Assembly: GCA_963758495.1 (NCBI GenBank)
Contig: CAVWVI010000003.1
Location: 320,001 to 384,000 of the forward strand
DNA from: Oligoflexia bacterium
GTDB lineage: Bacteria > Bdellovibrionota > UBA1018
Direction: 5' to 3'
Length of the DNA stretch: 64,000 nt
The notes under the pieces were generated by a model. It was not told the DNA's origin, ran no database searches, and saw only the letters and a program-made list of their open reading frames with translations. Within the stretch, counting starts at the first letter, position 1. Each line of letters opens with the position of its first letter. The position numbers and the translations under genes were made by a program. Shown in pieces: positions 1 to 64,000 of the stretch.

Positions 1-2207
1 TTAGATCTTGCGGCACATCCACATGATGTTCGTGACCTGCTGGCCAGCTTAGACGCAAGTACCTTAGTTTCTTGTCCACAGTCACATAGACACCGCCAAA
101 TGTAACCTTTTGATGTTTTGCCAATTATCTTAACTGCCACTAATCTCCCGAATCTGACGCCGGCCAAGCGTAAAGATCTATCCCCTCTAGGAAATTGATT
201 GGAATATTCTTTCGCAAATTCCGCTCTATATTGTTTTTTCTTGGGGCTTAAATAGGTCGTTAATACTATTGCTAGACGGGATTCATCCAAGTTTTCGCTG
301 TTATGTCGTGGACGCCGCCCATATTTCTTAGAGAAATACCAAATACTTCTTATGTTCTCTTCTACTGTATTCTTCCCATGTCCTACTTTTCTTACCCATT
401 TTGCGAATTTTGGATCAAACATGGGACTTTTCGCGTTTGAATATCGCGAAACCGCCTCTGCAAGTTTCTTTTCGGAATTGGGAATTCTTTTTGGAAGCCT
501 ATGGTGAATTCTGTAGAAGTCTCGAATTTCTCGCTTAGCTCGTCTTGGATCTGGTTTAGGACAACAAACCGGACATGGCTTGTGGGGTTCTCGAGAATTT
601 GGGCTAGCATAGAACTCATGACTAAGTTTACATATCCACCAATATTTCTTTCCGGAGCTTGGCAGGACATCTGTAGGCAGAACATCCTTATTCTTCTTGT
701 AATGCCACTCTTCGGCTATTTTGGGATGAATAATTTTCAAATTGTATTCAGTACTAGGTCGGCGCTTCTCACAAAATGGACAGTTGTGGCTTTTTGACCT
801 TGAGTTGGGACTCTGCTGCCACTCATGACCCTTAACGCATTTCCACCAATATTTTTTGCCCGTGCTCGGAAAAACATCTGCCGGATTTAACCTCCCGTTT
901 TTCTCAGAATGCCATTGTTTAGCCAATTTTGGAAAAACTGCTGCCAAAGAGTATGCCTCAGTAATTCGCCGTCTTGAGCAAAAAGGACACTTTGGATTTC
1001 TAACTCTTTGGTTGGGGCTTGAAAACCAAATATGATCTTTGTTTTCACTACACTTCCACCAAAACTTTTTATTTGACCGCGCGACAACTTGATCTGGTGT
1101 AACAGCGCAATTCCTAATTTGATACCATTCCTCCGATAAATTCGGAGCCAGTACTTTCAGATTGTTTTGTGGAGAAGGTCGCTTCCCAGCACAATACGGG
1201 CACCCGTTAACTCTTCTTTCTGAAGGTGATGCCTCCCACTCGTGGCCAATTTTGCACTGCCACCACACGCCCACGTTAGATCCAACACTCAATTGATTTG
1301 GAGTAAGAGGTAAATTTTTGTCAATAACCCATTCTTTGACAAGATTTGGGGCTGCCTCCTTTAGACTTCTGCCCAAAGTCGGATTCGAAATATTCTGAAC
1401 TAAATCAAGGAATCTCTTGGGACTTTGGAACTCAGAGTAGGTGAAATAGGCTTTGATCTTGGAGCTTGGAGCAATTTTTGAAACTGCACGCAAGGTCCTT
1501 TTGACCAAGTCAATATCTGGCTTGGTCTCTTGACGTTTGGTCATTAGCACGTCATGTCTTCCAATAGCTTTAAGCCCCTGCCCCCGAATACGAAGCAACT
1601 TAATGCAGAGTTTTTCCAACATTGAATTTTTTGAGCTATCTTGGTCATATCTGTCTCGATGGAAAAAATTTCCATCGATTTCGATTCCAAGGTTTATTTC
1701 TGGAATAAACAGATCACACTCAATATTTCCAAATCGTTTCCGGTGTTCGACTTTATCAAAGACCGTCTCCAGTTCAGCCAATAGTCTTAGTTCTACTATG
1801 GAAGTTTGGTTTCTACATACCGGGCATCCTCTCCCCACAGTGCGATCAGCAATCCTTGCTCTATAAGAGTGCCCCTTAGGACAATTCCACCATACAGCTC
1901 GTCCGCTTCGTTTCGTCACAGCTCCCGGTATCAATCCTTCGTTTTTTCTTTGGTCCCATTCTTTAGCCAACTCAGGAAAATTGATTTCAAACGAGTTTTC
2001 TTGGGTAACATCTTTTCCGGCACATCCAGCACACCAATATCCGCTGAAGAGATTATTAGCATTCATCGCAAAATGGTGCCCGTATTCACACCTGAATGAC
2101 AATTTAATATGCGCGTTTTGGTAGGTTTCGCTCAAACAGCGACCACCTTTTTTTTCGGATTCCGTCCTGATCACATCAAGCCATTTTTCTTTCGAATACC
2201 TTCTCAT
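1..2207 (-). CDS. Multi zinc-ribbon protein (DUF4379-like repeats) with an internal PD-(D/E)XK/Vsr-like nuclease domain; runs off the left edge (>735 aa)
   Basis: Hand translation from ATG at 2207 (MRRYSKEKW...) stays open to position 1, which explains its absence from the ORF track. Six Zn-ribbon units (e.g. WWNCPKGHSY..GCPVC, WWQCKIGHEW..GCPYC, WWKCVKGHEW..NCPFC), nuclease motif IECDLFIPEINLGIEIDGNFFH, C-terminal RFGRLVAV..WRCLCDCG..SCGC. Confidence 0.8.
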   Translation of the reverse strand, partial: MRRYSKEKWLDVIRTESEKKGGRCLSETYQNAHIKLSFRCEYGHHFAMNANNLFSGYWCAGCAGKDVTQENSFEINFPELAKEWDQRKNEGLIPGAVTKRSGRAVWWNCPKGHSYRARIADRTVGRGCPVCRNQTSIVELRLLAELETVFDKVEHRKRFGNIECDLFIPEINLGIEIDGNFFHRDRYDQDSSKNSMLEKLCIKLLRIRGQGLKAIGRHDVLMTKRQETKPDIDLVKRTLRAVSKIAPSSKIKAYFTYSEFQSPKRFLDLVQNISNPTLGRSLKEAAPNLVKEWVIDKNLPLTPNQLSVGSNVGVWWQCKIGHEWEASPSERRVNGCPYCAGKRPSPQNNLKVLAPNLSEEWYQIRNCAVTPDQVVARSNKKFWWKCSENKDHIWFSSPNQRVRNPKCPFCSRRRITEAYSLAAVFPKLAKQWHSEKNGRLNPADVFPSTGKKYWWKCVKGHEWQQSPNSRSKSHNCPFCEKRRPSTEYNLKIIHPKIAEEWHYKKNKDVLPTDVLPSSGKKYWWICKLSHEFYASPNSREPHKPCPVCCPKPDPRRAKREIRDFYRIHHRLPKRIPNSEKKLAEAVSRYSNAKSPMFDPKFAKWVRKVGHGKNTVEENIRSIWYFSKKYGRRPRHNSENLDESRLAIVLTTYLSPKKKQYRAEFAKEYSNQFPRGDRSLRLAGVRFGRLVAVKIIGKTSKGYIWRCLCDCGQETKVLASKLASRSRTSCGCAARS

Positions 2208-2283
2208 CCGCCGTCCGCCTAATTAAATAGAAGTCTATCACCTTCAATATCACGAAGCTAAGGTCTGCGATGTTACATAAACT

Positions 2284-3207
2284 CTAATTAGAAACTTGTT
2301 CCCATTTGCCATTTACACATCGACCGATATGATATCCAATTTTTGCAATAGGGGGCATACCGCAGTTAAGAACTTCACTCCCACTCGGCATCTGCAAAGT
2401 AGGCTGTGAAAACATGGGGGTCACATCGACATGACCGGCTGGTTCCCGTCGAACATTGAATGCTCCTTGGAATTTTTCTCCAGCCTTTTGCATTTGTGAA
2501 AGAAACTTCTCATTAGCTTCCCCTTGAGCTCTTTGGAGATCTCGAAAGCGATCATATTCAACTTGTTCTCTTTGCAATCTTAGCTGCTGCTCTCCGTAAT
2601 CACGTTCTGCCTTTGCTGTTTTAATGGTCTCCTCATAGACAATGTCTTCACGAATTCTGCGCATGAGTGAGCAAGCATTCTGATTATCGAGATCACAACC
2701 GTGCCTTGCAAGTTGTTCACCTACTACCTTATCTGACGTCATCCTAGCAGCCTTAATACATCCGTTAGAAATCCCTTTATCGCAAGCTACAGAATATGCA
2801 TTTAAAACTCGAACATCAGCCCTATCTGTCGCAAAAAGCGATTCAGCAAACGAATAGCAGTCTTTTCCAACACCCTTTATACATCCAAGTTCAGCTTTTT
2901 CCATTTTTCCTGGTCGACCGTAACGTTGGCAAGCAATCAAGTCGCCGGTTTTGCAGGCAGACCAGATTTCAGCTTTGGACAGCTTTGAAGCACAGGAATC
3001 ATCAGCCATGCACTTTGTCTGTGATAAGGCACCAATCTCTCTGTCTTTTCTGAGCCGCTCCAAATCTGCGCAAGCAGCCTTCTCTCCCCTTTCGCACCTG
3101 CTCATTAGGTTGACTTCAGCGTCGATACTAAAAGAAGCCGGCATAGCCTCGTGCGAACCTGCCAAAACAAATAGAAAGGCACTTAGCAAGAACTTATAAT
3201 TGCTCAT
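2284..3207 (-). CDS. Secreted Cys-rich protein with Sel1/Hcp-like repeats
   Basis: Signal peptide; repeated C-x2-G-x4-C units (CERGEKAAC, CKTGDLIAC, CIKGVGKDC, CDKGISNGC); coiled-coil C-terminal half. Confidence 0.6.
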   Translation of the reverse strand: MSNYKFLLSAFLFVLAGSHEAMPASFSIDAEVNLMSRCERGEKAACADLERLRKDREIGALSQTKCMADDSCASKLSKAEIWSACKTGDLIACQRYGRPGKMEKAELGCIKGVGKDCYSFAESLFATDRADVRVLNAYSVACDKGISNGCIKAARMTSDKVVGEQLARHGCDLDNQNACSLMRRIREDIVYEETIKTAKAERDYGEQQLRLQREQVEYDRFRDLQRAQGEANEKFLSQMQKAGEKFQGAFNVRREPAGHVDVTPMFSQPTLQMPSGSEVLNCGMPPIAKIGYHIGRCVNGKWEQVSN

Positions 3208-3370
3208 TAAATTAAGTATATTATACGGAAACTAGCGCAATAATGTGTCAGGAAAAACATAGCTTGAGATTTAACCAGAACACCCTGTCCTAACTGTTAT
3301 TACTCAAATTGACAAAATCCGGAATGTACCAATTTTCAGACACACTCCGGATTTTTTCAGACCCTATTTT

Positions 3371-4150
3371 TCAAATAACTCGCCCTTTCAGACGGAACCT
3401 CCTACCCAAATCCTGCAAGAAAAGTAGATTCGAAACCATGACCAGTACCCGAAAGACAACCAAAGTAAAAAGAGTATTCCAAATTACTGAAACACTCGGA
3501 GACTGACCTAACACATCGCGCGATCGTTCCAACTTCTGTCTGAAATCACTCAGACTCTGATCGACTTTCATACCAAGAGTAATTCGATTCACACTAAGGT
3601 AGGTATCTCGAACGTCAGTTTTTTTAGAAATCTCATCTTCAAGTTCTGAAACAATTTTTCTATTTTGCTCAAACTGCATTCTTTGGTGCAGGGCCTTCTG
3701 AATCACACCCCCAGAAACAACCCATATACTATAGGAATAGATTAGGACTACCATGAGTCGGTACAGGAACCGACTCATGGCTGTGTGACCTTTCAACAAA
3801 GAAAACGCTAGAACAGCTCCTTCCAAGATAAACGCCTTGAGATAAGCCGATCCAGAGCTGCCATCAAATTCGGAATAAAACCTAGCAGTCTCTGAAAACA
3901 GAAATCCTGTAATAAGGCCAACTAACAACAACAAGGGAGCTAAACTCCAGGGAATCATCCACTTCCTACGTTTCTCTCTATTTTGCTTTGGCGGCAATTT
4001 ACTACCCGCGTCTGTAGTTTCGAACAGAGAAATAACATTCATTGCAGCCTTGCCCTTAGCTCTATACCTAGTCTTCGCCTTGCTCAAAATCACTTCCTTG
4101 TTCTTCAAATAGTGTTCCCTATTGTATTTTTTCTTTTCAAGATCAGTCAT
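3371..4150 (-). CDS. Hypothetical multi-pass membrane protein with basic N-terminus and coiled coil
   Basis: 259 aa ORF with SD (aagggggt) just downstream of the rep-like gene; about 4 hydrophobic segments. Confidence 0.6.
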   Translation of the reverse strand: MTDLEKKKYNREHYLKNKEVILSKAKTRYRAKGKAAMNVISLFETTDAGSKLPPKQNREKRRKWMIPWSLAPLLLLVGLITGFLFSETARFYSEFDGSSGSAYLKAFILEGAVLAFSLLKGHTAMSRFLYRLMVVLIYSYSIWVVSGGVIQKALHQRMQFEQNRKIVSELEDEISKKTDVRDTYLSVNRITLGMKVDQSLSDFRQKLERSRDVLGQSPSVSVIWNTLFTLVVFRVLVMVSNLLFLQDLGRRFRLKGRVI

Positions 4151-4164
4151 GACCTACCCCCTTT

Positions 4165-5664
4165 CTACGCAATCTCTTCCGTGACTTGCCGCTGTACTCC
4201 CGACACTCTTTCGCCAGATACCACCTTGCGAAAATGCGAGATCACACAGCTTCTAACAATTGGGCTATTCCACCCAGATTTACGCCAGAATCCACGGACG
4301 TAGTCATTCCCGTCCACTTCCACGGCCTCTTCAACAAAGGCATTGATCTCAGCCTCAGAAGTATAGAAAGCCAGAAACCGATCAGCATCCGCATTCATGT
4401 CGTTTTGCCACTGAGCTTCTTCCTGTTCTTGCTGAATCCTCGCCTTTTCCTTCTGTGCCTGGTCAGCCTTAGCCTTTGCCTCCTTCTCAACCTTCTGTGC
4501 ATGAGCTTCATTCAGGGCTATCTCCTTGGCTTTCCAATTTTGATAGCGGGTAATATTCAGCTTCCAGTGGTTCCGAATCCACACCATCGGGCTATGAATC
4601 TTCCCCTCCTCCCCTTCTTTTCCTGATCCATGCTTTTCAAGGAACTCAACGACGCCACCGCAATTCTCGAACACCTCTGCTCCATGAAATAAAAAAAGTT
4701 CTTCAAAAATCTCTCTCTCGTTTTTTGCCTTTGACCCATATCCAGCTTTTTCAAAGCTCACCCATCTCTGCACTAAATCCTCTGGAAAACTTCCGCTGCC
4801 GAGAGAAGATTCTTTCTTAGATTCTTGAAGAAGATTCTTGGCAGCTGAAATTCCTTTAGGATTTTCAGCACTTTGACCAGATTGCCCCCGGGTCGTTTGC
4901 CCTCCACTTTCTCCGGGTAAATTACCCTGTTTAACACCAGGCGCATTACCAGCAGGATAGTTACCTCCCGGTAAATTGCCCGGAGGTTGTTCCCCTCGTC
5001 CTTTCAAAGAAAAGTAATGAGGATTCAACGCCCAGAAATTAATCAGTCCTGTCTTAATTTTTAGTAGTGCGCCTCTATTCACCAAAGCGTTGAGAGCAAG
5101 CCTAATATTGGATTCGTCCATTCCTGTATCAGTCCTGAAATCTTCAGCTGAGATAGGAGCGAAGGCGACAGGGTTCACTAGTGCGATTGTACGATCAAAG
5201 ACCGTCATGATGAGAGCAACGTCAACCAACTTCAGTCCGTGACGCCCAGGAGACTTCAGCTGCCTGGTAATTCCGTGAGCTTGCTTGCCCCATCCATCCG
5301 CAAGATGGAGCTTGAGCAATGTCTCTTGAACTGCTGAAGACAAACTATGGTTCCCGTCCAATGCAGCTTGAACCATTCTTTCTCGCTTCTTTTTACCCTT
5401 CGCACCGTATACGCGTTCTGGCGCAGAGCTACTTTGTAAATCACCCTCATATAAATTACCCGCAGGCTCTTTACCTCCGGGTTGTGAACTCATGGGTTCC
5501 ATACCCGTAGGTATTTGTCCCCCTGGTTCATTACCTCCGGGCAAATTACCCGGAGGTTGTTCTCCTTCTAGCAATGGTGAGTAGTTTTGAAATTTCTGAA
5601 CTGATCTTGGCTTGCTCGGTTCAATTGCGCCAATCGCGGTTTGAAGGAATGACTTCTTACTCAT
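4165..5664 (-). CDS. Putative replication initiator / winged-helix DNA-binding protein
   Basis: wHTH-like segment ISAEDFRTDTGMDESNIRLALNALVNRGALLK; flanked by two GNxPG repeat blocks; start overlaps the parA stop by 8 bp. Confidence 0.5.
   Translation of the reverse strand: MSKKSFLQTAIGAIEPSKPRSVQKFQNYSPLLEGEQPPGNLPGGNEPGGQIPTGMEPMSSQPGGKEPAGNLYEGDLQSSSAPERVYGAKGKKKRERMVQAALDGNHSLSSAVQETLLKLHLADGWGKQAHGITRQLKSPGRHGLKLVDVALIMTVFDRTIALVNPVAFAPISAEDFRTDTGMDESNIRLALNALVNRGALLKIKTGLINFWALNPHYFSLKGRGEQPPGNLPGGNYPAGNAPGVKQGNLPGESGGQTTRGQSGQSAENPKGISAAKNLLQESKKESSLGSGSFPEDLVQRWVSFEKAGYGSKAKNEREIFEELFLFHGAEVFENCGGVVEFLEKHGSGKEGEEGKIHSPMVWIRNHWKLNITRYQNWKAKEIALNEAHAQKVEKEAKAKADQAQKEKARIQQEQEEAQWQNDMNADADRFLAFYTSEAEINAFVEEAVEVDGNDYVRGFWRKSGWNSPIVRSCVISHFRKVVSGERVSGVQRQVTEEIA
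4885..4995. repeat. Intragenic array of ~15-bp-period GG(T)-N5-(A)CC quasi-palindromes (iteron-like), block 2
   Basis: Minus strand: GGG-GAACA-ACC, GGC-AATTT-ACC, GGT-AACTA-TCC, GGT-AATGC-GCC, GGT-AATTT-ACC. Confidence 0.65.
5451..5565. repeat. Intragenic array of 15-bp-period GG(T)-N5-(A)CC quasi-palindromes (iteron-like), block 1
   Basis: Minus strand: GGA-GAACA-ACC, GGT-AATTT-GCC, GGT-AATGA-ACC, GGA-CAAAT-ACC, GGT-ATGGA-ACC, AGT-TCACA-ACC, GGT-AAAGA-GCC. Confidence 0.65.
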
Positions 5665-6505
5665 GACTCACCCCCTGAGAAGCGCCTTTATTCCCAGAAG
5701 AAAGGGTATGAACTTCTGCCAAGGGCGACTTCATGTTCAAACGCTGTAAAACCTCATCAGCAAGCCTGAGATAGTCTTCTGCACCAGAACTCTGTGGAGC
5801 GTGATGAAAGATCGTACGACCTAATGCAGGGGCCTCTCGGAGCTTTACAGAGCGACGAATCTTAGTCTCAAAGACCTGATCTCCGAAATTCTCAACTAAG
5901 TTATCCAGAATATCGCTGCTAATCCGAGTCGAATCGCAGAGAGTCAGAAGATAGCCCAGGATTTGTAATTTCGGATTCGTAGCGTTCCGAATTTCTTCAA
6001 TTTCTCCAAGGAGTGACTTAATTCCCTGCAGTGCGAAGACGCCTGAATCCACAGGGATAATCAGGTAATCAGCTGCATTAAGAACAGAATTGAGGAGCGG
6101 TCCAAAGGTTGGAGCCGTGTCTATTAAGATCAACCCATACTTTTCTTTGAGTCGTTCTATTCTTTGAGCGAACCTCATCTCGCTATTAGTCATTCCGATC
6201 ATTTCTCGTTCAACCTGAGCCAGCAAGGGTGTTGCCGGAATGATATCGATGCCATCCTCGCCGCAATAGGTTGCAAGATCTACCTGTAAGCCGCGGTTGC
6301 GAATCAGGTCACCGACCGAATACTTCACTGCATCCACATTGATTGCTGACGCTTGAGTGGTGTTTGCTTGGGGGTCAAAATCAATCGTCAGGTGCCGAAA
6401 GTTTCGGCTACCCCTCATCCGCAATGCCTGAGCAAGATTAACTGTCGTTGTGGTTTTTCCTACGCCGCCTTTTTGATTCGCAATTGCGATCACTGGACAT
6501 TTCAT
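5657..6505 (-). CDS. parA: ParA/Soj-family ATPase
   Basis: Deviant Walker A NQKGGVGKTTT, DFDPQAN, ILIDTAP, IRRSVKLREAP. Confidence 0.92.
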   Translation of the reverse strand: MKCPVIAIANQKGGVGKTTTTVNLAQALRMRGSRNFRHLTIDFDPQANTTQASAINVDAVKYSVGDLIRNRGLQVDLATYCGEDGIDIIPATPLLAQVEREMIGMTNSEMRFAQRIERLKEKYGLILIDTAPTFGPLLNSVLNAADYLIIPVDSGVFALQGIKSLLGEIEEIRNATNPKLQILGYLLTLCDSTRISSDILDNLVENFGDQVFETKIRRSVKLREAPALGRTIFHHAPQSSGAEDYLRLADEVLQRLNMKSPLAEVHTLSSGNKGASQGVSHE

Positions 6506-6666
6506 TTTTATTCCTCAAAGTAGGTTGACAGCACCGGGTCTCTTACCTAACAATGAGAAAAGAGAACGGCGGTGCAGGCACTCAAAGTTAAGTGCCGCTG
6601 GTTTTCGGTTAGAAATCAGTGACGGTGATCTGAAATTTCTGCCACTGATCCAGGGATCAAAAGATT

Positions 6667-6696
6667 AAAGCTCGAGGCGCCTACCTCGGGCTTTTT
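6667..6696 (+). terminator. Intrinsic terminator-like hairpin
   Basis: aaagctcgagg-cgccta-cctcgggc followed by ttttt. Confidence 0.65.
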
Positions 6697-6917
6697 CATT
6701 TATGGAGGGTCCATGTCATCCCCCCTAAGAATGTCCGCTTGATGAGTTGTTTCGTTACTCAAATTAGTCTGCGGGGCATATGCGGGACATGCTGCCGCGA
6801 CAATGTCCAAAATCATTTGGAAATTTGTAGCCAGTTTCGACAAGATTGAAGGTAGAAGATTGGGGTCGATTTGGGTGAAAAGTGAGTAATTACAAGAAGT
6901 TAATACTAACTCAGGCA

Positions 6918-6967
6918 ACCGCCCTTTCACGGCGGTAACCGGGGTTCGAATCCCCGTGGGGACGCCA
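6918..6967 (+). other. 3' half of tRNA-Glu(TTC): att-site duplication, not a complete tRNA
   Basis: accgccc-TTTCAC-ggcggtaaccggggttcgaatccccgtggggacgcca has anticodon arm, T arm (GTTCGAATC) and CCA end, but the upstream sequence offers no D arm or 5' acceptor strand. Confidence 0.88.
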
Positions 6968-7003
6968 TTTTATAATGATGATTGTTTAAGTTTTGAAACT
7001 GAT

Positions 7004-7030
7004 AACCCCGCGATAATAAGCGGGGTTTTT
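7004..7030 (+). terminator. Intrinsic terminator downstream of the tRNA fragment
   Basis: aaccccgc-gataataa-gcggggtt-ttt. Confidence 0.8.
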
Positions 7031-7097
7031 CATTTGTGGGAACGCAAGTTCAGCTTGCGTTTGGAAAGCAGGAGTTTCGTTTGGGATAGGAGAAAGA

Positions 7098-7463
7098 TTA
7101 GAGTTTTGAGGAATTTTCGGACTGGTAATGCTGACGTGGGAGCCAGGTATAGTGGAACGAAAATGAGGGTGACCAACCGAGCTGGCTAAGGATCGACGCA
7201 TCGTCGCCACGGACATGAATATGACCGCAAGTTTGTTTGAGCACTCGAGATGGGATTGATTTACCGGTAGCAGCTTGGGTAGCTAATTTTACGAGCTTAC
7301 GGATATATTCAGAACTCAGATTACGATTGTGCTCACATTGGGGATCTAGGAATAGCGGTGTTTTTGGGAAGCTCGCTTTGGGCTGGATTTTTGTATATCG
7401 ACTTTGCCAGTGCTCAATAAACCGCCTGTAAGAAAGCAAGCGATTTTTGATACACATCTCCAA
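7098..7463 (-). pseudogene. Possible degenerate tyrosine-recombinase C-terminal fragment
   Basis: PLFL..RNLSSEYIRKLVKLAT..GKSIPSRVLKQTCG..LSQLGW..FHYT resembles box II spacing but has no intact HxxR; next to the att site. Confidence 0.3.
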
Positions 7464-7514
7464 TCACCTTTGTTGATATTTTAATGATCAACGCTGGCAT
7501 CCCTGGACTCCGCA

Positions 7515-7610
7515 CTAGCTCAGAATCTGATCCGTAAGTGAAATCGACGCAAATACGATCTTCAATAGAGGGACCACTTTTTTATGATTGCTTTTCAATT
7601 GTCTAAATAG
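7515..7610 (-). pseudogene. Downstream piece of a split PIN-domain gene
   Basis: Joining at the shared TCTA to 12755-12802 gives in-frame MEIVVADSNVFVALYLFRQLKSNHKKVVPLLKIVFASISLTDQILS*, with TAG where the PIN Glu is expected. Confidence 0.5.
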
Positions 7611-7879
7611 AAAGTCCGTTTAAACACGCCTTCATTCGCCTGTTTGGGCCTCATTGCTGAACCGCGGATAGTATTGTTCGGCTTCAGGTCCAGAGTAACG
7701 GTTTTTAGGGCACCCTTAAAAGTGCCCCGTTACTCTGGACTCGTCGCCTGTGAAAAAATCGTCGACCGAACAATACGTATTTTTGAATACAGCCCGTGCC
7801 ACGTAGGTAGGTGGGACATCTTGCGACGCCCACCCCCATTAGAACTGTGCATGCTCTATTAAAGCACACAGCTCCCTCA

Positions 7880-9193
7880 CTAACACCGGACGGACTCCGG
7901 TTGTATCCTCGAGCTAAAGAACAGATTTCGCATACGAGGGTTTTCGGGAAATCGCACTTTTTCTAAGACTTTAGAGAATCTTACCCAATCAAAACTCCGT
8001 TTCTGACTTCGTCGATTTAGGTATTTGAAAAGCAATTTCTTCACTTCATGAATGAACTGATTGACTCGCTTCTCATTATCATTGATCGCAAAGTAGTTGA
8101 TGTACCCTTCTGTCACCGATTTCATTCGAGGAAGAAGGTTCTTATCGTGACGGTGATTTTGAATATGGCTTTTGAGTTCTCCTATTTTCTTGCGAAAACG
8201 CTTGGGACACGTGCGCCGTTTCACACGCCAGAACCTCTTGCTATCCTTCTTCCTAATTGAGATACCCCAAACATGAAGAAATCCCAAAAAGGTGAAGGTT
8301 GGCATTTCGGAACCTTTCAGAGCATAGCTGGCTGCGGTTCTTTGTCCGCATGCCACAATTTTAGTCTTCTCCTCATTGAGACTAATTCCAAATTTATTTA
8401 ACCTTTCTGTGAGTGATTTGAGAAATGTCTCTGCATCCACGAGGCTTTCGAAGGTGAAAACCGCATCGTCCGCGTAACGCACTATGCGTACTGTTCCTCG
8501 GTAAGACTTCTCGTTGATCCAGCAGAACCACATATCTATCACATAATGAAGGTATAAATTTGAGACCAGAGGTGAAAGAATTGAGCCCTGTGGAGAGCCT
8601 AATTCATTTCGCACTGGTATTCCTTTCTCATTCAAGGTGGGAGCTTTGAGTAGTTTCATAACTAATCTCAAGAACCTTTCGTCCGTTATCTTCATTTTGA
8701 GAAAACGAAGTAGTGGTTCGTGAGGGATTGTGTTGAAGTATTTTCGCAAATCAATGTCCAGTGCTGCAGCACATTTCCATCGCATCAGGTGCTCATTTAA
8801 GGCAATTAATGCCGTGTCACATCCCCTCTTGGGTCTGAATCCGTGGGAGCAATTCAGGAACCATGGTTCATATATTCTCTCAAGAATTCTTCGTACAGCT
8901 TCTTGCACAATTTTGTCTTCAAAACAAGCTATGGCAAGAGGTCTGGTACTCCCGTCAGCTTTCGGAATCTCTCGAATCCTAGAGGCTTGAGGATGATAAC
9001 TCCCTCTGCGAATTTTAGTTAGAAGACCTGTCAAATTCCCATTGAGATTCTTTCCGTATTCCTCCTTTGTTATTCCATCTATTCCCACAGCTTTGTTTCC
9101 ATCAAGGCTGTGATAACATTCGCGTAGGACTTCAAGATTAATAATATGTCCAAGGTTATTGAACACCGCCTTTCTATCCTTTCTTTTACCCAT
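7880..9193 (-). CDS. ltrA: Group II intron reverse transcriptase/maturase (native N-terminus displaced to 10725-10809 by IS insertion)
   Basis: KAVGIDG, IPKADGSTRPLAI, SHGFRP, DIDLRKYFNTI, GSPQGSILSPLVSNLYL, RYADD, FTFLGF; the first five residues MGKRK come from the IS inverted repeat. Confidence 0.92.
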   Translation of the reverse strand: MGKRKDRKAVFNNLGHIINLEVLRECYHSLDGNKAVGIDGITKEEYGKNLNGNLTGLLTKIRRGSYHPQASRIREIPKADGSTRPLAIACFEDKIVQEAVRRILERIYEPWFLNCSHGFRPKRGCDTALIALNEHLMRWKCAAALDIDLRKYFNTIPHEPLLRFLKMKITDERFLRLVMKLLKAPTLNEKGIPVRNELGSPQGSILSPLVSNLYLHYVIDMWFCWINEKSYRGTVRIVRYADDAVFTFESLVDAETFLKSLTERLNKFGISLNEEKTKIVACGQRTAASYALKGSEMPTFTFLGFLHVWGISIRKKDSKRFWRVKRRTCPKRFRKKIGELKSHIQNHRHDKNLLPRMKSVTEGYINYFAINDNEKRVNQFIHEVKKLLFKYLNRRSQKRSFDWVRFSKVLEKVRFPENPRMRNLFFSSRIQPESVRC

Positions 9194-10724
9194 TTATACC
9201 TATGTGTCATAGTACCAAAAATTGCTAAATAATCCTTCGAGTTAGCCCTTTCGAAGGAGGGAGCAATGGAAAAAAATTGGATTGCAGAAGAGCTGGCCGA
9301 AGTAGATTTTGGGGATGCTCGTCTCACCGCAAGATGCTTGCAAGTTGGCACAGATTTTCTGAGTTGTCCCACCGCTTCAACAAATAAGGCAAGTGGAAGC
9401 TGGGCTGGAGCAAAGGGGGCATATCGCTTTTTCGACAATGAAAAGGTAATGTGCGCCGAGATGTTGGAGATTCATGCCAAAAAGACAGCAGACAGAATTT
9501 CTCAACTCCATAAGCACCGACCTGTATTGGTTATTCAAGATACTACTGTTTTAAACTATGCAGCCTTTCAAAGTTTAGAAGGGGTGGGAACTTACGCGGC
9601 AAAAGTAAGGAAAACAAAAAAATCGAGTTATATAAAAGCTCTCATGATGCATTCGAGTTTTGCTATTCGGGAAGATGGGTTTCCTTTAGGGTTGCTTGAT
9701 CAAAAGCTCTACAATCAAAAAAGAAGAAGGAAGAAAAATATTCAACATCATCTTCCAATTCAAAAGAAGGATAGTTTCCGTTGGCTGGAATCAGCTCAAC
9801 ATATTTCTAAGTTCATAGATAGGGATCGTGCTTTAATACATGTCTGCGATCGTGAGGCGGATATTTTTGAATTTTTCGATGAAGTGAAAAAGTATAATCA
9901 TTTTTTCTTAGTAAGAGCTGCATCTGACAGAGTTATAGGTGAAAAGTATTGGAAAGCAGACGGACATCTTTGGGAAACAATGGGTGAGCAAGAATTGCAA
10001 GGATTAATCGAAGTAGATATTCCTGCAAAGAAGAAAGATCCGGCAAGAAAAGCAAGCTGTGAAGTTCGCTTTGAAACTGTTATATTTCCCCCTCCTTTCC
10101 GATCCGCAAACGTTAACGCAAAAAAGCTTGAAAAAGTAGCAGTACAAGCGATCTGGGTTAAAGAAGTAGGTGCTCCTCGGGGAGTAGAGCCATTGGAATG
10201 GATGCTCTTAACGAATATGCCGATATCTTCTTTCGAAGAAGCGTTAGAAAAAATAAACTACTATTCATTAAGATTTCAAATTGAGACCTATCATAAAATT
10301 CTCAAGTCTGGATGTCGCATTGAAGAGAATCGATTTGAAAAATCCGAGAATTTAAAAAAATGTCTAACGCTTAAAAGTATAGTCGCAATTCGTCTTTTTC
10401 AACTGACCTGGGAAGGTCGAGTAAACCCAGACAAACCATGCTCAGAAGTGCTTTCCGAATCTGAATGGAAGGCACTCTATTGCTATATTCACAAAGTAAC
10501 CGAAGCACCTAATACACCTCCCTCTACTCAAGAAGCTATCTTAGAAATTGCAAAGCTTGGGGGATTTCTTGCCAGGAAGCATGATGGCGAACCCGGACCA
10601 ATAGTGATTTGGAGAGGGTGGGAGGAATTAATGAGAATCAAACGCATGTATGAAATTTTTCATCACCTATTGCCATTAGATAATGGCCCCAAATGGAGCG
10701 GGGCGATATATGGGTAAAAGAAAG
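9179..10724 (+). mobile_element. IS4-family (IS50/Tn5-like) insertion sequence, 1546 bp
   Basis: Terminal IRs ctttcttttacccatttat (9179) / atatatgggtaaaagaaag (10724); 10-bp direct repeat cctttctatc at 9169-9178 and 10725-10734. Confidence 0.93.
9266..10717 (+). CDS. IS4-family Tn5-like transposase
   Basis: FGDARL, AYRFFDNEKV, IQDTT, VCDREADI, WMLLTN, YSLRFQIETYHKILKSGC (YREK), IAKLGGFLARKHDGEPG. Confidence 0.95.
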   Translation: MEKNWIAEELAEVDFGDARLTARCLQVGTDFLSCPTASTNKASGSWAGAKGAYRFFDNEKVMCAEMLEIHAKKTADRISQLHKHRPVLVIQDTTVLNYAAFQSLEGVGTYAAKVRKTKKSSYIKALMMHSSFAIREDGFPLGLLDQKLYNQKRRRKKNIQHHLPIQKKDSFRWLESAQHISKFIDRDRALIHVCDREADIFEFFDEVKKYNHFFLVRAASDRVIGEKYWKADGHLWETMGEQELQGLIEVDIPAKKKDPARKASCEVRFETVIFPPPFRSANVNAKKLEKVAVQAIWVKEVGAPRGVEPLEWMLLTNMPISSFEEALEKINYYSLRFQIETYHKILKSGCRIEENRFEKSENLKKCLTLKSIVAIRLFQLTWEGRVNPDKPCSEVLSESEWKALYCYIHKVTEAPNTPPSTQEAILEIAKLGGFLARKHDGEPGPIVIWRGWEELMRIKRMYEIFHHLLPLDNGPKWSGAIYG

Positions 10725-11514
10725 CCTTTCTATCCCCTCGCGATCTTTGCTCTACTCGGTCTAGTTTTGTTGGCAGGTCTAAGTGGGCCCTATGCTGAGT
10801 GGCTCGCATCCTGTTTCTCTTTTCCGATTGTTAGTTACTGGGGCCCTTCCCTCCACGGTCATTACTCGCTTCCCAGGTACTACAACCCCTCGGTCATCCC
10901 AAAGCTCATCACACCTCACTTAGGTTGCATCCGTTGTAAGGCATTACAGTATCCTACTGAAGTTTGGGACTTCCCAAGTTGACTCACTGGTCTCTCCACA
11001 CATGCCAGGCTCTTTGACTCCGCTGGGTCCCGAGAGTCTCGCTTTAACGACTGCCAGGATTTAGGCTTCCATCTTGTCAACGACGTCGCCCATTTCAGAA
11101 ATTCATCAAATTGTCGGAGCTCTTTCACTTCACGCTTTCGCATTCCGGCCTATGTGGTTCGCTCCATACGCTTGGTGCGCCCCGTTGCCGGGGCTGGTCA
11201 CCCAATGTTCGCTATGACATAGAGTAGCTACCTCCTTTGTCAGCAGGACTCACACCTGCTAGACCAGTGGCCCTTCGCTTGGCGCACTGACAATTTTGGA
11301 TATAATACGGGGGCGTGCCAGTCGCTACCTTTGGGCCTGTCTTATCGTTAGACGACCACGCTTCCTAATGGGCCTCATCCCCCATCCCAAGCAATCAGTA
11401 TCCCTTCCAGAGATCTTCCACTGACCTTCAGTTTGAACGTCCTACAAGGAGGAACAAATTCGGTCTTCAGGATACGCCTATTTTCCATGCGTAATCAGAT
11501 TACTTGAAATGTTT

Positions 11515-12558
11515 TCAAACGTCTTTATTTAGCATTTTACGAAATTGAGCTTTCTCCTCTTGTTGCTTTTCATAGTCATCTTGATAAGTTCCATTATTCT
11601 TAAGAAGGGCTATACTGAGTGCCGCAATTTTTCTAGCTAGAGCCCTTTTAGCGTCCTGATAAGGAATCTCTTTTCTTTGTTCTTCGTAATAATTTCGTAA
11701 GAACCCTTCACTTCTCATTGCACTTTCGGCTGCTCCTAAAAAAACTTCTTTTAGATCTGCCCTTCCATGAATTTTTTTATTTCCATAGATTTTTCCATCA
11801 CTCATTTGGATATGTCTTGCCAACATACAATAAGCCCAGAATTGGTGTTTATTCTTAAAACGGTGCGGTGTGCAAACTACAGCTGTGATAATACTTGCTC
11901 GAACCGTACTAATCCCGGGAATAGTCATGAGATTTTTAATAGGTTTATATTTTTTAGAATTACGCTGAAGAACCTCACGGTATTCTCGTTTTCTTTTCTC
12001 TAAACCATCAATCTGCCAATAAAGATTCTCAGCAACAAACCGTGCACTCTCATGAGACAGTTCTTTTAATCGGTCTCTCGTTTTTTCATAAAAATCTGTT
12101 TGTGATGTATCGATCGCCTCGGATCTAAATACTGCCTTCAGTCTATTCTTAGTTCGAATGATTTCTTCTACTAAGGCCAAATAGCCGTACACTAGAACCC
12201 TCAGCTGGATCCAGTGACTTTCATCATGATAAACGGCAACCAAATGCCCCGTTCTAAGTTCCTGAGCTAAATGTAGAGCATCTCTAAAGTCTGTTTTTGT
12301 TCCCTGTTTTTCAGCTACATAAACAGGATTACAAACTACCAGGTGATCTACCTCTTTTTTTAGTATGATATACAACCACTGAGCCAGATGCATTTCTTCA
12401 AATGTCAGGAACTTCTTCCCCTTAATCTTTCTTATGAATCCAAGTAAATTTGCCTCTGTAGTGGCAAAATTTTGGCGATCAATATTTTTCCCTTTTTCAT
12501 CCACGACTGCGACGGTTGTTGTTGCTGCATGTGCATCCATTCCAATATAATAGTTCAT
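11515..12558 (-). CDS. IS110-family DEDD recombinase/transposase
   Basis: YIGMD, TFEE, KTDFRDA (DEDD); TIPGIS; QMSDG serine motif; ALARKIA; SD aggaggg. Confidence 0.92.
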   Translation of the reverse strand: MNYYIGMDAHAATTTVAVVDEKGKNIDRQNFATTEANLLGFIRKIKGKKFLTFEEMHLAQWLYIILKKEVDHLVVCNPVYVAEKQGTKTDFRDALHLAQELRTGHLVAVYHDESHWIQLRVLVYGYLALVEEIIRTKNRLKAVFRSEAIDTSQTDFYEKTRDRLKELSHESARFVAENLYWQIDGLEKRKREYREVLQRNSKKYKPIKNLMTIPGISTVRASIITAVVCTPHRFKNKHQFWAYCMLARHIQMSDGKIYGNKKIHGRADLKEVFLGAAESAMRSEGFLRNYYEEQRKEIPYQDAKRALARKIAALSIALLKNNGTYQDDYEKQQEEKAQFRKMLNKDV

Positions 12559-12754
12559 AACAACGTTCCCTCCTTGGCACGCTGGTTAGACTGGTTGAAA
12601 CTACTTTACGAAGCAGTTTCTATTATACCACTCCCCAGATTGAGGCCCATTGAGCGATTAGCCCACAAAGCTTACGGTCTTAGTACCGCAGCTCTGAGGG
12701 GACGTTGCTTTCTTACATTGTCGCTAGTGATGGTTGGACAGTACAGCTTATAGC

Positions 12755-12802
12755 TAGATATAAAGCGACAAATACATTTGAATCGGCGACAACGATTTCC
12801 AT
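12755..12802 (-). pseudogene. N-terminus of a PIN-domain gene cut by the IS110 element
   Basis: MEIVVADSNVFVAL matches the PIN beta1-Asp motif; its ATG directly follows the upstream stop (TAG-ATG). Confidence 0.55.
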
Positions 12803-13204
12803 CTAGAGTAGCCGCTGCAGCTCTTCAGTAGTTAAATTAAGAAGTTTTAAAGCCTCGATTTTACCAATTACTTTGCGTCTAAGGGCTTTAATAACAGTCT
12901 CTTCTAAAATTTTATCAAGAGGAACTGACTTTGGACTATATTCTTCGGGTCGATACCCTAATTCATCAGACTCATCCATTAAGCGATTTTTTCAAAAATC
13001 AGAAAATTCATTGAACTTGGGTTCTGAAATCTTGTTCAGATCTCGAAGACTGAAACAAATCATTAGAAAACTAACTTTAAACCGTTTACTCAGTCGAACT
13101 ACATCTCTCGAAGTAACATCTCCAGACAGAGATAGCCCCATTTCGTCGAAAGTTTTTCGCAAAAGATCTACCGCCCACCTAAGACATTTGCTACGCTCTT
13201 TCAT
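12803..13204 (-). pseudogene. C-terminal remnant of an ImmA/IrrE-like (COG2856) protein with an internal stop
   Basis: DVVRLSKRFKVSFLMICFSLRDLNKIS resembles the la..F.VS...l..l motif; same frame continues past TGA at 12992 to ..EALKLLNLTTEELQRLL*; no HExxH region left. Confidence 0.45.
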
Positions 13205-13214
13205 GATGAAGATC

Positions 13215-13637
13215 ATGAATACTTGGCAGTTTTTTGCCTTTGGCTCCGCGTTCTTTGCGGCGTTGACTGCTATTTTTGGCAAAATGGGTGTGAGCGGCAT
13301 CAACTCCGATCTCGCAACCCTAATCCGAACAGTGGTGATCGTCTTCGTGACTGCTTTTGTAGTGAGCCTTCGGTCTGAATGGCAGCGATTGGATTCAATT
13401 TCACCTAAGACCATCCTATTTTTGGTTCTCTCGGCAATCGCAACTGGGCTTTCGTGGTTATGTTACTATCGGGCTCTTCAGATGGGCCCTGCCTCGCGGG
13501 TTGCCCCAGTGGATAAACTCAGTGTCGTCATGGTGATGCTATTGGCTTTTATTTTTCTAAAAGAAACAGTGGGCTTGAAGGAAGTGATTGGCGGCTGTCT
13601 GATTACAGCGGGGGCAATCATCATCGCATTAGCTTAA
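13215..13637 (+). CDS. EamA/DMT-family small transporter
   Basis: SAFFAALTAIFGK, ATLIRT, TGLSWLCYYRALQMGPASRVAPVDKLS; start moved from 12873 to MNTWQ. Confidence 0.9.
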   Translation: MNTWQFFAFGSAFFAALTAIFGKMGVSGINSDLATLIRTVVIVFVTAFVVSLRSEWQRLDSISPKTILFLVLSAIATGLSWLCYYRALQMGPASRVAPVDKLSVVMVMLLAFIFLKETVGLKEVIGGCLITAGAIIIALA

Positions 13638-13687
13638 TGGTCTCTATAGGAATTGGGCGAGACAAAATATGATGAGGGGGGAAGTAA

Positions 13688-14758
13688 ATGAAATATTTAT
13701 TTCAAAAATTAATTAACGTCGGCTCTGTTGCCGTGTATGCATTTTCTCTTTGGGCAGTTTGGGGGACAGTTTGGGGGACAGTTTCGGCACACGCGCAGCT
13801 GGAATCAGAAAAGAAGATTTCATACCGATCCGATACTGAAATTCCTTTCGGCGGAAATGGTGGCTGGGATGATTTGAGTATTGATCCCGAATCTCATCGA
13901 CTTTTTCTCAGTCATTCTGATCGCGTTGTTGTGATCGACACTACAACAAACAAAGTGATCAAAGAAATTACTGATACCCCCGGTATACATGGAATTGCGC
14001 TTGCGCCACGTCTAAAGAAGGCTTTTTCCAGTAATGGGAAAGAAGGAAAAGTAAGCGTGATTGACTTGAACGCTCTTACAACGAAATCGAAAATAGCCGT
14101 TGGTGAAAACCCGGACGCGATTCTATTCGAGCCAAAGCATGAGGAGGTGTATGCGTTCAACGGTAAAAGTCACTCGGTTTCAATTATCGACGCAAAATCA
14201 GAAAGGGTCGTGGCAACGGTTTCGTTACCAGGAAAACCCGAATTTGCTGCGGTTGATCCTGATTCAAACCGCGTCTTTGTAAATATCGAAGACAAAAATT
14301 CGATCGTCGCTCTGGATACGACAACGCATACCGTTCAGGCGGTCTGGACCCTTGATGGCTGTGAAAGTCCTTCTGGCATTGCGATTGATCGAAAGAACCA
14401 TCGGCTGTTCAGTGTTTGCGAAAATGAAAAGATGGTCATGATCGATTCCGTAATGGGGAGAACTATCGCCTCAGTTCCGACTGGTCAGGGTACCGACGGG
14501 GCTGGTTTTGATCCCGCTCTTATGCTGGCGTTTAGTTCAAACGGAAAAAGTGGTACTGTTACCGTCGCTCGAGAACAGGAGCTGGAGAAACTGGTAGTGG
14601 TTCAAACGATTAAAACCCAGCTCGGTACTCGGACGATGACACTCAATCCAAAAGATCATCGCCTCTATCTTCCGACCGCTGAATTCCAACCCAATAAAAA
14701 GGGTGAAAGACCTAAACCCCTAGATGGTTCTCAAAAGGTTCTGGTATTTAAGCCATGA
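13688..14758 (+). CDS. Secreted YncE/YVTN-like beta-propeller protein
   Basis: GGWDDLSIDP, VVVID..T..VI repeats, VGENPDAI, GKPEF. Confidence 0.85.
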   Translation: MKYLFQKLINVGSVAVYAFSLWAVWGTVWGTVSAHAQLESEKKISYRSDTEIPFGGNGGWDDLSIDPESHRLFLSHSDRVVVIDTTTNKVIKEITDTPGIHGIALAPRLKKAFSSNGKEGKVSVIDLNALTTKSKIAVGENPDAILFEPKHEEVYAFNGKSHSVSIIDAKSERVVATVSLPGKPEFAAVDPDSNRVFVNIEDKNSIVALDTTTHTVQAVWTLDGCESPSGIAIDRKNHRLFSVCENEKMVMIDSVMGRTIASVPTGQGTDGAGFDPALMLAFSSNGKSGTVTVAREQELEKLVVVQTIKTQLGTRTMTLNPKDHRLYLPTAEFQPNKKGERPKPLDGSQKVLVFKP

Positions 14759-15522
14759 GTTCAGTTCAGGACGCCAAAGAACAATCGGATTTCATCAATA
14801 AATTACCTCAGATCACTGCGGCTTTTTGGATCATGAAGATCGCGGCGACTACGCTGGGTGAGACAGGTGGCGATTGGCTCTCGATGACCATGAACGTGGG
14901 TTATCTGGTAAGCACTCTCATCTTTTTTGGCCTTTTTGTCATTGCGTTGGGAGCTCAGCTTTTTTCTAAACGACATCACCCTTACCTTTATTGGACGGTA
15001 ATTATAGCGACCAGCACTGCTGGAACTACGATGTCGGATTATATGGATCGAAGCTTAGAACTTGGATACGCCAAGGGTGCAGCGATTCTTGTAACTCTGT
15101 TGATGATTTCCATTTCCGTCTGGCGGTTGACAGTAGGCAACGTATCAGTTGACCCTATCCGCACCCGAAAAGCAGAGGTCTTTTACTGGGCCACTATTCT
15201 TATCTCAAATACATTGGGAACTGCTCTCGGAGATTTTCTTTCCGATGATTCCGGACTTGGATTTTTTGGAAGTTGGTGCCTGATCACAGCTATTCTGGCT
15301 ATTATTCTGCTAGCTCACTGCTTCACTCAATTACCGAAAATCTTATTGTTCTGGCTAGCCTTCATTTTGACTCGTCCTTTTGGTGCAACCTTGGGTGACG
15401 TTTTGACAAAAACCCATGACAAGGGTGGGCTTGATTTTGGTAGGGGCTATTCCTCTCTGATCCTTTTAGGTATTCTTATCATTATGATTCAATGCTCATA
15501 CAAGAACAGCTGTAGCGGTTAA
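14755..15522 (+). CDS. COG4705/DUF347-type membrane protein
   Basis: NKLPQIT..FWIMKIAATTLGETGGD, NTLGTALGD, FWLAFILTRPFGATLGD; 4-bp overlap with the beta-propeller gene. Confidence 0.85.
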   Translation: MSSVQDAKEQSDFINKLPQITAAFWIMKIAATTLGETGGDWLSMTMNVGYLVSTLIFFGLFVIALGAQLFSKRHHPYLYWTVIIATSTAGTTMSDYMDRSLELGYAKGAAILVTLLMISISVWRLTVGNVSVDPIRTRKAEVFYWATILISNTLGTALGDFLSDDSGLGFFGSWCLITAILAIILLAHCFTQLPKILLFWLAFILTRPFGATLGDVLTKTHDKGGLDFGRGYSSLILLGILIIMIQCSYKNSCSG

Positions 15523-15541
15523 AAAATAAATCTATTAAAAA

Positions 15542-16654
15542 CTAAAGCTCTACGCGAAAATTCCACGCTCCATACCAAGAGGCTCCGAGGTCTACGCTGC
15601 CGTTATCCTTATTTCCAAACCGAGTTCCCTCGTAGACTGAGCGATCAAAGGAATAGCCCACTGAAAGCTCACTCTTGAGTTCCTTTGTTACAGGAAACCT
15701 CACTCCGATCGGAGCATGCATCTCATTGTAGTACATGCGATCCCCGGGATCAGGACGATTCTCACGGATGTAGGATTGTTGAGCCCACCTGTATCCAGTG
15801 AAGACTTGGATTTTCTGTGGATTCCCATACGCGATTTCAGCGTTGAGGGTGGGTCCAAAAATCCCTAGAGTAAACATCCAAGGCTGTCTGGGCATCCAAA
15901 TGATGGAGGTGAAAGGAAATCCAAACATCCCGATGAGGGTTTCTGTTTGATAAAGATAAATAAAGCCCGGAATCGGAACATAATTGCTAATTGGATTATT
16001 ATTTGAAAAGAACACCGTCAGCATCCAACGACTTCGCTCTGAGCTGCTCCAACTGTAAAAGGCACTCGCTCCAATTGTTGCCACGCCAAAATCTGCAAAA
16101 GGATGATCGCTTGCGGAACCTACACTGATTCTTCCGCCAATGAGCTTATCGTCTTCAAGTTTTCGGGAGTAAGAGCCTCCCAACTCTACTTTCCAAAGGT
16201 CCTGTGGCACCTCGATACCCGTACCCGAAAGGTTTTGTTCTTCTCCAAAATGAAGAGAGGTGCCGCCCAATGAGAGCGACACGCTATTTTTATCATCGAC
16301 ATAAACTGGCGTTTGAATCGTAAGGTGGTGCTGGTCCACATCACCTGGCACTTGCTCAGGCGTAATCCAACCTCCGTAAACAAGGGTTGGCCTTGATACA
16401 GGGAGAAGACCTAACCCACCGAACACGGCAAAACCCGGTACGGCCTTAGGAGGAAGTTTCGGTAAACTTTCTTTTGCTTCGATTTTTACTTGATCCCGAC
16501 AGTTCGGGGAAAGATCCGCTTCATGTTTTTGAAGACACCACAGAAGTAGTGGCCGAACATCGCTCCCCTGCGCGAACGCCGGATAAAGTAAAAAAAATAA
16601 TCCGAATGATCCAAATCCAAGAACCAATTGAGCTCGACTTGCTTTTATTTTCAA
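15542..16654 (-). CDS. Putative outer-membrane beta-barrel protein
   Basis: Signal peptide, alternating aromatic beta-strands, C-terminus WYGAWNFRVEL. Confidence 0.55.
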   Translation of the reverse strand: MKIKASRAQLVLGFGSFGLFFLLYPAFAQGSDVRPLLLWCLQKHEADLSPNCRDQVKIEAKESLPKLPPKAVPGFAVFGGLGLLPVSRPTLVYGGWITPEQVPGDVDQHHLTIQTPVYVDDKNSVSLSLGGTSLHFGEEQNLSGTGIEVPQDLWKVELGGSYSRKLEDDKLIGGRISVGSASDHPFADFGVATIGASAFYSWSSSERSRWMLTVFFSNNNPISNYVPIPGFIYLYQTETLIGMFGFPFTSIIWMPRQPWMFTLGIFGPTLNAEIAYGNPQKIQVFTGYRWAQQSYIRENRPDPGDRMYYNEMHAPIGVRFPVTKELKSELSVGYSFDRSVYEGTRFGNKDNGSVDLGASWYGAWNFRVEL

Positions 16655-17877
16655 GCCTCACTCTCCTCTGGAATCCTGGTGAATGCGATCCTCAACGGCG
16701 CACAATCCCCACTTTCATGAACGGCTCCTAAGTGAACTGCGTCTTTCCCAAACCTCAGATTCACTTGATCCAGAGCCTGAGTCAGTTTCTCCCGCCTTGG
16801 GTCTTCAAATAAAGACGGGGAATGCAAGGTCTCGGGCACCAGTCCAGTCAGCACAACACCCACGGCATAAATCGAACCTGCGGGTAGCCCCTTCCATAGC
16901 GTTCGGATGGCTTGGATCAATGCGATGGTGTCTTGGGTTTCCATCAGACCACAATGAGCCTTCCACGAGTCCTGCCCCTGGAACCGCACAAAGATTTGAA
17001 TTTTTGAAGCGTACAATCCCTCCTTGCGTAATCTCAATGCAGCCTTAGTGGTGAGCTTCTTCAAAACCTGCAAAGCACCTGGCTCATGACGAAGTTCAGG
17101 TGGGAGTACATGGGAATGGCCAATGCTCTTTTGCTCAGAAACGATTTCTATTCGATCCTCTCCACGAAGAAGATGCCACATCTGCTCTCCAACAATACTG
17201 CCCCAGGCATTTTTCATTTCAACAGCGGTAAGTGAGCAAAGGCGCTCCATATTGTAGATCTGCTTCGCATTCAATCTGGCTTCCATTTGAGCACCCACGC
17301 CCGTTAAATCTCGGAGCAACAGACCGTGTAAAATATGGGGCAGATCGTGCAACTGGATGACCGTAAATCCGTCAGGCTTGTGCATATCTGCGGCGATTTT
17401 GGCAAGATAACGATTGGGGCCGATACCAATGGAGCATTTTAACGAAGAGCCTACTTGATCCCGAATTGCTTTCTTAATTTTTACGGACAGTGCTTCTGCG
17501 ACCTTCACTTCCTGTTGTGTGCCGGTAAGACGACAAGCCATTTCATCAATTGAGCAAACGGCTTCAATGGGTATACAGGACTCTACCGTCTCCACAATTC
17601 GGTTATGGTATTTGATGTAGTTGCCGTGATCTCCCTCGATAAAGATCATCTTCGGACAAAGTCGTTTAGCTTCGCCGACCATCGTGCCAGTTTTGATACC
17701 GAACTTCTTGCCCTCGTAGCTTACGGCAATGCAGCAGGTCGTATCGGCAAGCAAGGGCACGACGGCGATGGGTTTCCCACGCAAAAAGGGGTTCATCTCC
17801 TGCTCAACAGAAGCAAAAAATGAGTTCATATCCAGGTAAAGCCACCGGACGAGTTGGGAAGGGTCTTTGGATTCCAT
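16651..17877 (-). CDS. dinB: Y-family DNA polymerase (DinB/UmuC-like)
   Basis: YLDMNSFFASVEQ, SYEGKKFGIKTG, SIDE, LAKIAADMHKPDG; probable start MESKDP at 17877. Confidence 0.9.
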   Translation of the reverse strand: MESKDPSQLVRWLYLDMNSFFASVEQEMNPFLRGKPIAVVPLLADTTCCIAVSYEGKKFGIKTGTMVGEAKRLCPKMIFIEGDHGNYIKYHNRIVETVESCIPIEAVCSIDEMACRLTGTQQEVKVAEALSVKIKKAIRDQVGSSLKCSIGIGPNRYLAKIAADMHKPDGFTVIQLHDLPHILHGLLLRDLTGVGAQMEARLNAKQIYNMERLCSLTAVEMKNAWGSIVGEQMWHLLRGEDRIEIVSEQKSIGHSHVLPPELRHEPGALQVLKKLTTKAALRLRKEGLYASKIQIFVRFQGQDSWKAHCGLMETQDTIALIQAIRTLWKGLPAGSIYAVGVVLTGLVPETLHSPSLFEDPRREKLTQALDQVNLRFGKDAVHLGAVHESGDCAPLRIAFTRIPEESEA

Positions 17878-17894
17878 GTGGACATCCCACTTTT

Positions 17895-19241
17895 TTATTG
17901 CGTGGGCAATCCCCTCTCGGACCATTTCACGGTGCCTCCATTCATGCTTCGCACATTTCTGTAGCCGAGAGATTTCAATAGAAGCATTCCAGAGAGTGAC
18001 ATGTTCCCACGATTGCATACCGTAACAATAGGAGTATTACGATCTTCAGGAAGTTCTCGAGCCCGTGCAACGATTCTTTCCAGGGGTACATTGATGGCTC
18101 CCAAAACGTGGGCCTCTTGATAAATCTCCGGATCACGCACATCGACGATCAGAGGTCTTTTTTCGTTCTGCAAAAGTTTGCTCACTTCCTCAATTTCGAC
18201 AGTATCAAAAGGGTTACGGGAATTATCAATCAGTGTTTTCAGCATAGAATCCGTTGGCACGGAAGCCACGGGTTCCTTTTTAAGATGGGCGAAGAGTTCG
18301 GGGAAGTGACGCACAAATGATGAGGCATATTTGAAGATGTTATCGGGAAAAATCACGACAACAATGGCGTCTGGTTGATCCTGGATTACTTTTAACGCAC
18401 CTGCCAGGGCCATTCCTGAACTAGGACCAGCAATGATACTTTCTTCGCGGTTGAGGCGAAGGCACATTGCGTAGGCTTCGTCATTTTGAACCTCAACCAA
18501 TTGGTTATATTCCTTCGGATTGAAAAATCGAGTCTGCTTCAACTGCTTGATTGAGCGAACTCCCGGAATATCGTGACCTTCGTTTGGATGAACGCCGATG
18601 ATCTGCACCTTTGAGTTTTTCTCTTTTAGAAAGCGCCCCGTTCCAGTAATCGTCCCGCACGTACCGAGCGCTGCAATGAGGTGGGTTACTTCCCCTTTTG
18701 TCTGTCTCCAAATTTCTGGACCCGTCGTCCGGTAATGTGCATTGGGATTCGCTTCGTTCTCATATTGATTCAGCATCTCAAATTCCGGATTTTTTTTTGC
18801 GGTATCCATCGCTAATGCGATTGCCCCCTCGGGAGCTCCCGGTGCTGGACAAAGGGTATCATCAAGCTCTATAACGTCGCATCCAATAAAACGGAGAAGC
18901 GCTCGCTTTTCCAGCGGGATGGCTGAGGAAAGAGGAGAACGCAATGGATAACCCTTTGCATTACCGACCATAGTTAGGCCGAGTCCTGTATTGCCTGAGG
19001 TAGGCTCAACCAATTTCTTCCCCGGCCCAATTCGACCGGACTCTTCAGCAGCTTTGATTAAATTTGCCGCAATTCTGTCCTTCACCGCACCAAAAGGGTT
19101 ATACCATTCAAGCTTAGCAAATAATTTCGCCTCCTTAAAGGAAACGACTCGATTCAAGCGAACCAAGGGCGTGGGGTTTTCCTCACTGGAAAGCATCTCT
19201 AAGACTGAATCAAATACTCGAACAGAAAGATCACTCTTCAT
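17895..19241 (-). CDS. PLP-dependent cysteine synthase-family protein fused to a C-terminal rhodanese
   Basis: KLEWYNPFGAVKDRIA, EPTSGNTG, GTCGT, GPSSG; rhodanese VDVR..HVLGAINVP..VCNRGNMS..MNGG; SD ggagg before ATG 19241. Confidence 0.9.
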   Translation of the reverse strand: MKSDLSVRVFDSVLEMLSSEENPTPLVRLNRVVSFKEAKLFAKLEWYNPFGAVKDRIAANLIKAAEESGRIGPGKKLVEPTSGNTGLGLTMVGNAKGYPLRSPLSSAIPLEKRALLRFIGCDVIELDDTLCPAPGAPEGAIALAMDTAKKNPEFEMLNQYENEANPNAHYRTTGPEIWRQTKGEVTHLIAALGTCGTITGTGRFLKEKNSKVQIIGVHPNEGHDIPGVRSIKQLKQTRFFNPKEYNQLVEVQNDEAYAMCLRLNREESIIAGPSSGMALAGALKVIQDQPDAIVVVIFPDNIFKYASSFVRHFPELFAHLKKEPVASVPTDSMLKTLIDNSRNPFDTVEIEEVSKLLQNEKRPLIVDVRDPEIYQEAHVLGAINVPLERIVARARELPEDRNTPIVTVCNRGNMSLSGMLLLKSLGYRNVRSMNGGTVKWSERGLPTQ

Positions 19242-19342
19242 TTTATTTTGACCTCCATTGATCAAGCTCCAGTCACTCCACGCATAACCCGGTATGCCAC
19301 CATACCCGGCTTTAAAGGCTTTCCGCAATAAAGATTAGCAAA

Positions 19343-19730
19343 TCACGGCGAAGAGTGGTGTCGGGTGTTGTCTTCCTCTTGGCCTGAGTTGTTTGCCCTT
19401 AGCTCAAGAGGAAGCTCGACAATGAAATTCGATCCTTTCCCAACTTCGCTCTCTACCCAAATTTTTCCACCATGAGCTTCAGCAAGCTCCCTTGCGATGT
19501 ATAACCCCAGTCCCAACCCTCCATAAAAACGTGAATCAACCGCTCGCTCAAATCGTTCAAAAATTCTTGTTTGATCCTGTCTTGAAATTCCTGGACCATA
19601 GTCACGGACAGAAAGAATCGAATTCTCGAACATCAGCGCGCCGAAAGGCTCGTCACGTAAAATCAAAGGAAGAGCAATGAGAGATTTCACTCCTAGGGCA
19701 CGAAAAACCTCAAGATACTTCGGGTCTTTC
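19343..19730 (-). pseudogene. Histidine-kinase remnant (GAF piece fused to HATPase C-terminus)
   Basis: [24 protein letters not shown] runs directly into [33 protein letters not shown]-box and N-box are absent. Confidence 0.7.
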
Positions 19731-19735
19731 TATAC

Positions 19736-21265
19736 CTATTGCTCTCTTAAATTAATTGGACAGACACAAAGAGCATCCGCCCTGGCATCGGTTATCTCTT
19801 GGCCCAGGTCTCTCTTTGCTCGTCGAGCATCCACAAGATCTTGATAATCCATTTGGATTTGAGGAGCATAAAGAGGGGTCATATTGAATGGATTGAGTCC
19901 CTGAGCTAATAGCCCTCCGGAAGTCGGCAAGAAACAACTGAGTAAAGGAGCTAATCTTCGGGTTTTATTCCGCGATGGTTGCTCAACAATAGACTTCATT
20001 AAAACATGAAAAGCTTCACCCATCTTCTCCGCTTTCATGAGTTCTACGATGTGTTTTTCCGCTCCTTCCCCGCTTTCTCCTTCTGGAGCTTCTACAGCAG
20101 ACTTCAAGCCTTTGAGAAGCCACAGGTTAACAGTTTCACAAAAGCGCTCCCATCGAAAATCCACGTCTCGTTCGGCACCCATTTCAACGTTTGCATGCAC
20201 AAAAAAGATGTAAAAACGCCAAAAATCCGCAGGTAGAGTCGCTAATGCTTCCTCAAGCCAGATGCCCGTGCCCGTTGACTTTGAGCAAATTCCGCCTTCA
20301 TAGATAAAAACCTCGTTGGGTAACAGTTTCCAATTTTCAACTGAATACCCTCTGTTACTCGCCAAAAGAAGGGCGGGAAAAAGAGCCCCATAAAATGGAG
20401 TGCCATCCATTCCTAGAAAAAAATGATGTCGAGTATCAGGACTCTTCCAGTAACGATCTTCCATGTTAGAACCTTGTTTCGCCAACATCGAAACTTTCGC
20501 CAAAAGAGAATCGACCCAGGAGTACACCGTTTTACCCGGTAGGCTAGCCAAAGGAATTCCCCATTGAGTATCTCGAGTGATGCAAACATTGGGATTTTCA
20601 ACAAGGGTACGCCGAACTCTCTCTGATACCTCAGCTTGGTCCTTAGCTGGAGCTTGAGCGTGATTCACAATCTTGTCTTTGAAAAGATCCATTCTAAAGA
20701 AAAGATGAGGCTCTTCTCGCCACTCGACGCTCCCTGCACATACGGCACATCGACCCTCTATTACTTTGTCAGATTCAACTAAACGAGCACAGTCTTTCTT
20801 ATTGTTACACTGATTACCGTAGGTTCTCCCTCTACAGTAAGGGCAAGTCCCTTCCAAAAACCGATCAGGCAAGTGATGCTGACAGCGAGTGCACCAAGCT
20901 ATTTTCTGAGTCCCAGAAGTAACCACTTCGCGATCGACAAGGTCTTGGATGAGTTCTTGAACAAATTGAGCATGAAAAGGATCTTGAGTTCTTCCAAAGT
21001 GATCAAATGAAAGCTCTAACTTATTTAAGAGTGGAAGTGTTGCTTCATACTTCGAATCAAGCAATTGTTTGGGAGTTATACCATACCCGTGAGCAACATA
21101 CTCACTTCTTGCTCCATGCTCATCGGCACCACAAAGAAAAAAGACTTCTTCTCCACTCATGCGATGAAACCGTGCACAAACATCCGCGAAAAGCATCGGG
21201 ACACAATTGTGGAGTCCAGGAATATCGTACAAATAAGGCCAGCCTGCACTCACAAAGTGAATCAT
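19736..21265 (-). CDS. Methionyl-tRNA synthetase paralog with degenerate HIGH/KMSKS and shortened anticodon-binding domain
   Basis: ADVCARFHRMSG..CGADEHG, Zn knuckles CTRC/CPYC/C..C/CAVC, CITRDTQWGIP, VYSWVD; HIGH position = GLHN, KMSKS = ICSKS, GKD = GMD. Confidence 0.85.
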   Translation of the reverse strand: MIHFVSAGWPYLYDIPGLHNCVPMLFADVCARFHRMSGEEVFFLCGADEHGARSEYVAHGYGITPKQLLDSKYEATLPLLNKLELSFDHFGRTQDPFHAQFVQELIQDLVDREVVTSGTQKIAWCTRCQHHLPDRFLEGTCPYCRGRTYGNQCNNKKDCARLVESDKVIEGRCAVCAGSVEWREEPHLFFRMDLFKDKIVNHAQAPAKDQAEVSERVRRTLVENPNVCITRDTQWGIPLASLPGKTVYSWVDSLLAKVSMLAKQGSNMEDRYWKSPDTRHHFFLGMDGTPFYGALFPALLLASNRGYSVENWKLLPNEVFIYEGGICSKSTGTGIWLEEALATLPADFWRFYIFFVHANVEMGAERDVDFRWERFCETVNLWLLKGLKSAVEAPEGESGEGAEKHIVELMKAEKMGEAFHVLMKSIVEQPSRNKTRRLAPLLSCFLPTSGGLLAQGLNPFNMTPLYAPQIQMDYQDLVDARRAKRDLGQEITDARADALCVCPINLREQ

Positions 21266-22446
21266 TGTTCATCTCTCCTATAATTTCCAGGTCTGCTATA
21301 AACAGCTTTTGCGATTTCTTTTACTGCATTTACGGCCATTTCAACATCTTGATGAGTACTCGACCAGCCCAAGCTGAATCGAACTGTTCCTTGATCTTGA
21401 GTGCCCAAGTTCTGATGAATGAGCGGCGAACAGTGGATACCAGTACGCACCATAATTCCAAATTTTTTGCCCAGCATCTGTCCCACCTCAGCGGTATCCA
21501 GTGCCTTCAGACTCATGGATGTAATGGCTACTTTAGCTTCGGCTTCGGGCCCATGAATAGTAACTCCATCAATACCTTGAAGCTGCTCCATTAAGAGTCG
21601 GTTGAGTTTTACCTCATGCTCACGAAATACTTCGACCCCTGTTGTTAAAATATGCTCCACTCCAGCCAATAGTCCTGCAAGTCCAACCATATTGGGAGTG
21701 CCAGACTCATATCGCTCGGGTCGGGTGAGGGGTTGCTCTAAGCTTTCTGAATGCGAACCGTTTCCTCCTTCACGGAGGGGTTCCAAATCAAGTCCTGAAC
21801 GAAGGAATAATCCTCCCGTTCCAGGAAGACCCAAAAGACTTTTGTGCCCAGTAAAAGCAAACATGTCAATTCCCAGCTCCTCCACATTCACTGGAAATGC
21901 TCCTGCAGTTTGCGCCCCATCTACAAGAAGAGGAATTCCCAATTCTCGAGTTTTACGGGAAATCTCCTGAATGGGTTGGAGAGTGCCCAAAACATTGGAT
22001 GCATGAACACACGCAATCAATCGGGTTCGAGGATTCACTGCCTTGACTAAGTCGTCAGGAGAAACCTCACCTCGGGAATTACTTTTTACAATGGTAACAT
22101 CAATCTCACGGGTTCTGCGTAAACTCCAAAGTGGGCGTAGCAAAGCATTATGTTCGAGATCCGTCACAACAACGTGATCCCCCTTGCGGAGGTAACCTTT
22201 CAACGCCAAATTCAAGGCGTCTGTAGAATTCGCAGTAAAGATTAAATTTGACGGATCCTTAATCCCAAGAAGCTGCGACAATTTAGAACGCAACCTGACA
22301 AGAATACGTTCCGACTCTTGTGCCTTAACGTAACTGCCCCGAGCTGGACTCGCTCCCCCATGGCGCATGAATTTCTCTACAGCTTGATAAACACTCTCAG
22401 GCTTGGGAAAACTCGTAGCTGCATTATCTAGATAGACCTCACTCAT
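21262..22446 (-). CDS. Cysteine desulfurase / selenocysteine lyase-family class V PLP enzyme
   Basis: YLDNAATSFPKP, EHNA, DGAQTAG, FTGHKSLLG (PLP Lys), RTGIHC (catalytic Cys), VRFSLG; ATGA overlap with the next gene. Confidence 0.92.
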   Translation of the reverse strand: MSEVYLDNAATSFPKPESVYQAVEKFMRHGGASPARGSYVKAQESERILVRLRSKLSQLLGIKDPSNLIFTANSTDALNLALKGYLRKGDHVVVTDLEHNALLRPLWSLRRTREIDVTIVKSNSRGEVSPDDLVKAVNPRTRLIACVHASNVLGTLQPIQEISRKTRELGIPLLVDGAQTAGAFPVNVEELGIDMFAFTGHKSLLGLPGTGGLFLRSGLDLEPLREGGNGSHSESLEQPLTRPERYESGTPNMVGLAGLLAGVEHILTTGVEVFREHEVKLNRLLMEQLQGIDGVTIHGPEAEAKVAITSMSLKALDTAEVGQMLGKKFGIMVRTGIHCSPLIHQNLGTQDQGTVRFSLGWSSTHQDVEMAVNAVKEIAKAVYSRPGNYRRDEQ

Positions 22447-22571
22447 TTTTTCCCCTTTACTCGCAGAACTCTTATTAAAAAGAGTTACGCCGCACGTTAT
22501 AAATGGATTACTGCCTTGTGACAAGTCTTATATCAGAATTTTCAAATTTCAAAAATCAGTTGCTCGTCCTC

Positions 22572-22631
22572 TTCATGAACACCTTATTCATGAACACCTT
22601 ATTCATGAACACCTTATTCATGAACGCCTTA
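22572..22631. repeat. 15-bp tandem repeat x4
   Basis: (ttcatgaacacctta)x3 plus ttcatgaacgcctta. Confidence 0.9.
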
Positions 22632-22658
22632 GATGAACTCGTCTACAAAACTTATCCC

Positions 22659-24392
22659 CTAGTGTGATCTTTTTTTTGACGGAGAATCTCCGAGGATTTG
22701 ACTAAAATCATTCGAGAAAACTCCGTGAGGATCAAAGTTATGAACTACGTTCATAAAGCGCCTCAAATGATCTTCATAGTTTCCCAATTTAATTTCAAGC
22801 GGAAAGACCCAGTCTTGATTTTTTCCAAAGTGAGCACGTCCATGATACTTTTCAATCAGTAGTTTCGCCATCTTTTTATAGGATTTCAAATAATCAGTAG
22901 CTAAACTTCTTGGAAATCCGAGAGGACGAAAGTATGGAAATTCGATCATTACGGCTGGCTCATGAAGATGAAATTCACCTCCAGCACTGGTATGTGCCAT
23001 CAAGGTAGTATCTTCCGCTGGAGCAAATCGAATAAAGATTCCCGTCAAAGGAAATGAGGCTCCAGATTGCAAAAACAACTGCTGGAGATCCACCAAAGCA
23101 TCCTGAGCATACGAAAGTGGAACCGCAATTTCCCAATCGGAAACATACATACTTTGTTTGTCCTGATTATAGAGGCTCGACATCATTCGATGAGAAGGCC
23201 CAATTACATTTGTAGAAGGCGTAGAGTTATGAAAAAAGTTATTTTTTTCAAACGGAGGTAAGATCTTAAGACTTAAATATCTAAGATCTTCTAAAAGAAT
23301 ATTCAGATTCTGATGACATGCTCCATACTGAAGAACTAGAGGAAACGGTTTGACTATGAAACTGGGAATTGGCGGACTGAGCAACGTATTATTCGCATTT
23401 TTGTCAGGCAACTCATAGGTTTTATTACCGCACGTCTTTACATATTTCTTTGCGTGCGGAAACCAATGAATCTGACCATAGTCACAATTTCTAATTGCGG
23501 ACAAAACACCGTTACCTCGAATCATCTCTTTATCTTGCCCATAGGTGACATGAACGTGAAGATTGAATTGTGGAAAAATTCGTAGCCTAATTCGCACCAC
23601 TGCACCGAGCATTCCTAAATTTGCTCTGAGCGCTTTGAATGTATCTGGGTCTGTATTATTCGCCGAGAGTTCTGCGAGCGTGCCGTCTGCCTTGACCAGA
23701 GTGATAGACTCAACAAGCGATGAGAGGACTGCTGTATGATGAGGTGAGCTTCCATGAGCTCCCGTGGCAATAGCACCTGCGATAGATACGCCGCGATAAC
23801 CAATAATTGCATAACCTAACGACTGATTGCGCTGATGTAGCCATTCTGTTAGCTCGTCCAGTGTCGCACCAGGCTCTACCACTACAGTGTCTTTGCCATC
23901 ATATTTTTCTATTCCGATAATATGACGGAGTTTTTCCGTCGTAATGATGATCCCGTCTGAGCATATTTGATGATTCGTGGTATGAGCATTTCCAATCACT
24001 CGAATATGTGCACCTACGCTCACAGCCCGCTTCACTATGCTTTGGACTTCTTCTGCCGTTTCTGGATGATCCACCTCCTGCACCTTGTCGCAGAATGTCT
24101 CTGAGTTATATGATTTAACGGGCGCTTTCAAGCAATCCTCAGGGCATGTCACTTCATTTTCACCTGATTCTGGTTCGCATTTACCGTTACCACACGTCAG
24201 TATTAGGCCCGCACCTGGGCAAGACGCCGCAAGATCATTTTCTGACATTTCTTCGTTTATTTGGTCTAGTACTTTTTGGTAATTTTTTTTATCTTGAATT
24301 TGATTAGAATACGAATAACGAATCGATGAAATGAAAACGACTGAAACGATCAGAACAAGAGTATTTACATGATTAGTCATTAAAGAATCCAT
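22659..24392 (-). CDS. Secreted FAD-linked oxidase (gulonolactone/arabinonolactone oxidase-like)
   Basis: VIGNAHT, VVEPGATL, SIAGAIATGAHGS, LGMLGAV, GRAHFGKN, FDPHGVFSN; N-terminal CGNGKCEPESGENEVTCPEDC module. Confidence 0.85.
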   Translation of the reverse strand: MDSLMTNHVNTLVLIVSVVFISSIRYSYSNQIQDKKNYQKVLDQINEEMSENDLAASCPGAGLILTCGNGKCEPESGENEVTCPEDCLKAPVKSYNSETFCDKVQEVDHPETAEEVQSIVKRAVSVGAHIRVIGNAHTTNHQICSDGIIITTEKLRHIIGIEKYDGKDTVVVEPGATLDELTEWLHQRNQSLGYAIIGYRGVSIAGAIATGAHGSSPHHTAVLSSLVESITLVKADGTLAELSANNTDPDTFKALRANLGMLGAVVRIRLRIFPQFNLHVHVTYGQDKEMIRGNGVLSAIRNCDYGQIHWFPHAKKYVKTCGNKTYELPDKNANNTLLSPPIPSFIVKPFPLVLQYGACHQNLNILLEDLRYLSLKILPPFEKNNFFHNSTPSTNVIGPSHRMMSSLYNQDKQSMYVSDWEIAVPLSYAQDALVDLQQLFLQSGASFPLTGIFIRFAPAEDTTLMAHTSAGGEFHLHEPAVMIEFPYFRPLGFPRSLATDYLKSYKKMAKLLIEKYHGRAHFGKNQDWVFPLEIKLGNYEDHLRRFMNVVHNFDPHGVFSNDFSQILGDSPSKKRSH

Positions 24393-24769
24393 CCTCTACT
24401 TTGATTATGTAAACCGGTCCGGACCCTACATGACTGGAAGTTTATTTCCAATATAATTTTCAGAAATATCCCAGGATTTGACAAAGCTATTTCACAATGC
24501 ACAATACAATGCGTAATTTTGACGCTATATTGCGTCTGACCATTAAAAGACTGAGGTACAGTCCTTCAGGTAGGCAATATTTTTCCAAAAGCGTTTCCCG
24601 CCGGAGGCAGTTCAGCCCAATGAACGTTAACCTCCGCAGTATTTTTAGATTAATCCAACGTATCCGCCCTTCAAAACCGATTTTTACTTCCTATACATGA
24701 ATCATTAGCTATGATTTAATAATTGAGTAGACAACTCTAAACCCTATGCTTCAGGAAAAAGGCGATCCC

Positions 24770-26588
24770 ATGAAACTTCTCGCCGCAGGTATTTTGTTAT
24801 TTACGTCCATAGCACTAGCTGGAGATGGACCACTTTCTCTATCACCCGATCAATTTAATCAATATTTACAAAATATAGTGCAAAGGGAACAGCGAGAAAT
24901 AATTGAACTAGAAGCAAAACTGGCCACATTACTTTCGAAGCCCCCCAAAGAAAAAACCAACCTTCAAACGCAAATTGGAAGATTCAGACCTAGCCCCTCA
25001 TCACGGATGCCCATCCAAACCTCCTCTTCCAAAACCACTACTCCCACACCCAGCGAAAACGACAACGACGAATTGAAGCAAGCATTAATTGAGAGCCTAA
25101 GTAATGATATTGACGCGAAAAAATCAAACATTGAGTCCATCTACAAACTCTCTACAGACGAAACACATAATACCGAATTTCAATGCAGCATTTAGCAAGT
25201 TTTATGAAAACGATCAGGGCTTAAAGTCCAGAGTTGATCAACATCAAAACAACATCGATAACTTCAAGAAATGTGTGGAACAGTTAGGACTCTCCCAAAA
25301 TAAATCCTGCTCCGAGTGTGCAAATTCGGCAAAATGTCAGGTGGAAATAAACAAAATACTGCTCACCAGCATTGAACATTTCCAATCACTGACGCGCGAT
25401 CTTTGCTCTATGACTCTCAGATTAGCACAATTAGACGATGCAGATAATAAAGACCTGGCGGATAAACTCCAGGGACCTGCAAGGGATTTTTATTATGAGG
25501 GTAACCGTGACTTTCAAAACGTCATTATGACCTACCTCTCAATAAGTAGTGGAAAAGTAGATCATGGTCAAACTGAGACCGACAAGGCAATAGCCATTCT
25601 GAACTCCATGATAGGGTTGGGTGCCTTAGCAGGTGGACCCGTCGCTCCCGTCGTAACTGGCCTACTGGGAGTGATCGCCCAACCTATCGCGCAGAATACA
25701 CTGGGTGGTGGCTCCAAAGATCATCCGGCCCGCATTGCAGAAACGGTAGGTCTGGAGTCTCTGTCTACTGTGACCCGAGCTTTATTTCTGAATCTCATCG
25801 AAGGACTTTCAATAAATAATAGTGAAGCGACCTCAGATCAGTCTTGGGGGGAACTCGGAAAAAACTTAAGTTACATTGCCCGTCATTATTTGGCCGATGG
25901 AAGACTGATCGAATTCACAAAACAAATCAATTCCAACAGTCAACTCAAGAAAGATCAAAAAATTGGAATATACCTTTCCGCCCTTGTCTTGAAGTATCTA
26001 ACAGACTCCAAGGAACGAGAAACCCTATCCACCGACTTGAGCAAATCTGACCCGCTGAAAAATGCTCTCAAAACCATAAAGGAAAAAAAACTTGAGATTA
26101 AGGACATACCTACGGTAGTGAATCTAAAAACTGTTAAGTCAATTCAGGAGAGCATCCATAAAAACCCTTACTTTTATGTGCAAGCGAATACAGATACATT
26201 AGGCTTTCTTGCTCCATTTAAACCTTCAAAAGATCAAGCACTTGCCAGACTCTATCTCAAGCCGTACTTTTTGAAATTTGAAGAAATACCAGGAACAGAT
26301 CATGAGTTCTTCATTCGGGATTCAGATGGACATTACCTGACTGCAATAGACCATTCACATTTACGTTTCACGACTGAGCAGAATTATAGCATAAAATTTA
26401 TAGAATCCGAGGATTCTAAATTCAACATACTGGTTTTAAAAAATTCAAAACCGATGGGATTACTTTCTGAAAAAGCGGAGTATTGGGGTATTTACCATCT
26501 TAAATTAATTTCCCAAGGAGAAGCCGAGAAGAACAAAAAGAAGTTGCTTAAATTTACTGTTCAAACGCTAAGTGAAGAAATGCGCTAG
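24770..26588 (+). pseudogene. Secreted hypothetical protein split by a 1-bp frameshift near 25178
   Basis: Signal peptide MKLLAAGILLF; removing one T in gaatttcaat joins the two ORFs as ..HNTEFNAAFSKFYEND.. Confidence 0.55.
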
Positions 26589-26810
26589 CTTTAAGGTGAA
26601 ATCGATTCCGAATTAATCATAACTCATTGGGCACTCTTCGTCGTCAGATATGTATAGAAATTGCAATTTCTGTTTAAGCACCTTTTTTTGATCGGAAGGG
26701 ACTTGTGCTTTCCACAAGCGAAGTTCCTCTAATTGATTTAAATTGAACACCCCAGAAATATCAGTGATCTGAGAATTATCAACATCGAGGTAAATAAGAC
26801 TTTCCAGTCC
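26575..26810. repeat. ~235-bp direct repeat copy 1 (orphan 3' end of the LRR gene)
   Basis: Near-identical to 27573-27811; encodes LIYLDVDNSQITDISG..QKLQFLYISDDE on the minus strand. Confidence 0.88.
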
Positions 26811-26975
26811 ATACATATAAAGGAGAAAGACGGAAGTTCCCTTAAGTTTTCCGTGCATACTCTCAATAGTGAATTGCTTTGACTTCATCAGGAAAATAAA
26901 GTTTGACGCCAAAGCCGCCTAGCTATACTCAACTCATACTAATTTTCTGAAAAACAGCCATACTTAGGAGATCAA

Positions 26976-27569
26976 ATGAAAAAATTTATAAATAAAGTAT
27001 CAAACTACAAGACATCATCTAAGTGGATCACTATTTTTTCTATTTTTCTGATTATTGTAGCAGTTAGCAGTCTTCCCACTCCCAGTTGGGCCGACGAAAA
27101 TTTAAATTCAACGCAAAGAATATGTGACGTGCTTACTATCGCAAGGAACGAATCCGAGCAAAAATTCAAGAAATTAATTGAAACAAAATATAATCGTTCG
27201 GACATGAGATATTGGAACGATCTGGTTCAAGACATACTTACAAAAGAATTCAAAGACTTTCGTGATTTCGTAAGTATTGAGTTACTAGAGACCATCGAAT
27301 CCTTTTTGGAGGATGAAAAATTGGAATTTCGTACCGTTCTTCGAGAGTTTGCCGCTTTAATGGCAAAGGAAGAGCATTCACGTGTATCTGAAATTATCTT
27401 ATCGAGTCTAGAAAACCCGCAAACTGAAATTATTCTAGGTGATAGAGAAAAGACCGCACTAGCTTGGCTGAATTCCACTTACTCAAAAATATTTGATGCT
27501 GAAGCTATTTTAAAACAAATCGAGGAATCTTATATACCAGGCACTTTTGCGCTCAAACGATGGTATTAA
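26976..27569 (+). CDS. Hypothetical secreted helical protein
   Basis: SD aggag, N-terminal hydrophobic segment, 197 aa. Confidence 0.6.
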   Translation: MKKFINKVSNYKTSSKWITIFSIFLIIVAVSSLPTPSWADENLNSTQRICDVLTIARNESEQKFKKLIETKYNRSDMRYWNDLVQDILTKEFKDFRDFVSIELLETIESFLEDEKLEFRTVLREFAALMAKEEHSRVSEIILSSLENPQTEIILGDREKTALAWLNSTYSKIFDAEAILKQIEESYIPGTFALKRWY

Positions 27570-27572
27570 ATT

Positions 27573-27811
27573 AAGAAATGCGCTAGCTTCAAGGTGAAAT
27601 CGATTTCGAGTCAATCCTATAGCTTACGCTACCACCTTTCGTCGTCGGATATGTGTAGAAATTGCAATTTCTGTTTAAGCACCTTTTTTTGATCGGAAGG
27701 GACTGGTGCTTTCAGCACGCGAAGTTCTTCTAATTGATTTAAATTGAATAATCCAGAAATATCAGTGATCTGAGAATTATTAACATCGAGGTAAATAAGA
27801 TTTTCCAGTCC
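27573..27811. repeat. ~235-bp direct repeat copy 2 (3' end of the intact LRR gene and downstream DNA)
   Basis: Near-identical to 26575-26810. Confidence 0.88.
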
Positions 27812-29200
27812 CATAAGAGCAGAGAGGTCACCCTTTAAATCAAGGTTATTGCGAGCATGAAGGTACTCTAATTCTTTTAGTCCCGCTAATGGAGAAAAAT
27901 CAACAATACCAGTCTCGTCAACGTTCAAGTAATTAAGATGACCCAAGTGAGCAAGAAAAGAGAAATCTCGAACCTTAGCGCCAACAAGATCCAGCGATTT
28001 TAACCCCTTAAGTCCTGATAGGTGTGAAATATCAGTCACTTTACTACCGGAAAGATCCAGCGATTTTAACCCTTTAAGTCCTGACAAGTGTGAAACGTCA
28101 CTTACTTTACTATAGGACAGATCCAAAACTCGCAACGAGGCGAGCTGAGAAAGCGAACTGACATGATCGATCTTGGTACCACTTAAAGCGAGTATTTCCA
28201 AACTCCTCAGCCCGCCAAGAGGAGGAAGCTCAGTAAACTTTCCTCTTGAAAGATTCAGATATCTTAGATTCCCAAGATCCGAGAGAGGTGTAAGATCAGT
28301 CACAGGGGTATCTTCAAGCCTAAGCCGTTTCAGATTTCTAAGGTGAGAAAGCCCAGAGATGTCAGACACCTGGGTGTCAGCCATATCAATCTCTTCCAGA
28401 TGAACCAGCTCAGAAAGCGCAGAGACATCACGAATCTTGGACCCTCTGATATTCAGGGCTTTCAAGTCTTTAAGACTAGATACAAAAGAAAAACCGTCAG
28501 GATTCGTCAATCCCATATAGAGTGTATTTAGATTTTTGAGCTTAGGTAAAAACGAAAGGTCCACCTGTGACAAGAGATAAATACGAAGATCCCTGAGATT
28601 TTCGTGTTCAGATAACACCCACAGATCATTTTCTCCTAGCTCTCTGAGCCGATTCAAATTCAGGCACTTGAGCTGAGTCAGCCTTCCTAAAACATAAATA
28701 TCCGTTACTTGAGTTCCGGAGAGATTCAAATTTTCCAAGCTCTTGATTTCGGCAAGAGGAGTTAAGTCTCTGACTCGGGTGGCTTCCAAATTTAGACTTT
28801 TTAATTCTTTCAACCCAGCAAGGGCAGAGATGTCTGAAATTCGTGCGCCTTCTATATTCAAATAGGTCAATTTCTTTAAACCGGAAAGTGCAGAAATGTC
28901 GTCCAACCCCGTCGAGGGAATATTGAGCACACGGAGATTATTAAATCGACTGAACTCATAAAGAACGTGAGAGTTTTTGATTATGCCCTTGATGGTAATT
29001 GCTTGAATATCACTTGGCAGAGTCCTGATGTATTTTGCATTCAGCTGAGACCCTCGGATCACTACTCCCTCTTGGATCTCTTTCTTCGTCAAGTCATCTA
29101 GAAAGTCATCGGTAAATTCATAGAACCCGAACCCATGCGCTGACCCAATGAATTGGATGACTATCCCCACAACTATTACCATCTGAGTGATCATCTTCAT
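27629..29200 (-). CDS. Secreted internalin-like leucine-rich repeat protein
   Basis: About 19 22-aa LRRs (LxxLxLxxxxVxDISxLxxL); signal peptide; near-exact 66-bp internal duplication around 27987-28110. Confidence 0.9.
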   Translation of the reverse strand: MKMITQMVIVVGIVIQFIGSAHGFGFYEFTDDFLDDLTKKEIQEGVVIRGSQLNAKYIRTLPSDIQAITIKGIIKNSHVLYEFSRFNNLRVLNIPSTGLDDISALSGLKKLTYLNIEGARISDISALAGLKELKSLNLEATRVRDLTPLAEIKSLENLNLSGTQVTDIYVLGRLTQLKCLNLNRLRELGENDLWVLSEHENLRDLRIYLLSQVDLSFLPKLKNLNTLYMGLTNPDGFSFVSSLKDLKALNIRGSKIRDVSALSELVHLEEIDMADTQVSDISGLSHLRNLKRLRLEDTPVTDLTPLSDLGNLRYLNLSRGKFTELPPLGGLRSLEILALSGTKIDHVSSLSQLASLRVLDLSYSKVSDVSHLSGLKGLKSLDLSGSKVTDISHLSGLKGLKSLDLVGAKVRDFSFLAHLGHLNYLNVDETGIVDFSPLAGLKELEYLHARNNLDLKGDLSALMGLENLIYLDVNNSQITDISGLFNLNQLEELRVLKAPVPSDQKKVLKQKLQFLHISDDERW

Positions 29201-29344
29201 ATTGCAGCGCACCAGTAACATGCTGTCCGATCAATGTCCACGACCCAGTTGCAGTAGGAAAGATAAAACATATTTTCTTCGGAATTGTTTTGCATACATC
29301 GTGTGATTGCGATTTTCTGACAAAAAAAGTATCTGAATAAAACT

Positions 29345-30178
29345 ATGAATAAAACTGATGAAAATTTGATCGCTGCGCCCCTCGGAAAAAAGTCTGCCTA
29401 TGAGAACAAGTATAATCCTCGCCTGCTTTTTCCAATTCCAAGGAAAACAAAACGGGATGAAATCAGCATCCCAACCCGATTGCCTTTCACCGGCTTTGAC
29501 ATCTGGACCGCTTTTGAAATGTCCTGGCTAAACCCAAAAGGCAAACCCATGGTTGCCCTAGGCGAGTTTCGAATTCCTTGTGAATCCCCCAATATCATTG
29601 AGTCTAAGTCTCTCAAACTCTATTTGAACTCTTTCAATAATAGCCATTTTGAGTCATTTGAGAAGGTTAAGGCGACGATTCAGAGTGACCTCTCTCATGC
29701 AGCCGGGATGAGCGTGCAAGTGGAAGTTAGACCACTCAATCAGGCCGGTCGAACCATCAGTGATCTTGAAGGAAAGTGTTTGGATCATTTGGATATTGAA
29801 TGCACCGAATATCAACCTAATACCTCCTTCCTCAAAACTGATTCAAGTCTGGTGAATGAAGTTTTGTACTCTGATCTTTTGAAGTCTAATTGCCTAGTTA
29901 CAGGGCAGCCTGACTGGGGCTCGATTGAGATTCGATACAGCGGCAATAGAATCAATCACGAAGGACTTTTAAAATACATCGTCTCCCTCCGAGATCATAA
30001 TGAGTTTCACGAGCAATGCGTGGAAAGGATTTTCAGCGATATCCTAAGGAACTGCTCTCCAATGGAACTGACGGTTTACGCGAGGTATACGCGGAGAGGT
30101 GGATTGGATATTAATCCGTTTAGAACCAATTCAAAATCGGTTTCCAATCTAACCAACCACCGGCTTTTGAGGCAGTAA
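29345..30178 (+). CDS. queF: NADPH-dependent 7-cyano-7-deazaguanine reductase (bimodular type)
   Basis: ESKSLKLYLNS, CLVTGQPDWG, EFHEQCVERIF, YARYTRRGGLDINPFR. Confidence 0.96.
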   Translation: MNKTDENLIAAPLGKKSAYENKYNPRLLFPIPRKTKRDEISIPTRLPFTGFDIWTAFEMSWLNPKGKPMVALGEFRIPCESPNIIESKSLKLYLNSFNNSHFESFEKVKATIQSDLSHAAGMSVQVEVRPLNQAGRTISDLEGKCLDHLDIECTEYQPNTSFLKTDSSLVNEVLYSDLLKSNCLVTGQPDWGSIEIRYSGNRINHEGLLKYIVSLRDHNEFHEQCVERIFSDILRNCSPMELTVYARYTRRGGLDINPFRTNSKSVSNLTNHRLLRQ

Positions 30179-30181
30179 TCA

Positions 30182-31554
30182 GTAATTGTGCGCCGTCCAC
30201 ACAGGATGATTTCCTCCTATTACGTCGATGCTCCAGCTAAGGACCGAGGATAAAATACTTGATCTTCATGAAACAAGGTCCACTCTCGATTCAGGTGGAT
30301 TTGTGCTAAAGTCCTTTTGACGTCAAAAAATTCATAAAACTCCAGGGCCCTCTTGGTTAAGCCCAGTCTCATAGCTGGAGTGTTATGGTTAGACTTTGGA
30401 TCTTTCTTATGAGGCTTTACAAATTGAGGCCGAAAGAAATTTTTCCACACCATGAAGAGGACGTACTTTCCAACCATTCGAGCGTGGTTTTTTGCAAAGC
30501 AGATGGTTTCCCGACTGAACGCTCCCATATGCTGACGAATTAAGAGATCCGCGTGATTTACACTGAATAGACAGTTTTGATAATTCCGCGTCTGCTTAGA
30601 AGATACCGTGACTTGATGGATTTTAAGATCCTTCAAATCGCGTTCAACAGCTCTACGATATTGAAAATGTTCGTCCGAATAAATCACCAAGGGCTGAGCT
30701 AGATCCGCTCTTCTTTCATAGAGGCGAGAGAAGATCTCCACCGTGCTAATTCGAATGGCTTTTGGCGGGTAACGCCCCTCTTTTTCTTCCGTCAACCGTC
30801 GGACTTGCTTTTGCCTTGGAGACATCCTTCCTTTTCGATTAAGTGGCGCGAAGTTAAAGTCATAAATAAACAAAGACTCCTTGCCGATAGCTTGTTGGAT
30901 TTGATTCGGATCATACTGACTTTTAGCAAACGCTTCGAGGCCATCATAAACGAGGGGCTCGCTGATCTTCAACGCCTGGGTGCGCTCTGTTTGTTTTATC
31001 AGCGCCCACTGAACCAATTTTCTCACTCTGAGGCGGATGAGATGTTCGGAAGTCTCCAGCCTTCTTGCGATTTCTCGATTGGACACTCCACACGTCATAT
31101 AACTGAAAATCTTGCAGTTTAAGCCAGGTTTTTTCTCGCGAAAATCGAGCTTAAAATAAGTATACCGAAAATTTCTATTACAGGAACGACATCGAAATTG
31201 GCGAACCCGGTAAGGATAGCAACGAGTTTTAGCCCAACCATTTGACCAAAAAAAAGAATTGAAATCCTTCTCATTGGAGGGAAGATGAAACTTGCACATT
31301 TCATTTGGGCAATAGGGTGGCTGGAAACACTTTTGTCTCAGAATAAAAGGATCTTCTTGCATAGAAAGCACTGAATGCAGATCTTCAGCCTTTGCCCGAC
31401 CCTAAGCAGTCACAAATTCGTATTTAAATTCAATCCCTTCGACCTCACCCTAACAGAAGCAACCGATCCGAATATCTTGCACAGCGCTCGAAATCTGGAC
31501 CGAACCCCCTCAAGGAGGGCTCGATCTTTTCCTTTGTGTGCGGCGCACAATCAC
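30182..31554 (-). mobile_element. IS1-like insertion sequence
   Basis: Imperfect 24-bp terminal IRs gtaattgtgcgccgtccacacagg / cctttgtgtgcggcgcacaatcac (20/24); no clear target duplication. Confidence 0.7.
30220..31371 (-). CDS. Zn-ribbon/HTH/DDE-type transposase (IS1-like)
   Basis: CPNEMC..FRCRSC, HTH GVSNREIARRL, VYDGLE, YSDEH..Y, TPAMRLGL. Confidence 0.75.
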   Translation of the reverse strand: MLSMQEDPFILRQKCFQPPYCPNEMCKFHLPSNEKDFNSFFWSNGWAKTRCYPYRVRQFRCRSCNRNFRYTYFKLDFREKKPGLNCKIFSYMTCGVSNREIARRLETSEHLIRLRVRKLVQWALIKQTERTQALKISEPLVYDGLEAFAKSQYDPNQIQQAIGKESLFIYDFNFAPLNRKGRMSPRQKQVRRLTEEKEGRYPPKAIRISTVEIFSRLYERRADLAQPLVIYSDEHFQYRRAVERDLKDLKIHQVTVSSKQTRNYQNCLFSVNHADLLIRQHMGAFSRETICFAKNHARMVGKYVLFMVWKNFFRPQFVKPHKKDPKSNHNTPAMRLGLTKRALEFYEFFDVKRTLAQIHLNREWTLFHEDQVFYPRSLAGAST

Positions 31555-31639
31555 AAACCACACTGAAAACGCCCTGTCATGGTCGGAAAAATGCAGCATT
31601 TTACTCTAAAAGAATAACCAAAATAACCGAGGCTAAAAA

Positions 31640-32542
31640 ATGAAGGAACGGGCTTTCTCTTTTATTCCTATGAATCATAGACCACCCAAACCAAGAACGA
31701 AAGGTATGACTGAAATTCGGGGTCCCTACTACTCCGTCATGGGAAAACGCTACCTTTCTGATATTCTTGAAACCCTCGGAGACTCAATAGATGGTCTCAA
31801 ATTCGCGGGCGGGTCATTTGCCCTACTTCCTCGAGACCAATTAAGCGCACTGATTGAGATTGCCCATCAAAATAATGTTTACGTATCTACAGGCGGCTGG
31901 ATTGAACGTGTCCTATGCTTTGGTTCAGAAACTACCGATAAATATATCGCAGAGGTTCAAAATCTCGGATTCGATGTCGTTGAACTTTCCACAGGTTTCG
32001 TAACTCTTCCACCAGACGACCTTCTCCGTCTTATCGAAAAAGTACAAAAATCCGGAATGAAAGCTAAACCTGAGCTAGGAATTCAATTTGGAGCGGGCGG
32101 CGCCACACCTACTGAGGAGCTAGCATCAGAAGGAACTCGTGACGTGGCATGGCTGATTCAACTTGCAAAACGATATCTCAATGCAGGTGCCTCTATCATT
32201 ATGATTGAATCTGAAGGAATCACGGAGAATGTAAAAACGTGGAGAACCGATGCAATTTCGCAAATCATCAATGAAGTTGGAATAGAAAAAACAATGTTTG
32301 AAGCTGCAGATCCCAACGTATTTGAATGGTATATTAAAAACTACGGTATAGAAGCTAATCTTTTTATCGATCATAGCCAAATTGTACAACTCGAAGCCCT
32401 ACGTTCCGGTATTTGGGGAACAAAAAGCACCTGGGGTCGAATCTTGAGCTATGGCGAAGAATTGAACGTTGAAAATTTAAAAAAGAGAGTAGGCCCTACC
32501 GAAGAAATCAGCCGTCATAAATCCAAGAAACAAGCGGCATAA
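31640..32542 (+). CDS. Phosphosulfolactate synthase (ComA) family protein
   Basis: KPRTKGMTEIRGPYY, LKFAGGS, VSTGGWIE, IMIESEGITE, FEAADP, LEALRSGIWG. Confidence 0.9.
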   Translation: MKERAFSFIPMNHRPPKPRTKGMTEIRGPYYSVMGKRYLSDILETLGDSIDGLKFAGGSFALLPRDQLSALIEIAHQNNVYVSTGGWIERVLCFGSETTDKYIAEVQNLGFDVVELSTGFVTLPPDDLLRLIEKVQKSGMKAKPELGIQFGAGGATPTEELASEGTRDVAWLIQLAKRYLNAGASIIMIESEGITENVKTWRTDAISQIINEVGIEKTMFEAADPNVFEWYIKNYGIEANLFIDHSQIVQLEALRSGIWGTKSTWGRILSYGEELNVENLKKRVGPTEEISRHKSKKQAA

Positions 32543-32631
32543 CAGAAAAAAGAAAATAAAAGGAGAAAGGCACACCACTCATGCCCTTCTCCCAAATTAC
32601 CATTTTCTGACTCACTCATTAAAAAGACATA

Positions 32632-32983
32632 TCACCACATTTTCTGACTACTTTTTTGCCCGGACTTTTGTCCGGATTTTTGACCAGACTTCTGTCCTGC
32701 TTTTTGGCCAGCTTTCTGTCCAGCCTTTTGTCCAGCTTTCTGTCCTGCCTTTTGCCCAGCTCTGCCCTGCTTTTTGTCCCACAAAGTTAGAACCAAAACT
32801 AGATCCCAAGTCAGTGCCATAACCATAACCATAACCATAATTAGAACCGTAGTCGGAATAATTATTAGGGGCATAATTCGGCAAAGAAGAGGTTACAATA
32901 GGTGCAACACCTGCTATCGCAAATGAAGAAACTAAAGCCAAAATCCCTGTACCCATCACTGATTTCTTAAGCATAATGATCAT
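32632..32983 (-). pseudogene. Small secreted low-complexity protein with (GQKA/GQKS)n tail, frameshifted near 32760
   Basis: SD aaggag, signal peptide, YGYGYG; the GQKA repeat continues in another frame after a 2-bp loss (gggcag-a-gctggg). Confidence 0.65.
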
Positions 32984-33056
32984 TCTCCTTCGACAATTGT
33001 CTTTGTCCTGTAATTACTGCTGTTAATTAATTGAGTTGCTTTCGATAATCCATCTG

Positions 33057-33072
33057 AGCAAGGCTTATGCCG
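33057..33072 (-). promoter_or_regulatory. Sigma54 (-24/-12) promoter candidate
   Basis: CGGCATAAGCCTTGCT (GG-N10-GC), about 75 bp upstream of the GQKA gene. Confidence 0.55.
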
Positions 33073-33400
33073 ACTGAATGAAAGTAAAAATTTGTAGTTA
33101 TTCCAAATATAATAGTATTTTAAATGTAAATTAAAGAGCTCTTAGCTTCCCTTACTTCAGAAAAGCCTTAACAATTTTATTGATATTTAATAAATTTTAA
33201 ATAAATCAAAAGAACACAGAAAATCACGTCGTTTCTTTCCTTCTTACGTCTCATTGTACCTGTTGCATACTGATAGGCTAAATTGCGAATTCGCTCAAGG
33301 TAAGTAGTTCCTTTAGGGCTGTTAACAAGCACTGCTAAGAATGAATGAAAAATATACTTGAAAATACCATTACAAATGCGAAAAACAACACACTGCAATA

Positions 33401-33416
33401 TGGTATTTAATTTGCA
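33401..33416 (+). promoter_or_regulatory. Sigma54 promoter candidate
   Basis: TGGTATTTAATTTGCA directly upstream of the 33431 ORF. Confidence 0.4.
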
Positions 33417-33430
33417 CGAAAGTACTTATT

Positions 33431-33913
33431 ATGAAAACAAAACCACAAATGATTCAAAGAGTATTTTTCTCAATTGCCACTATTCTTATTGCAAGTAATT
33501 GCTCGAGCTTATCGGGTCAAACTGAATCAGGAAAGGAAATCGCATCAACCGGACCTACAATCCTCAATGCTCACTCAGACCCCTCAACAGTTGAACTCAA
33601 TCGAGACCTCCAGCCTAAGAAAACACCTGAAATCCTTGCAGATGTAAAAGACTTCAGATCAAAAGTGACTGATGTGCAGCTTAAATTCACGCACATTCCT
33701 CTTCAAGTACGAATGGAAAATATCGGCGGAACGACCTGGAGAGCAGAACTCACCCCTCAGCAACTCCAAATGCTCGCTGTGAGTGGTAAAACCATCAAGT
33801 ACGATGCAAGCATTGTCGCAAAGAACGCTCGAGGACAGGTATCAGAAAGTCCTTCAACAGTTACTGTTGCAATTAAAGCTCCTGACCTCTCTACAAGTAG
33901 TACCACCGGCTAA
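33431..33913 (+). CDS. Hypothetical lipoprotein
   Basis: Signal peptide ending IASNC, beta-rich body. Confidence 0.6.
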   Translation: MKTKPQMIQRVFFSIATILIASNCSSLSGQTESGKEIASTGPTILNAHSDPSTVELNRDLQPKKTPEILADVKDFRSKVTDVQLKFTHIPLQVRMENIGGTTWRAELTPQQLQMLAVSGKTIKYDASIVAKNARGQVSESPSTVTVAIKAPDLSTSSTTG

Positions 33914-33918
33914 TAAAA

Positions 33919-34383
33919 TCACCATCGGTGATAAGCAGGATGTCCTGACTTGACCGCCACAAAGGTTCCTCGGCAAGTTGCGCAGACTTTGCCATTCGCA
34001 ATCAGCTTTGCCTCCACCACTGCCCGATCTTCCTTAGACTCAACCACATGTGCAACTAAATGAATCGCTTGCTGAGTAGGCGTAGGTCTAAGTAACTGAA
34101 TCGCATATTCCGAGGTAACCGTACAAGGAGGTCGATCCACTCCTGTTTTTTTCATTAAATACCAAGCCGCTGTCCAATTAGAATGACAATCCAAAAGTGA
34201 ACCAATAATTCCGCCATTGAGAATTCCTGGAAAAGCTTCATGATGTGCCGATGGAGTCCAATCTGCAATGACTTCATCCCCACTAACCCTACTTCGAATT
34301 CGTAACCCCTTTTCATTCGCGGGCCCACAACCAAAGCATGCACTGTGGAGAGCATAGATTTCCTGTAAACTTTGTTCACTCAT
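33919..34383 (-). CDS. PaaI-family hotdog thioesterase
   Basis: CFGCGPANEKGL, FPGILNGGIIGSLLDC, LLRPTP. Confidence 0.88.
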   Translation of the reverse strand: MSEQSLQEIYALHSACFGCGPANEKGLRIRSRVSGDEVIADWTPSAHHEAFPGILNGGIIGSLLDCHSNWTAAWYLMKKTGVDRPPCTVTSEYAIQLLRPTPTQQAIHLVAHVVESKEDRAVVEAKLIANGKVCATCRGTFVAVKSGHPAYHRW

Positions 34384-34569
34384 TTAAAATTCCTTCATCC
34401 ACTCGAAAAGTTCATAATGATGATGATTGAAAATCAAGTTTAAGATTTTCGGATTCTAACGCCAAAGCTAGCTGAAAGTCTACAATCCTACTTTGATCAT
34501 CAAAGCACGCTTCTCGACATACAATTTGTAAAGTCATCATAATAATTAAAAAATAATTAAAAATAACCC

Positions 34570-35292
34570 TTAAAAATAGACTCTCGTCCCCACCATTATT
34601 CCCGAGTTATTGAATAAGGTTTCCCAATCTTTAAAATAATCGACATAGACTCGAATTGCACTAAAATCCAAGAACGCCCCTCCTTGATACCAATCTCCGG
34701 AATTAGTAACTCCGGTTGCATTGGGTGTCGAGGGGAAATAATACTGAACTACTCCTTCCAAACCAAAGTACCGGGATACATAAAATGTAAGACTCACTCC
34801 AGCTAAAGCACTATTCAAAGAGTATCCACTTGTGCTAATATTTCGTACTCCAAGCTGAAGAGTAATATTAGTGGATTGACTATGATAACCAAATACTCTT
34901 AAATTAAATAAGCCAGTCCAACGAGTGTCCAATCCCGACTCAAGTCGAGCTTCTAATCCAAAAATAGAAGCATATGCTGCAAGATAGACATTCCAAGCAT
35001 TGTAATTCACGCCGCCATCAGTCTGATTAAACTGGTAACTTCCGCCTAAATAGTACTCATAGGGGGTTGGAGTATGGAGCGCAAACCAGAGATCTTGGAG
35101 CCTCATCGTGTCGCGAGTTTCGAGCCAATCAGACAAGGTCCAATGACTCTTTTGCTTTTGCTCCTGCTTTTGGACTACAAAAGTATAAATATCATCGGCA
35201 CGACTCGTCAATGGAGCAACCCCAAAGACGAAAATGCAAAAAATGATACAAGCCATCGAATAAAGACGCTTTTCTTTTCTGCTGTATATCAT
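34570..35292 (-). CDS. Hypothetical outer-membrane beta-barrel protein
   Basis: Signal peptide, aromatic alternating strands, C-terminal RVYF. Confidence 0.6.
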   Translation of the reverse strand: MIYSRKEKRLYSMACIIFCIFVFGVAPLTSRADDIYTFVVQKQEQKQKSHWTLSDWLETRDTMRLQDLWFALHTPTPYEYYLGGSYQFNQTDGGVNYNAWNVYLAAYASIFGLEARLESGLDTRWTGLFNLRVFGYHSQSTNITLQLGVRNISTSGYSLNSALAGVSLTFYVSRYFGLEGVVQYYFPSTPNATGVTNSGDWYQGGAFLDFSAIRVYVDYFKDWETLFNNSGIMVGTRVYF

Positions 35293-35379
35293 TCTTTTAT
35301 GTTAACTCGTATTTATTAGTTTACACTCAAAATTAATATAACTACTTATCCATAGAACCACTTATCCAGAGGATATTCA

Positions 35380-35898
35380 GTGATGAGTCTAGAAAAAGCT
35401 GTCGTTAGAAAACTAAAAGCATCGCGCCAAATCCTGTGCACGGTTGAGTCATGCACAGGTGGACTCATTTCAAATCTCATTACTGACGTGTCCGGAGCTT
35501 CAGAGGTTTTCTGGGGAAGTTTCATCGTCTACGACAATTCCGCGAAAGAGGCTCTAGGAATTTCCAAACATCTGATCACCACAAAAGGGGCAGTCTCACC
35601 TGAAGTTGCATACGAACTGGCCGAACGAGGCCTAGAAAAAATGCAAAATGCGCCATTCCTTTCCGAGTCTTTTGCCCTACTTAAACCCCATGAGCTCATC
35701 TGTCTTTCGACTACAGGAATTGCAGGGCCCTCAGGAGGAACATCCGAAAAACCCGTAGGCCTTTGTTATATGGGTATAGCGATTTCTGGGAAAAAAACGA
35801 GAGTTGATAAAATCCAAGTTGAATCATCACTAGACCGGATCCAAACTAAATCGCAATTTGCACAGAGAGCTTTGGAAATCTTACGGGAACTTATATAA
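35380..35898 (+). CDS. pncC: CinA C-terminal / nicotinamide mononucleotide deamidase
   Basis: VESCTGGLI, GASEVF, GAVSPEVA, TTGIAGPSGG..KPVG. Confidence 0.88.
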   Translation: MMSLEKAVVRKLKASRQILCTVESCTGGLISNLITDVSGASEVFWGSFIVYDNSAKEALGISKHLITTKGAVSPEVAYELAERGLEKMQNAPFLSESFALLKPHELICLSTTGIAGPSGGTSEKPVGLCYMGIAISGKKTRVDKIQVESSLDRIQTKSQFAQRALEILRELI

Positions 35899-35910
35899 AG
35901 GAATGCGTAT

Positions 35911-37143
35911 ATGAACCTTTATCTATTATTCATTTTAACTTTTCTGATTGGCGTGTTCTTTTTAGACACCCTTGCAGATCTTTTGAACTTAAGTCGCCTC
36001 AATGGCGAGCTTCCTCAGGAATTCCAAGGAATTTATGATTCTGGAAAATATCTTCAATCTCTCAAGTACCAAAGAGAAAACGTCTACTTTGACCTAGTGC
36101 ATAGAACTGTTGATTTATGGGTATCCATTCCATTTATTCTATTGGGTGGATTTAATACTGTAGATACGTTTTCAAGAAGTTTTGGACTTAGCTATATTCC
36201 TACAGGGCTAATTTTTGTAGGAACTCTTTCCTTTCTTAGATTTTTCATCGAATTCCCGTTTTCCATTTATAGTACTTTTGTTTTAGAAGCGAAATTTGGC
36301 TTTAACAAAACGACTCTAAAGACTTTTTTTCAAGACCTTATTAAAGGTACCTTGATAGGTGCCATTCTGGGTGGATTCATTTTTTCGGGCATTGTTTATT
36401 TCTTCGAAAACGCAGGGCCCCATGCATGGTTATTCTGTTGGATTGCCGTCACTCTTTTTCAATTCATACTTCTCTACCTAGCTCCTGTAGTCATTTTACC
36501 TTTATTCAATAAATTTGAGCCCCTCCCTGAAGGACTTCTCAAGCAAGCCATAGAAAATTATGCAAAAACTCAAAAATTCGCACTGAATGGAATCTTTACA
36601 ATGGATAGCTCCAAGCGCTCCACCAAATCAAATGCTTTTTTTACAGGTTTTGGAAGATTTCGGCGGCTCGTTTTGTTCGACACTCTAATTGCAAAACAAA
36701 GCATTGAAGAGCTTGTCGCGGTTCTTGCACATGAAATTGGCCACTTTAAAGAAAAGCACATCATCAAATCATTGATTCTTTCCATCCTCACCATGGGAGT
36801 TATATTTTATACTTTCCACTTATTTATCAATAACACCCAATTATTTGAAGCTTTCCAAATGACTCATACTTCCGTCTATGCCAGTATAGTTTTTGTTGGA
36901 TTTCTCTATTCACCTCTATTCCGTATTTTATCACTATTCACACAAAAACTATCTAGAAAGCATGAATTTGAAGCGGACGCTTATGCTATTCATACTTATG
37001 GAAACCCGGAGATATTAATTTCAGCATTAAAAAAACTGAGCGTGGACAACCTTTCTCACCTCACTCCTCATCCATTAAAAGTTGCATTAGATTACAGTCA
37101 TCCTCCCATTCTAGAAAGAATTTACGCCCTAAGAAAAAAGTAA
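35911..37143 (+). CDS. M48 (Ste24-like) membrane metalloprotease
   Basis: NAFFTGFG, LFDTL, AVLAHEIGH, EFEADAYA, YSHPPILERI. Confidence 0.93.
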   Translation: MNLYLLFILTFLIGVFFLDTLADLLNLSRLNGELPQEFQGIYDSGKYLQSLKYQRENVYFDLVHRTVDLWVSIPFILLGGFNTVDTFSRSFGLSYIPTGLIFVGTLSFLRFFIEFPFSIYSTFVLEAKFGFNKTTLKTFFQDLIKGTLIGAILGGFIFSGIVYFFENAGPHAWLFCWIAVTLFQFILLYLAPVVILPLFNKFEPLPEGLLKQAIENYAKTQKFALNGIFTMDSSKRSTKSNAFFTGFGRFRRLVLFDTLIAKQSIEELVAVLAHEIGHFKEKHIIKSLILSILTMGVIFYTFHLFINNTQLFEAFQMTHTSVYASIVFVGFLYSPLFRILSLFTQKLSRKHEFEADAYAIHTYGNPEILISALKKLSVDNLSHLTPHPLKVALDYSHPPILERIYALRKK

Positions 37144-37147
37144 TACA

Positions 37148-38584
37148 TTGAACTGGAATCCTATTTTTATCAGAATTATATTCATTTTTTCACTTCTATC
37201 AGGGGTGTTTCATCATTATACTCAAGCATTAGATCTCCTTCCTTATACTAATCGACAGCATCCTTTTAATGCTTGGACCACCACTGCTCGAGGCGACATT
37301 CGAACCGTAGGCATGGCTGGAGCTACTGTTGGACTTGCTGACACTTTTATAGCGAGCTTAGATAATCCCGCAGGATTAGCGATGACACTCTACGGAGGAG
37401 ATACAACTTTCACGTCTAATACTATTTACGATGGAAACACTCAAAATTACGATGAGGCCATGTATGCCAATGACATTGGACTGGCCATCAATCTCTACCC
37501 CTGGGGATTTAGTGTAGGGTACGTTTCACCGTTCCAAGTCGGTCAGCCCTATGGCCTCGCTTCCTCGCCTAATGATCCTACAATTCTCACGGTAAAAACT
37601 CGAGAACTCTATTTTTCAGCGGCAAGAGTATTTTTCAATAATCGGCTTGCACTTGGAGGCAGCTTGATTCTGGGCCAATCTGAACATCAGATGGAATTTA
37701 CAAATTCACCTCAATTAAGTGCCTCTTATCATGCCTATGCGCTTGGCGGAAATGTAGGTGCCACCTTCCAATTCCCTAATCGCTTCCTCCTTGGACTGAG
37801 TTATAATTTGTCTATGCAATATCCAGCAAATTCACTCTCAGAGCCCACTTCTGGAGTGACTCATTTTTTTCAACCCATCAATGTACCTTATCGAATCGGT
37901 GTAGGATTAGGATGGATACCTAATCGATTCTTTCGAGCGGATATATCCACTTTTATTATTGGCACTACTGACAATGCAGCACTTCTCCGAGATGACTCTG
38001 TAATAGTAGGTCAATACACTACGATTCAACCTAAAGTAGGCATTGCCTATCAATTTCTTGATTTTAAGAATTTGCAAGGAACCGCATTCATGGGAACCTA
38101 CTATGAGGTCACTCAAGTCCAGGACCAACCTAATCGAATTCATGCAACAGGAGGTTTCGAACTCAAACCCTGGATTCTTACTCTGGGTTTAGGTGTCGAC
38201 GAAAGCCAAAATTATAGAAATTACTTAGTCTCATTAGGTGTGGATGTTTTTAGAGTGATGGAAAAACTTGATATCATTCCATCTCTCCCTCGCCCCTCCT
38301 ATGTGGGAGCTTTTCCAAAAACAGTTTCATTATCGGATGAAGGACTTTCACAACCCTTAGTAAAAGATTGGCAGGCTACAGACAAATCAGTTAACCCTAT
38401 TCAAATTGGTTTAGATATTCCAAAAAGAATTAAAGAAAAGGCTAAAGAACTTGGAGAAACAATGTCGAATGTTTTCAACTCCAACTCCAACTCCAACTCC
38501 AACCCCAATAAAAATTCAACAAAAGTAGCTCCAACACCTATTAAGAAAAGGAAAAGACGTATTAAGGCACTGCACAAACATTAG
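37148..38584 (+). CDS. Putative outer-membrane barrel protein (FadL-like N-terminus)
   Basis: RTVGMAGA..A...NPAGLA motif, beta-strand pattern, basic tail with NSNSNS repeat. Confidence 0.55.
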   Translation: MNWNPIFIRIIFIFSLLSGVFHHYTQALDLLPYTNRQHPFNAWTTTARGDIRTVGMAGATVGLADTFIASLDNPAGLAMTLYGGDTTFTSNTIYDGNTQNYDEAMYANDIGLAINLYPWGFSVGYVSPFQVGQPYGLASSPNDPTILTVKTRELYFSAARVFFNNRLALGGSLILGQSEHQMEFTNSPQLSASYHAYALGGNVGATFQFPNRFLLGLSYNLSMQYPANSLSEPTSGVTHFFQPINVPYRIGVGLGWIPNRFFRADISTFIIGTTDNAALLRDDSVIVGQYTTIQPKVGIAYQFLDFKNLQGTAFMGTYYEVTQVQDQPNRIHATGGFELKPWILTLGLGVDESQNYRNYLVSLGVDVFRVMEKLDIIPSLPRPSYVGAFPKTVSLSDEGLSQPLVKDWQATDKSVNPIQIGLDIPKRIKEKAKELGETMSNVFNSNSNSNSNPNKNSTKVAPTPIKKRKRRIKALHKH

Positions 38585-38709
38585 ACAGCCGCATCGATTC
38601 CTTTGCATAGCTTTGTTTTCTTCCGTATTTCACATTAAAATAAAGAGTCCAATACCAGCACCTTACAAAAACAGGCAATAGGCCCAAGTCTTGCTTTAGT
38701 AGCCTGCAT

Positions 38710-39387
38710 ATGATGACACGAATTAAAATAATAACCAGTTTTTTAGTTTACTTCAGTTTAGTAGCTTCTACTCAAGCCGTAACTCCAAGCCCTATCGAAA
38801 AGAAAGCTTTTCTTCGCTGGAATCACGCGAAAGAATTAGTTGGAAAAAATTATCATAAAAGCATTGTAAAAACTGGAGAATCAATTGCAGTTCTTGATGA
38901 TGTGTTATTTCAATGGACTCATACTGCCTTAAAAGGTCACTGGAAATCTCGATCTGCAGAAGTTTCAAAAACTATTATCAAGGAAAGTGAAAAATATGGA
39001 TTTGATCCCGTATTTTTAATGGCCGTCATCCAAAATGAAAGTAGTTTCAAGCCTGAAATTATTGGTTCTTTCGGTGAAATCGGCTTGATGCAAATAACCC
39101 CTCAGACTGCTCAATGGATTACGAATAAATATAACTTACCTTGGAAAGGGGCAGAAAGCCTAAAAAATCCAACCACCAATATTAAAATTGGAGCTGCATA
39201 TATGGCTTACTTACGAGAAAAGTTTGCATTTCATAGTCAACTCTATCTTGCCGCCTACAACATGGGGTCTGCAAATGTTTATCGAAATCTAAAAAAACAA
39301 GTATGGCCTAAAATATATCCATCTCGAGTGATGCATCACTATGTTAAATTTTACGCTAAATTACAGGTAGCCATTCAAAAGACGTAA
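38710..39387 (+). CDS. SLT-family lytic transglycosylase
   Basis: AVIQNESSF, GEIGLMQI, NIKIGAAY, LAAYNMG. Confidence 0.9.
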   Translation: MMTRIKIITSFLVYFSLVASTQAVTPSPIEKKAFLRWNHAKELVGKNYHKSIVKTGESIAVLDDVLFQWTHTALKGHWKSRSAEVSKTIIKESEKYGFDPVFLMAVIQNESSFKPEIIGSFGEIGLMQITPQTAQWITNKYNLPWKGAESLKNPTTNIKIGAAYMAYLREKFAFHSQLYLAAYNMGSANVYRNLKKQVWPKIYPSRVMHHYVKFYAKLQVAIQKT

Positions 39388-39449
39388 GCACCGCAAGGAG
39401 TCCTAAAGGAACTGCTTACCAAAAGACTTAAAACTATGAACCCGCTCGA

Positions 39450-40687
<1,238 letters not shown>

Positions 40688-40701
40688 TTAAGATATGAAC
40701 A

Positions 40702-41607
40702 GTGTTCATGATGCAAAAGCAAGCAATCGAATTAAAAGAAGGAATTCTTTTTTTAATAAAGAACTCACCTGTTCGTTCACGGATTTTTTCTCCATCAGGA
40801 CAACCCTTTGATACCCATTTACTTCACCTGTCATCGTTGTATCGAACAAGCCGACGACTTTATCTAAAAAACAACGGCCAATTCCTGCCTTCGCTCGTCT
40901 CTTCGCCTCGCACACTCAGCTCTGCCTCACTTTTAAGAAATCTCATTGAATACAGTCCGATAGAAAACGAGCTGATCTGGGCAGCGAAAAATCCAAGTCA
41001 AAGCCGTCAACCTAAATACCTCCTCACACTGCGGAGTTATATTTCAAACCTCTTTCATGAGCAAAACCACCGAATCTTATGGACTTTTCTTCCACCTCCT
41101 TCCAAAAAAATAAAGACACTTCACAGATATTTAAATTTTGTAGAAAGCTTAGTGATTATTTTAGACATGGCATTAGGAGATGAGCTAGGCCCAAAACTAG
41201 CTCCTTTATTTCATCTTTGCGGAGCGGCCTACGACCCTGGAACAAAAATTAAGCAGCAGTTAGAAACTCGCCGAACTTACCGCAATTACCTTCAAGCAGC
41301 CCTCTATGGTACCTACCTGAATTTAGAAATGTACGATGAGGCAGACATCATAAAAATAATCCAAGCACTCTTTCCCAGCCTGGGTGACCTTGCCCTTCGC
41401 GCTGTACAGAGAAGTGTTCGCCTGGACCGTGAGTTTGTTCAAAAAACAAATCCCATTTGGCAAAGCTTACACTCTAAAGAAGTACTTCAAACTTTTTGTA
41501 GCCAAATTAACCAAGGTAATGCTCAGCTCGAATTGCCTGAGGACCCATTCAATAATTACCTAATCTACCTTTGGACAGAGAAATGGTTAGACCACTTTAA
41601 TCTATAA
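40702..41607 (+). CDS. Hypothetical protein (HExxH-like motif)
   Basis: 301 aa ORF, LFHEQNH. Confidence 0.6.
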   Translation: MFMMQKQAIELKEGILFLIKNSPVRSRIFSPSGQPFDTHLLHLSSLYRTSRRLYLKNNGQFLPSLVSSPRTLSSASLLRNLIEYSPIENELIWAAKNPSQSRQPKYLLTLRSYISNLFHEQNHRILWTFLPPPSKKIKTLHRYLNFVESLVIILDMALGDELGPKLAPLFHLCGAAYDPGTKIKQQLETRRTYRNYLQAALYGTYLNLEMYDEADIIKIIQALFPSLGDLALRAVQRSVRLDREFVQKTNPIWQSLHSKEVLQTFCSQINQGNAQLELPEDPFNNYLIYLWTEKWLDHFNL

Positions 41608-41630
41608 AATGAATCATCTTCTAAGGAGGA

Positions 41631-41777
41631 CTAGTGAATCACCGCTGGATTTGGAATAAAATGAGTTACAGGAGCATTTTTTATCTTATACTCCTTAATC
41701 CCAGTATAGATCGTCATAACTAAACAGAAAGCAATTCCAACAACACAGACTCCCATAATGACTGTAAACTTTTTCAT
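41631..41777 (-). CDS. Small single-pass membrane protein (48 aa)
   Basis: Hand translation MKKFTVIMGVCVVGIAFCLVMTIYTGIKEYKIKNAPVTHFIPNPAVIH. Confidence 0.45.
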   Translation of the reverse strand: MKKFTVIMGVCVVGIAFCLVMTIYTGIKEYKIKNAPVTHFIPNPAVIH

Positions 41778-41825
41778 AGTTCAACTCTATTTCACTTTTT
41801 TATAAGAAGTTCAACGCCTAAGCAC

Positions 41826-42419
41826 TTAGTTGGGTGCAGCTTTAGACCAAATTTCCTCAAACCGCTTATTATATCTTTCCACTACAACGGGATTCGAGAG
41901 ATAGATTTGATTCTCATTATTGGCGATACTTGCATGATTTGTATAATTAAATGAACCTAACTCAACTCTCTTGTGATCCACAATCATGAATTTATTATGC
42001 ATAATACCCCTCTGTCTACCATATCGCACTTGTGCTCCCGCCTTAATCAGAAGAGGCACTAATGAATGTTCTCCTTTCGCTTGCCTTCGATCCACAACAA
42101 TACGAACAGGAATTTTTCGCGACGCAACAAGGAGTTCATGAACTAACTTGTCCAGATTAATGTCATAGATTGCCACATCAATCGACTTTTGAGCGGATTG
42201 TGCAAACTTGATCAACTTCACATCACAAGGCTCATCAGGAGAAAAACAAACTTCTTGATCCTGGGGTGCTGAGACGCTCCGCTCATCAATTACTTTTGAC
42301 TCTTTGGATCTACTTCTCGTTTGTTTTGCAACTGCAACGTTGCTAAATACAATGGAATTCAGAACCATGACAAAGACTAAGACAAAGGCTGAGATTGATG
42401 TATTGTTTTTTCCATTCAT
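41826..42419 (-). CDS. Secreted phospholipase D-family nuclease (Nuc-like, single HKD)
   Basis: FSPDE, IDVAIY, MHNKFMIVD..GSFNYT..NNEN. Confidence 0.88.
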   Translation of the reverse strand: MNGKNNTSISAFVLVFVMVLNSIVFSNVAVAKQTRSRSKESKVIDERSVSAPQDQEVCFSPDEPCDVKLIKFAQSAQKSIDVAIYDINLDKLVHELLVASRKIPVRIVVDRRQAKGEHSLVPLLIKAGAQVRYGRQRGIMHNKFMIVDHKRVELGSFNYTNHASIANNENQIYLSNPVVVERYNKRFEEIWSKAAPN

Positions 42420-42530
42420 ACAACAAACAAGAGTTAAGCTTATAAATTAAAAAAGCAAGTAAATTGACAGGAACTCGGAGTCACACAACATTTTCTACAC
42501 TTACTTCAACTTGTGGTAAAAGCATATGAC

Positions 42531-43688
42531 ATGGAACGGAATGAGTGCAAACCCTACACAAACGACGAATTTCCACTCGCGATGAATCGGCTTTCACAAA
42601 ACCCAGACTTGCCCAAATTGATTCAATTTGTTTTTCCAGAGACATCTGTTCAAGAATTTTTAAAATTTGCCAAAAACATTAAAAGTACGGAAGATTTCCA
42701 AAAACGAGTGATTTCAAAAGCCATCCAAAACATTTTAAATCAAACCTCCGATGGACTTTCGGTGTCTGGTTTAGAAAATTGCTCTTTGGAAAAAAAATAT
42801 CTCTTCCTATCCAACCACCGCGACATTCTATGCGATCCGGCGCTATGTACCAACAGCCTTCTCTCTCATGGTTATCAAACCCCAAAAATTTGCTTAGGTG
42901 ATAATCTCCTGACTCACCCTCTCATTATCGACTTGGTAAAAATGAATAAGGGAGTTACGGTAAAACGGAACTTACCACCCCGAGAGCTTTTGAAACACTC
43001 ACTCATTCTCTCTAAGTTTATTTATGAACAAATTACGGAAAATCTCGATTCAGTTTGGATTGCTCAACGGGAAGGCCGAGCTAAAGATGGAAACGACCTC
43101 ACCCATCCAGGTGTTTTAAAAATGTTAACTCTTGCTGGAGACGAACCCATTTTAGAACAAATGAAAAAGCTTCATATAATTCCCGTCGCAATCTCCTATG
43201 AATATGACCCTTGCGACATCCTCAAAGCGCGAGAAATCTATCTTAAAGCAACACACGGCACCTACCAAAAGACCGCTCATGAAGACACAAAGAGTATCAT
43301 CACTGGAATTCAAGGTTATAAAGGAAAGGTTCATATTAATTTTGGAAAAGAACTCAACGAAGACATTGAACTCGCCCGTCAACACCCCTTAAAAAGAGAT
43401 CAAATCCTCGCTGTGTCACGTGTCATAGATCGACAGATCCATAGAAATTACAAAAATTGGCCATCCAACTTTATTGCATTTGATTTAATAGAAAATAATG
43501 ACTCCATGAAATCGAATTATTCAACTGAAGAAAAAGAAAAATTTATCACTCGATTAAAATCTCAACTCTCTCTTTTAGAAGAAGCTGATTCTGACAAAAA
43601 TAAAATTGAACGACTTATTCTTGAAGCTTATGCATTTCCTGTAAAAAATGCTATTTCTGCCACATCACCCCAACCGGATGGGTATTGA
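42531..43688 (+). CDS. Glycerolipid acyltransferase (PlsC-like)
   Basis: SNHRDILCD, GDNL, WIAQREGRAKDG, ISYEYDP. Confidence 0.88.
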   Translation: MERNECKPYTNDEFPLAMNRLSQNPDLPKLIQFVFPETSVQEFLKFAKNIKSTEDFQKRVISKAIQNILNQTSDGLSVSGLENCSLEKKYLFLSNHRDILCDPALCTNSLLSHGYQTPKICLGDNLLTHPLIIDLVKMNKGVTVKRNLPPRELLKHSLILSKFIYEQITENLDSVWIAQREGRAKDGNDLTHPGVLKMLTLAGDEPILEQMKKLHIIPVAISYEYDPCDILKAREIYLKATHGTYQKTAHEDTKSIITGIQGYKGKVHINFGKELNEDIELARQHPLKRDQILAVSRVIDRQIHRNYKNWPSNFIAFDLIENNDSMKSNYSTEEKEKFITRLKSQLSLLEEADSDKNKIERLILEAYAFPVKNAISATSPQPDGY

Positions 43689-43762
43689 GCACTAAAGTAG
43701 AGAGTCCTATTGCGCCGTAAAGATTTGGATTTCCGACGCAACAGGACTCCTTGCTATGCTTA
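43686..43762. repeat. ~75-bp palindromic dispersed repeat (REP/MITE-like)
   Basis: gagtcctattgcgccgtaaagatttggatttccgacgcaacaggactccttgctatgctta; homologous to 53611-53683. Confidence 0.8.
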
Positions 43763-45558
43763 CTTCCAATCTGAATAAATTGCGGCTAATCGCGGTGTAA
43801 CCAACTTGAGATAGCGGCGATACAATCCACCTCTCTCTGCATCCCGAGTTGCATGTCGCGCAAGAACTTTAAGGGTTTCTTGATAAGCCAATGCCTGACA
43901 AAGGGTCTCGGCATGAATGATCAATTTATCAAACCGAGTGGGCTCATTCCAGTATTCCTTCTTAAATACCCGATTCACCTGAGCGATCGTTTCCATGAAT
44001 CCATTTTCTGAAAAATCAAGCTCAGGCTTCACACATCTCATCACTAAACTCACAAAGTTCTTCCGAAATTCATAAGTCACGGCTTTAAACTCTTATTAAA
44101 CGCCGACTCACCGATTGCACCCACCGGATGACCCGCTACTAGACTTTGTAGAAATTGAGTTGGATTCTTTTTTAACTCTTTTACAAAATCTTTCATCGCC
44201 ATGAGAGACTGAATCTGAGATGTGCCTTCATAGAGAAGGGCTCCAAAGCTATCTCGATGGAGTCGTTCGACACAATATTCCATCATAAAGCCATAACCTC
44301 CAAACGCCTGAATGGCTCGTTTGGACAACGTCGTATTTGCTTCAGCACCATAATACTTCACCAGAGGAGTTCGACGTCGAACCACTCGCGCAGATTTTGA
44401 AAAAAGCTTGGATTCATCCTGAGTCAATTCACCGGTATGGCGTTTTTTTAAATCTAAGCGTTGAAAAATATCGAAATGAGACATGGTATCTACCATGAGC
44501 GCACGAAATGCGTCTCTTTCTGTTTCCCAATCTTCAAGATTCCTTTTAAACAAAGGTAACTCAACCAAAGTCTTCCCAAATTGCTTACGAGTTTCTGCGT
44601 ATTGGCGTGCAGCATCTAGAGACGCTTCAATTCCGCCTAATCCTTGCATGCCTACAGAAATTCTGGCTTCATTCATAAGATGAAGCATTAACTTGAAACC
44701 TTCGTTTTCATTTCCAACTAACTTGGCTACCGTATTCTCATAGACCACTTCGCAGGTAGGCGAGCCATGCATTCCCATCTTTTCTTCAATTTTTGAAATT
44801 CTATAATTATGGACAGGTTTTTCCCTCCCTGCAGGCGTGATCCACTCCTCAGCAAAGAACATGGAAATCCCCTCTAATCCCTGCGGAGCACCCTTCACTC
44901 TAGCAAGAATAAAAGCCAGTCCTCCGCCCCCATTCGTGATAAAGCATTTAGAACCATTTAAAAGGTAAGTGCCATCACTTTGTTTTTCAGCCGAAGTTCG
45001 AACGGAGCCGACATCAGACCCAGCGTCCGATTCAGTCATACACATACTGCCGCTCAGTTCTCCACGCTGAATCAGGGGGAGATACTTTTTTTGAGTTTCA
45101 GCGTCACAAAATCGTTCAATCATGTCGGCGATACTTGCAAAGAAACCGATTTGCGTACTAGTTGATACGCAGGCCCTCGATAGCTGCCCGAAAACCAGAA
45201 ACCAAAGTGAGCCCGGAATCCCCATCCCTCCGTGCTTTGGATCAATCGCCATGCTGAAAAGATCTAAATCTTTAGCTTCCTGATAAGTTTTCTTTAAAAC
45301 ATCAGAAATCTGAACGGTCCCATCGACCAAGCATCCACCGCCTACTCGATCCAACTCGGCAGCCCGACCGGCAACTGTTTCGCCTGTCCACTTCCCTGTA
45401 GCAGTCAACAACTCCTCATAAAACGAAATCAGTTCCTCAGAGTTAGAAAAGCCATCAGAAGTTGGAAAATTAGGCCTATAGAGAGGGATAATAGAATCCC
45501 AATCAATTGCATGCCGAAACAAATACCGCCACTCCTTCGAATCAGAAAAATAGTTCAT
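43760..45558 (-). pseudogene. Acyl-CoA dehydrogenase split by a 1-bp frameshift near 44085
   Basis: MCMTESDAGSD, NGSKCFITNG, KMGMHGSPT, MNEAR, FGGYGF, YEGTSQIQ; one extra base joins ..FNKS to KAVTYEFRK.. Confidence 0.8.
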
Positions 45559-45640
45559 TCTTTCATTTATAAAAAACAACGAGTAATTTGCAACAGTATT
45601 TCCGTTTTTATGTTAAAGTCCTCATTTTGGTCATCCATTT

Positions 45641-48538
45641 ATGATTTCGTCTGATTTTTATGACATCGTACAAAAAGCAAGTTTGCCTGGAATTTGGTCG
45701 AAAGGAGTTGCACTTTCTCGAACAGATTCCGTTATTGAAGACTCTCGTAATGAAGATGAAATTATACTCAGGGTTCGCGCAGCAGATCACCCTGTAAGCC
45801 GAAAAGTCACGCTCTGGCCTTTGGATGAGGATTGGTATTGTGACTGTGGGGCTAAGGTAAAAGTTTGTCCCCATATTGCAGCCGCTGTGATTTCACTCAA
45901 AAGTGGAAAAACGGTTTCAAACGCTACCCAAACTCTCACTTCAAAGTCAGCGCAGATTAGCTATCGTTTTAAAAGAAATGTGGGTGGACTTTTATTTGAG
46001 AGGTGGATCGTTTTTGGGACTCAAAAGGAAGAACTATTAACTGATTCACTTGTCAGTCGAGTGGGCGGAATTAGCTCGGGAAGAATCACTTCTTTACCTA
46101 TTGCTGCCACCAAAGAAGATTACGCCGTTGATGCTGCCCTAGGTTCTGGACGCCAGGTGAAACTTGATTCCATGACATTAGCGCAACTTTTCAAATCACT
46201 TGCGCATTGTTCAAATATTCAACTGGACGGCCAAACCGTGAGTGTTTCACCCAAACCGATTCAACTTTTAGCACAAGTGACCGACGAAGGTTCAGGATTC
46301 CGAATACAACAAATCAAAAACTCATTAGTCACTGAATCCTTTAAAGAAGCGGTTGCTCTTTGTGGCAATGTTCTAAGATGTATAGAAGTTCCAACACTCA
46401 CAACAGAAGAGAGAGCTCTCCTTTCCGGTGATGGAAAGTGCTTTTCTGGCAGAGAAGTTGTGCACTTGGTATCTGTGATCATTCCCTCTCTGAGAGAAAA
46501 AATTTCAATCGAAATCTTAAGTCATAAACTTCCAAAACTTAAACAAGTGCCACCTCGGATTGTTTTAGATTTAGAAAAACTAGGCACGACTGACACCCTT
46601 TCAGTTTTGCCCAAACTGGTTTATGGGACCCCCCATGATCCAATCCACTTAAACGAACTCTTCATAGCTGACCCCATAGCTGAAAAAAACATCATCAGAA
46701 AACTACAGAATGAACTCCAATTAACACCTGGGCACAGAGTCACTTTTGAAGGAGAATCCGCTGTAGAGTTCTGCTTACGCCTTAAAGATTGGGAGCTCTC
46801 AGGCGATGGTGTCAAGGCATTTTCTTTATCTGATACGCTTACCACTTCGATTCAATTTCAAGAAAGTGGGTTCCAATTATCTTTTGAGTCTCGAAATAAC
46901 AAAGCTCAAGCAGATCCTCAGCGAGTACTTCAAGCCTGGAGAGAAAATCATAACTACGTACCCCTTTTGGAAGGGGGATGGGCGCCTCTTCCAAAAGATT
47001 GGCTGGAACGCTTTGGAAGTCGGATTGCTTCACTTTTGGAATTTAAAGATTCAGCTCAGCAACTCCCCAGTTATTTGATTCCCGAACTCACAGAACTTTG
47101 TATTGAATCGAATCAACCCTACCCGGAGAGTTTTAAAAATTTAAGAACTTTTTTAGATCATACGGATACAATTCCAGAAGTAGAACCACCCAAGAATTTA
47201 AAGGCCACCCTCAGGCATTACCAACAGAAAGGCCTAAATTGGCTTTGCTTTTTGAGAGATTCGAAAATGGGGGCTATGCTTGCCGATGATATGGGGTTAG
47301 GAAAAACACTTCAAGCACTGTGCGCAATTCAAGGACGAACACTCATCATTGCTCCTACAAGTGTGTTACATGGCTGGGCAAATCAGATTAAACAGTTTCG
47401 TCCTGACCTCTCTTTTTCAACTTATTATGGAAATCAGCGAAAAATTGATTTATCCGCGAATATTATTCTAACTACCTATGCAATTCTGAGATTAGATCGG
47501 GAACAAATCACTCAAATCAATTGGGATACGATTATCTTAGATGAAGCGCAGGTGATTAAAAACCCAGACAGTCAGATTGCAAAAGCCGCTCATCTCCTTC
47601 GTGCAGACTCTCGAATTGCACTGAGCGGTACACCTATCGAAAATCGCTTAGACGATCTTTGGAGCCAATTCCAATTTTTAAATCCAGGCTTACTGGGAAC
47701 ACTTGAAAGTTTTCAAGAAAGGTTTGCCCTACCCATCTCTAAAGGGAACCTCTTAGTGGCCCAACAATTGAAAGAACGCATTCGTCCTTTCATTCTCAGG
47801 AGACTCAAACGAGAAGTTGCACCGGAGCTGCCGCCACGAACTGAAACGGTTCTTTACTGTGAACTCAGTGCCGAAGAAAAAGACGTTTATGACGCACTCT
47901 TAGCCTCAACTCGCCAAGAAGTACTGGATAAACTTGAGGCTGGAGGGAGTGTTTTTGCAGCGCTGGAATTATTACTCAGGCTCAGACAAGCCTGTTGCCA
48001 TGTATCACTTGTTCCAGGTCAACTGAGCCATAAATCATCAAAAATAGACTTACTCATTCAAACTTTGGAAAATTCAATTGCCCTCGGACATCGTGCACTG
48101 ATTTTTTCTCAATGGACTTCTTATTTAAATTTAATTGAGCCTCACTTAAAATCAAACAATATTACTTTCTCTAGATTAGATGGTACAACTCAAAATCGCC
48201 AACAAATCGTCGAGGAATTTCAAACTAGCACTACTTCCTCTGTCATGTTGATTTCCCTTAAAGCGGGAGGGATTGGATTAACCCTCACAGCTGCAGACCA
48301 TGTCTTTCTCATGGATCCTTGGTGGAACCCTACAGTTGAAGATCAAGCAGCAGATAGAACTCATAGAATTGGTCAGAAAAACCCTGTCTTAATCCATCGC
48401 CTCATTGCCGAAAATACAATTGAAGAGCGAATTCTCAATCTACAAAAAGCTAAATTAGAACTCGCTGCTTCGGTCCTCCAAGATGGCTCGCCAGCTGCTC
48501 CCATCACGAGAAACGATCTCATTCATTTATTAAATTAA
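45641..48538 (+). CDS. SWIM zinc finger-SNF2 family helicase
   Basis: WYCDC..CPH (SWIM); LADDMGLGKT, DEAQ, SGTPIEN, FSQW, QAADRTHRIGQ. Confidence 0.93.
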   Translation: MISSDFYDIVQKASLPGIWSKGVALSRTDSVIEDSRNEDEIILRVRAADHPVSRKVTLWPLDEDWYCDCGAKVKVCPHIAAAVISLKSGKTVSNATQTLTSKSAQISYRFKRNVGGLLFERWIVFGTQKEELLTDSLVSRVGGISSGRITSLPIAATKEDYAVDAALGSGRQVKLDSMTLAQLFKSLAHCSNIQLDGQTVSVSPKPIQLLAQVTDEGSGFRIQQIKNSLVTESFKEAVALCGNVLRCIEVPTLTTEERALLSGDGKCFSGREVVHLVSVIIPSLREKISIEILSHKLPKLKQVPPRIVLDLEKLGTTDTLSVLPKLVYGTPHDPIHLNELFIADPIAEKNIIRKLQNELQLTPGHRVTFEGESAVEFCLRLKDWELSGDGVKAFSLSDTLTTSIQFQESGFQLSFESRNNKAQADPQRVLQAWRENHNYVPLLEGGWAPLPKDWLERFGSRIASLLEFKDSAQQLPSYLIPELTELCIESNQPYPESFKNLRTFLDHTDTIPEVEPPKNLKATLRHYQQKGLNWLCFLRDSKMGAMLADDMGLGKTLQALCAIQGRTLIIAPTSVLHGWANQIKQFRPDLSFSTYYGNQRKIDLSANIILTTYAILRLDREQITQINWDTIILDEAQVIKNPDSQIAKAAHLLRADSRIALSGTPIENRLDDLWSQFQFLNPGLLGTLESFQERFALPISKGNLLVAQQLKERIRPFILRRLKREVAPELPPRTETVLYCELSAEEKDVYDALLASTRQEVLDKLEAGGSVFAALELLLRLRQACCHVSLVPGQLSHKSSKIDLLIQTLENSIALGHRALIFSQWTSYLNLIEPHLKSNNITFSRLDGTTQNRQQIVEEFQTSTTSSVMLISLKAGGIGLTLTAADHVFLMDPWWNPTVEDQAADRTHRIGQKNPVLIHRLIAENTIEERILNLQKAKLELAASVLQDGSPAAPITRNDLIHLLN

Positions 48539-48567
48539 AAAGGAACTCAGCCTCAAAAACATCCTAT

Positions 48568-49164
48568 TTAAGCAATTTCTCTTTTATCATGCTTAGCCCT
48601 GATTACTTTTTCTAACTCGCTCTCTTTACGAAGAGAGTCAAGGCGCCATTGCCCCTTAAATCGCTCGCCATTAATAAAAAAAGTGGGGGTCTCGGTTACT
48701 CCGCTTTGAATTGCACTATTGATGTCTTCAGCTAATCTTTCAGACAAATTTTTTGAATTCAAAGCTTTTTCAAATCTTTTCACATTGAGTCCCAGCTGGT
48801 AAGCATAATCCAATAAATCTTCTTGGTCTAAAGCTCCTTGATTTTCGAAAAGCATATGATGCATTTCCCAGAATTTTCCTTGTTGTGCGGCAGCTTCGGC
48901 AGCTAACGCTGCCTGACGTGCATGAAAATGAATGTCAACTAATGGAAAGTTTCTAAAAACATAGCCCATCTCCCCATGTAGATCCTGTAATAGTTTCTCT
49001 ACCACCGAATGAGCCTGAGCGGAAAATGGACATTCATAATCTCCATACTCCAAGAGAATTACCGACGATTCTGCTGCTCCTTGAATGTGATCTCTCTTGT
49101 CAATAGTTGGCGCATGCAAGCGAAGACTCCTTGGCTTATTTGATGAGATATCAGGCGGAATCAT
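48568..49164 (-). CDS. DsbA-family thioredoxin-fold protein (CxxS variant)
   Basis: EYGDYECPFS, FRNFPL, QGKFWEMH, GVTETPTFFING. Confidence 0.85.
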   Translation of the reverse strand: MIPPDISSNKPRSLRLHAPTIDKRDHIQGAAESSVILLEYGDYECPFSAQAHSVVEKLLQDLHGEMGYVFRNFPLVDIHFHARQAALAAEAAAQQGKFWEMHHMLFENQGALDQEDLLDYAYQLGLNVKRFEKALNSKNLSERLAEDINSAIQSGVTETPTFFINGERFKGQWRLDSLRKESELEKVIRAKHDKREIA

Positions 49165-49274
49165 AATGGGAAGGTTTGCAAATGTCGGACTAGGTAATCA
49201 CGAGCGGAATACCAATTGCAAATCGCTCTCATAGTTCTGACTTGCTAATAATTGAATATAAAGGAGTCAATCAG

Positions 49275-49487
49275 ATGGCACATCGAACCAATGTGATTCA
49301 AGTTTCAGAAAATATTGAATTCAAAAATGGACCTGAAAAAGTAACAGACCCAATCTGCAGAACCCAACTGACTCGCAAACTTGCAAAACATGTTCTCGTA
49401 AAAACTGATCATACCTATTATTTTTGTAGCAAAGAATGCTTGAATAAATTCATGTCACATCAATTACCTCAAGCCAAAGCATCCTAA
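49275..49487 (+). CDS. YHS-domain protein
   Basis: SD aaggag; TDPIC...YYFCSKECLNKF. Confidence 0.8.
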   Translation: MAHRTNVIQVSENIEFKNGPEKVTDPICRTQLTRKLAKHVLVKTDHTYYFCSKECLNKFMSHQLPQAKAS

Positions 49488-49510
49488 CTTTAAAACCTCA
49501 TCGGATCACC

Positions 49511-50101
49511 TCAAATACCTGAGAATTCAAGAGAAGATGCATTTTCCTTCGGGTGTCCCACTATTTCAACCGTACTCGCTTGAGGACCTTCCTCTCCCAT
49601 TTCTTCTTTAAACCGAACCACTGTTCCAATCTGAAGTCGCTCGAACTGTTCACATAAGACACTGTTTTTATGAAAATAAATTTCTCTACCGTCAGCTGTT
49701 TGAAGAAATCCATAATCCCCATCACCCCTTAATATTCGAATCACTCGAGCATGAGGGGACATTTCATGATGTCTTTGTCTCGGAAGTCGTCTCACATGAT
49801 CTCTCAGTTTCCGCTCTACTGCATCAAAAGCATCGCGAATGGCCACGAATACGTCTTCATGAGAATGATTTTTTTCACGATCTTTTCCCACGACAATTTC
49901 ATGGCCAGGGATCGTTAAATCAATTAAAATTCGAAAAATTTTTCCTTGATTACGCCGTTTATGAGGAAGCTCAACCGTAACCCGACAGCTCAAAATACGA
50001 CTGTAAAATTTTTCTAATTTTTCTGCTTTCTTTTGAATGACCATTGCTACCGCATCAGAATGTTGAATCTTGTGAAAATTAATTTGAAGAATTGAATTCA
50101 T
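49511..50101 (-). CDS. HPF/RaiA ribosome-associated protein fused to a cold-shock domain
   Basis: HEDVFVAIRDAFDAVERKL; YGFLQTADGREIYFHKNSV..GPQASTV. Confidence 0.88.
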   Translation of the reverse strand: MNSILQINFHKIQHSDAVAMVIQKKAEKLEKFYSRILSCRVTVELPHKRRNQGKIFRILIDLTIPGHEIVVGKDREKNHSHEDVFVAIRDAFDAVERKLRDHVRRLPRQRHHEMSPHARVIRILRGDGDYGFLQTADGREIYFHKNSVLCEQFERLQIGTVVRFKEEMGEEGPQASTVEIVGHPKENASSLEFSGI

Positions 50102-50252
50102 CTATTTCGCGCTCCACTCTTTAGCTTTCTGTAAAAACAACCGACCTAATAGCCAAGCTAAAAGCCAAATCAAAAGATAAACTTGAGAATCGAAAGTACC
50201 TACTTCCTATGAAGCAAATCAGATTCCACCCTACGTCAAGCCGAAGCGTCAT

Positions 50253-50268
50253 TGGCATAACTACTGCT
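50253..50268 (+). promoter_or_regulatory. Sigma54 promoter candidate
   Basis: TGGCATAACTACTGCT just upstream of the probable USP start. Confidence 0.4.
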
Positions 50269-50274
50269 TTCAAA

Positions 50275-51276
50275 ATGACTCATATGCTTCCAAGCGCAAA
50301 ATCAAAAAGAATACTATGGTCGCTAGATCCCTTTGAAGAGGAAAGCGCCCTTCATAAAAATATGATTCAAATTTTGCGCTTATTCTTAAAATTAAATCAA
50401 ATCAATATTACCCCTATTTATGTTTTAGAATCGCAGTTTGATCCATTACTGCAGATCGAGTCTCTAACAATGAAACGAAAGTTGAAAACCACTCATCAAA
50501 CAATTCAAAGTCTCCTCCATAGAAATAAGCTTTCAGACCTTCTGCAAGCACCTGAGATCATCTGTAAACACTTTAACTCACCCATTCAAATTGCCGATGC
50601 AGTCATTCATTATGCACTTTTGAACCATACTGATCTTATTTTGGTAAATACTCACGGAAGGAAAGGAATCCAAAGATTTGTATTTGGAAGTTGCGCTGAA
50701 ACACTTGTCGTAAGATCACCTATCCCCGTACTCGTGGTAGGTGCTCGACCGTTAAAAACAGAGCATTTAACTCACATTCTTTTCCCGACTGATTTTTCCC
50801 AGGGTTCGAAAGAAATTTTTAGACAAATCGTGGCGACCGCCAAACAATTTCAAGCAAGCATCACACTCTTCCATGCGGCTTTAAACCCAAATGATCTCGG
50901 ATTTCAATCCGCTATTTATCTGATGAGTGAAATTTCAATTCCAGTTTCACTTTTTATTAACGTAGACTTTGCACGTAAAAAAAGAAGAATAAAAGCATGG
51001 GCTGCTTGGGCAAACCATCAAGGAGTTCCTACCACGGAAGAAATAGAACTTCGATCAAAGAATATCGCCCTCTCTATACTGAAGAAAGCAGAGCAACGAA
51101 AAGCTCATCTAATTACAATGCAAACTCAAAGTGGACCCATCAGCGCTTCAGTCATAGGGAGTGTTACCCGTGAAGTGATCCGAAGTGGCCTTTTTCCTGT
51201 CTGGACAATCCATTTTAGAAATAAGAGAAATGGCCGTCACCCTATCCGCCAAATTGCATCTTTCTTGTCTGCTTAA
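50275..51276 (+). CDS. Tandem universal stress protein
   Basis: DLILVNTHGRKG..FGSCAETLV..PVLVV; ILFPTDFS; IGSVTREV. Confidence 0.85.
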   Translation: MTHMLPSAKSKRILWSLDPFEEESALHKNMIQILRLFLKLNQINITPIYVLESQFDPLLQIESLTMKRKLKTTHQTIQSLLHRNKLSDLLQAPEIICKHFNSPIQIADAVIHYALLNHTDLILVNTHGRKGIQRFVFGSCAETLVVRSPIPVLVVGARPLKTEHLTHILFPTDFSQGSKEIFRQIVATAKQFQASITLFHAALNPNDLGFQSAIYLMSEISIPVSLFINVDFARKKRRIKAWAAWANHQGVPTTEEIELRSKNIALSILKKAEQRKAHLITMQTQSGPISASVIGSVTREVIRSGLFPVWTIHFRNKRNGRHPIRQIASFLSA

Positions 51277-51462
51277 TAAGAAAAAAACTAAAAGAATCAG
51301 CCGCCGTATGACTCAAGTAGCAACAAGACTCAACGCAAAATAGACAACCCTCTGATAAAGATTTATTTTCATTCTACTTTTCTTTGTTAACCAAGCATAC
51401 ATTTTCTTTGAGATGTAGTATTAGAGAGATATAATCGCTAGTCCACTGGAAAGGGGCTGCCC

Positions 51463-52830
51463 GTGGCGCGTATCCTTATAGTCGATGACGAAAAAAGCAT
51501 AAGCATGACAATGGAAGCCACACTGAAAAGTGCAAATCACCAAGTTGAACTTGCTGACAGTGGTGAAATGGCTCTTGCTCTCATGAGAAAATCCACTCCT
51601 GAAATTCTACTCACAGACCTCAGGATGGATGGAATGAGTGGTTTGGATCTTCTTGGCAAAACTCGAGAATATTTTCCCTCTGTGACAGTAGTCCTTATGA
51701 CTGCTTACGGCACAATTGATACTGCTATCACAGCCATAAAAAATGGAGCTTATGACTACCTAGTCAAACCCTTCACCCCTGAGCAACTTGAACACCTGAT
51801 TGAGAGAATTGAAGAATATCGCAAATTAAAAGCAGAAAATACTAAGTTACGAGATCAAGTCAACGCACTCTCAGAACCCACAACAATTGTAACCTTAAAC
51901 CTACGCATGCAAAAAGTATTAGACACATCAAAAAAAGTTGCTATTACTGACTCAACAATACTGATCACTGGCGAAAGTGGAACAGGAAAAACTTTACTTA
52001 CAAAATTTATCCATGATTCTAGCATGCGAGCAAAAGGACCTTTTGCGGTGGTCAATTGCGCAACCCTTTCCGAGAATTTACTTGAAAGTGAACTGTTTGG
52101 TCACGTGAGAGGGGCTTTTACGGGTGCAGTAAAAGATAAATTAGGCCGCTTACAAGCTGCAGACACAGGAACTGTTTTTCTTGATGAAATCGGAGAAATT
52201 TCGCCTAGCCTTCAAACAAAACTACTTCGATTCCTTCAGGAACGTGAGTTTGAACGGGTCGGAGATACAAGAACCATTCGAGTCAATGTAAGAATAATCG
52301 CCGCTACAAATAAGGACTTAGAAAAAGAAGTGAAGGCCGGAAGGTTTAGAGAAGATCTTTATTTTCGACTCAATGTTATCGATTTGCATATGCCTTCATT
52401 AAAACAAAGGAAAGAGGATATTCTCATCCTAGCAGACCAACTCCTGGCAAAATCTTTTACTTCGATTGGACGTAATTCCCGCCCTCTGAGTGAAGAGGCC
52501 AAACAGGTCATTGAACATTATAGTTGGCCTGGAAATATACGCGAATTAAAGAATGCAATGGAAAGAGCGGCAATATTATGCACGACGGATCAAGTGACAC
52601 TTGAGGACCTTCCCGATCGAGTCATTGAAGGCTCTCAACAAAACATAGAGCAAGTCAGTCCATCTCAAGATCAAATGATGACCCCGACAGATACCAACCT
52701 AGAGGAATTAGAAAAACAACATATTCGCCATATTCTTGCCACTGCGCATACTCTGGAAGAAGCAGCAAGCATTTTAGGAATTAACTTAAGCACCCTTTGG
52801 CGAAAACGAAAAAGATATGGTTTAGAATAA
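51463..52830 (+). CDS. NtrC-family sigma54-dependent response regulator
   Basis: REC domain (IVDDE, TDLRM, KPF), GESGTGKT, ESELFGH, GAFTGA, FLDEIGE, WPGNIREL, Fis-type HTH. Confidence 0.95.
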   Translation: MARILIVDDEKSISMTMEATLKSANHQVELADSGEMALALMRKSTPEILLTDLRMDGMSGLDLLGKTREYFPSVTVVLMTAYGTIDTAITAIKNGAYDYLVKPFTPEQLEHLIERIEEYRKLKAENTKLRDQVNALSEPTTIVTLNLRMQKVLDTSKKVAITDSTILITGESGTGKTLLTKFIHDSSMRAKGPFAVVNCATLSENLLESELFGHVRGAFTGAVKDKLGRLQAADTGTVFLDEIGEISPSLQTKLLRFLQEREFERVGDTRTIRVNVRIIAATNKDLEKEVKAGRFREDLYFRLNVIDLHMPSLKQRKEDILILADQLLAKSFTSIGRNSRPLSEEAKQVIEHYSWPGNIRELKNAMERAAILCTTDQVTLEDLPDRVIEGSQQNIEQVSPSQDQMMTPTDTNLEELEKQHIRHILATAHTLEEAASILGINLSTLWRKRKRYGLE

Positions 52831-52835
52831 TTTAA

Positions 52836-53531
52836 TTAGGCTGCTATTTCCTTAGTTGAATGATTGCGCTCAATTAAATTTAGAATTTCTTGATTTGTTA
52901 AGCTTCTTAAGAGTGCGAGCAAAGCTAAAGAACCTAAAACCACCCTACTGAGACGTCTTTGATTCAGCGCATACATTCCTAAAAAACCTCCCATAACTCC
53001 TACAATGAGTCGGCTCGCAGGGGACCAATTCTTTTGAAACACATCGATCTGATGATGCCCCCGTCGAATTTCACCTCCCTGTAAGCTCGATATCTTTTCA
53101 TCCGCACGATGGGGCTCTAAATGATTTTCAACACCTCGAACCCCGCGTACCTTTCTTACAGCAGAAATAAGTGGGCTCACTTCATGATTTAATAAAACTC
53201 CGCTTAAAATAATTCTGCCTCTTCTTACATTCACTTTTATCGCATGAGGATGGGATACCCACCGACCAATTTTTGCCCGTACTCGAGCGACTAGTACCTC
53301 ATCGATTACTTCTTCCCTTTCAAAAAATCCTCGAGCGCTGGCAATAACTCCTTGAGTTCGATGAACCAAATCACGAACTGCAACATCCATTGCATCTTGA
53401 GTCTGCCGTGCAATATGACTCACTTTATCTTTGAAGATAGCCCTCCGACGCAAACCCTTTGTTGGGTCAAAAATGTACATTGTACTCATTCCTAACCCAA
53501 AAGCAGCTAGCAAAGTTGAATATCGTCTCAT
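52836..53531 (-). CDS. BON-domain membrane protein
   Basis: DPTKGLRRRA, DEVLVARVRAKIG..VRGVRGVENHL. Confidence 0.82.
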   Translation of the reverse strand: MRRYSTLLAAFGLGMSTMYIFDPTKGLRRRAIFKDKVSHIARQTQDAMDVAVRDLVHRTQGVIASARGFFEREEVIDEVLVARVRAKIGRWVSHPHAIKVNVRRGRIILSGVLLNHEVSPLISAVRKVRGVRGVENHLEPHRADEKISSLQGGEIRRGHHQIDVFQKNWSPASRLIVGVMGGFLGMYALNQRRLSRVVLGSLALLALLRSLTNQEILNLIERNHSTKEIAA

Positions 53532-53610
53532 CTTAAATGATCTCCAGAAAATATTTTTTAGTAACCCATTTTTATAGAATTACCTAAGTCGTTCCTTTAA
53601 GGCCGTTGAC

Positions 53611-53683
53611 AAGCATTGTAAGGAGTCCTCTTGCGCCGTAAAGATTTGGATTCCCGGCGCAACAGCACTCCTTGCAGTGCTTA
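53611..53683. repeat. ~75-bp palindromic dispersed repeat (REP/MITE-like)
   Basis: aagcattgtaaggagt..ttgcgccg-loop-cggcgcaa..actccttgcagtgctta. Confidence 0.82.
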
Positions 53684-53722
53684 CGAATTACTTTATGCAA
53701 AGAACATGAACAACAGTTCAAG

Positions 53723-55366
53723 CTAGAGCCGACAGCCGACACCTAAACCCATAACGCTTTTGGAATAAGCATAGTTTTGTAAATCGAGCGATATGTTTTT
53801 TGTATATGAATAATTTAAATTAATATATAAATTGTTACTCAAACTTCTCGTTAAGAGTATAGATGGATTAATTGTTTTTTCATAACCCCGTGTTGCAAAT
53901 TGATTCATTGTATTCACAAACATAAAATCAAAAATAAAGCTGAAATCAATTTTCTCCACCCACACAGGCAGATTTAAAGAGGTGGTAAGTCTGTAATCTA
54001 TTCGATCCCAATAGTCATCTCTGGCTCGATTATAATCAGAAGACAAGGTAACGCTGAGTCCATTCATTCTCCCGACTTTGAAATTCTGGGTTAAGGTAAT
54101 TGCAGGATTTAATGCATTTTGTCCTACATCTTCATTAGAATAGAGCTTCATGTTGACGCTAAGGATTGTACTTCCTACTTTAAAAAATGAGACGCGCTCA
54201 CCCAAAGTAAAATTATAAAATCGACTATAGAATGGAAGACTATGATCTTGCTGCCAGTCCCGCAGCAAGAGATTAAACTCCATATCAAAATTCATCGCGG
54301 CAGGTGCATTAGAATAAACATGTTCTAAGCGTGTTCGAATCGCTGATGTAATTGATAAATTATCATTTTGAAATACTAATGGTTCCTCTTGATTAAAGTA
54401 CTTCATATAAGCCATATCTATTTCTGGAGCAAGAGCCCATCTTCGATCTAATACATATTCATACTTACTATAAACTTCCGTTTTCGATAACCCAGATCCT
54501 GTATTGCTTATTTGAAGAAGTGATTGATCAGCTTTCGTTAGAACATTTGTATCATATTTAATATCTTGAGAAGATTTAATGTACCAACGATTAATTGCCA
54601 TGGGTACTCCATTGTGAAATTTTGAGATCTCGTCTGCACCCATTTGTTTTTTCAAATTAGAGAGAATCTGTCTCGCTTGCTCCGCTATGGGAGTAAATCG
54701 ATCATAGTCAATAACCTTGCTCAATGCTGGAAATACTTTCTTTTTTAATTTTAATTTTTTTTTATCTAAATCTATTTCCTTCTCTATCAAAGCGACTTCC
54801 ATTTCTGAAATTTGAAATAAGGCAGCTTGCTTCACGTTTTCAGGATCATCTTGAAACCCTTGAATACTTTGGTAAGCATTGGCTGCCGTCGTATAATCTT
54901 CAAGGATTTGACTGATAAATCCCACATAATAAGTAGACGCGCCTTTTTTATAACCTTGCGCTGCTGACTTTTTAAATGCTTCCCGCGCGGACTTTAATTG
55001 CTGATTCGCATAAAGAGCCTGTCCCATTTCATACTGTAAATCATTATATTTAGCTCCGAGTTTCACTGCTCCTTGAAATGCCGGAATCGCCTGGGCATAG
55101 GCAAGCATGTGATTATAACACAAACCTTTCCAATAAAGGAGCAAAGCTCGATCACTGGAATGGATAGCATTTATCTTATTGAGAGCATCAACAGCTTCTG
55201 AATAGGCACCTTTATTATAAATAGGATAAATTTGAAGCATCTCTTTTTTTATATCAATCCCGCTATTAGCAATATCAGCATTCGCACGTAACAAAAAGGA
55301 ATCTGAAAATTGACTTGTCGCAATAAAAACAAATCCGACGGCAACCCTAAGATGCTTCATCATCAA
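53723..55366 (-). CDS. TPR-repeat plus C-terminal beta-barrel outer-membrane protein
   Basis: Signal peptide; TPR helices (YWKGLCY, YEMGQALY); barrel starting near YDTNV. Confidence 0.7.
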   Translation of the reverse strand: MMMKHLRVAVGFVFIATSQFSDSFLLRANADIANSGIDIKKEMLQIYPIYNKGAYSEAVDALNKINAIHSSDRALLLYWKGLCYNHMLAYAQAIPAFQGAVKLGAKYNDLQYEMGQALYANQQLKSAREAFKKSAAQGYKKGASTYYVGFISQILEDYTTAANAYQSIQGFQDDPENVKQAALFQISEMEVALIEKEIDLDKKKLKLKKKVFPALSKVIDYDRFTPIAEQARQILSNLKKQMGADEISKFHNGVPMAINRWYIKSSQDIKYDTNVLTKADQSLLQISNTGSGLSKTEVYSKYEYVLDRRWALAPEIDMAYMKYFNQEEPLVFQNDNLSITSAIRTRLEHVYSNAPAAMNFDMEFNLLLRDWQQDHSLPFYSRFYNFTLGERVSFFKVGSTILSVNMKLYSNEDVGQNALNPAITLTQNFKVGRMNGLSVTLSSDYNRARDDYWDRIDYRLTTSLNLPVWVEKIDFSFIFDFMFVNTMNQFATRGYEKTINPSILLTRSLSNNLYINLNYSYTKNISLDLQNYAYSKSVMGLGVGCRL

Positions 55367-55429
55367 ATATGTTGGCCTTTCATCACCTAAATATTTATGG
55401 AAAAACTATCTCTCTTTCATTGAGTATAA

Positions 55430-57052
55430 CTAATTACCAACGGTAATCCTTAAATTTATGTTTGTCGAGGTTGGCGCTATGGGTGTCACCGGTGGGGACG
55501 GAGGATTTGAGCAAGTTAAACAGCTAGGATCAGTATTTACTGGATATAAAGGGACTTCAACAGAGGCTGTCGATGGAATTAAAAGAGTAGGTGGAACCAC
55601 ATTAGGAGGTGGGGGTGAAATAAACTGATTGGCAATCCCTAAACTGGAGACAGAGGTAGTACTTAACCCCGTAGTGGAATTTCCATTTGCTCCAGAAAGA
55701 TCACCATTCTCTGAAATGCTTGCAGTAATCGGAGATCCTCCCATGACTCCATAAGCTCCTGCACTTCCATTCGTTGAACTTGACGAAGTATCAGAAGATG
55801 CAGGAAGCCCCGGAAAAGCTACCACAACTACATTGGGTGCCTTTGAGTTTGCTGAGATACCTGTATTTTGGCCTGAGCCTGAACTGGGAGTAGTATTAGC
55901 CGAAGCTACCGCCACCGAAACAAAACCTAACTTGGGATCAAGTTTAAAATCGGAAGGTGGAACATAGGATCCAGTATTTGCATCAAATTTTCCTAGAGAT
56001 ACGGGAGGAACATACACTCCCGTATTAGGATCAAATACGCTTCCGGAAGGTGGCGCTAGGTACAACCCTGTTTTAGTATCCAAAAAGCCACCTGCAGGGG
56101 GTGCGTAGGCCCCTGTCTTCTGATTATAGACCCCTTCCGGAGGAGGCAATGCAGGTTGTACAAATCCACCGACTCCATTTCCTAACGCTCCAACAGAGAT
56201 CGCCTTCCCCAGCGCTGAAGCCAACTGTTTATCCAAGCCTGAATTTGACCCCGCAAATACTTTGGCATCCATACCCGGTGGAATAATAGAATTGAAATGA
56301 GGAGTTGTGGTTAACTTTGAGTTCCCTTGCGAAACCGATGATCCTGAGTTCTGATTAGCTGCTGTGGGATCGGATTTTTTCATTGTTTCAAATTGAGCAG
56401 GCGAAATTTTTGTAGGTAAAGTCACCTGAGGCAAGGTCGGACTCACGGTAGAAAATCGACCTTCCGTTACCACGACCGCTTTTTCACTCGTTAAGAGTGG
56501 CACTAAATTGACGGTCTGTCGAAAAGAATCGGATGGGTTAGGATCAATTTTTAACATAGCAACTGCGCCTTCAAACGTTACCAAAGAGGTCACCTGATTT
56601 TCGGAATTGTAAATGACCTCAAAATCAGTCCCTCGAACTCCCATAACCGCGGACTTTGTTCTCAAAATAAATTTTACCTTCTTCGATGGAGTGCTATTTG
56701 ATAAAAAGTCCTTAATTACTTTTGAACGCACATAACCGTTGGTCACACTTACATTCGAAATGGAATTTATCTTAACGTCATCTAAATGCATGCTCGAATC
56801 CGGCCCCAAAGACAAAGCTGTTTGGTCTAGTAACATAAATTTCACAGAACTCTTCGGCCCCGTACTCACGACAGCTCCTTCTAATATCAAGTCACCTTCA
56901 TGTAATTTTATTTCGTCCACTCCGAGTATTTGCTTCACATCCCCCTTTAAGATAATCACTTTTCCTATACTCTGCGCTCCACATACTGAAAAAGTCCAAA
57001 GTCCAGCTATCAACATAGCTGAGATGAGGTGTAACCTTCTAGTTAGCTGCAT
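55430..57052 (-). CDS. FecR-domain secreted protein with DxxTGxYxPP repeats and Pro/Ser-rich tail
   Basis: GKVIILKGDV, VSTGPKS, LGPDS, TKSAVMGVRGTDF, TFEGAV. Confidence 0.8.
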   Translation of the reverse strand: MQLTRRLHLISAMLIAGLWTFSVCGAQSIGKVIILKGDVKQILGVDEIKLHEGDLILEGAVVSTGPKSSVKFMLLDQTALSLGPDSSMHLDDVKINSISNVSVTNGYVRSKVIKDFLSNSTPSKKVKFILRTKSAVMGVRGTDFEVIYNSENQVTSLVTFEGAVAMLKIDPNPSDSFRQTVNLVPLLTSEKAVVVTEGRFSTVSPTLPQVTLPTKISPAQFETMKKSDPTAANQNSGSSVSQGNSKLTTTPHFNSIIPPGMDAKVFAGSNSGLDKQLASALGKAISVGALGNGVGGFVQPALPPPEGVYNQKTGAYAPPAGGFLDTKTGLYLAPPSGSVFDPNTGVYVPPVSLGKFDANTGSYVPPSDFKLDPKLGFVSVAVASANTTPSSGSGQNTGISANSKAPNVVVVAFPGLPASSDTSSSSTNGSAGAYGVMGGSPITASISENGDLSGANGNSTTGLSTTSVSSLGIANQFISPPPPNVVPPTLLIPSTASVEVPLYPVNTDPSCLTCSNPPSPPVTPIAPTSTNINLRITVGN

Positions 57053-58241
57053 TACTGAAATCTCCTAAGAAAACTTTGATAGCAGGCCCTGACGTCCCTG
57101 TCGGTGTAGGTGTCGGTATCGATGTAGGTAATGGCGGAATAATATTTATATTAGCGCTCTTAAGCTTTGTACTTGCACTGTACCCAAAAGCCGCCTGGGT
57201 AGTATCGAATTGATAAATCCCTAATGAGGTATCCGTACTCGTTGTCAAACCACAATCTAAGTCAGAATAACCATACGCCGTCATTTTCACAGGAAAATCA
57301 AATTGTGAATTACTATTTATTTTTATAGGAATTGCAACAGGGGTTACTACACTTTGCCCAGGATTAGGAAACGAAGCACAATAAAACAACCCCGGACTCT
57401 GGAGACTCGGTCCTTGATCACTAGCAATCACACCGGTCATCAACTCAATACGCAAACTACTCATCTGACCTGGATAGCCTGGAGACAAACTTGAGCTAGT
57501 TGCGGAACAATCAGACATATAACTTAATAGCGTACTAGGAGTAATCCTAGAGTTAAATGCATCTTTACAACTAATAAAGGCAAGGGGAAGGATTTGGTTA
57601 TTATAAATATAGGAAGAATCTAATTGAGGATCTGAAAAATAGGAGCTGATACATGGAGCATCTACTGTTGGAGCATAATTCGAGTTGGGAGTAGGAGTAG
57701 GATTTGTATTGTTACTACTATTCAAGCTTATGAGTACACTCGCATCCTGACCATTTAAAGAAATAGTTGTCCCAGTATTACTCGCAGCACTAGGATTACC
57801 ATCAACCCCAATGCCACACTTGGGAACTCCACCCGAACTCAATCCATTTAATTCATAACCAATGCTATAAACATTGTAGCTTCCGTTTGGAACGGTAAGA
57901 GTTTCACTATTGGAAATGGTACCATCAGAGTTCGAGGAAAAGCTTGAAAAAGGAATATAGTACCCTCCTAAAAAGTTTGTCCCATTCGTTCCCTTAAAAT
58001 AAACCATAACACCACCCGTCCCACTTGAAGAGGAGGTCGGAGTGGGTGATGATGTTGTCGCTGTTGTTGTTGTTGTCGCTGTTGTTGTTGAATCTTTTGA
58101 AACTGCAGTTCCTGATATAAGAGAAGACATAGATCCAATAGTGACATTCGTATTGCCACTCTGGTCTCCTCGACCATACATAGCGAATATACCGCAACCC
58201 AAGTTAAAAAAAGTGAGAAGCCAAACCAAATGGTATCTCAT
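57039..58241 (-). CDS. Ser/Thr-rich secreted protein, probable lipoprotein
   Basis: MRYHLVWLLTFFNLGC lipobox-like signal, poly-Thr linker, paired Cys; overlaps the FecR gene start. Confidence 0.6.
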   Translation of the reverse strand: MRYHLVWLLTFFNLGCGIFAMYGRGDQSGNTNVTIGSMSSLISGTAVSKDSTTTATTTTTATTSSPTPTSSSSGTGGVMVYFKGTNGTNFLGGYYIPFSSFSSNSDGTISNSETLTVPNGSYNVYSIGYELNGLSSGGVPKCGIGVDGNPSAASNTGTTISLNGQDASVLISLNSSNNTNPTPTPNSNYAPTVDAPCISSYFSDPQLDSSYIYNNQILPLAFISCKDAFNSRITPSTLLSYMSDCSATSSSLSPGYPGQMSSLRIELMTGVIASDQGPSLQSPGLFYCASFPNPGQSVVTPVAIPIKINSNSQFDFPVKMTAYGYSDLDCGLTTSTDTSLGIYQFDTTQAAFGYSASTKLKSANINIIPPLPTSIPTPTPTGTSGPAIKVFLGDFSNAAN

Positions 58242-58449
58242 CAGAATGCCCCTCTTTCATTCCATGGCCCCTTTTATACATGTACATGTATTGAGTGTCT
58301 CAGTAATTGGACCTTATGAAATAGTATATCTCTTGGTTTAAATATAAAATAGACATTAATAAAATCTAGCCGGGTGTCAAAATCGACCCATAGCCTAAAT
58401 TGCAATAAAATCATGTCAATATATTTATTATTTTGAATTTAATACAAAT

Positions 58450-58486
58450 CTGGACTCGCACTCTGAATTCCTCAATGCGAGTCCAG
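58450..58486 (-). terminator. Hairpin downstream of the Gly/Ser-rich gene
   Basis: ctggactcgca-N15-tgcgagtccag. Confidence 0.5.
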
Positions 58487-58542
58487 GTGTTGAACATTTT
58501 ATAGTCTAGGTGTTGGACATTTTATTTATAATGATAAGTTAT

Positions 58543-58845
58543 TTAGCCGCCTGAACTTGTACCACTACTTCCCGAAGATGACCCAGTGCCACTAGAAGAG
58601 GTGCCCGTGCCAGTGGTGCCACCCATGGTACCGCCTGTACCTCCCGATCTGGACGAACCGCTTTGATCGGAGCCTGAAACAGACGGACTCGCCATTCCAC
58701 TCGGTGAATTACCCCCTGAAACGCCTGCTTGACCTGACGTACTACTGTCACTGCTCGTGTCAGTACCTGTTTGTGCTGCAGCGGTAAGTGAAAAAAATGC
58801 GACAAAACCGAGAACTGTTAAATAAGATAATTTGCGTTTGAACAT
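58543..58845 (-). CDS. Small secreted Gly/Ser/Thr-rich disordered protein
   Basis: SD aaaggg, signal peptide ending TAAA, low-complexity body. Confidence 0.7.
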   Translation of the reverse strand: MFKRKLSYLTVLGFVAFFSLTAAAQTGTDTSSDSSTSGQAGVSGGNSPSGMASPSVSGSDQSGSSRSGGTGGTMGGTTGTGTSSSGTGSSSGSSGTSSGG

Positions 58846-59039
58846 AAGTTGGCCCTTTCTATTAAATATTAAAATTATAATACTTTACTTGATTAAATCT
58901 TCAGAATGCTGCTTTCGCTTCTTGTTCACTTATACAAAAAATGATCCATTTATATGGGCATCCGTTATGCATCCGTTATGCAGTAACCTGCACTTATGTC
59001 TAAACTAATAGTCGTAGCTAAAAATTTTGGAAATGCTCT

Positions 59040-59693
59040 ATGCGAAATAGATTTTATTTAAATATAATTATGTTTACTGTCATTTTTTTTGTAAGCTGCG
59101 CATCTCAAAGATATAGTTTTATTCCTGCCGAACATCAGGCATCGGCATCTAGAATTCGAAATGAAGCAATTTACTCGATTCCAGAAAAATCTCCCACTGG
59201 AATTGTCCGCATACTTTCACTCGGAGTCAAAGAGATCGAATCTGAAAAGGGGGGTGATAAAACTCCAGCACTTCTTTTAAGAATTGCTCTTTCAAACCAT
59301 GGTGAAAATACCAATGAAATCCTTGATATTCGGGATCAGTTCGTTTCATTCTCTAATGCCGGCTCAAGTGAAGTTCTCTTTTCAAATTTCGATCATCAAC
59401 TTTTGCCCCGCCTCGAAGTCAAACCCGGTGAACTCAGAGCACTTGATCTCTACTTTAAATTACCCCCATTCATGAAGTCCGAAAGCGATATTCCAGAATT
59501 CGATTTTCACTGGAAAATTCAAATAGGACATGAAAAAATCTCGAAAGTGACTCCATTTGATCGCATCCCTATCCCAGACTATTATTACGGTCCGAATTAT
59601 TATCCTCCCTATTTTTATCCTTATGGTTGGGGCTGGGGTTATGCTTTAGGTTGGAGTCCGTTTGGGTGGTCAAGTCCCTTTGCTTATCCTTAA
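59040..59693 (+). CDS. Hypothetical lipoprotein with Tyr/Pro/Trp/Gly-rich tail
   Basis: FFVSC lipobox; tail YYGPNYYPPYFYPYGWGWG. Confidence 0.65.
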   Translation: MRNRFYLNIIMFTVIFFVSCASQRYSFIPAEHQASASRIRNEAIYSIPEKSPTGIVRILSLGVKEIESEKGGDKTPALLLRIALSNHGENTNEILDIRDQFVSFSNAGSSEVLFSNFDHQLLPRLEVKPGELRALDLYFKLPPFMKSESDIPEFDFHWKIQIGHEKISKVTPFDRIPIPDYYYGPNYYPPYFYPYGWGWGYALGWSPFGWSSPFAYP

Positions 59694-61528
59694 AGAAAAC
59701 CTAAAGTTTCTTTCGCAGTCCGAAGACCTGAAGCAATTGCAGACTCTAATGAGGGAGTTCCCTCTGTATCTTGGCCAGCAAACGAAATGCAACCTACCTG
59801 TTGTCTCGCGATATGTCGTGATGATTTCTTTCGGATGAGTGTTGAAGGTATTCCGTGTTTAAAATTGAATGGAAAACCAGGCTTAGGATAAACCATTCCA
59901 TGACCCCACCGATAAATATAAATTGCGGTCACATCTCGATCAAAATCAAAATCTGCCCCTGAAAAAATACGACTTAAATCTTCCCTTAAAGAATTTTCGT
60001 AGTCTACAAACGGCGTCGTCATTAACTTCATTCTTTCTCGGGGCATCTCTTCCGGGGCGGCAGTATTGCCTCCATAAAAGGTCAGTACTGTAGGTCGATT
60101 CCGGTCCATACGATTTGGACTCATCCAATCTGCAGTCACAAAATCAGCCCAATACTTACTCCCCCACCAGTATTGGTTATAACCCAGTCCAAGATCTACA
60201 AGAGGCGCAGCTCGGCGTATACTCACATTAGCTACTACGACCGGCACCAAGGTTGTTTCTCTCCATGCTTTCTTAGTAGAATCGTCCACCAGATGACTCA
60301 CAAGATGTTGGGCAGAATGTGCTTGAGTTGCGACGATCACTGCTTTTGCAGAAGTTTTATAAAACTTTCCATTATGAAAATAAGTGATACTTGCCCCTTC
60401 AACGGTTTTATCGATTCGTAAAGCAATCGCCCCTTGACGCATTCGAACTCGATTGAGAGAAGAATCGAGAGATTCTTCACTAGGAATAAGCCACTTTAAA
60501 AACTGCCTTGAAATACCTGCGTTTCCCCCCGGCATCGCAAATAAAGAATGGTATTCTGCTCCAAGAAAGCTAATTGCTGAGTGAGCATTGACCTGAGTGC
60601 TGGTACCAGCCAATGCGTCAATTGAAAAGCGGGTATAAAAATCAGAAACTGCTGGATGAAAATGTTTTTGTTGAACTAAGTAGTCATGAAGAGTTTTCTG
60701 AGCTAGATAATCATACTTTGGATCACTTTGATCAGCCGGATCCGTAGGGGCTCCTTCACAACGGTACCAATCTATAAAATCCTGTCGTGCTTTTTTTAGA
60801 TCTAAAATCACTTCAGGTGGATAAGGTAAACTATCCAGCCCTTTCCCATAAACATCACTTGCCCAACGACGAGTTCCTGGAATCACAAAGGGTGTCTGAT
60901 CATCAAAAAAATAATTATAAAAAGGACTCGGTATGATATGGGACTCCCAATTCACGCCAGTTTCACGATAGATTTCCTTTAAAAAATCTGCATAAGGTGC
61001 AACACCATATGCACCTCCCGTAGAAGCCAATACTGGAATTGGGCTAAGGCCATCACTTGATGCATTGCCTCCATAAACTAAATTTGCATCCAAAAAAAGA
61101 ATTCGAGTTTGAAGACGCTCTCGACTCAAATAAAATGCGGCAGCAAGTCCTGAAATTCCAGACCCAATAATTACGACTTCACTCCCAGTCAAATCCTCCA
61201 CAAGAGGAAATACCCCCTGTGCTGCATCTATCGGAGAAGACGCTAAAGAAACGCTATTTTTACCAAAAGTTAATCGCTGATCCCGTAACCAATGAGCTAC
61301 TGAAAAAGCTGAAGGTAAATTCCCACTTCGCAAGGCCCGCGGATCATCTTGAATCCCACCATGAACCCGCCACCCTGAGTTTTCTGAGTCCCTCTGAAGC
61401 GAAGATAAAGAAGGGCTCAAGTGAAGTTGTGCACATCCACCTACTATCGATCCTCCCGCAGCAATCATAACGCCATTCAAAAAATCTCGTCTGCTGATTT
61501 TCCGGCTAAAAAATGAATCTGCACTCAT
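59690..61528 (-). CDS. Tat-exported FAD-dependent oxidoreductase (spermidine dehydrogenase/amine oxidase-like)
   Basis: ISRRDFLNG twin-arginine signal, VIIGSGISGLAAA, YGGNA, YRWGHG; start moved to MSADSF at 61528 (SD aggacaagg). Confidence 0.8.
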   Translation of the reverse strand: MSADSFFSRKISRRDFLNGVMIAAGGSIVGGCAQLHLSPSLSSLQRDSENSGWRVHGGIQDDPRALRSGNLPSAFSVAHWLRDQRLTFGKNSVSLASSPIDAAQGVFPLVEDLTGSEVVIIGSGISGLAAAFYLSRERLQTRILFLDANLVYGGNASSDGLSPIPVLASTGGAYGVAPYADFLKEIYRETGVNWESHIIPSPFYNYFFDDQTPFVIPGTRRWASDVYGKGLDSLPYPPEVILDLKKARQDFIDWYRCEGAPTDPADQSDPKYDYLAQKTLHDYLVQQKHFHPAVSDFYTRFSIDALAGTSTQVNAHSAISFLGAEYHSLFAMPGGNAGISRQFLKWLIPSEESLDSSLNRVRMRQGAIALRIDKTVEGASITYFHNGKFYKTSAKAVIVATQAHSAQHLVSHLVDDSTKKAWRETTLVPVVVANVSIRRAAPLVDLGLGYNQYWWGSKYWADFVTADWMSPNRMDRNRPTVLTFYGGNTAAPEEMPRERMKLMTTPFVDYENSLREDLSRIFSGADFDFDRDVTAIYIYRWGHGMVYPKPGFPFNFKHGIPSTLIRKKSSRHIARQQVGCISFAGQDTEGTPSLESAIASGLRTAKETLGFL

Positions 61529-61571
61529 TTTCCTTGTCCTCCCATTTTTTCTATAGGTTAGAATCATATTT

Positions 61572-62570
61572 ATGTGGATTGCAAAGCCTATCTTCAACTT
61601 AACAGAAAATGAAAAAGCTGCTTGGCAACAAATTGAATTCAACTTACCGCTTGCACAGACTCTCAATTGGGCACGCGCTATCGAGGCCGTCTCTGGAAAA
61701 GCCTTTCTTGTTTTTAGTCCTGATGAAAAAGTGGGAGGGGTTGTTTTCAGTTCTCCTAACCACTCCCATTTCAAAAGTAAACTTCAGTTTGAATGTATCA
61801 ATGGTCCTTGGTTACATTGGGATGAGCCAAATTCCATACCTCGTCAACTAGCAACTTTTGCTACAGCTGTTTCAAAAATCAATTCAAATTTTGAGTCTCT
61901 GAGTCTTAAACCAAGATGGGAACGAGGCCAGATGCAACGCCGACTTAGCCTTCTCCCTATCCCCACCTTCAACCACACTCAAGCCGCTACTTGGATCGTT
62001 CCAGTTAAAACGTCCCCACTAGAGCAATTTCAATCTCTGAGCCACCGAATGCAAAGAACTCTTTCATTAGCAAAGAGAAATCAAGTTTTAACCCAATGGG
62101 ACGTTCTCACTCCAACCCAATTAAATCACTTTGTTCCAGCAATGAGACATTTTGGAGAAACGCATGGATTCACGGTTCCTCCCCTTTCTTGGTTTCAGGC
62201 ATTAATTCAAGAATCGGCCCCCTCCACTTCCCACTCTCCCTCATTTTGGCTTATTTCTGCCAGGAAAGAAGGGCATAACCAACTCGAATCATTTACACAA
62301 ATTATCGTTTGCAAGAGGGGAAACCGAGCTCACTATCTGTTCGGATATGAAACTCGAGTTCCCGAATTACGCTCAGCCATCAGCACCTCTGCCGTCGCTC
62401 ATTGGGAAGCGTTGATTCAGTGCATATCATTCGGAGTTCAAGAATATGACCTCAATGGTTATTTAATAAAGAGAGATCCCCATCATCCTTATACCGGTGT
62501 TTGCAATTTCAAAGAACAATTTTCCGGAGCTGTAATTGAATATGATGTTCCAGAGTTTTTAATTCAATAA
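61572..62570 (+). CDS. FemAB/FemX-like GNAT-fold protein
   Basis: LAQTLNWA, INGPWLHW, AHYLFG, YDLNG..GVCNFKEQFSG. Confidence 0.7.
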   Translation: MWIAKPIFNLTENEKAAWQQIEFNLPLAQTLNWARAIEAVSGKAFLVFSPDEKVGGVVFSSPNHSHFKSKLQFECINGPWLHWDEPNSIPRQLATFATAVSKINSNFESLSLKPRWERGQMQRRLSLLPIPTFNHTQAATWIVPVKTSPLEQFQSLSHRMQRTLSLAKRNQVLTQWDVLTPTQLNHFVPAMRHFGETHGFTVPPLSWFQALIQESAPSTSHSPSFWLISARKEGHNQLESFTQIIVCKRGNRAHYLFGYETRVPELRSAISTSAVAHWEALIQCISFGVQEYDLNGYLIKRDPHHPYTGVCNFKEQFSGAVIEYDVPEFLIQ

Positions 62571-62660
62571 TTCATCTTCTTCACAGCAAATGATGCAGAA
62601 CCAACCAACAATTGAATCACCTTGTTTTTCTTTCGATTTTTTTGCTAAAAAAGTTCACTC

Positions 62661-63539
62661 ATGCAGCCATTCCATAAAAATAGTTTTTCTTATGAAAATC
62701 CTCTCAAGAAAAAATTTGGTTCTCATTTCTTTCGAGGTATTACGTCGTCTGCTGGAATCTACTTCATGTTAGACAAACAAAATTCATTTCTTTATATTGG
62801 TAAGGCTAAAAACCTGAGAAATCGTATCACCCATTATTCACAAATTAAGCCAGGAAATTGTTCAGATCATATTCTTGAAATGATTGATCATGTCTGCTCT
62901 ATCCAATGGTACGAATGCTCATCTGAAAAGGAGGCTCTGACTCGTGAAAGTGAACTTCTTCACGCTTTACGTCCACCATTCAATATTGCCGGTACTGAAG
63001 TCATTCATTACTTATTTATTGGAATTAGAGAAAGAAACAGCAATCAACTCGACTTTCAATTGACCAGCCGATGCACCATTAAGAGTGAAGGATACCGTTT
63101 ATTCGGATGCTTTAAAAATAGAAAAAAAACCAAGATAGGTTATACTGCATTATTACGTCTCATTTATGCAGCTAATTTTGAAAAAGATCGCTTTAGCTAT
63201 CCTGCAAAAATAGCTCGAGTTTCACCACCCTGGCTTTACTCTATTCGTTTTCCGGAATCTTGGAAAACCGCTTTGAATCGCTTTTTAAATGGAACTCATA
63301 CAGAATTATTGCATTTCATCATTCAAAAATTACTAGAGAATGAAAATATTCCACACTTTATGCGACATTCAATCCAAGAAGACATTGAGGTTGTCAGAAC
63401 TTTTTATGACATGGGACCAAAATTTAATTATGAGTTAAAAAAGAAAAATCATCTCAATAACGAGTTTATTGATCACTCTCAAATGAACGAATTAATCGCT
63501 AAAGAAATAAACTTGTTCGACTTTTTCAAAAGCGCCTGA
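62661..63539 (+). CDS. GIY-YIG nuclease (UvrC N-terminal-like)
   Basis: GIYFM..LYIGKAKNLRNRI..EALTRESELL..PPFN. Confidence 0.85.
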   Translation: MQPFHKNSFSYENPLKKKFGSHFFRGITSSAGIYFMLDKQNSFLYIGKAKNLRNRITHYSQIKPGNCSDHILEMIDHVCSIQWYECSSEKEALTRESELLHALRPPFNIAGTEVIHYLFIGIRERNSNQLDFQLTSRCTIKSEGYRLFGCFKNRKKTKIGYTALLRLIYAANFEKDRFSYPAKIARVSPPWLYSIRFPESWKTALNRFLNGTHTELLHFIIQKLLENENIPHFMRHSIQEDIEVVRTFYDMGPKFNYELKKKNHLNNEFIDHSQMNELIAKEINLFDFFKSA

Positions 63540-63591
63540 CTGAGTAAAGATTGACTTGCTCATCCGAACTATAAGAACTACAGTCTAACTT

Positions 63592-64000
63592 ATGTCTCTT
63601 CCCATTTTAGACTATTGGCGAAAATGCACTACCTGTAAAAACCCCATCTTATTCAAACAAAAGTACTGGATCTGCAGCATTTCCACCTGCAACCGAGTGC
63701 GAACTAACCTTGTTTTTTGTAATCTCAGATGTTTTGATGCTCATATCCCTGTTCTAAATCACAAGGACGCCGGAGCTTATGAGAAAATCGCTCCTTCTCA
63801 GAAAGATCTGGAACAAAGCCAAAAAACAATTACACAAGAAACAAAACAGACAAAACCTGCTTCTGTTACAGACGAAATTCTAGTAGTGGTATCAAAAGTA
63901 AAAAGCTATATTCGATCACGTTCTGGAATGAACACTTCAGATGCTGTTATGGAAGTCCTATCAAAACATGTACGGCACCACGCTGATCTCATGATTGAAA
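63592..64000 (+). CDS. Cys/His zinc finger fused to a bacterial histone fold (truncated by the window edge)
   Basis: WRKCTTC..YWICSISTC..FCNLRCFDAH..H, linker, then EILVVVSKVKSYIRSRSGMNTSDAVMEVLSKHV in the same frame; absent from the ORF track because no stop is reached. Confidence 0.8.
   Translation, partial: MSLPILDYWRKCTTCKNPILFKQKYWICSISTCNRVRTNLVFCNLRCFDAHIPVLNHKDAGAYEKIAPSQKDLEQSQKTITQETKQTKPASVTDEILVVVSKVKSYIRSRSGMNTSDAVMEVLSKHVRHHADLMIE

Follow-up and report, generated by a model that had tools for sequence, protein, structure and literature searches.

An IS4-family element within a group II intron within the predicted bridge RNA of an IS110-family element in an Oligoflexia bacterium

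The DNA analyzed here is a stretch of 64,000 nucleotides from an Oligoflexia bacterium (GenBank assembly GCA_963758495.1, contig CAVWVI010000003.1, positions 320,001 to 384,000), referred to below as the window. Unprefixed positions are those of the window, and coordinates elsewhere in the assembly carry the prefix C1, C3 or C4. The window contains a nest of three mobile layers, in which an IS4 element lies inside a group II intron that in turn lies inside an IS110-family element. The features of the nest and its flanks are the following:

7098..7422, minus strand: right flank, 3' portion of a gene resembling tyrosine recombinases (109 aa aligned with C3:67119-67874 at 55% identity)
7423..12723, minus strand: IS110-family (IS1111-like) element, both CG core copies included; identity with three other genomic copies ends there
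7427..7439, minus strand: right sub-terminal inverted repeat, 13 bp
7629..7801, minus strand: predicted 3' part of the bridge RNA (intron exon 2), including a long hairpin; 3' limit approximate
7636-7643, minus strand: putative left-donor guide
7796-7801 with 7645-7653, minus strand: putative donor-loop inner stem
7802..11287, minus strand: group II intron, starting GTGCG and ending CG (empty site; RF02005; DV/DVI fold)
7880..10809, minus strand: reverse transcriptase (RT)/maturase gene of the intron, 457 codons, in domain IV (TIGR04416, 306.9 bits, cut-off 300)
9179..10724, plus strand: IS4-family (Tn5/IS50-like) element, single copy in the assembly
9266-10717, plus strand: IS4 transposase, 483 aa (NF033590, 393 bits; PF14706, PF02281)
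10890..10892, minus strand: J2/3 of the intron (CGA); gamma, the C at 10892, pairs with the last base of the intron, the G at 7802
11074..11079, minus strand: EBS1 (UGACAA) in a hairpin loop, pairing 6/6 with the last six bases of exon 1 (11288-11293)
11288..11389, minus strand: predicted 5' part of the bridge RNA (intron exon 1), from flank covariation, alignment and helices; 5' limit approximate
11289-11297, minus strand: putative right-donor guide
11322-11331, minus strand: putative left-target guide, in the target loop
11360-11368, minus strand: putative right-target guide, in the target loop
11515..12558, minus strand: IS110 DEDD recombinase, 347 aa, open frame (PF01548 and PF02371 over cut-off)
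12705..12717, minus strand: left sub-terminal inverted repeat, 13 bp, perfect complement of 7427-7439
12724..12802, minus strand: left flank, short frame, its first ~16 codons weakly PIN-like, without continuation
12803..13198, minus strand: frameshifted IrrE/ImmA-like remnant, a lead only (Atlas 0.94 to a cluster with PF06114 on 49% of its members)

The assembly comprises five contigs (3.66 Mb) and is 92% complete. A BLAST search of positions 7000-13500 against it yielded three further copies of the outer IS110 element. The C4 copy (C4:24032/27772) contains the intron and lacks the IS4 element; a copy near 1.44 Mb of C3 (C3:1437511-1439221, with ends at C3:1437513/1439220) contains neither; and the third, near 0.40 Mb of C3, retains only its 5' half and is cut by an IS1380-like element. 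The intron-less copy and the empty sites that the earlier note had proposed to look for are therefore found in the same genome, in the 1.44-Mb and C4 copies, and they show the order of events that it had read from the sequence: first IS110, then the intron, then IS4. Its nest had four layers; the inner three stand, each with an empty site in this genome, and the fourth, a PIN gene as outermost host, does not. The window element measures 5.3 kb as loaded, and about 1.8 kb without intron and IS4.

Identity among the IS110 copies stops at 12726 and at 7422-7424, and the CG cores of the window element lie at 12722-12723 and 7423-7424. The ends had previously been placed at two TCTA copies (12755-12758 and 7608-7611). 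However, each of the other two full-length copies contains the TCTA at 7608-7611 internally and lacks the piece left of 12726, so that neither boundary is tenable; the circle junction predicted from a TCTA core (ggactt-TCTA-gctata) falls with them, as the element runs between CG cores. The circle junction motif was absent from the assembly. The 11-bp inverted repeat (about 11364-12658) at which other copies might instead have ended is no element end either: it consists of a conserved motif of the predicted bridge RNA (11369-11377) and an antisense copy of it in the left end. CG is found at both junctions of the window and C4 copies, and CA at the right junction of the intron-free copy. An uninterrupted copy of the left flank of the latter, the end of a TnpB element on C1, reads on into CG, which indicates that the CG belongs to the target; the empty target of one left flank thus reads LT-CG without interruption. 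A relative present in nine copies has the same end architecture, with a TG core at 9/9 right and 8/8 readable left junctions.

An IS110 element bounded by the TCTA copies would lie within a PIN gene that its excision restores, a reading to which we give almost no credence. A profile was built from nine PIN frames of this genome, with 500 shuffles as control. On it, the first 16 residues of the proposed peptide score 1.6 bits, a value reached by 2/500 shuffles (they outscore the other 498), and an IrrE-like remnant does lie upstream of the proposed frame; against this, the proposed C-terminal half scores like shuffled sequence (-0.2 bits, 168/500 as high), and the rejoined peptide reaches only 3.1 bits (7/500) and has no Pfam match in the HMM comparison that the earlier note had suggested. 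Neither half matches a Pfam or PHROG family. Moreover, the other copies hold the supposed right boundary and the C-terminal half internally, without the left piece: this half is the 3' end of the IS110 element itself. When the true flanks are rejoined, a stop follows two codons past the core, and what lies on the right is recombinase-like sequence instead of the remainder of a PIN gene. For the 58-aa remnant, no homologue was found in 300 genomes of the phylum, in longer proteins or in plasmids. It is possible that the left flank is the start of a PIN gene that followed the IrrE-like remnant and lost its body. That remnant, claimed before to be ImmA/IrrE-like and directly upstream, is plausible as a lead; it has no Pfam or PHROG match.

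On the right, the intact gene C3:67119-67874 has weak XerC matches (E 0.0045). Just left of the nest, positions 6920-6967 are a 48-bp copy of the 3' end of tRNA-Glu(TTC), identical to C3:295445-295492; it forms the attachment site at the end of a 31-kb integrated element that carries integrase-like, ParA and replication-like genes. In each of the three full-length copies, the flank on the left seems not to match the one on the right, and 0/12 left-right joins among the copies restored an evident gene; the left flank of the intron-free copy continues differently on C1. This suggests recombination between copies, recombinase-driven deletions, or misassembly. At C3:402041-406229, two identical 1653-bp IS copies are separated by 44 bp; next to them, a 300-bp segment is repeated in tandem about three times, and this segment also forms the right flank of the intron-free copy.

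The gene at 11515-12558 is confirmed as an IS110 transposase by PF01548, PF02371 and NF033542, the last by a narrow margin (141.2 bits, cut-off 140). Its residue 87 is Thr, where nearly all relatives have Ala. It also aligns, over residues 119-342, with the TIGR-Tas model NF052498 at 39.9 bits (cut-off 100). The broad features of the IS110 family are present: DEDD RuvC-like and Transposase_20 domains, a 2-bp core at the junctions and in the empty target, and predicted bridge RNA guides that match target and donor, those of the right target with weak support. Several features point to the IS1111 group, namely perfect sub-terminal inverted repeats of 13 bp (11-13 bp expected), a long non-coding 3' region (about 605 nt downstream versus 165 nt upstream of tnp), and the guide order right target, left target, right donor, left donor, with the top-strand match 5' of the bottom-strand match. 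The extensions of 7 bp on the left and 3 bp on the right that are typical of IS1111, on the other hand, can be counted here only if one base is used twice; judged by the donor guide and the core, the repeats are spaced 8 bp apart in the predicted circle, and they lie 5 and 1 bp inside the cores. The C-terminal motif of the recombinase reads MLARHIQMSDG (pattern P---SDG), not GL-P----S/TG, and the best named IS110 proteins in plasmids are less than 30% identical to it. The locus brings to light a divergent clade of IS110 in which the guides covary well and three or more natural cores occur (AG, TG and CG). Genome G386 (loci L105-L121) contains nine copies of a related IS110 element with a TG core and at least three target-guide variants, which makes it well suited to defining this clade.

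Sequence comparison identifies the 3' end of the element as encoding a putative bridge RNA of the IS1111 type, because from relative to relative the guides change in step with the flanks and the element ends. The comparison set comprised twenty-three metagenomic relatives (56-66% identity) plus the genome hits, which have in common a structured motif downstream of the recombinase. RNAalifold predicted a nested target hairpin with two-sided changes in 11/15 pairs. The donor-loop helix was not predicted by RNAalifold alone and was drawn by analogy; with it added, 95.8% of cells are paired, against at most 42.5% in slid controls, and 14/20 pairs show two-sided changes. Four unpaired segments behave as guides, as defined in PMC11208160 (partial text); the order with the top strand first is that of IS1111 in PMC11187229 (likewise in part). 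In permutation tests, which count related elements as independent and hence overstate significance, the left-target guide matched the flanks at 68/96 positions (permuted mean 44.9, maximum 61 of 10,000; 28 elements examined, 12 distinct with readable left junction and guide), the left-donor guide matched right end plus core at 70/77 (permuted mean 52.9, maximum 65; 11 distinct of 18 elements), and the right-target guide covaried weakly (38/72 versus a permuted 29.9, p 0.04). The right-donor guide pairs 5/5 with the left end in 10/14 elements, two of them by co-change, and the right-target guide is mismatched by the targets in this genome. The left end (12571-12655) holds reverse-complement copies of both conserved motifs of the predicted bridge RNA; among 13 relatives the first occurs in some form in 10/13 and the second in 5/13. 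They could serve antisense control or be a second recombinase-binding site.

The intron-free copy lacks 108 bp (window 7644-7751) between two 8-bp repeats, and with them the 3' arm of the donor-loop stem. This arm is present in 29/33 relatives by a strict pattern, and the long arm of the window copy recurs at locus L064, which argues that the deletion is derived. The absent segment is flanked by two copies of the donor-matching 8-mer. As judged from the sequences, no copy in this 92% complete assembly encodes a contiguous complete bridge RNA, and, since the intron-free copy has lost its stem, a complete guide would require splicing here.

The insert within the IS110 element is fixed by the intron-free copy as 11287..7802. 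It has the features of a group II intron: a GUGYG start, a match to the domain I-IV model, and folded domains DV and DVI, the bulged A lying seven bases before the intron end. Rfam RF02005 covers domain I with 118.3 bits at 11008-11252, and without IS4 the intron is 1930 nt long. It has no endonuclease domain. The intron with its GTGCG and DV/DVI ends had been recognized before, with its 3' end placed at 7803, one base short. An end at 7803 (AC) was rejected for the window copy, as the insert includes the G, which all 33 readable relatives lack at this point. The usual 3' end is AY (PMC4238363, partial text) with a purine at gamma; here the end is CG and gamma is C, so that the pairing is kept but flipped (C-G). 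Gamma-gamma' is Watson-Crick in the window copy and at 14/14 other loci with both parts read: G-C or A-U in distant loci, C-G in L043 and U-A in L016. These counts derive from 58 RT loci, of which 22 have a readable J2/3 and several are near-duplicates; in the relatives the intron ends were set by register, not by empty site. By the same register, the closest intron relatives (L016, L043, L050 and L051) also end in a purine (CA or CG), with a complementary gamma in the two where it is readable. The CG end with its flipped gamma pair thus appears to be a variant within the group II family, in an intron clade that by its sequences ends in a purine. Boundary variants were reported in Dai 2008 and Candales 2012, according to PMC4238363 (seen in part), and we found no purine-ended group II introns in the literature searched, of which coverage was incomplete.

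In three relatives the same EBS1 loop is likewise complementary to the 5' exon (6/6 in L016 and in L034, 5/6 in L043), and the EBS2 pairing of the window intron comprises at most 4 bp. While the ribozyme in the window looks intact from its sequence, both intron RT genes in this genome are damaged. IS4 splits the one in the window near codon 26. From an in-frame ATG at 9193, within the IS4 repeat, a frame of 437 aa stays open, without the first 25 residues and without a conserved N-terminal stretch. The C4 intron has a stop at RT codon 159 and a G at gamma opposite its terminal G, a mismatch. Elsewhere in the genome, at C1:323549-326345 (L102), a TnpB remnant adjoins a further, group II intron-like RT gene (568 aa), which may mark a second intron within an IS605-type element.

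The IS4 element had been described earlier as an insertion in the intron RT with inverted repeats and a 10-bp duplication, and the C4 copy bears this out with an empty site in which the duplicated sequence occurs once. Its DDE transposase, terminal inverted repeats (19 bp with one mismatch) and target duplication (9169-9178/10725-10734) are those of the IS4 family (IS50/Tn5-like).

What the earlier note had missed is that the intron interrupts the predicted bridge RNA. According to the alignment, it is the donor-binding loop that holds the intron: a single base separates the right-donor guide from the insertion point, the donor-loop stem follows immediately, and the right-donor guide forms most of the intron's EBS1 target. 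One could imagine an intron lineage specialized on the bridge RNAs of IS110 elements, profiting from a guide that can change only together with the end of the element, and the EBS1 of the window intron would indeed pair with at least 5/6 bases at the site in 20/21 elements tested, the window's included. We nevertheless consider this improbable: the site is uninterrupted in 33/33 readable relatives (38 loci examined, 26 distinct), among 58 loci with a related RT an IS110 match occurs only at this genome's own loci, and the closest introns (65% and 52% RT identity) carry other EBS1 sequences and have other targets. A search beyond these loci gave 836 related RTs; in viral contigs no RT relative was found, and 36/36 motif matches lacked IS110. 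Since all 33 relatives are uninterrupted, the intron in the putative bridge RNA looks like the event of one lineage and not a specialized intron class. The literature searched, again with incomplete coverage, describes no bridge or seek RNA that a group II intron interrupts.

Based on these comparisons, we favor, with a probability of roughly 70%, a pile-up in three steps that left the intron in the donor loop of the bridge RNA, with the whole guide available by exact splicing and the family slowed or frozen. First, an IS1111-like IS110 element would have inserted at a CG core by bridge recombination, guided by RNA from its own 3' end. Next, a group II intron without endonuclease domain would have reverse-spliced into the donor-binding loop, its EBS1 reading the right-donor guide plus one base. 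Finally, IS4 would have jumped into the RT gene of the intron. Transcripts are presumed to span the recombinase gene and to continue into the 3' end. Positions 12622-12630 read TGnTATAAT, similar to an extended -10 element, although this is not among the sites of a promoter scan of 7300-12900, which gave 8 sites versus 9.6 expected. In unspliced transcripts the target loop would be kept, with 1.9-3.5 kb separating the two halves of the donor loop, and a whole bridge RNA would then be obtained by exact splicing. The order, boundaries and lesions, as well as the probable guides and the intron's position among them, can be read from the sequence.

Several observations bear on whether the element kept moving after it had been loaded. 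There are two loaded copies at unrelated sites, window and C4; their introns diverge no more than their IS parts (2 events in 1930 nt versus 4 events in about 1.8 kb); and the intron-free copy is empty although its homing site is intact. The intron might thus be a tolerated passenger, the loaded IS110 having transposed as one unit to yield both copies, and mobility having been kept by splicing, by a target-only guide, or by RNA from another copy. We regard this alternative as a real contender, of clearly lower probability than the three-step pile-up. Independent homing into two resident copies would look identical, however, and the single informative substitution, the derived state of recombinase codon 87 common to the window and the truncated copy, fits co-transposition as well as double homing. 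A fuller version, in which the intron targets the donor guide, splicing yields the bridge RNA, exact by virtue of the flipped gamma pair, and thereby gates recombination, with the loaded element moved as a unit, is put forward tentatively and is rather doubtful.

Returning to the three-step pile-up, the main doubt concerns the donor loop. In IS621, donor-loop mismatches are poorly tolerated (PMC11208160) and both loops are used for insertion and excision (PMC11208160, PMC13626964). On the other hand, an 82-nt target-only seekRNA supports movement of the IS1111-type ISEc11 (PMC11187229; all three in partial text), and the donor loop may therefore be dispensable. IS4 has cut one RT, the other ends at codon 159 in an intron with a gamma mismatch, and the intron-free copy is devoid of its donor-loop stem. 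In this genome, therefore, the family has probably slowed down or come to a halt, and its mobility would now be low. By analogy, this slowing probably resembles the restraint of ISRm2011-2 by RmInt1.

Introns in IS elements are already known from RmInt1; unusual here are the putative guide RNA as host site and the intron end. As described in the accessible part of PMC4238363, RmInt1 of Sinorhizobium meliloti is likewise a group II intron that homed into an IS and has a non-consensus 3' end, and mobility of the IS then depends on splicing, much as proposed here. However, RmInt1 interrupts the transposase frame and ends in CC with a purine gamma, whereas here the recombinase gene is intact, a non-coding guide RNA is split, and the intron ends in CG with a pyrimidine gamma. 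ISEc11 and ISPa11, IS1111 elements with a seekRNA or bridge RNA (PMC11187229, PMC11208160; partial texts), have in common with the window element a 347-aa DEDD recombinase, 13-bp sub-terminal inverted repeats, a long 3' non-coding end, a top-strand guide 5' of the bottom-strand guide, and a 2-bp core. They differ in the 7+3 arrangement described for IS1111, compared with repeats 8 bp apart in the predicted circle here, and in the motif GL-P----S/TG instead of P---SDG; only the guide RNA of the window element holds an intron. In IStrons, which combine a group I intron with a TnpB omega-RNA, splicing and guide-RNA production compete or interact in one transcript, as they might here; in IStrons, however (bioRxiv 10.1101/2023.11.20.567912 and PMC13521648, in part), intron and element are one and the same and the guide is lost on splicing, while here a separate group II intron lies in the guide, which splicing would make whole again. 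Twintrons of bacteria and archaea, and introns amid other mobile DNA (PMC4424553, in part), are also nested elements with an order readable from their boundaries, and many bacterial intron copies are inactivated; here, in contrast, three unrelated classes of element are involved and a guide RNA hosts the intron.

Nesting by itself is ordinary. An intron in the putative guide of an RNA-guided recombinase, on the other hand, would be a natural test of the disputed need for a donor loop in IS1111 elements, that is, of the bridge model versus a target seeker only. If splicing gates the guide, the arrangement would represent a ready-made switch for bridge recombination.

Follow-up and report, generated by a model that had tools for sequence, protein, structure and literature searches.

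In Bacillus subtilis the pairs YrvO–MnmA and NifZ–ThiI each join a dedicated class V cysteine desulfurase to an ATP-dependent second enzyme, whose catalytic cysteines accept the persulfide without an intermediary. Acceptors of the MnmA and ThiI type are PP-loop ATPases that adenylate uridine in tRNA. In ThiF/MoeB acting with ThiS/MoaD, and in LarE, an acyl-adenylate is attacked by a cysteine persulfide or a cysteine to generate a thiocarboxylate, and a second cysteine resolves; these enzymes have E1-like and PP-loop folds, and their substrates are the C-terminus of a carrier protein or a pyridinium dicarboxylate. Paralogs of the aminoacyl-tRNA synthetases have repeatedly proved to be new ligases. 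MshC (from CysRS) and GluQRS/YadB (from GluRS) keep a class I synthetase core for amino-acid activation, with anticodon function reduced or lost. In the hydrazine synthetases (PyrN-C, PDB 9L8V; Spb40; Tri28) it is the MetRS fold that has been repurposed, to adenylate an amino acid other than methionine without tRNA, keeping both the zinc knuckles and the helical bundle.

The operon described here couples a cysteine desulfurase to a paralog of MetRS. It lies in a 64 000-nucleotide stretch of DNA from an Oligoflexia bacterium, the whole of which is referred to as the window, and its features are collected in Table 1. Nothing resembling the pair is described in the literature searched, in keeping with the first-pass annotation, which had recognized it from no described pathway, and we have found no other synthetase-paralog family tied invariably to a cysteine desulfurase. 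Like the B. subtilis systems this is an adjacent, co-oriented two-gene operon (in 14 of 14 loci) with no recurring third component, but the acceptor has the fold of a class I aminoacyl-tRNA synthetase, with an active site built for an amino-acid carboxylate. The evidence points to an undescribed pair of ATP-dependent sulfur-handling enzymes rather than a second methionyl-tRNA synthetase. Our preferred reading, a tentative one to which we assign a probability of about 0.4, is that the paralog adenylates an amino acid other than methionine and is given persulfide sulfur via its own cysteines.

Table 1. Features of the desulfurase–MetRS paralog operon, in window coordinates
Feature	Position	Strand	Basis
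First gene: PLP cysteine desulfurase of class V (394 aa; TIGR01977, EF2568 subfamily)	21262..22446	(-)	Pfam Aminotran_5 E 6.3e-85; TIGR01977 433.5 bits
PLP-binding Lys202 of desulfurase (TGHKSLL)	21841..21843	(-)	Translation; invariant in 28/28 partner desulfurases
Persulfide-forming Cys339 of desulfurase (RTGIHC)	21430..21432	(-)	Translation; invariant in 28/28 partner desulfurases
ATGA overlap of desulfurase stop and MetRS-like start	21262..21265	(-)	Equivalent spacing -4 to +31 nt in 14/14 loci examined
Second gene: paralog with MetRS fold (509 aa)	19736..21265	(-)	Pfam tRNA-synt_1g residues 4-385, E 4.5e-83
GLHN replacing HIGH, residues 17-20; His19 conserved	21206..21217	(-)	Translation; LH[NQSR] in 66/70 full-length members
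Two-knuckle zinc insertion of the connective peptide; 8 Cys within residues 125-176	20738..20893	(-)	Translation; 8-Cys pattern in 70/70
Side-chain-pocket Lys257, aligned with Tyr260 of E. coli MetRS	20495..20497	(-)	1p7p alignment; WVDSLLAK-type motif in 70/70
Side-chain-pocket Tyr292, aligned with His301 of E. coli MetRS	20390..20392	(-)	1p7p alignment; invariant in alignment A1
ICSKS replacing KMSKS, residues 326-330; Cys327 for Met, second Lys kept	20276..20290	(-)	G-x-[IV]-C-[STA]-[KR]-S in 70/70
C-terminal tail peculiar to the family, RADALCVCPINLREQ (residues 495-509), flexible by prediction	19739..19783	(-)	R-A-D-x-L-C-x-C-P in 68/70

The elements that the first-pass annotation had reported are all to be seen on translation: a class V desulfurase with intact PLP lysine and RTGIHC cysteine, the ATGA overlap, and a 509-residue MetRS-fold reading frame with zinc knuckles, GLHN, ICSKS and GMD (residues 285–287). 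The open reading frame of the desulfurase extends from 21262 up to a TTG at 22524, and the alignment of homologs (A2) favours the ATG at 22446. The protein shares with the TIGR01977 (EF2568-type) desulfurases both a score above the cut-off (377 bits) and the lysine and cysteine of an active enzyme, and by these signs the first gene appears to encode a working-type PLP cysteine desulfurase of this subfamily. In alignment A2 the desulfurases paired with the MetRS-like family are 47–82% identical to that of the window, and generic Firmicutes members of TIGR01977 come next at ∼48%.

The second protein contains only the Pfam domains tRNA-synt_1g and tRNA-synt_1, and no PP-loop domain. Its profile matches Pyrococcus abyssi MetRS (1RQG) with an E value of 2e-78. 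In an AF2 model (pLDDT 88.4, pTM 0.90) residues 1–482 superpose on residues 5–550 of E. coli MetRS with a Z score of 32, and over the same residues the fold is that of canonical MetRS of the two-knuckle archaeal/eukaryotic type (P. abyssi 1RQG, human 5GL7, E. coli 1QQT; Z = 31–32). Because the alignment runs through residue 482 a shrunken helical bundle is retained, and the model thus predicts that the entire MetRS architecture is kept, comprising the Rossmann core, the two-zinc connective peptide, the KMSKS domain and the helical bundle. It had been proposed that the ∼140 residues following DFRW carry no recognizable anticodon-binding motif. There are 137 residues after DFRW (369–372), and the sequence determinants have indeed gone, but an anticodon-type helical fold appears to remain. 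Similarly, the reading of HIGH as GLHN holds for residues 17–20, but HMM alignment also allows PGLH (set against HAGH of P. abyssi) in place of GLHN (against human HLGN). The C-terminal tail lies outside the part aligned with MetRS; the final residues (498–509) are ALCVCPINLREQ, and the pLDDT drops to 41–64 across the last 20 residues.

How far does the paralog depart from a methionyl-tRNA synthetase? The two zinc knuckles, the aspartate that contacts the amino group, the ribose-binding Gly-x-Asp and the Ser-Lys-Ser of KMSKS are shared with the canonical enzymes. The differences are that HIGH becomes PGLHN and KMSKS becomes (I/V)CSKS, that the helical domain is shortened, a CxCP tail is added and a desulfurase is an obligatory neighbour, and that the score is under every metG cut-off (TIGR00398, 259.9 bits against 336.35; NF001100, 260.3 against 587). 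On alignment with E. coli MetRS (1p7p) the residues of the adenylate site are kept (Asp52 = Asp48, Trp253 = Trp250, Gly294-x-Asp296 = Gly285-x-Asp287 and Ser334-Lys335-Ser336 = Ser328-Lys329-Ser330). HIGH has nevertheless lost its first histidine and its glycine, and KMSKS its first lysine; given these losses, ATP binding is not assured. The E. coli residues Asn391, Arg395 and Trp461 are those that we take to recognize the CAU anticodon. The positions aligned with Asn391 and Arg395 are variable in the paralog family, and the segment with Trp461 is deleted, so that the anticodon determinants appear to be changed or absent. The retained connective peptide and helical bundle are equally compatible with tRNA binding.

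The amino-acid pocket is remodelled. Eight residues are given for the methionine pocket of E. coli MetRS in a preprint (bioRxiv 10.64898/2026.10.25.761628): Leu13, Tyr15, Asp52, Trp253, Ala256, Tyr260, Ile297 and His301. Counted on that list, three (Tyr15, Asp52 and Trp253) are kept in the paralog and five are replaced (Leu13→Trp, Ala256→Ser, Tyr260→Lys, Ile297→Gly and His301→Tyr); the replaced positions cover all three that are altered in the substrate-switching engineered NLL variant. Lys257, Tyr292 and Trp9 of the remodelled pocket are invariant in the family. Judged from these alignments, the paralog differs from MetRS in a re-specified pocket, the loss of anticodon determinants, a conserved cysteine in the KMSKS loop and a conserved, flexible CxCP tail.

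The hydrazine synthetases offer a guide to how such a pocket may work. In the MetRS-like domain of PyrN, Arg390 and Arg425 hold the γ-carboxylate of glutamate, and Arg425 lies five residues past the ribose-binding Asp420. The same five-residue spacing separates His301 from Asp296 in MetRS, and we infer that Arg425 corresponds to His301. By analogy, PyrN with its cationic side-chain-pocket residues would be a precedent for recognition of an anionic substrate by a MetRS-like domain. PyrN-C is a structural match to the paralog (Foldseek rank 17), but it has HLGH and KFSTG at the signature motifs, it requires a cupin domain or partner together with an N-hydroxylated lysine, and no sulfur enzyme takes part in hydrazine synthesis. 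Its profile similarity to the paralog (116 bits) is far below that of true MetRS (268 bits), and the paralog is thus an offshoot independent of the hydrazine synthetases. We found no longer, fused relative of the paralog, which is weak evidence. MshC and GluQRS/YadB differ in arising from other synthetases and in having neither a desulfurase partner nor the loop cysteine or cysteine tail.

Together with its homologs the paralog makes up a small family of MetRS paralogs that is as yet undescribed. The first-pass annotation had called for homologs to be sought, and a discrete family of about 78 was found, at 39–83% identity, in which the GLHN-type, xCSKS and CxCP features are conserved; beyond these, similarity falls off abruptly to the canonical MetRS enzymes, with ≤36% identity and ∼76% coverage. 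The family is rare, with about nine 50%-identity clusters scoring at least 390 bits among 1.84 billion representatives, but it is tightly conserved, as befits features under selection. Motifs were counted over the 70 full-length members. All 70 have xCSKS, the pocket lysine and DxHGxR, and the four that lack LH[NQSR] are all truncated at the N-terminus. Among the family-specific cysteines, C327 is present in 70 of 70, C444 is invariant in alignment A1 and the tail CxC is found in 68 of 70; Cys21, next to GLHN, is present in 62 of 70 and is thus not universal. A sister group (P0236, P0237 and P0081) also has GIHN and xCSKS, and one of its members passes the metG cut-off (389 against 336). The changes in the motifs alone are therefore no proof of lost MetRS activity.

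The pairing of the two genes is obligatory. Adjacency of the desulfurase had been singled out beforehand as a point to check. In each of the 13 related loci the desulfurase gene is co-oriented with that of the paralog and lies directly upstream of it, at -4 to +31 nt. The divergence of one protein tracks that of the other (r = 0.85; none of 5000 permutations reached this value). Among 68 flanking ORFs at 13 loci there is no family recurring beside the pair across differently labelled lineages, repeated flanks being limited to the close pair of loci L007 and L012. These ORFs contain no downstream thiocarboxylate user, no ThiS- or MoaD-like gene and no cupin, nor does any N-hydroxylase or other tailoring gene recur there. 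A CysK–rhodanese gene neighbouring the pair is outside the conserved unit on comparison of the related loci. Rfam gave no match in or upstream of the operon, and no tRNA gene or T-box was seen.

The paralog is not the MetRS of the cell. The host was expected to have a canonical metG elsewhere, and a gene of this type is present (TIGR00398, 436.7 bits against a cut-off of 336; the equivalog model PRK12267, 579.5, just under 598); it is of a different subtype and 20% identical to the paralog. A separate metG-type match is found in five of five other carriers examined, above the cut-off in four of them. The separate metG, taken with the linkage and conservation of the pair, rules against both a sole MetRS and an unlinked, decaying copy. 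We find it scarcely credible that the paralog is a true methionyl-tRNA synthetase duplicating the first, whether for drug resistance or for conditions of stress. The MetRS fold throughout and the sister group with similar motif variants that reaches the metG cut-off are consistent with one, but the score of 260 bits is well under the cut-offs of 336 and 587, five of the eight listed pocket residues are replaced, the anticodon determinants are missing and a desulfurase is always alongside. Decay is excluded by the conservation seen across the 70 full-length members.

In the reading that we prefer, the paralog would bind ATP and adenylate the α-carboxylate of an amino acid other than methionine, probably one with a polar or anionic group in place of the methionine sulfur. 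The persulfide formed on Cys339 of the desulfurase would pass to the tail cysteines of the paralog and/or to Cys327, and sulfur carried there would attack the acyl-adenylate within the active site, yielding a thiocarboxylate, an acyl-persulfide or a product linked through a thiol. The chemistry would be the same as that of ThiF/MoeB and LarE. Of the checks proposed by the first-pass annotation, those on the homolog family, the adjacency and the separate metG came out in its favour, and adenylation of a substrate other than methionine with sulfur loading through the terminal CxC is put forward here conditionally. A more specific form of the proposal, which we regard as doubtful, is that a MetRS-derived adenylase receives sulfur from its dedicated desulfurase by way of a swinging CxCP tail and the KMSKS-loop cysteine, converting a free amino acid into a thiocarboxylate or acyl-persulfide independently of tRNA. 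It would be the first enzyme for sulfur insertion with the fold of a class I aminoacyl-tRNA synthetase, encoded by a two-gene cassette that moves between bacterial phyla, and would open a way to amino thioacids or reactive persulfides that needs no tRNA. If the proposed chemistry holds, the pair would add a third kind of scaffold for ATP-driven sulfur insertion to those of the E1-like and PP-loop enzymes, and would mark a source in nature of amino-acid thiocarboxylates or persulfides. Whatever the chemistry, the pair is a compact target of two co-expressible genes, with Cys327, Cys500/502, Lys257 and Tyr292 as candidate catalytic residues and with clear controls.

Other roles for the pair have to be weighed. 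The whole MetRS architecture, with both zinc knuckles in 70 of 70 members and a helical domain superposing on the anticodon-binding domain, would suit an enzyme that binds tRNA by its connective peptide and helical bundle and, with the desulfurase, either thiolates that tRNA or brings about conversion of an aminoacyl-tRNA, as SepRS/SepCysS or dedicated desulfurase–thiouridylase pairs do. Two-gene desulfurase–thiolase operons acting on tRNA are known in Bacillus, the absence of any third gene that recurs is in line with a substrate as widespread as tRNA, and Atlas features of residues 372–509 lie nearest to Anticodon_3 clusters (score 0.87), which is a lead only. We nonetheless consider this unlikely. 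The putative anticodon contacts at Asn391 and Arg395 are not conserved and that at Trp461 is deleted, PyrN-C keeps the knuckles and bundle yet uses no tRNA, the operon is blank in Rfam with no tRNA gene or T-box, and the active site of MetRS is directed towards the 3′ terminus of tRNA, at which we know of no thiolation. We place at the same low probability a partner that does not adenylate, in which the MetRS fold is only a scaffold or ligand sensor and Cys327, Cys444, Cys500 and Cys502 accept sulfur or activate the desulfurase, as SufE, SufU or CsdE do, or carry an Fe–S cluster or other metal. The alteration of both HIGH and KMSKS and the conservation of these four family-specific cysteines would suit it, and cluster-dependent sulfur insertion at three-cysteine [4Fe–4S] sites is established in TtuA, NcsA and some LarE enzymes. 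A scaffold would, however, need neither the conserved Asp48, Gly285-x-Asp287 and Ser-Lys-Ser nor the invariant Lys257, Tyr292 and Trp9 of the pocket, and to our knowledge desulfurase acceptors are small proteins.

Quite improbable, in our estimation, is a system with no sulfur relay, in which the ‘desulfurase’ is a PLP lyase or transaminase making or consuming the amino acid of the paralog, so that the two catalyse consecutive steps of a small-molecule pathway, and the paralog ligates that amino acid to an acceptor as do MshC or the hydrazine synthetases. The class V fold includes the lyases EgtE and SepCysS (weak matches to the desulfurase), the MetRS-like domains of the hydrazine synthetases are amino-acid ligases, and the rewired pocket implies a substrate other than methionine. 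Against this, Lys202 and the catalytic loop with Cys339 do not vary, the protein scores above the threshold for a subfamily of desulfurases, tailoring genes are non-recurrent in the flanks, and the conserved cysteines of the paralog are left unexplained. Transfer of selenium in place of sulfur, the first enzyme being a selenocysteine lyase related to SclA, we judge very unlikely. SclA (NF040779) is the second-best NCBIfam match, and TIGR01977 is reported to have been discussed in a selenium context (PMC2276186), but the score of 350.7 bits is well short of the cut-off of 525 and the context of selenium genes is lacking. No selD above the cut-off is present in the host genome (92% complete), and of five other carriers two have selD, adjacent to the cassette in neither. 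The first-pass annotation had raised selenium as an option; a route by way of selenophosphate is thus improbable as a general property.

The pair is a self-contained, horizontally mobile two-gene operon. It was found in none of 60 relatives and none of 400 genomes of the phylum, from which it follows that this is a mobile accessory cassette; the accessory character proposed earlier is borne out by this distribution, but not by composition, the GC fraction being 0.457 in the cassette and 0.42 in the window. The related loci come from records labelled Myxococcales-type, Deltaproteobacteria, Planctomycetota, Obscuribacterales/Melainabacteria and Haliangiales.

The desulfurase and the MetRS paralog are encoded in the same orientation, their reading frames overlapping at an ATGA sequence. 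The desulfurase belongs to the class V PLP enzymes (Aminotran_5, E = 6.3e-85). With 433.5 bits it lies above the curated cut-off (377) for TIGR01977, the 'cysteine desulfurase family protein' model, and with 350.7 bits below the one for the selenocysteine lyase SclA (525). Both the PLP-binding Lys202 (TGHKSLL) and the loop Cys339 (RTGIHC) are intact. Residues 4-385 of the paralog match the MetRS catalytic-domain Pfam model, and against the NCBIfam metG models (cut-offs 336 and 587 bits) the protein reaches no more than 260 bits. The motifs that the first-pass annotation had read in this protein all lie where it had placed them, as listed in the table.

Table. Positions of the gene pair, of motifs in the paralog and of neighboring or related features (window positions unless residues or another locus are given)
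Feature	Position	Strand	Remarks
Desulfurase ORF	21262-22524	minus	upstream ORF of the pair; homolog-supported ATG start at 22446 gives 394 aa
Paralog ORF	19736-21265	minus	downstream ORF of the pair; 509 aa
GLHN	paralog residues 17-20
GMD	paralog residues 285-287
ICSKS	paralog residues 326-330
DFRW	paralog residues 369-372
Tail ALCVCPINLREQ	paralog residues 498-509
Cysteine synthase with C-terminal rhodanese domain	17895-19328	minus	477 aa
DinB/Pol IV ORF	16651-18018
HATPase_c ORF	19343-19690	minus	115 aa; HATPase_c positions 38-110 only
Tandem repeats	22572-22631		4 copies of a 15-bp unit; TRF consensus TTCATGAACACCTTA, 97% matches
Group II intron domains D1-D4	11008-11252	minus	Rfam RF02005, 118 bits, E = 6.5e-33
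Locus with second class V enzyme and IscA-type gene	L009:1490-3018	minus	divergently transcribed from the cassette
Split MetRS-like gene	L012:6875-8403		pieces of 136 aa and 378 aa

Sequence conservation shows that the paralog is a member of a true family rather than a copy in decay. Among 5.8 billion clustered proteins searched, 78 have 39-83% identity to it and are mostly full length; the next matches were ordinary MetRS with at most 36% identity over ~76% of the query, carrying Anticodon_3 or tRNA_bind domains. When 1.84 billion representatives at 50% identity were searched by profile, only some nine clusters reaching at least 390 bits belonged to the family; below these come a small sister group and then the mass of true MetRS at ~300 bits. 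Among the 70 members of at least 470 aa, the motifs G-x-[IV]-C-[STA]-[KR]-S, W-[VA]-D-[SA]-L-L-[AG]-K and D-[DE]-H-G-x-R and the eight-cysteine knuckle pattern are present in every one, and the tail R-A-D-x-L-C-x-C-P in 68. L-H-[NQSR] is found in 66, the four exceptions being N-terminally truncated sequences, and the cysteine following LHN in 62. An alignment of 30 members has invariant Trp9, Tyr11, Asp48, Trp250, Lys257, Asp287, Tyr292, Cys327, Cys444, Arg495, Cys502, Pro503 and Glu508. The possibility raised in the first-pass annotation that the motif changes are unique to this copy is contradicted by this family-wide conservation. One protein related to the Planctomycetota-type members (P0238) offers a contrast to this conservation: the SKS lysine, the WPY motif and most of the cysteines of the zinc knuckles have been lost, and the copy is probably degenerating. 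At locus L012 the MetRS-like gene is in two pieces downstream of an intact desulfurase gene, reflecting either a frameshift or an assembly error.

The two genes are obligatorily paired. When one genome was scanned for each prokaryotic species, relatives of the paralog were found at 13 loci, and directly upstream on the same strand in all 13 there is a close relative of the window desulfurase (49-76% identity), so that the adjacency seen in the window is kept among the homologs. In all 14 loci, window included, the paralog starts between -4 and +31 nt from the desulfurase stop. By their depositors' labels the 13 loci come from Myxococcales-type and Deltaproteobacteria MAGs, Planctomycetota, Obscuribacterales/Melainabacteria, Haliangiales, one 'Gammaproteobacteria' and one 'Methanobacteriota', the last having flanks that look bacterial (F1 ATP synthase, PriA). 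The pairwise identities of the two proteins correlate (r = 0.85 over 12 complete pairs, leaving out the incomplete L012 and L014; reached by none of 5000 label permutations), a value to which common ancestry of the host genomes would add. Structure prediction of the desulfurase-paralog complex from the family alignments gave scores on both sides of a mark of 0.32 (0.37, 0.30 and 0.17). A search among longer proteins found no fused forms, which is weak evidence.

In a Pfam analysis of 68 flanking ORFs, no family turned up repeatedly next to the pair in lineages with different labels, and there was no cupin, sulfur-carrier protein, PP-loop enzyme or rhodanese. The sole repeated flanks (3-hydroxyacyl-CoA dehydrogenase, acyl-CoA dehydrogenase and an HMGL-like protein) belong to the close pair L007 and L012. 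At L009, alone among the loci, the cassette adjoins an IscA-type gene for Fe-S assembly and the gene of another class V enzyme, which is NifS/IscS-like.

The paralog is never the sole MetRS in the host and the five other carriers examined. The host has a separate metG-type gene of another subtype, only 20% identical to the paralog, whose product reaches 436.7 bits against a cut-off of 336 on TIGR00398, and on PRK12267 falls just short of the cut-off of 598 with 579.5. Each of the five other carriers likewise has a separate and better metG match, four above the cut-off and the fifth split at contig ends. The cassette is accessory, as had been proposed from the sequence: the paralog was found in none of 60 sampled relatives of the host (36 from its family and 24 from its order), in none of 400 further sampled genomes of its phylum, and in two of 60 relatives of one other carrier. 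The genes next to it vary as well: the neighboring FAD oxidase is found in 2 of 25 relatives of the host, and the CysK-rhodanese neighbor in none of 25 sampled.

An AF2 model built on the family alignment has a pLDDT of 88.4 and a pTM of 0.90, confidence dropping only in the last ~20 residues, to 64 and then 41. Residues 1-482 align with residues 5-550 of E. coli MetRS (Z = 32, rmsd 2.7-4.0 over 402-459 residues, using Foldseek and a second aligner). Because this alignment is nearly full length, the C-terminal helical domain of the model is best described as a shortened bundle of the anticodon-binding type, and the predicted family-specific addition is the last helix (487-498) with the cysteine tail. 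Atlas features of the C-terminal part are sub-threshold Anticodon_3-type leads only. Asn391 and Arg395 of the E. coli enzyme, which like Trp461 have roles in recognition of CAU, have no conserved counterparts, and the Trp461 segment is deleted. The earlier reading that no anticodon-binding motif follows DFRW therefore holds for the recognition positions, but not for the helical bundle, which is kept.

Profile alignments to the P. abyssi, human and E. coli enzymes reveal an active site that is partly kept and specifically altered. Retained are E. coli Tyr15 (paralog Tyr11), Asp52 (Asp48), His54-Gly55 (His50-Gly51), Trp253 (Trp250), Gly294 and Asp296 (Gly285 and Asp287) and Ser334-Lys335-Ser336 (Ser328-Lys329-Ser330). 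HIGH has become PGLHN, and Leu13 is replaced by Trp9, Ala256 by Ser253, Tyr260 by Lys257, Lys295 by Met286, Ile297 by Gly288, His301 by Tyr292 and Lys332-Met333 by Ile326-Cys327. The methionine pocket is described as being lined by Leu13, Tyr15, Asp52, Trp253, Ala256, Tyr260, Ile297 and His301, of which Leu13, Tyr260 and His301 are the three positions changed to switch substrate in the engineered NLL enzyme (2026 preprint, 10.64898/2026.10.25.761628). All three are replaced by invariant residues in the paralog family. In the hydrazine synthetase PyrN, Arg390 and Arg425 are described as binding the glutamate gamma-carboxylate, Arg425 lying five residues past the ribose-binding Asp420; by analogy it would correspond to E. 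coli His301, which has the same spacing past Asp296. Since the aspartate that contacts the amino group is kept, the substrate would still be an alpha-amino acid, with a polar or anionic group in place of the methionine sulfur.

Three metagenomic proteins form the sister group, P0236 and P0237 with 30-33% identity to the window paralog and P0081 with 27%. They have G-I-H-N, x-C-S-K-S and a different conserved cysteine tail at the C terminus (LGEYCExW), but retain GKDN and have no lysine in the pocket. On TIGR00398, P0236 scores 389 bits, over the cut-off, and the other two 316 and 261, under it. The variants of HIGH and KMSKS thus predate the change in the pocket, and taken alone are no proof that MetRS activity has been lost. 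The group may represent a lineage of MetRS whose KMSKS loop contains a cysteine, or it may be a second family that has been repurposed. A metagenome scan for its genomic context with P0236 returned no loci, and one with a sister-group alignment returned two, at 28-29% identity, which we take for ordinary MetRS genes.

The pairing with an intact desulfurase, the conserved cysteine in the mobile KMSKS loop and the conserved flexible CxCP tail beyond the MetRS body together suggest a scheme of ATP use and sulfur relay. The paralog would adenylate a carboxylate, and a persulfide would be relayed from desulfurase Cys339 via the tail and/or Cys327 to the acyl-adenylate, giving the product, with a second cysteine resolving the intermediate. 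ThiF-ThiS, LarE and the YrvO-MnmA and NifZ-ThiI pairs work by the same logic, which here would be carried out on a class I synthetase fold. Two points count against the proposal: the changes to HIGH and the first lysine could impair ATP chemistry, and no consumer of the product is encoded near the pair.

How else might the pair be understood? A true or resistant MetRS, or a gene in decay, is contradicted by the conservation of the family, the separate metG and the changed active site. A tRNA-directed role is kept alive by conservation of the connective peptide and the helical bundle, but both are also found in PyrN-C, which works without tRNA, and the paralog has lost the anticodon determinants. 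The four conserved cysteines outside the knuckles make it possible that the paralog is a non-adenylating acceptor or an Fe-S carrier, although the conserved and specific pocket would then have no explanation. A pathway of lyase and ligase lacking sulfur relay would leave the cysteines of the paralog unexplained. Selenium handling is unlikely as a general property; there is no selD above cut-off in the host, and the gene is found in only two of the five other carriers. We rate the pair as joining two themes, the repurposed synthetase paralog and the dedicated desulfurase-acceptor pair, and there is a real chance that its chemistry is new for the MetRS fold. Full-text searches of non-subscription literature turned up no paper on the coupling of a MetRS-like protein with a desulfurase, in keeping with the first-pass remark that the pairing was not recognized from described pathways; the covered texts that use 'MetRS-like' concern hydrazine and N-N bond enzymes or metallophore mining.

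Within the window the cassette is followed by the cysteine synthase-rhodanese gene, CysK/CysM-like and under the equivalog cut-offs, whose ORF overlaps the start of the DinB/Pol IV ORF by ~120 nt. We considered this fusion as a third component and rejected it, as none of the 13 other loci has it in its flanks. Between it and the cassette lies the 115-aa ORF, which covers no more than the C-terminal portion of a histidine-kinase ATPase domain and appears to be a leftover of rearrangement or insertion. PADLOC gave generic desulfurase matches alone for the first gene (SspA, DndA) and none for the paralog, and thus no catalogued defence system. A sigma-70 consensus scan of 19200-22800 found no sites, and Rfam found no riboswitch or T-box either upstream of the operon (a chance-level match, E = 0.93) or in the whole window, where the sole match at the gathering threshold is the group II intron, a mobile element ~9 kb from the cassette. 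The tandem 15-bp repeats are intergenic, located after the stop of the FAD oxidase and ahead of the start of the desulfurase. Their unit occurs nowhere else in the window with up to one mismatch and is absent from the 13 related loci; each copy contains the 8-bp palindrome TTCATGAA, and the repeats may be an operator array.
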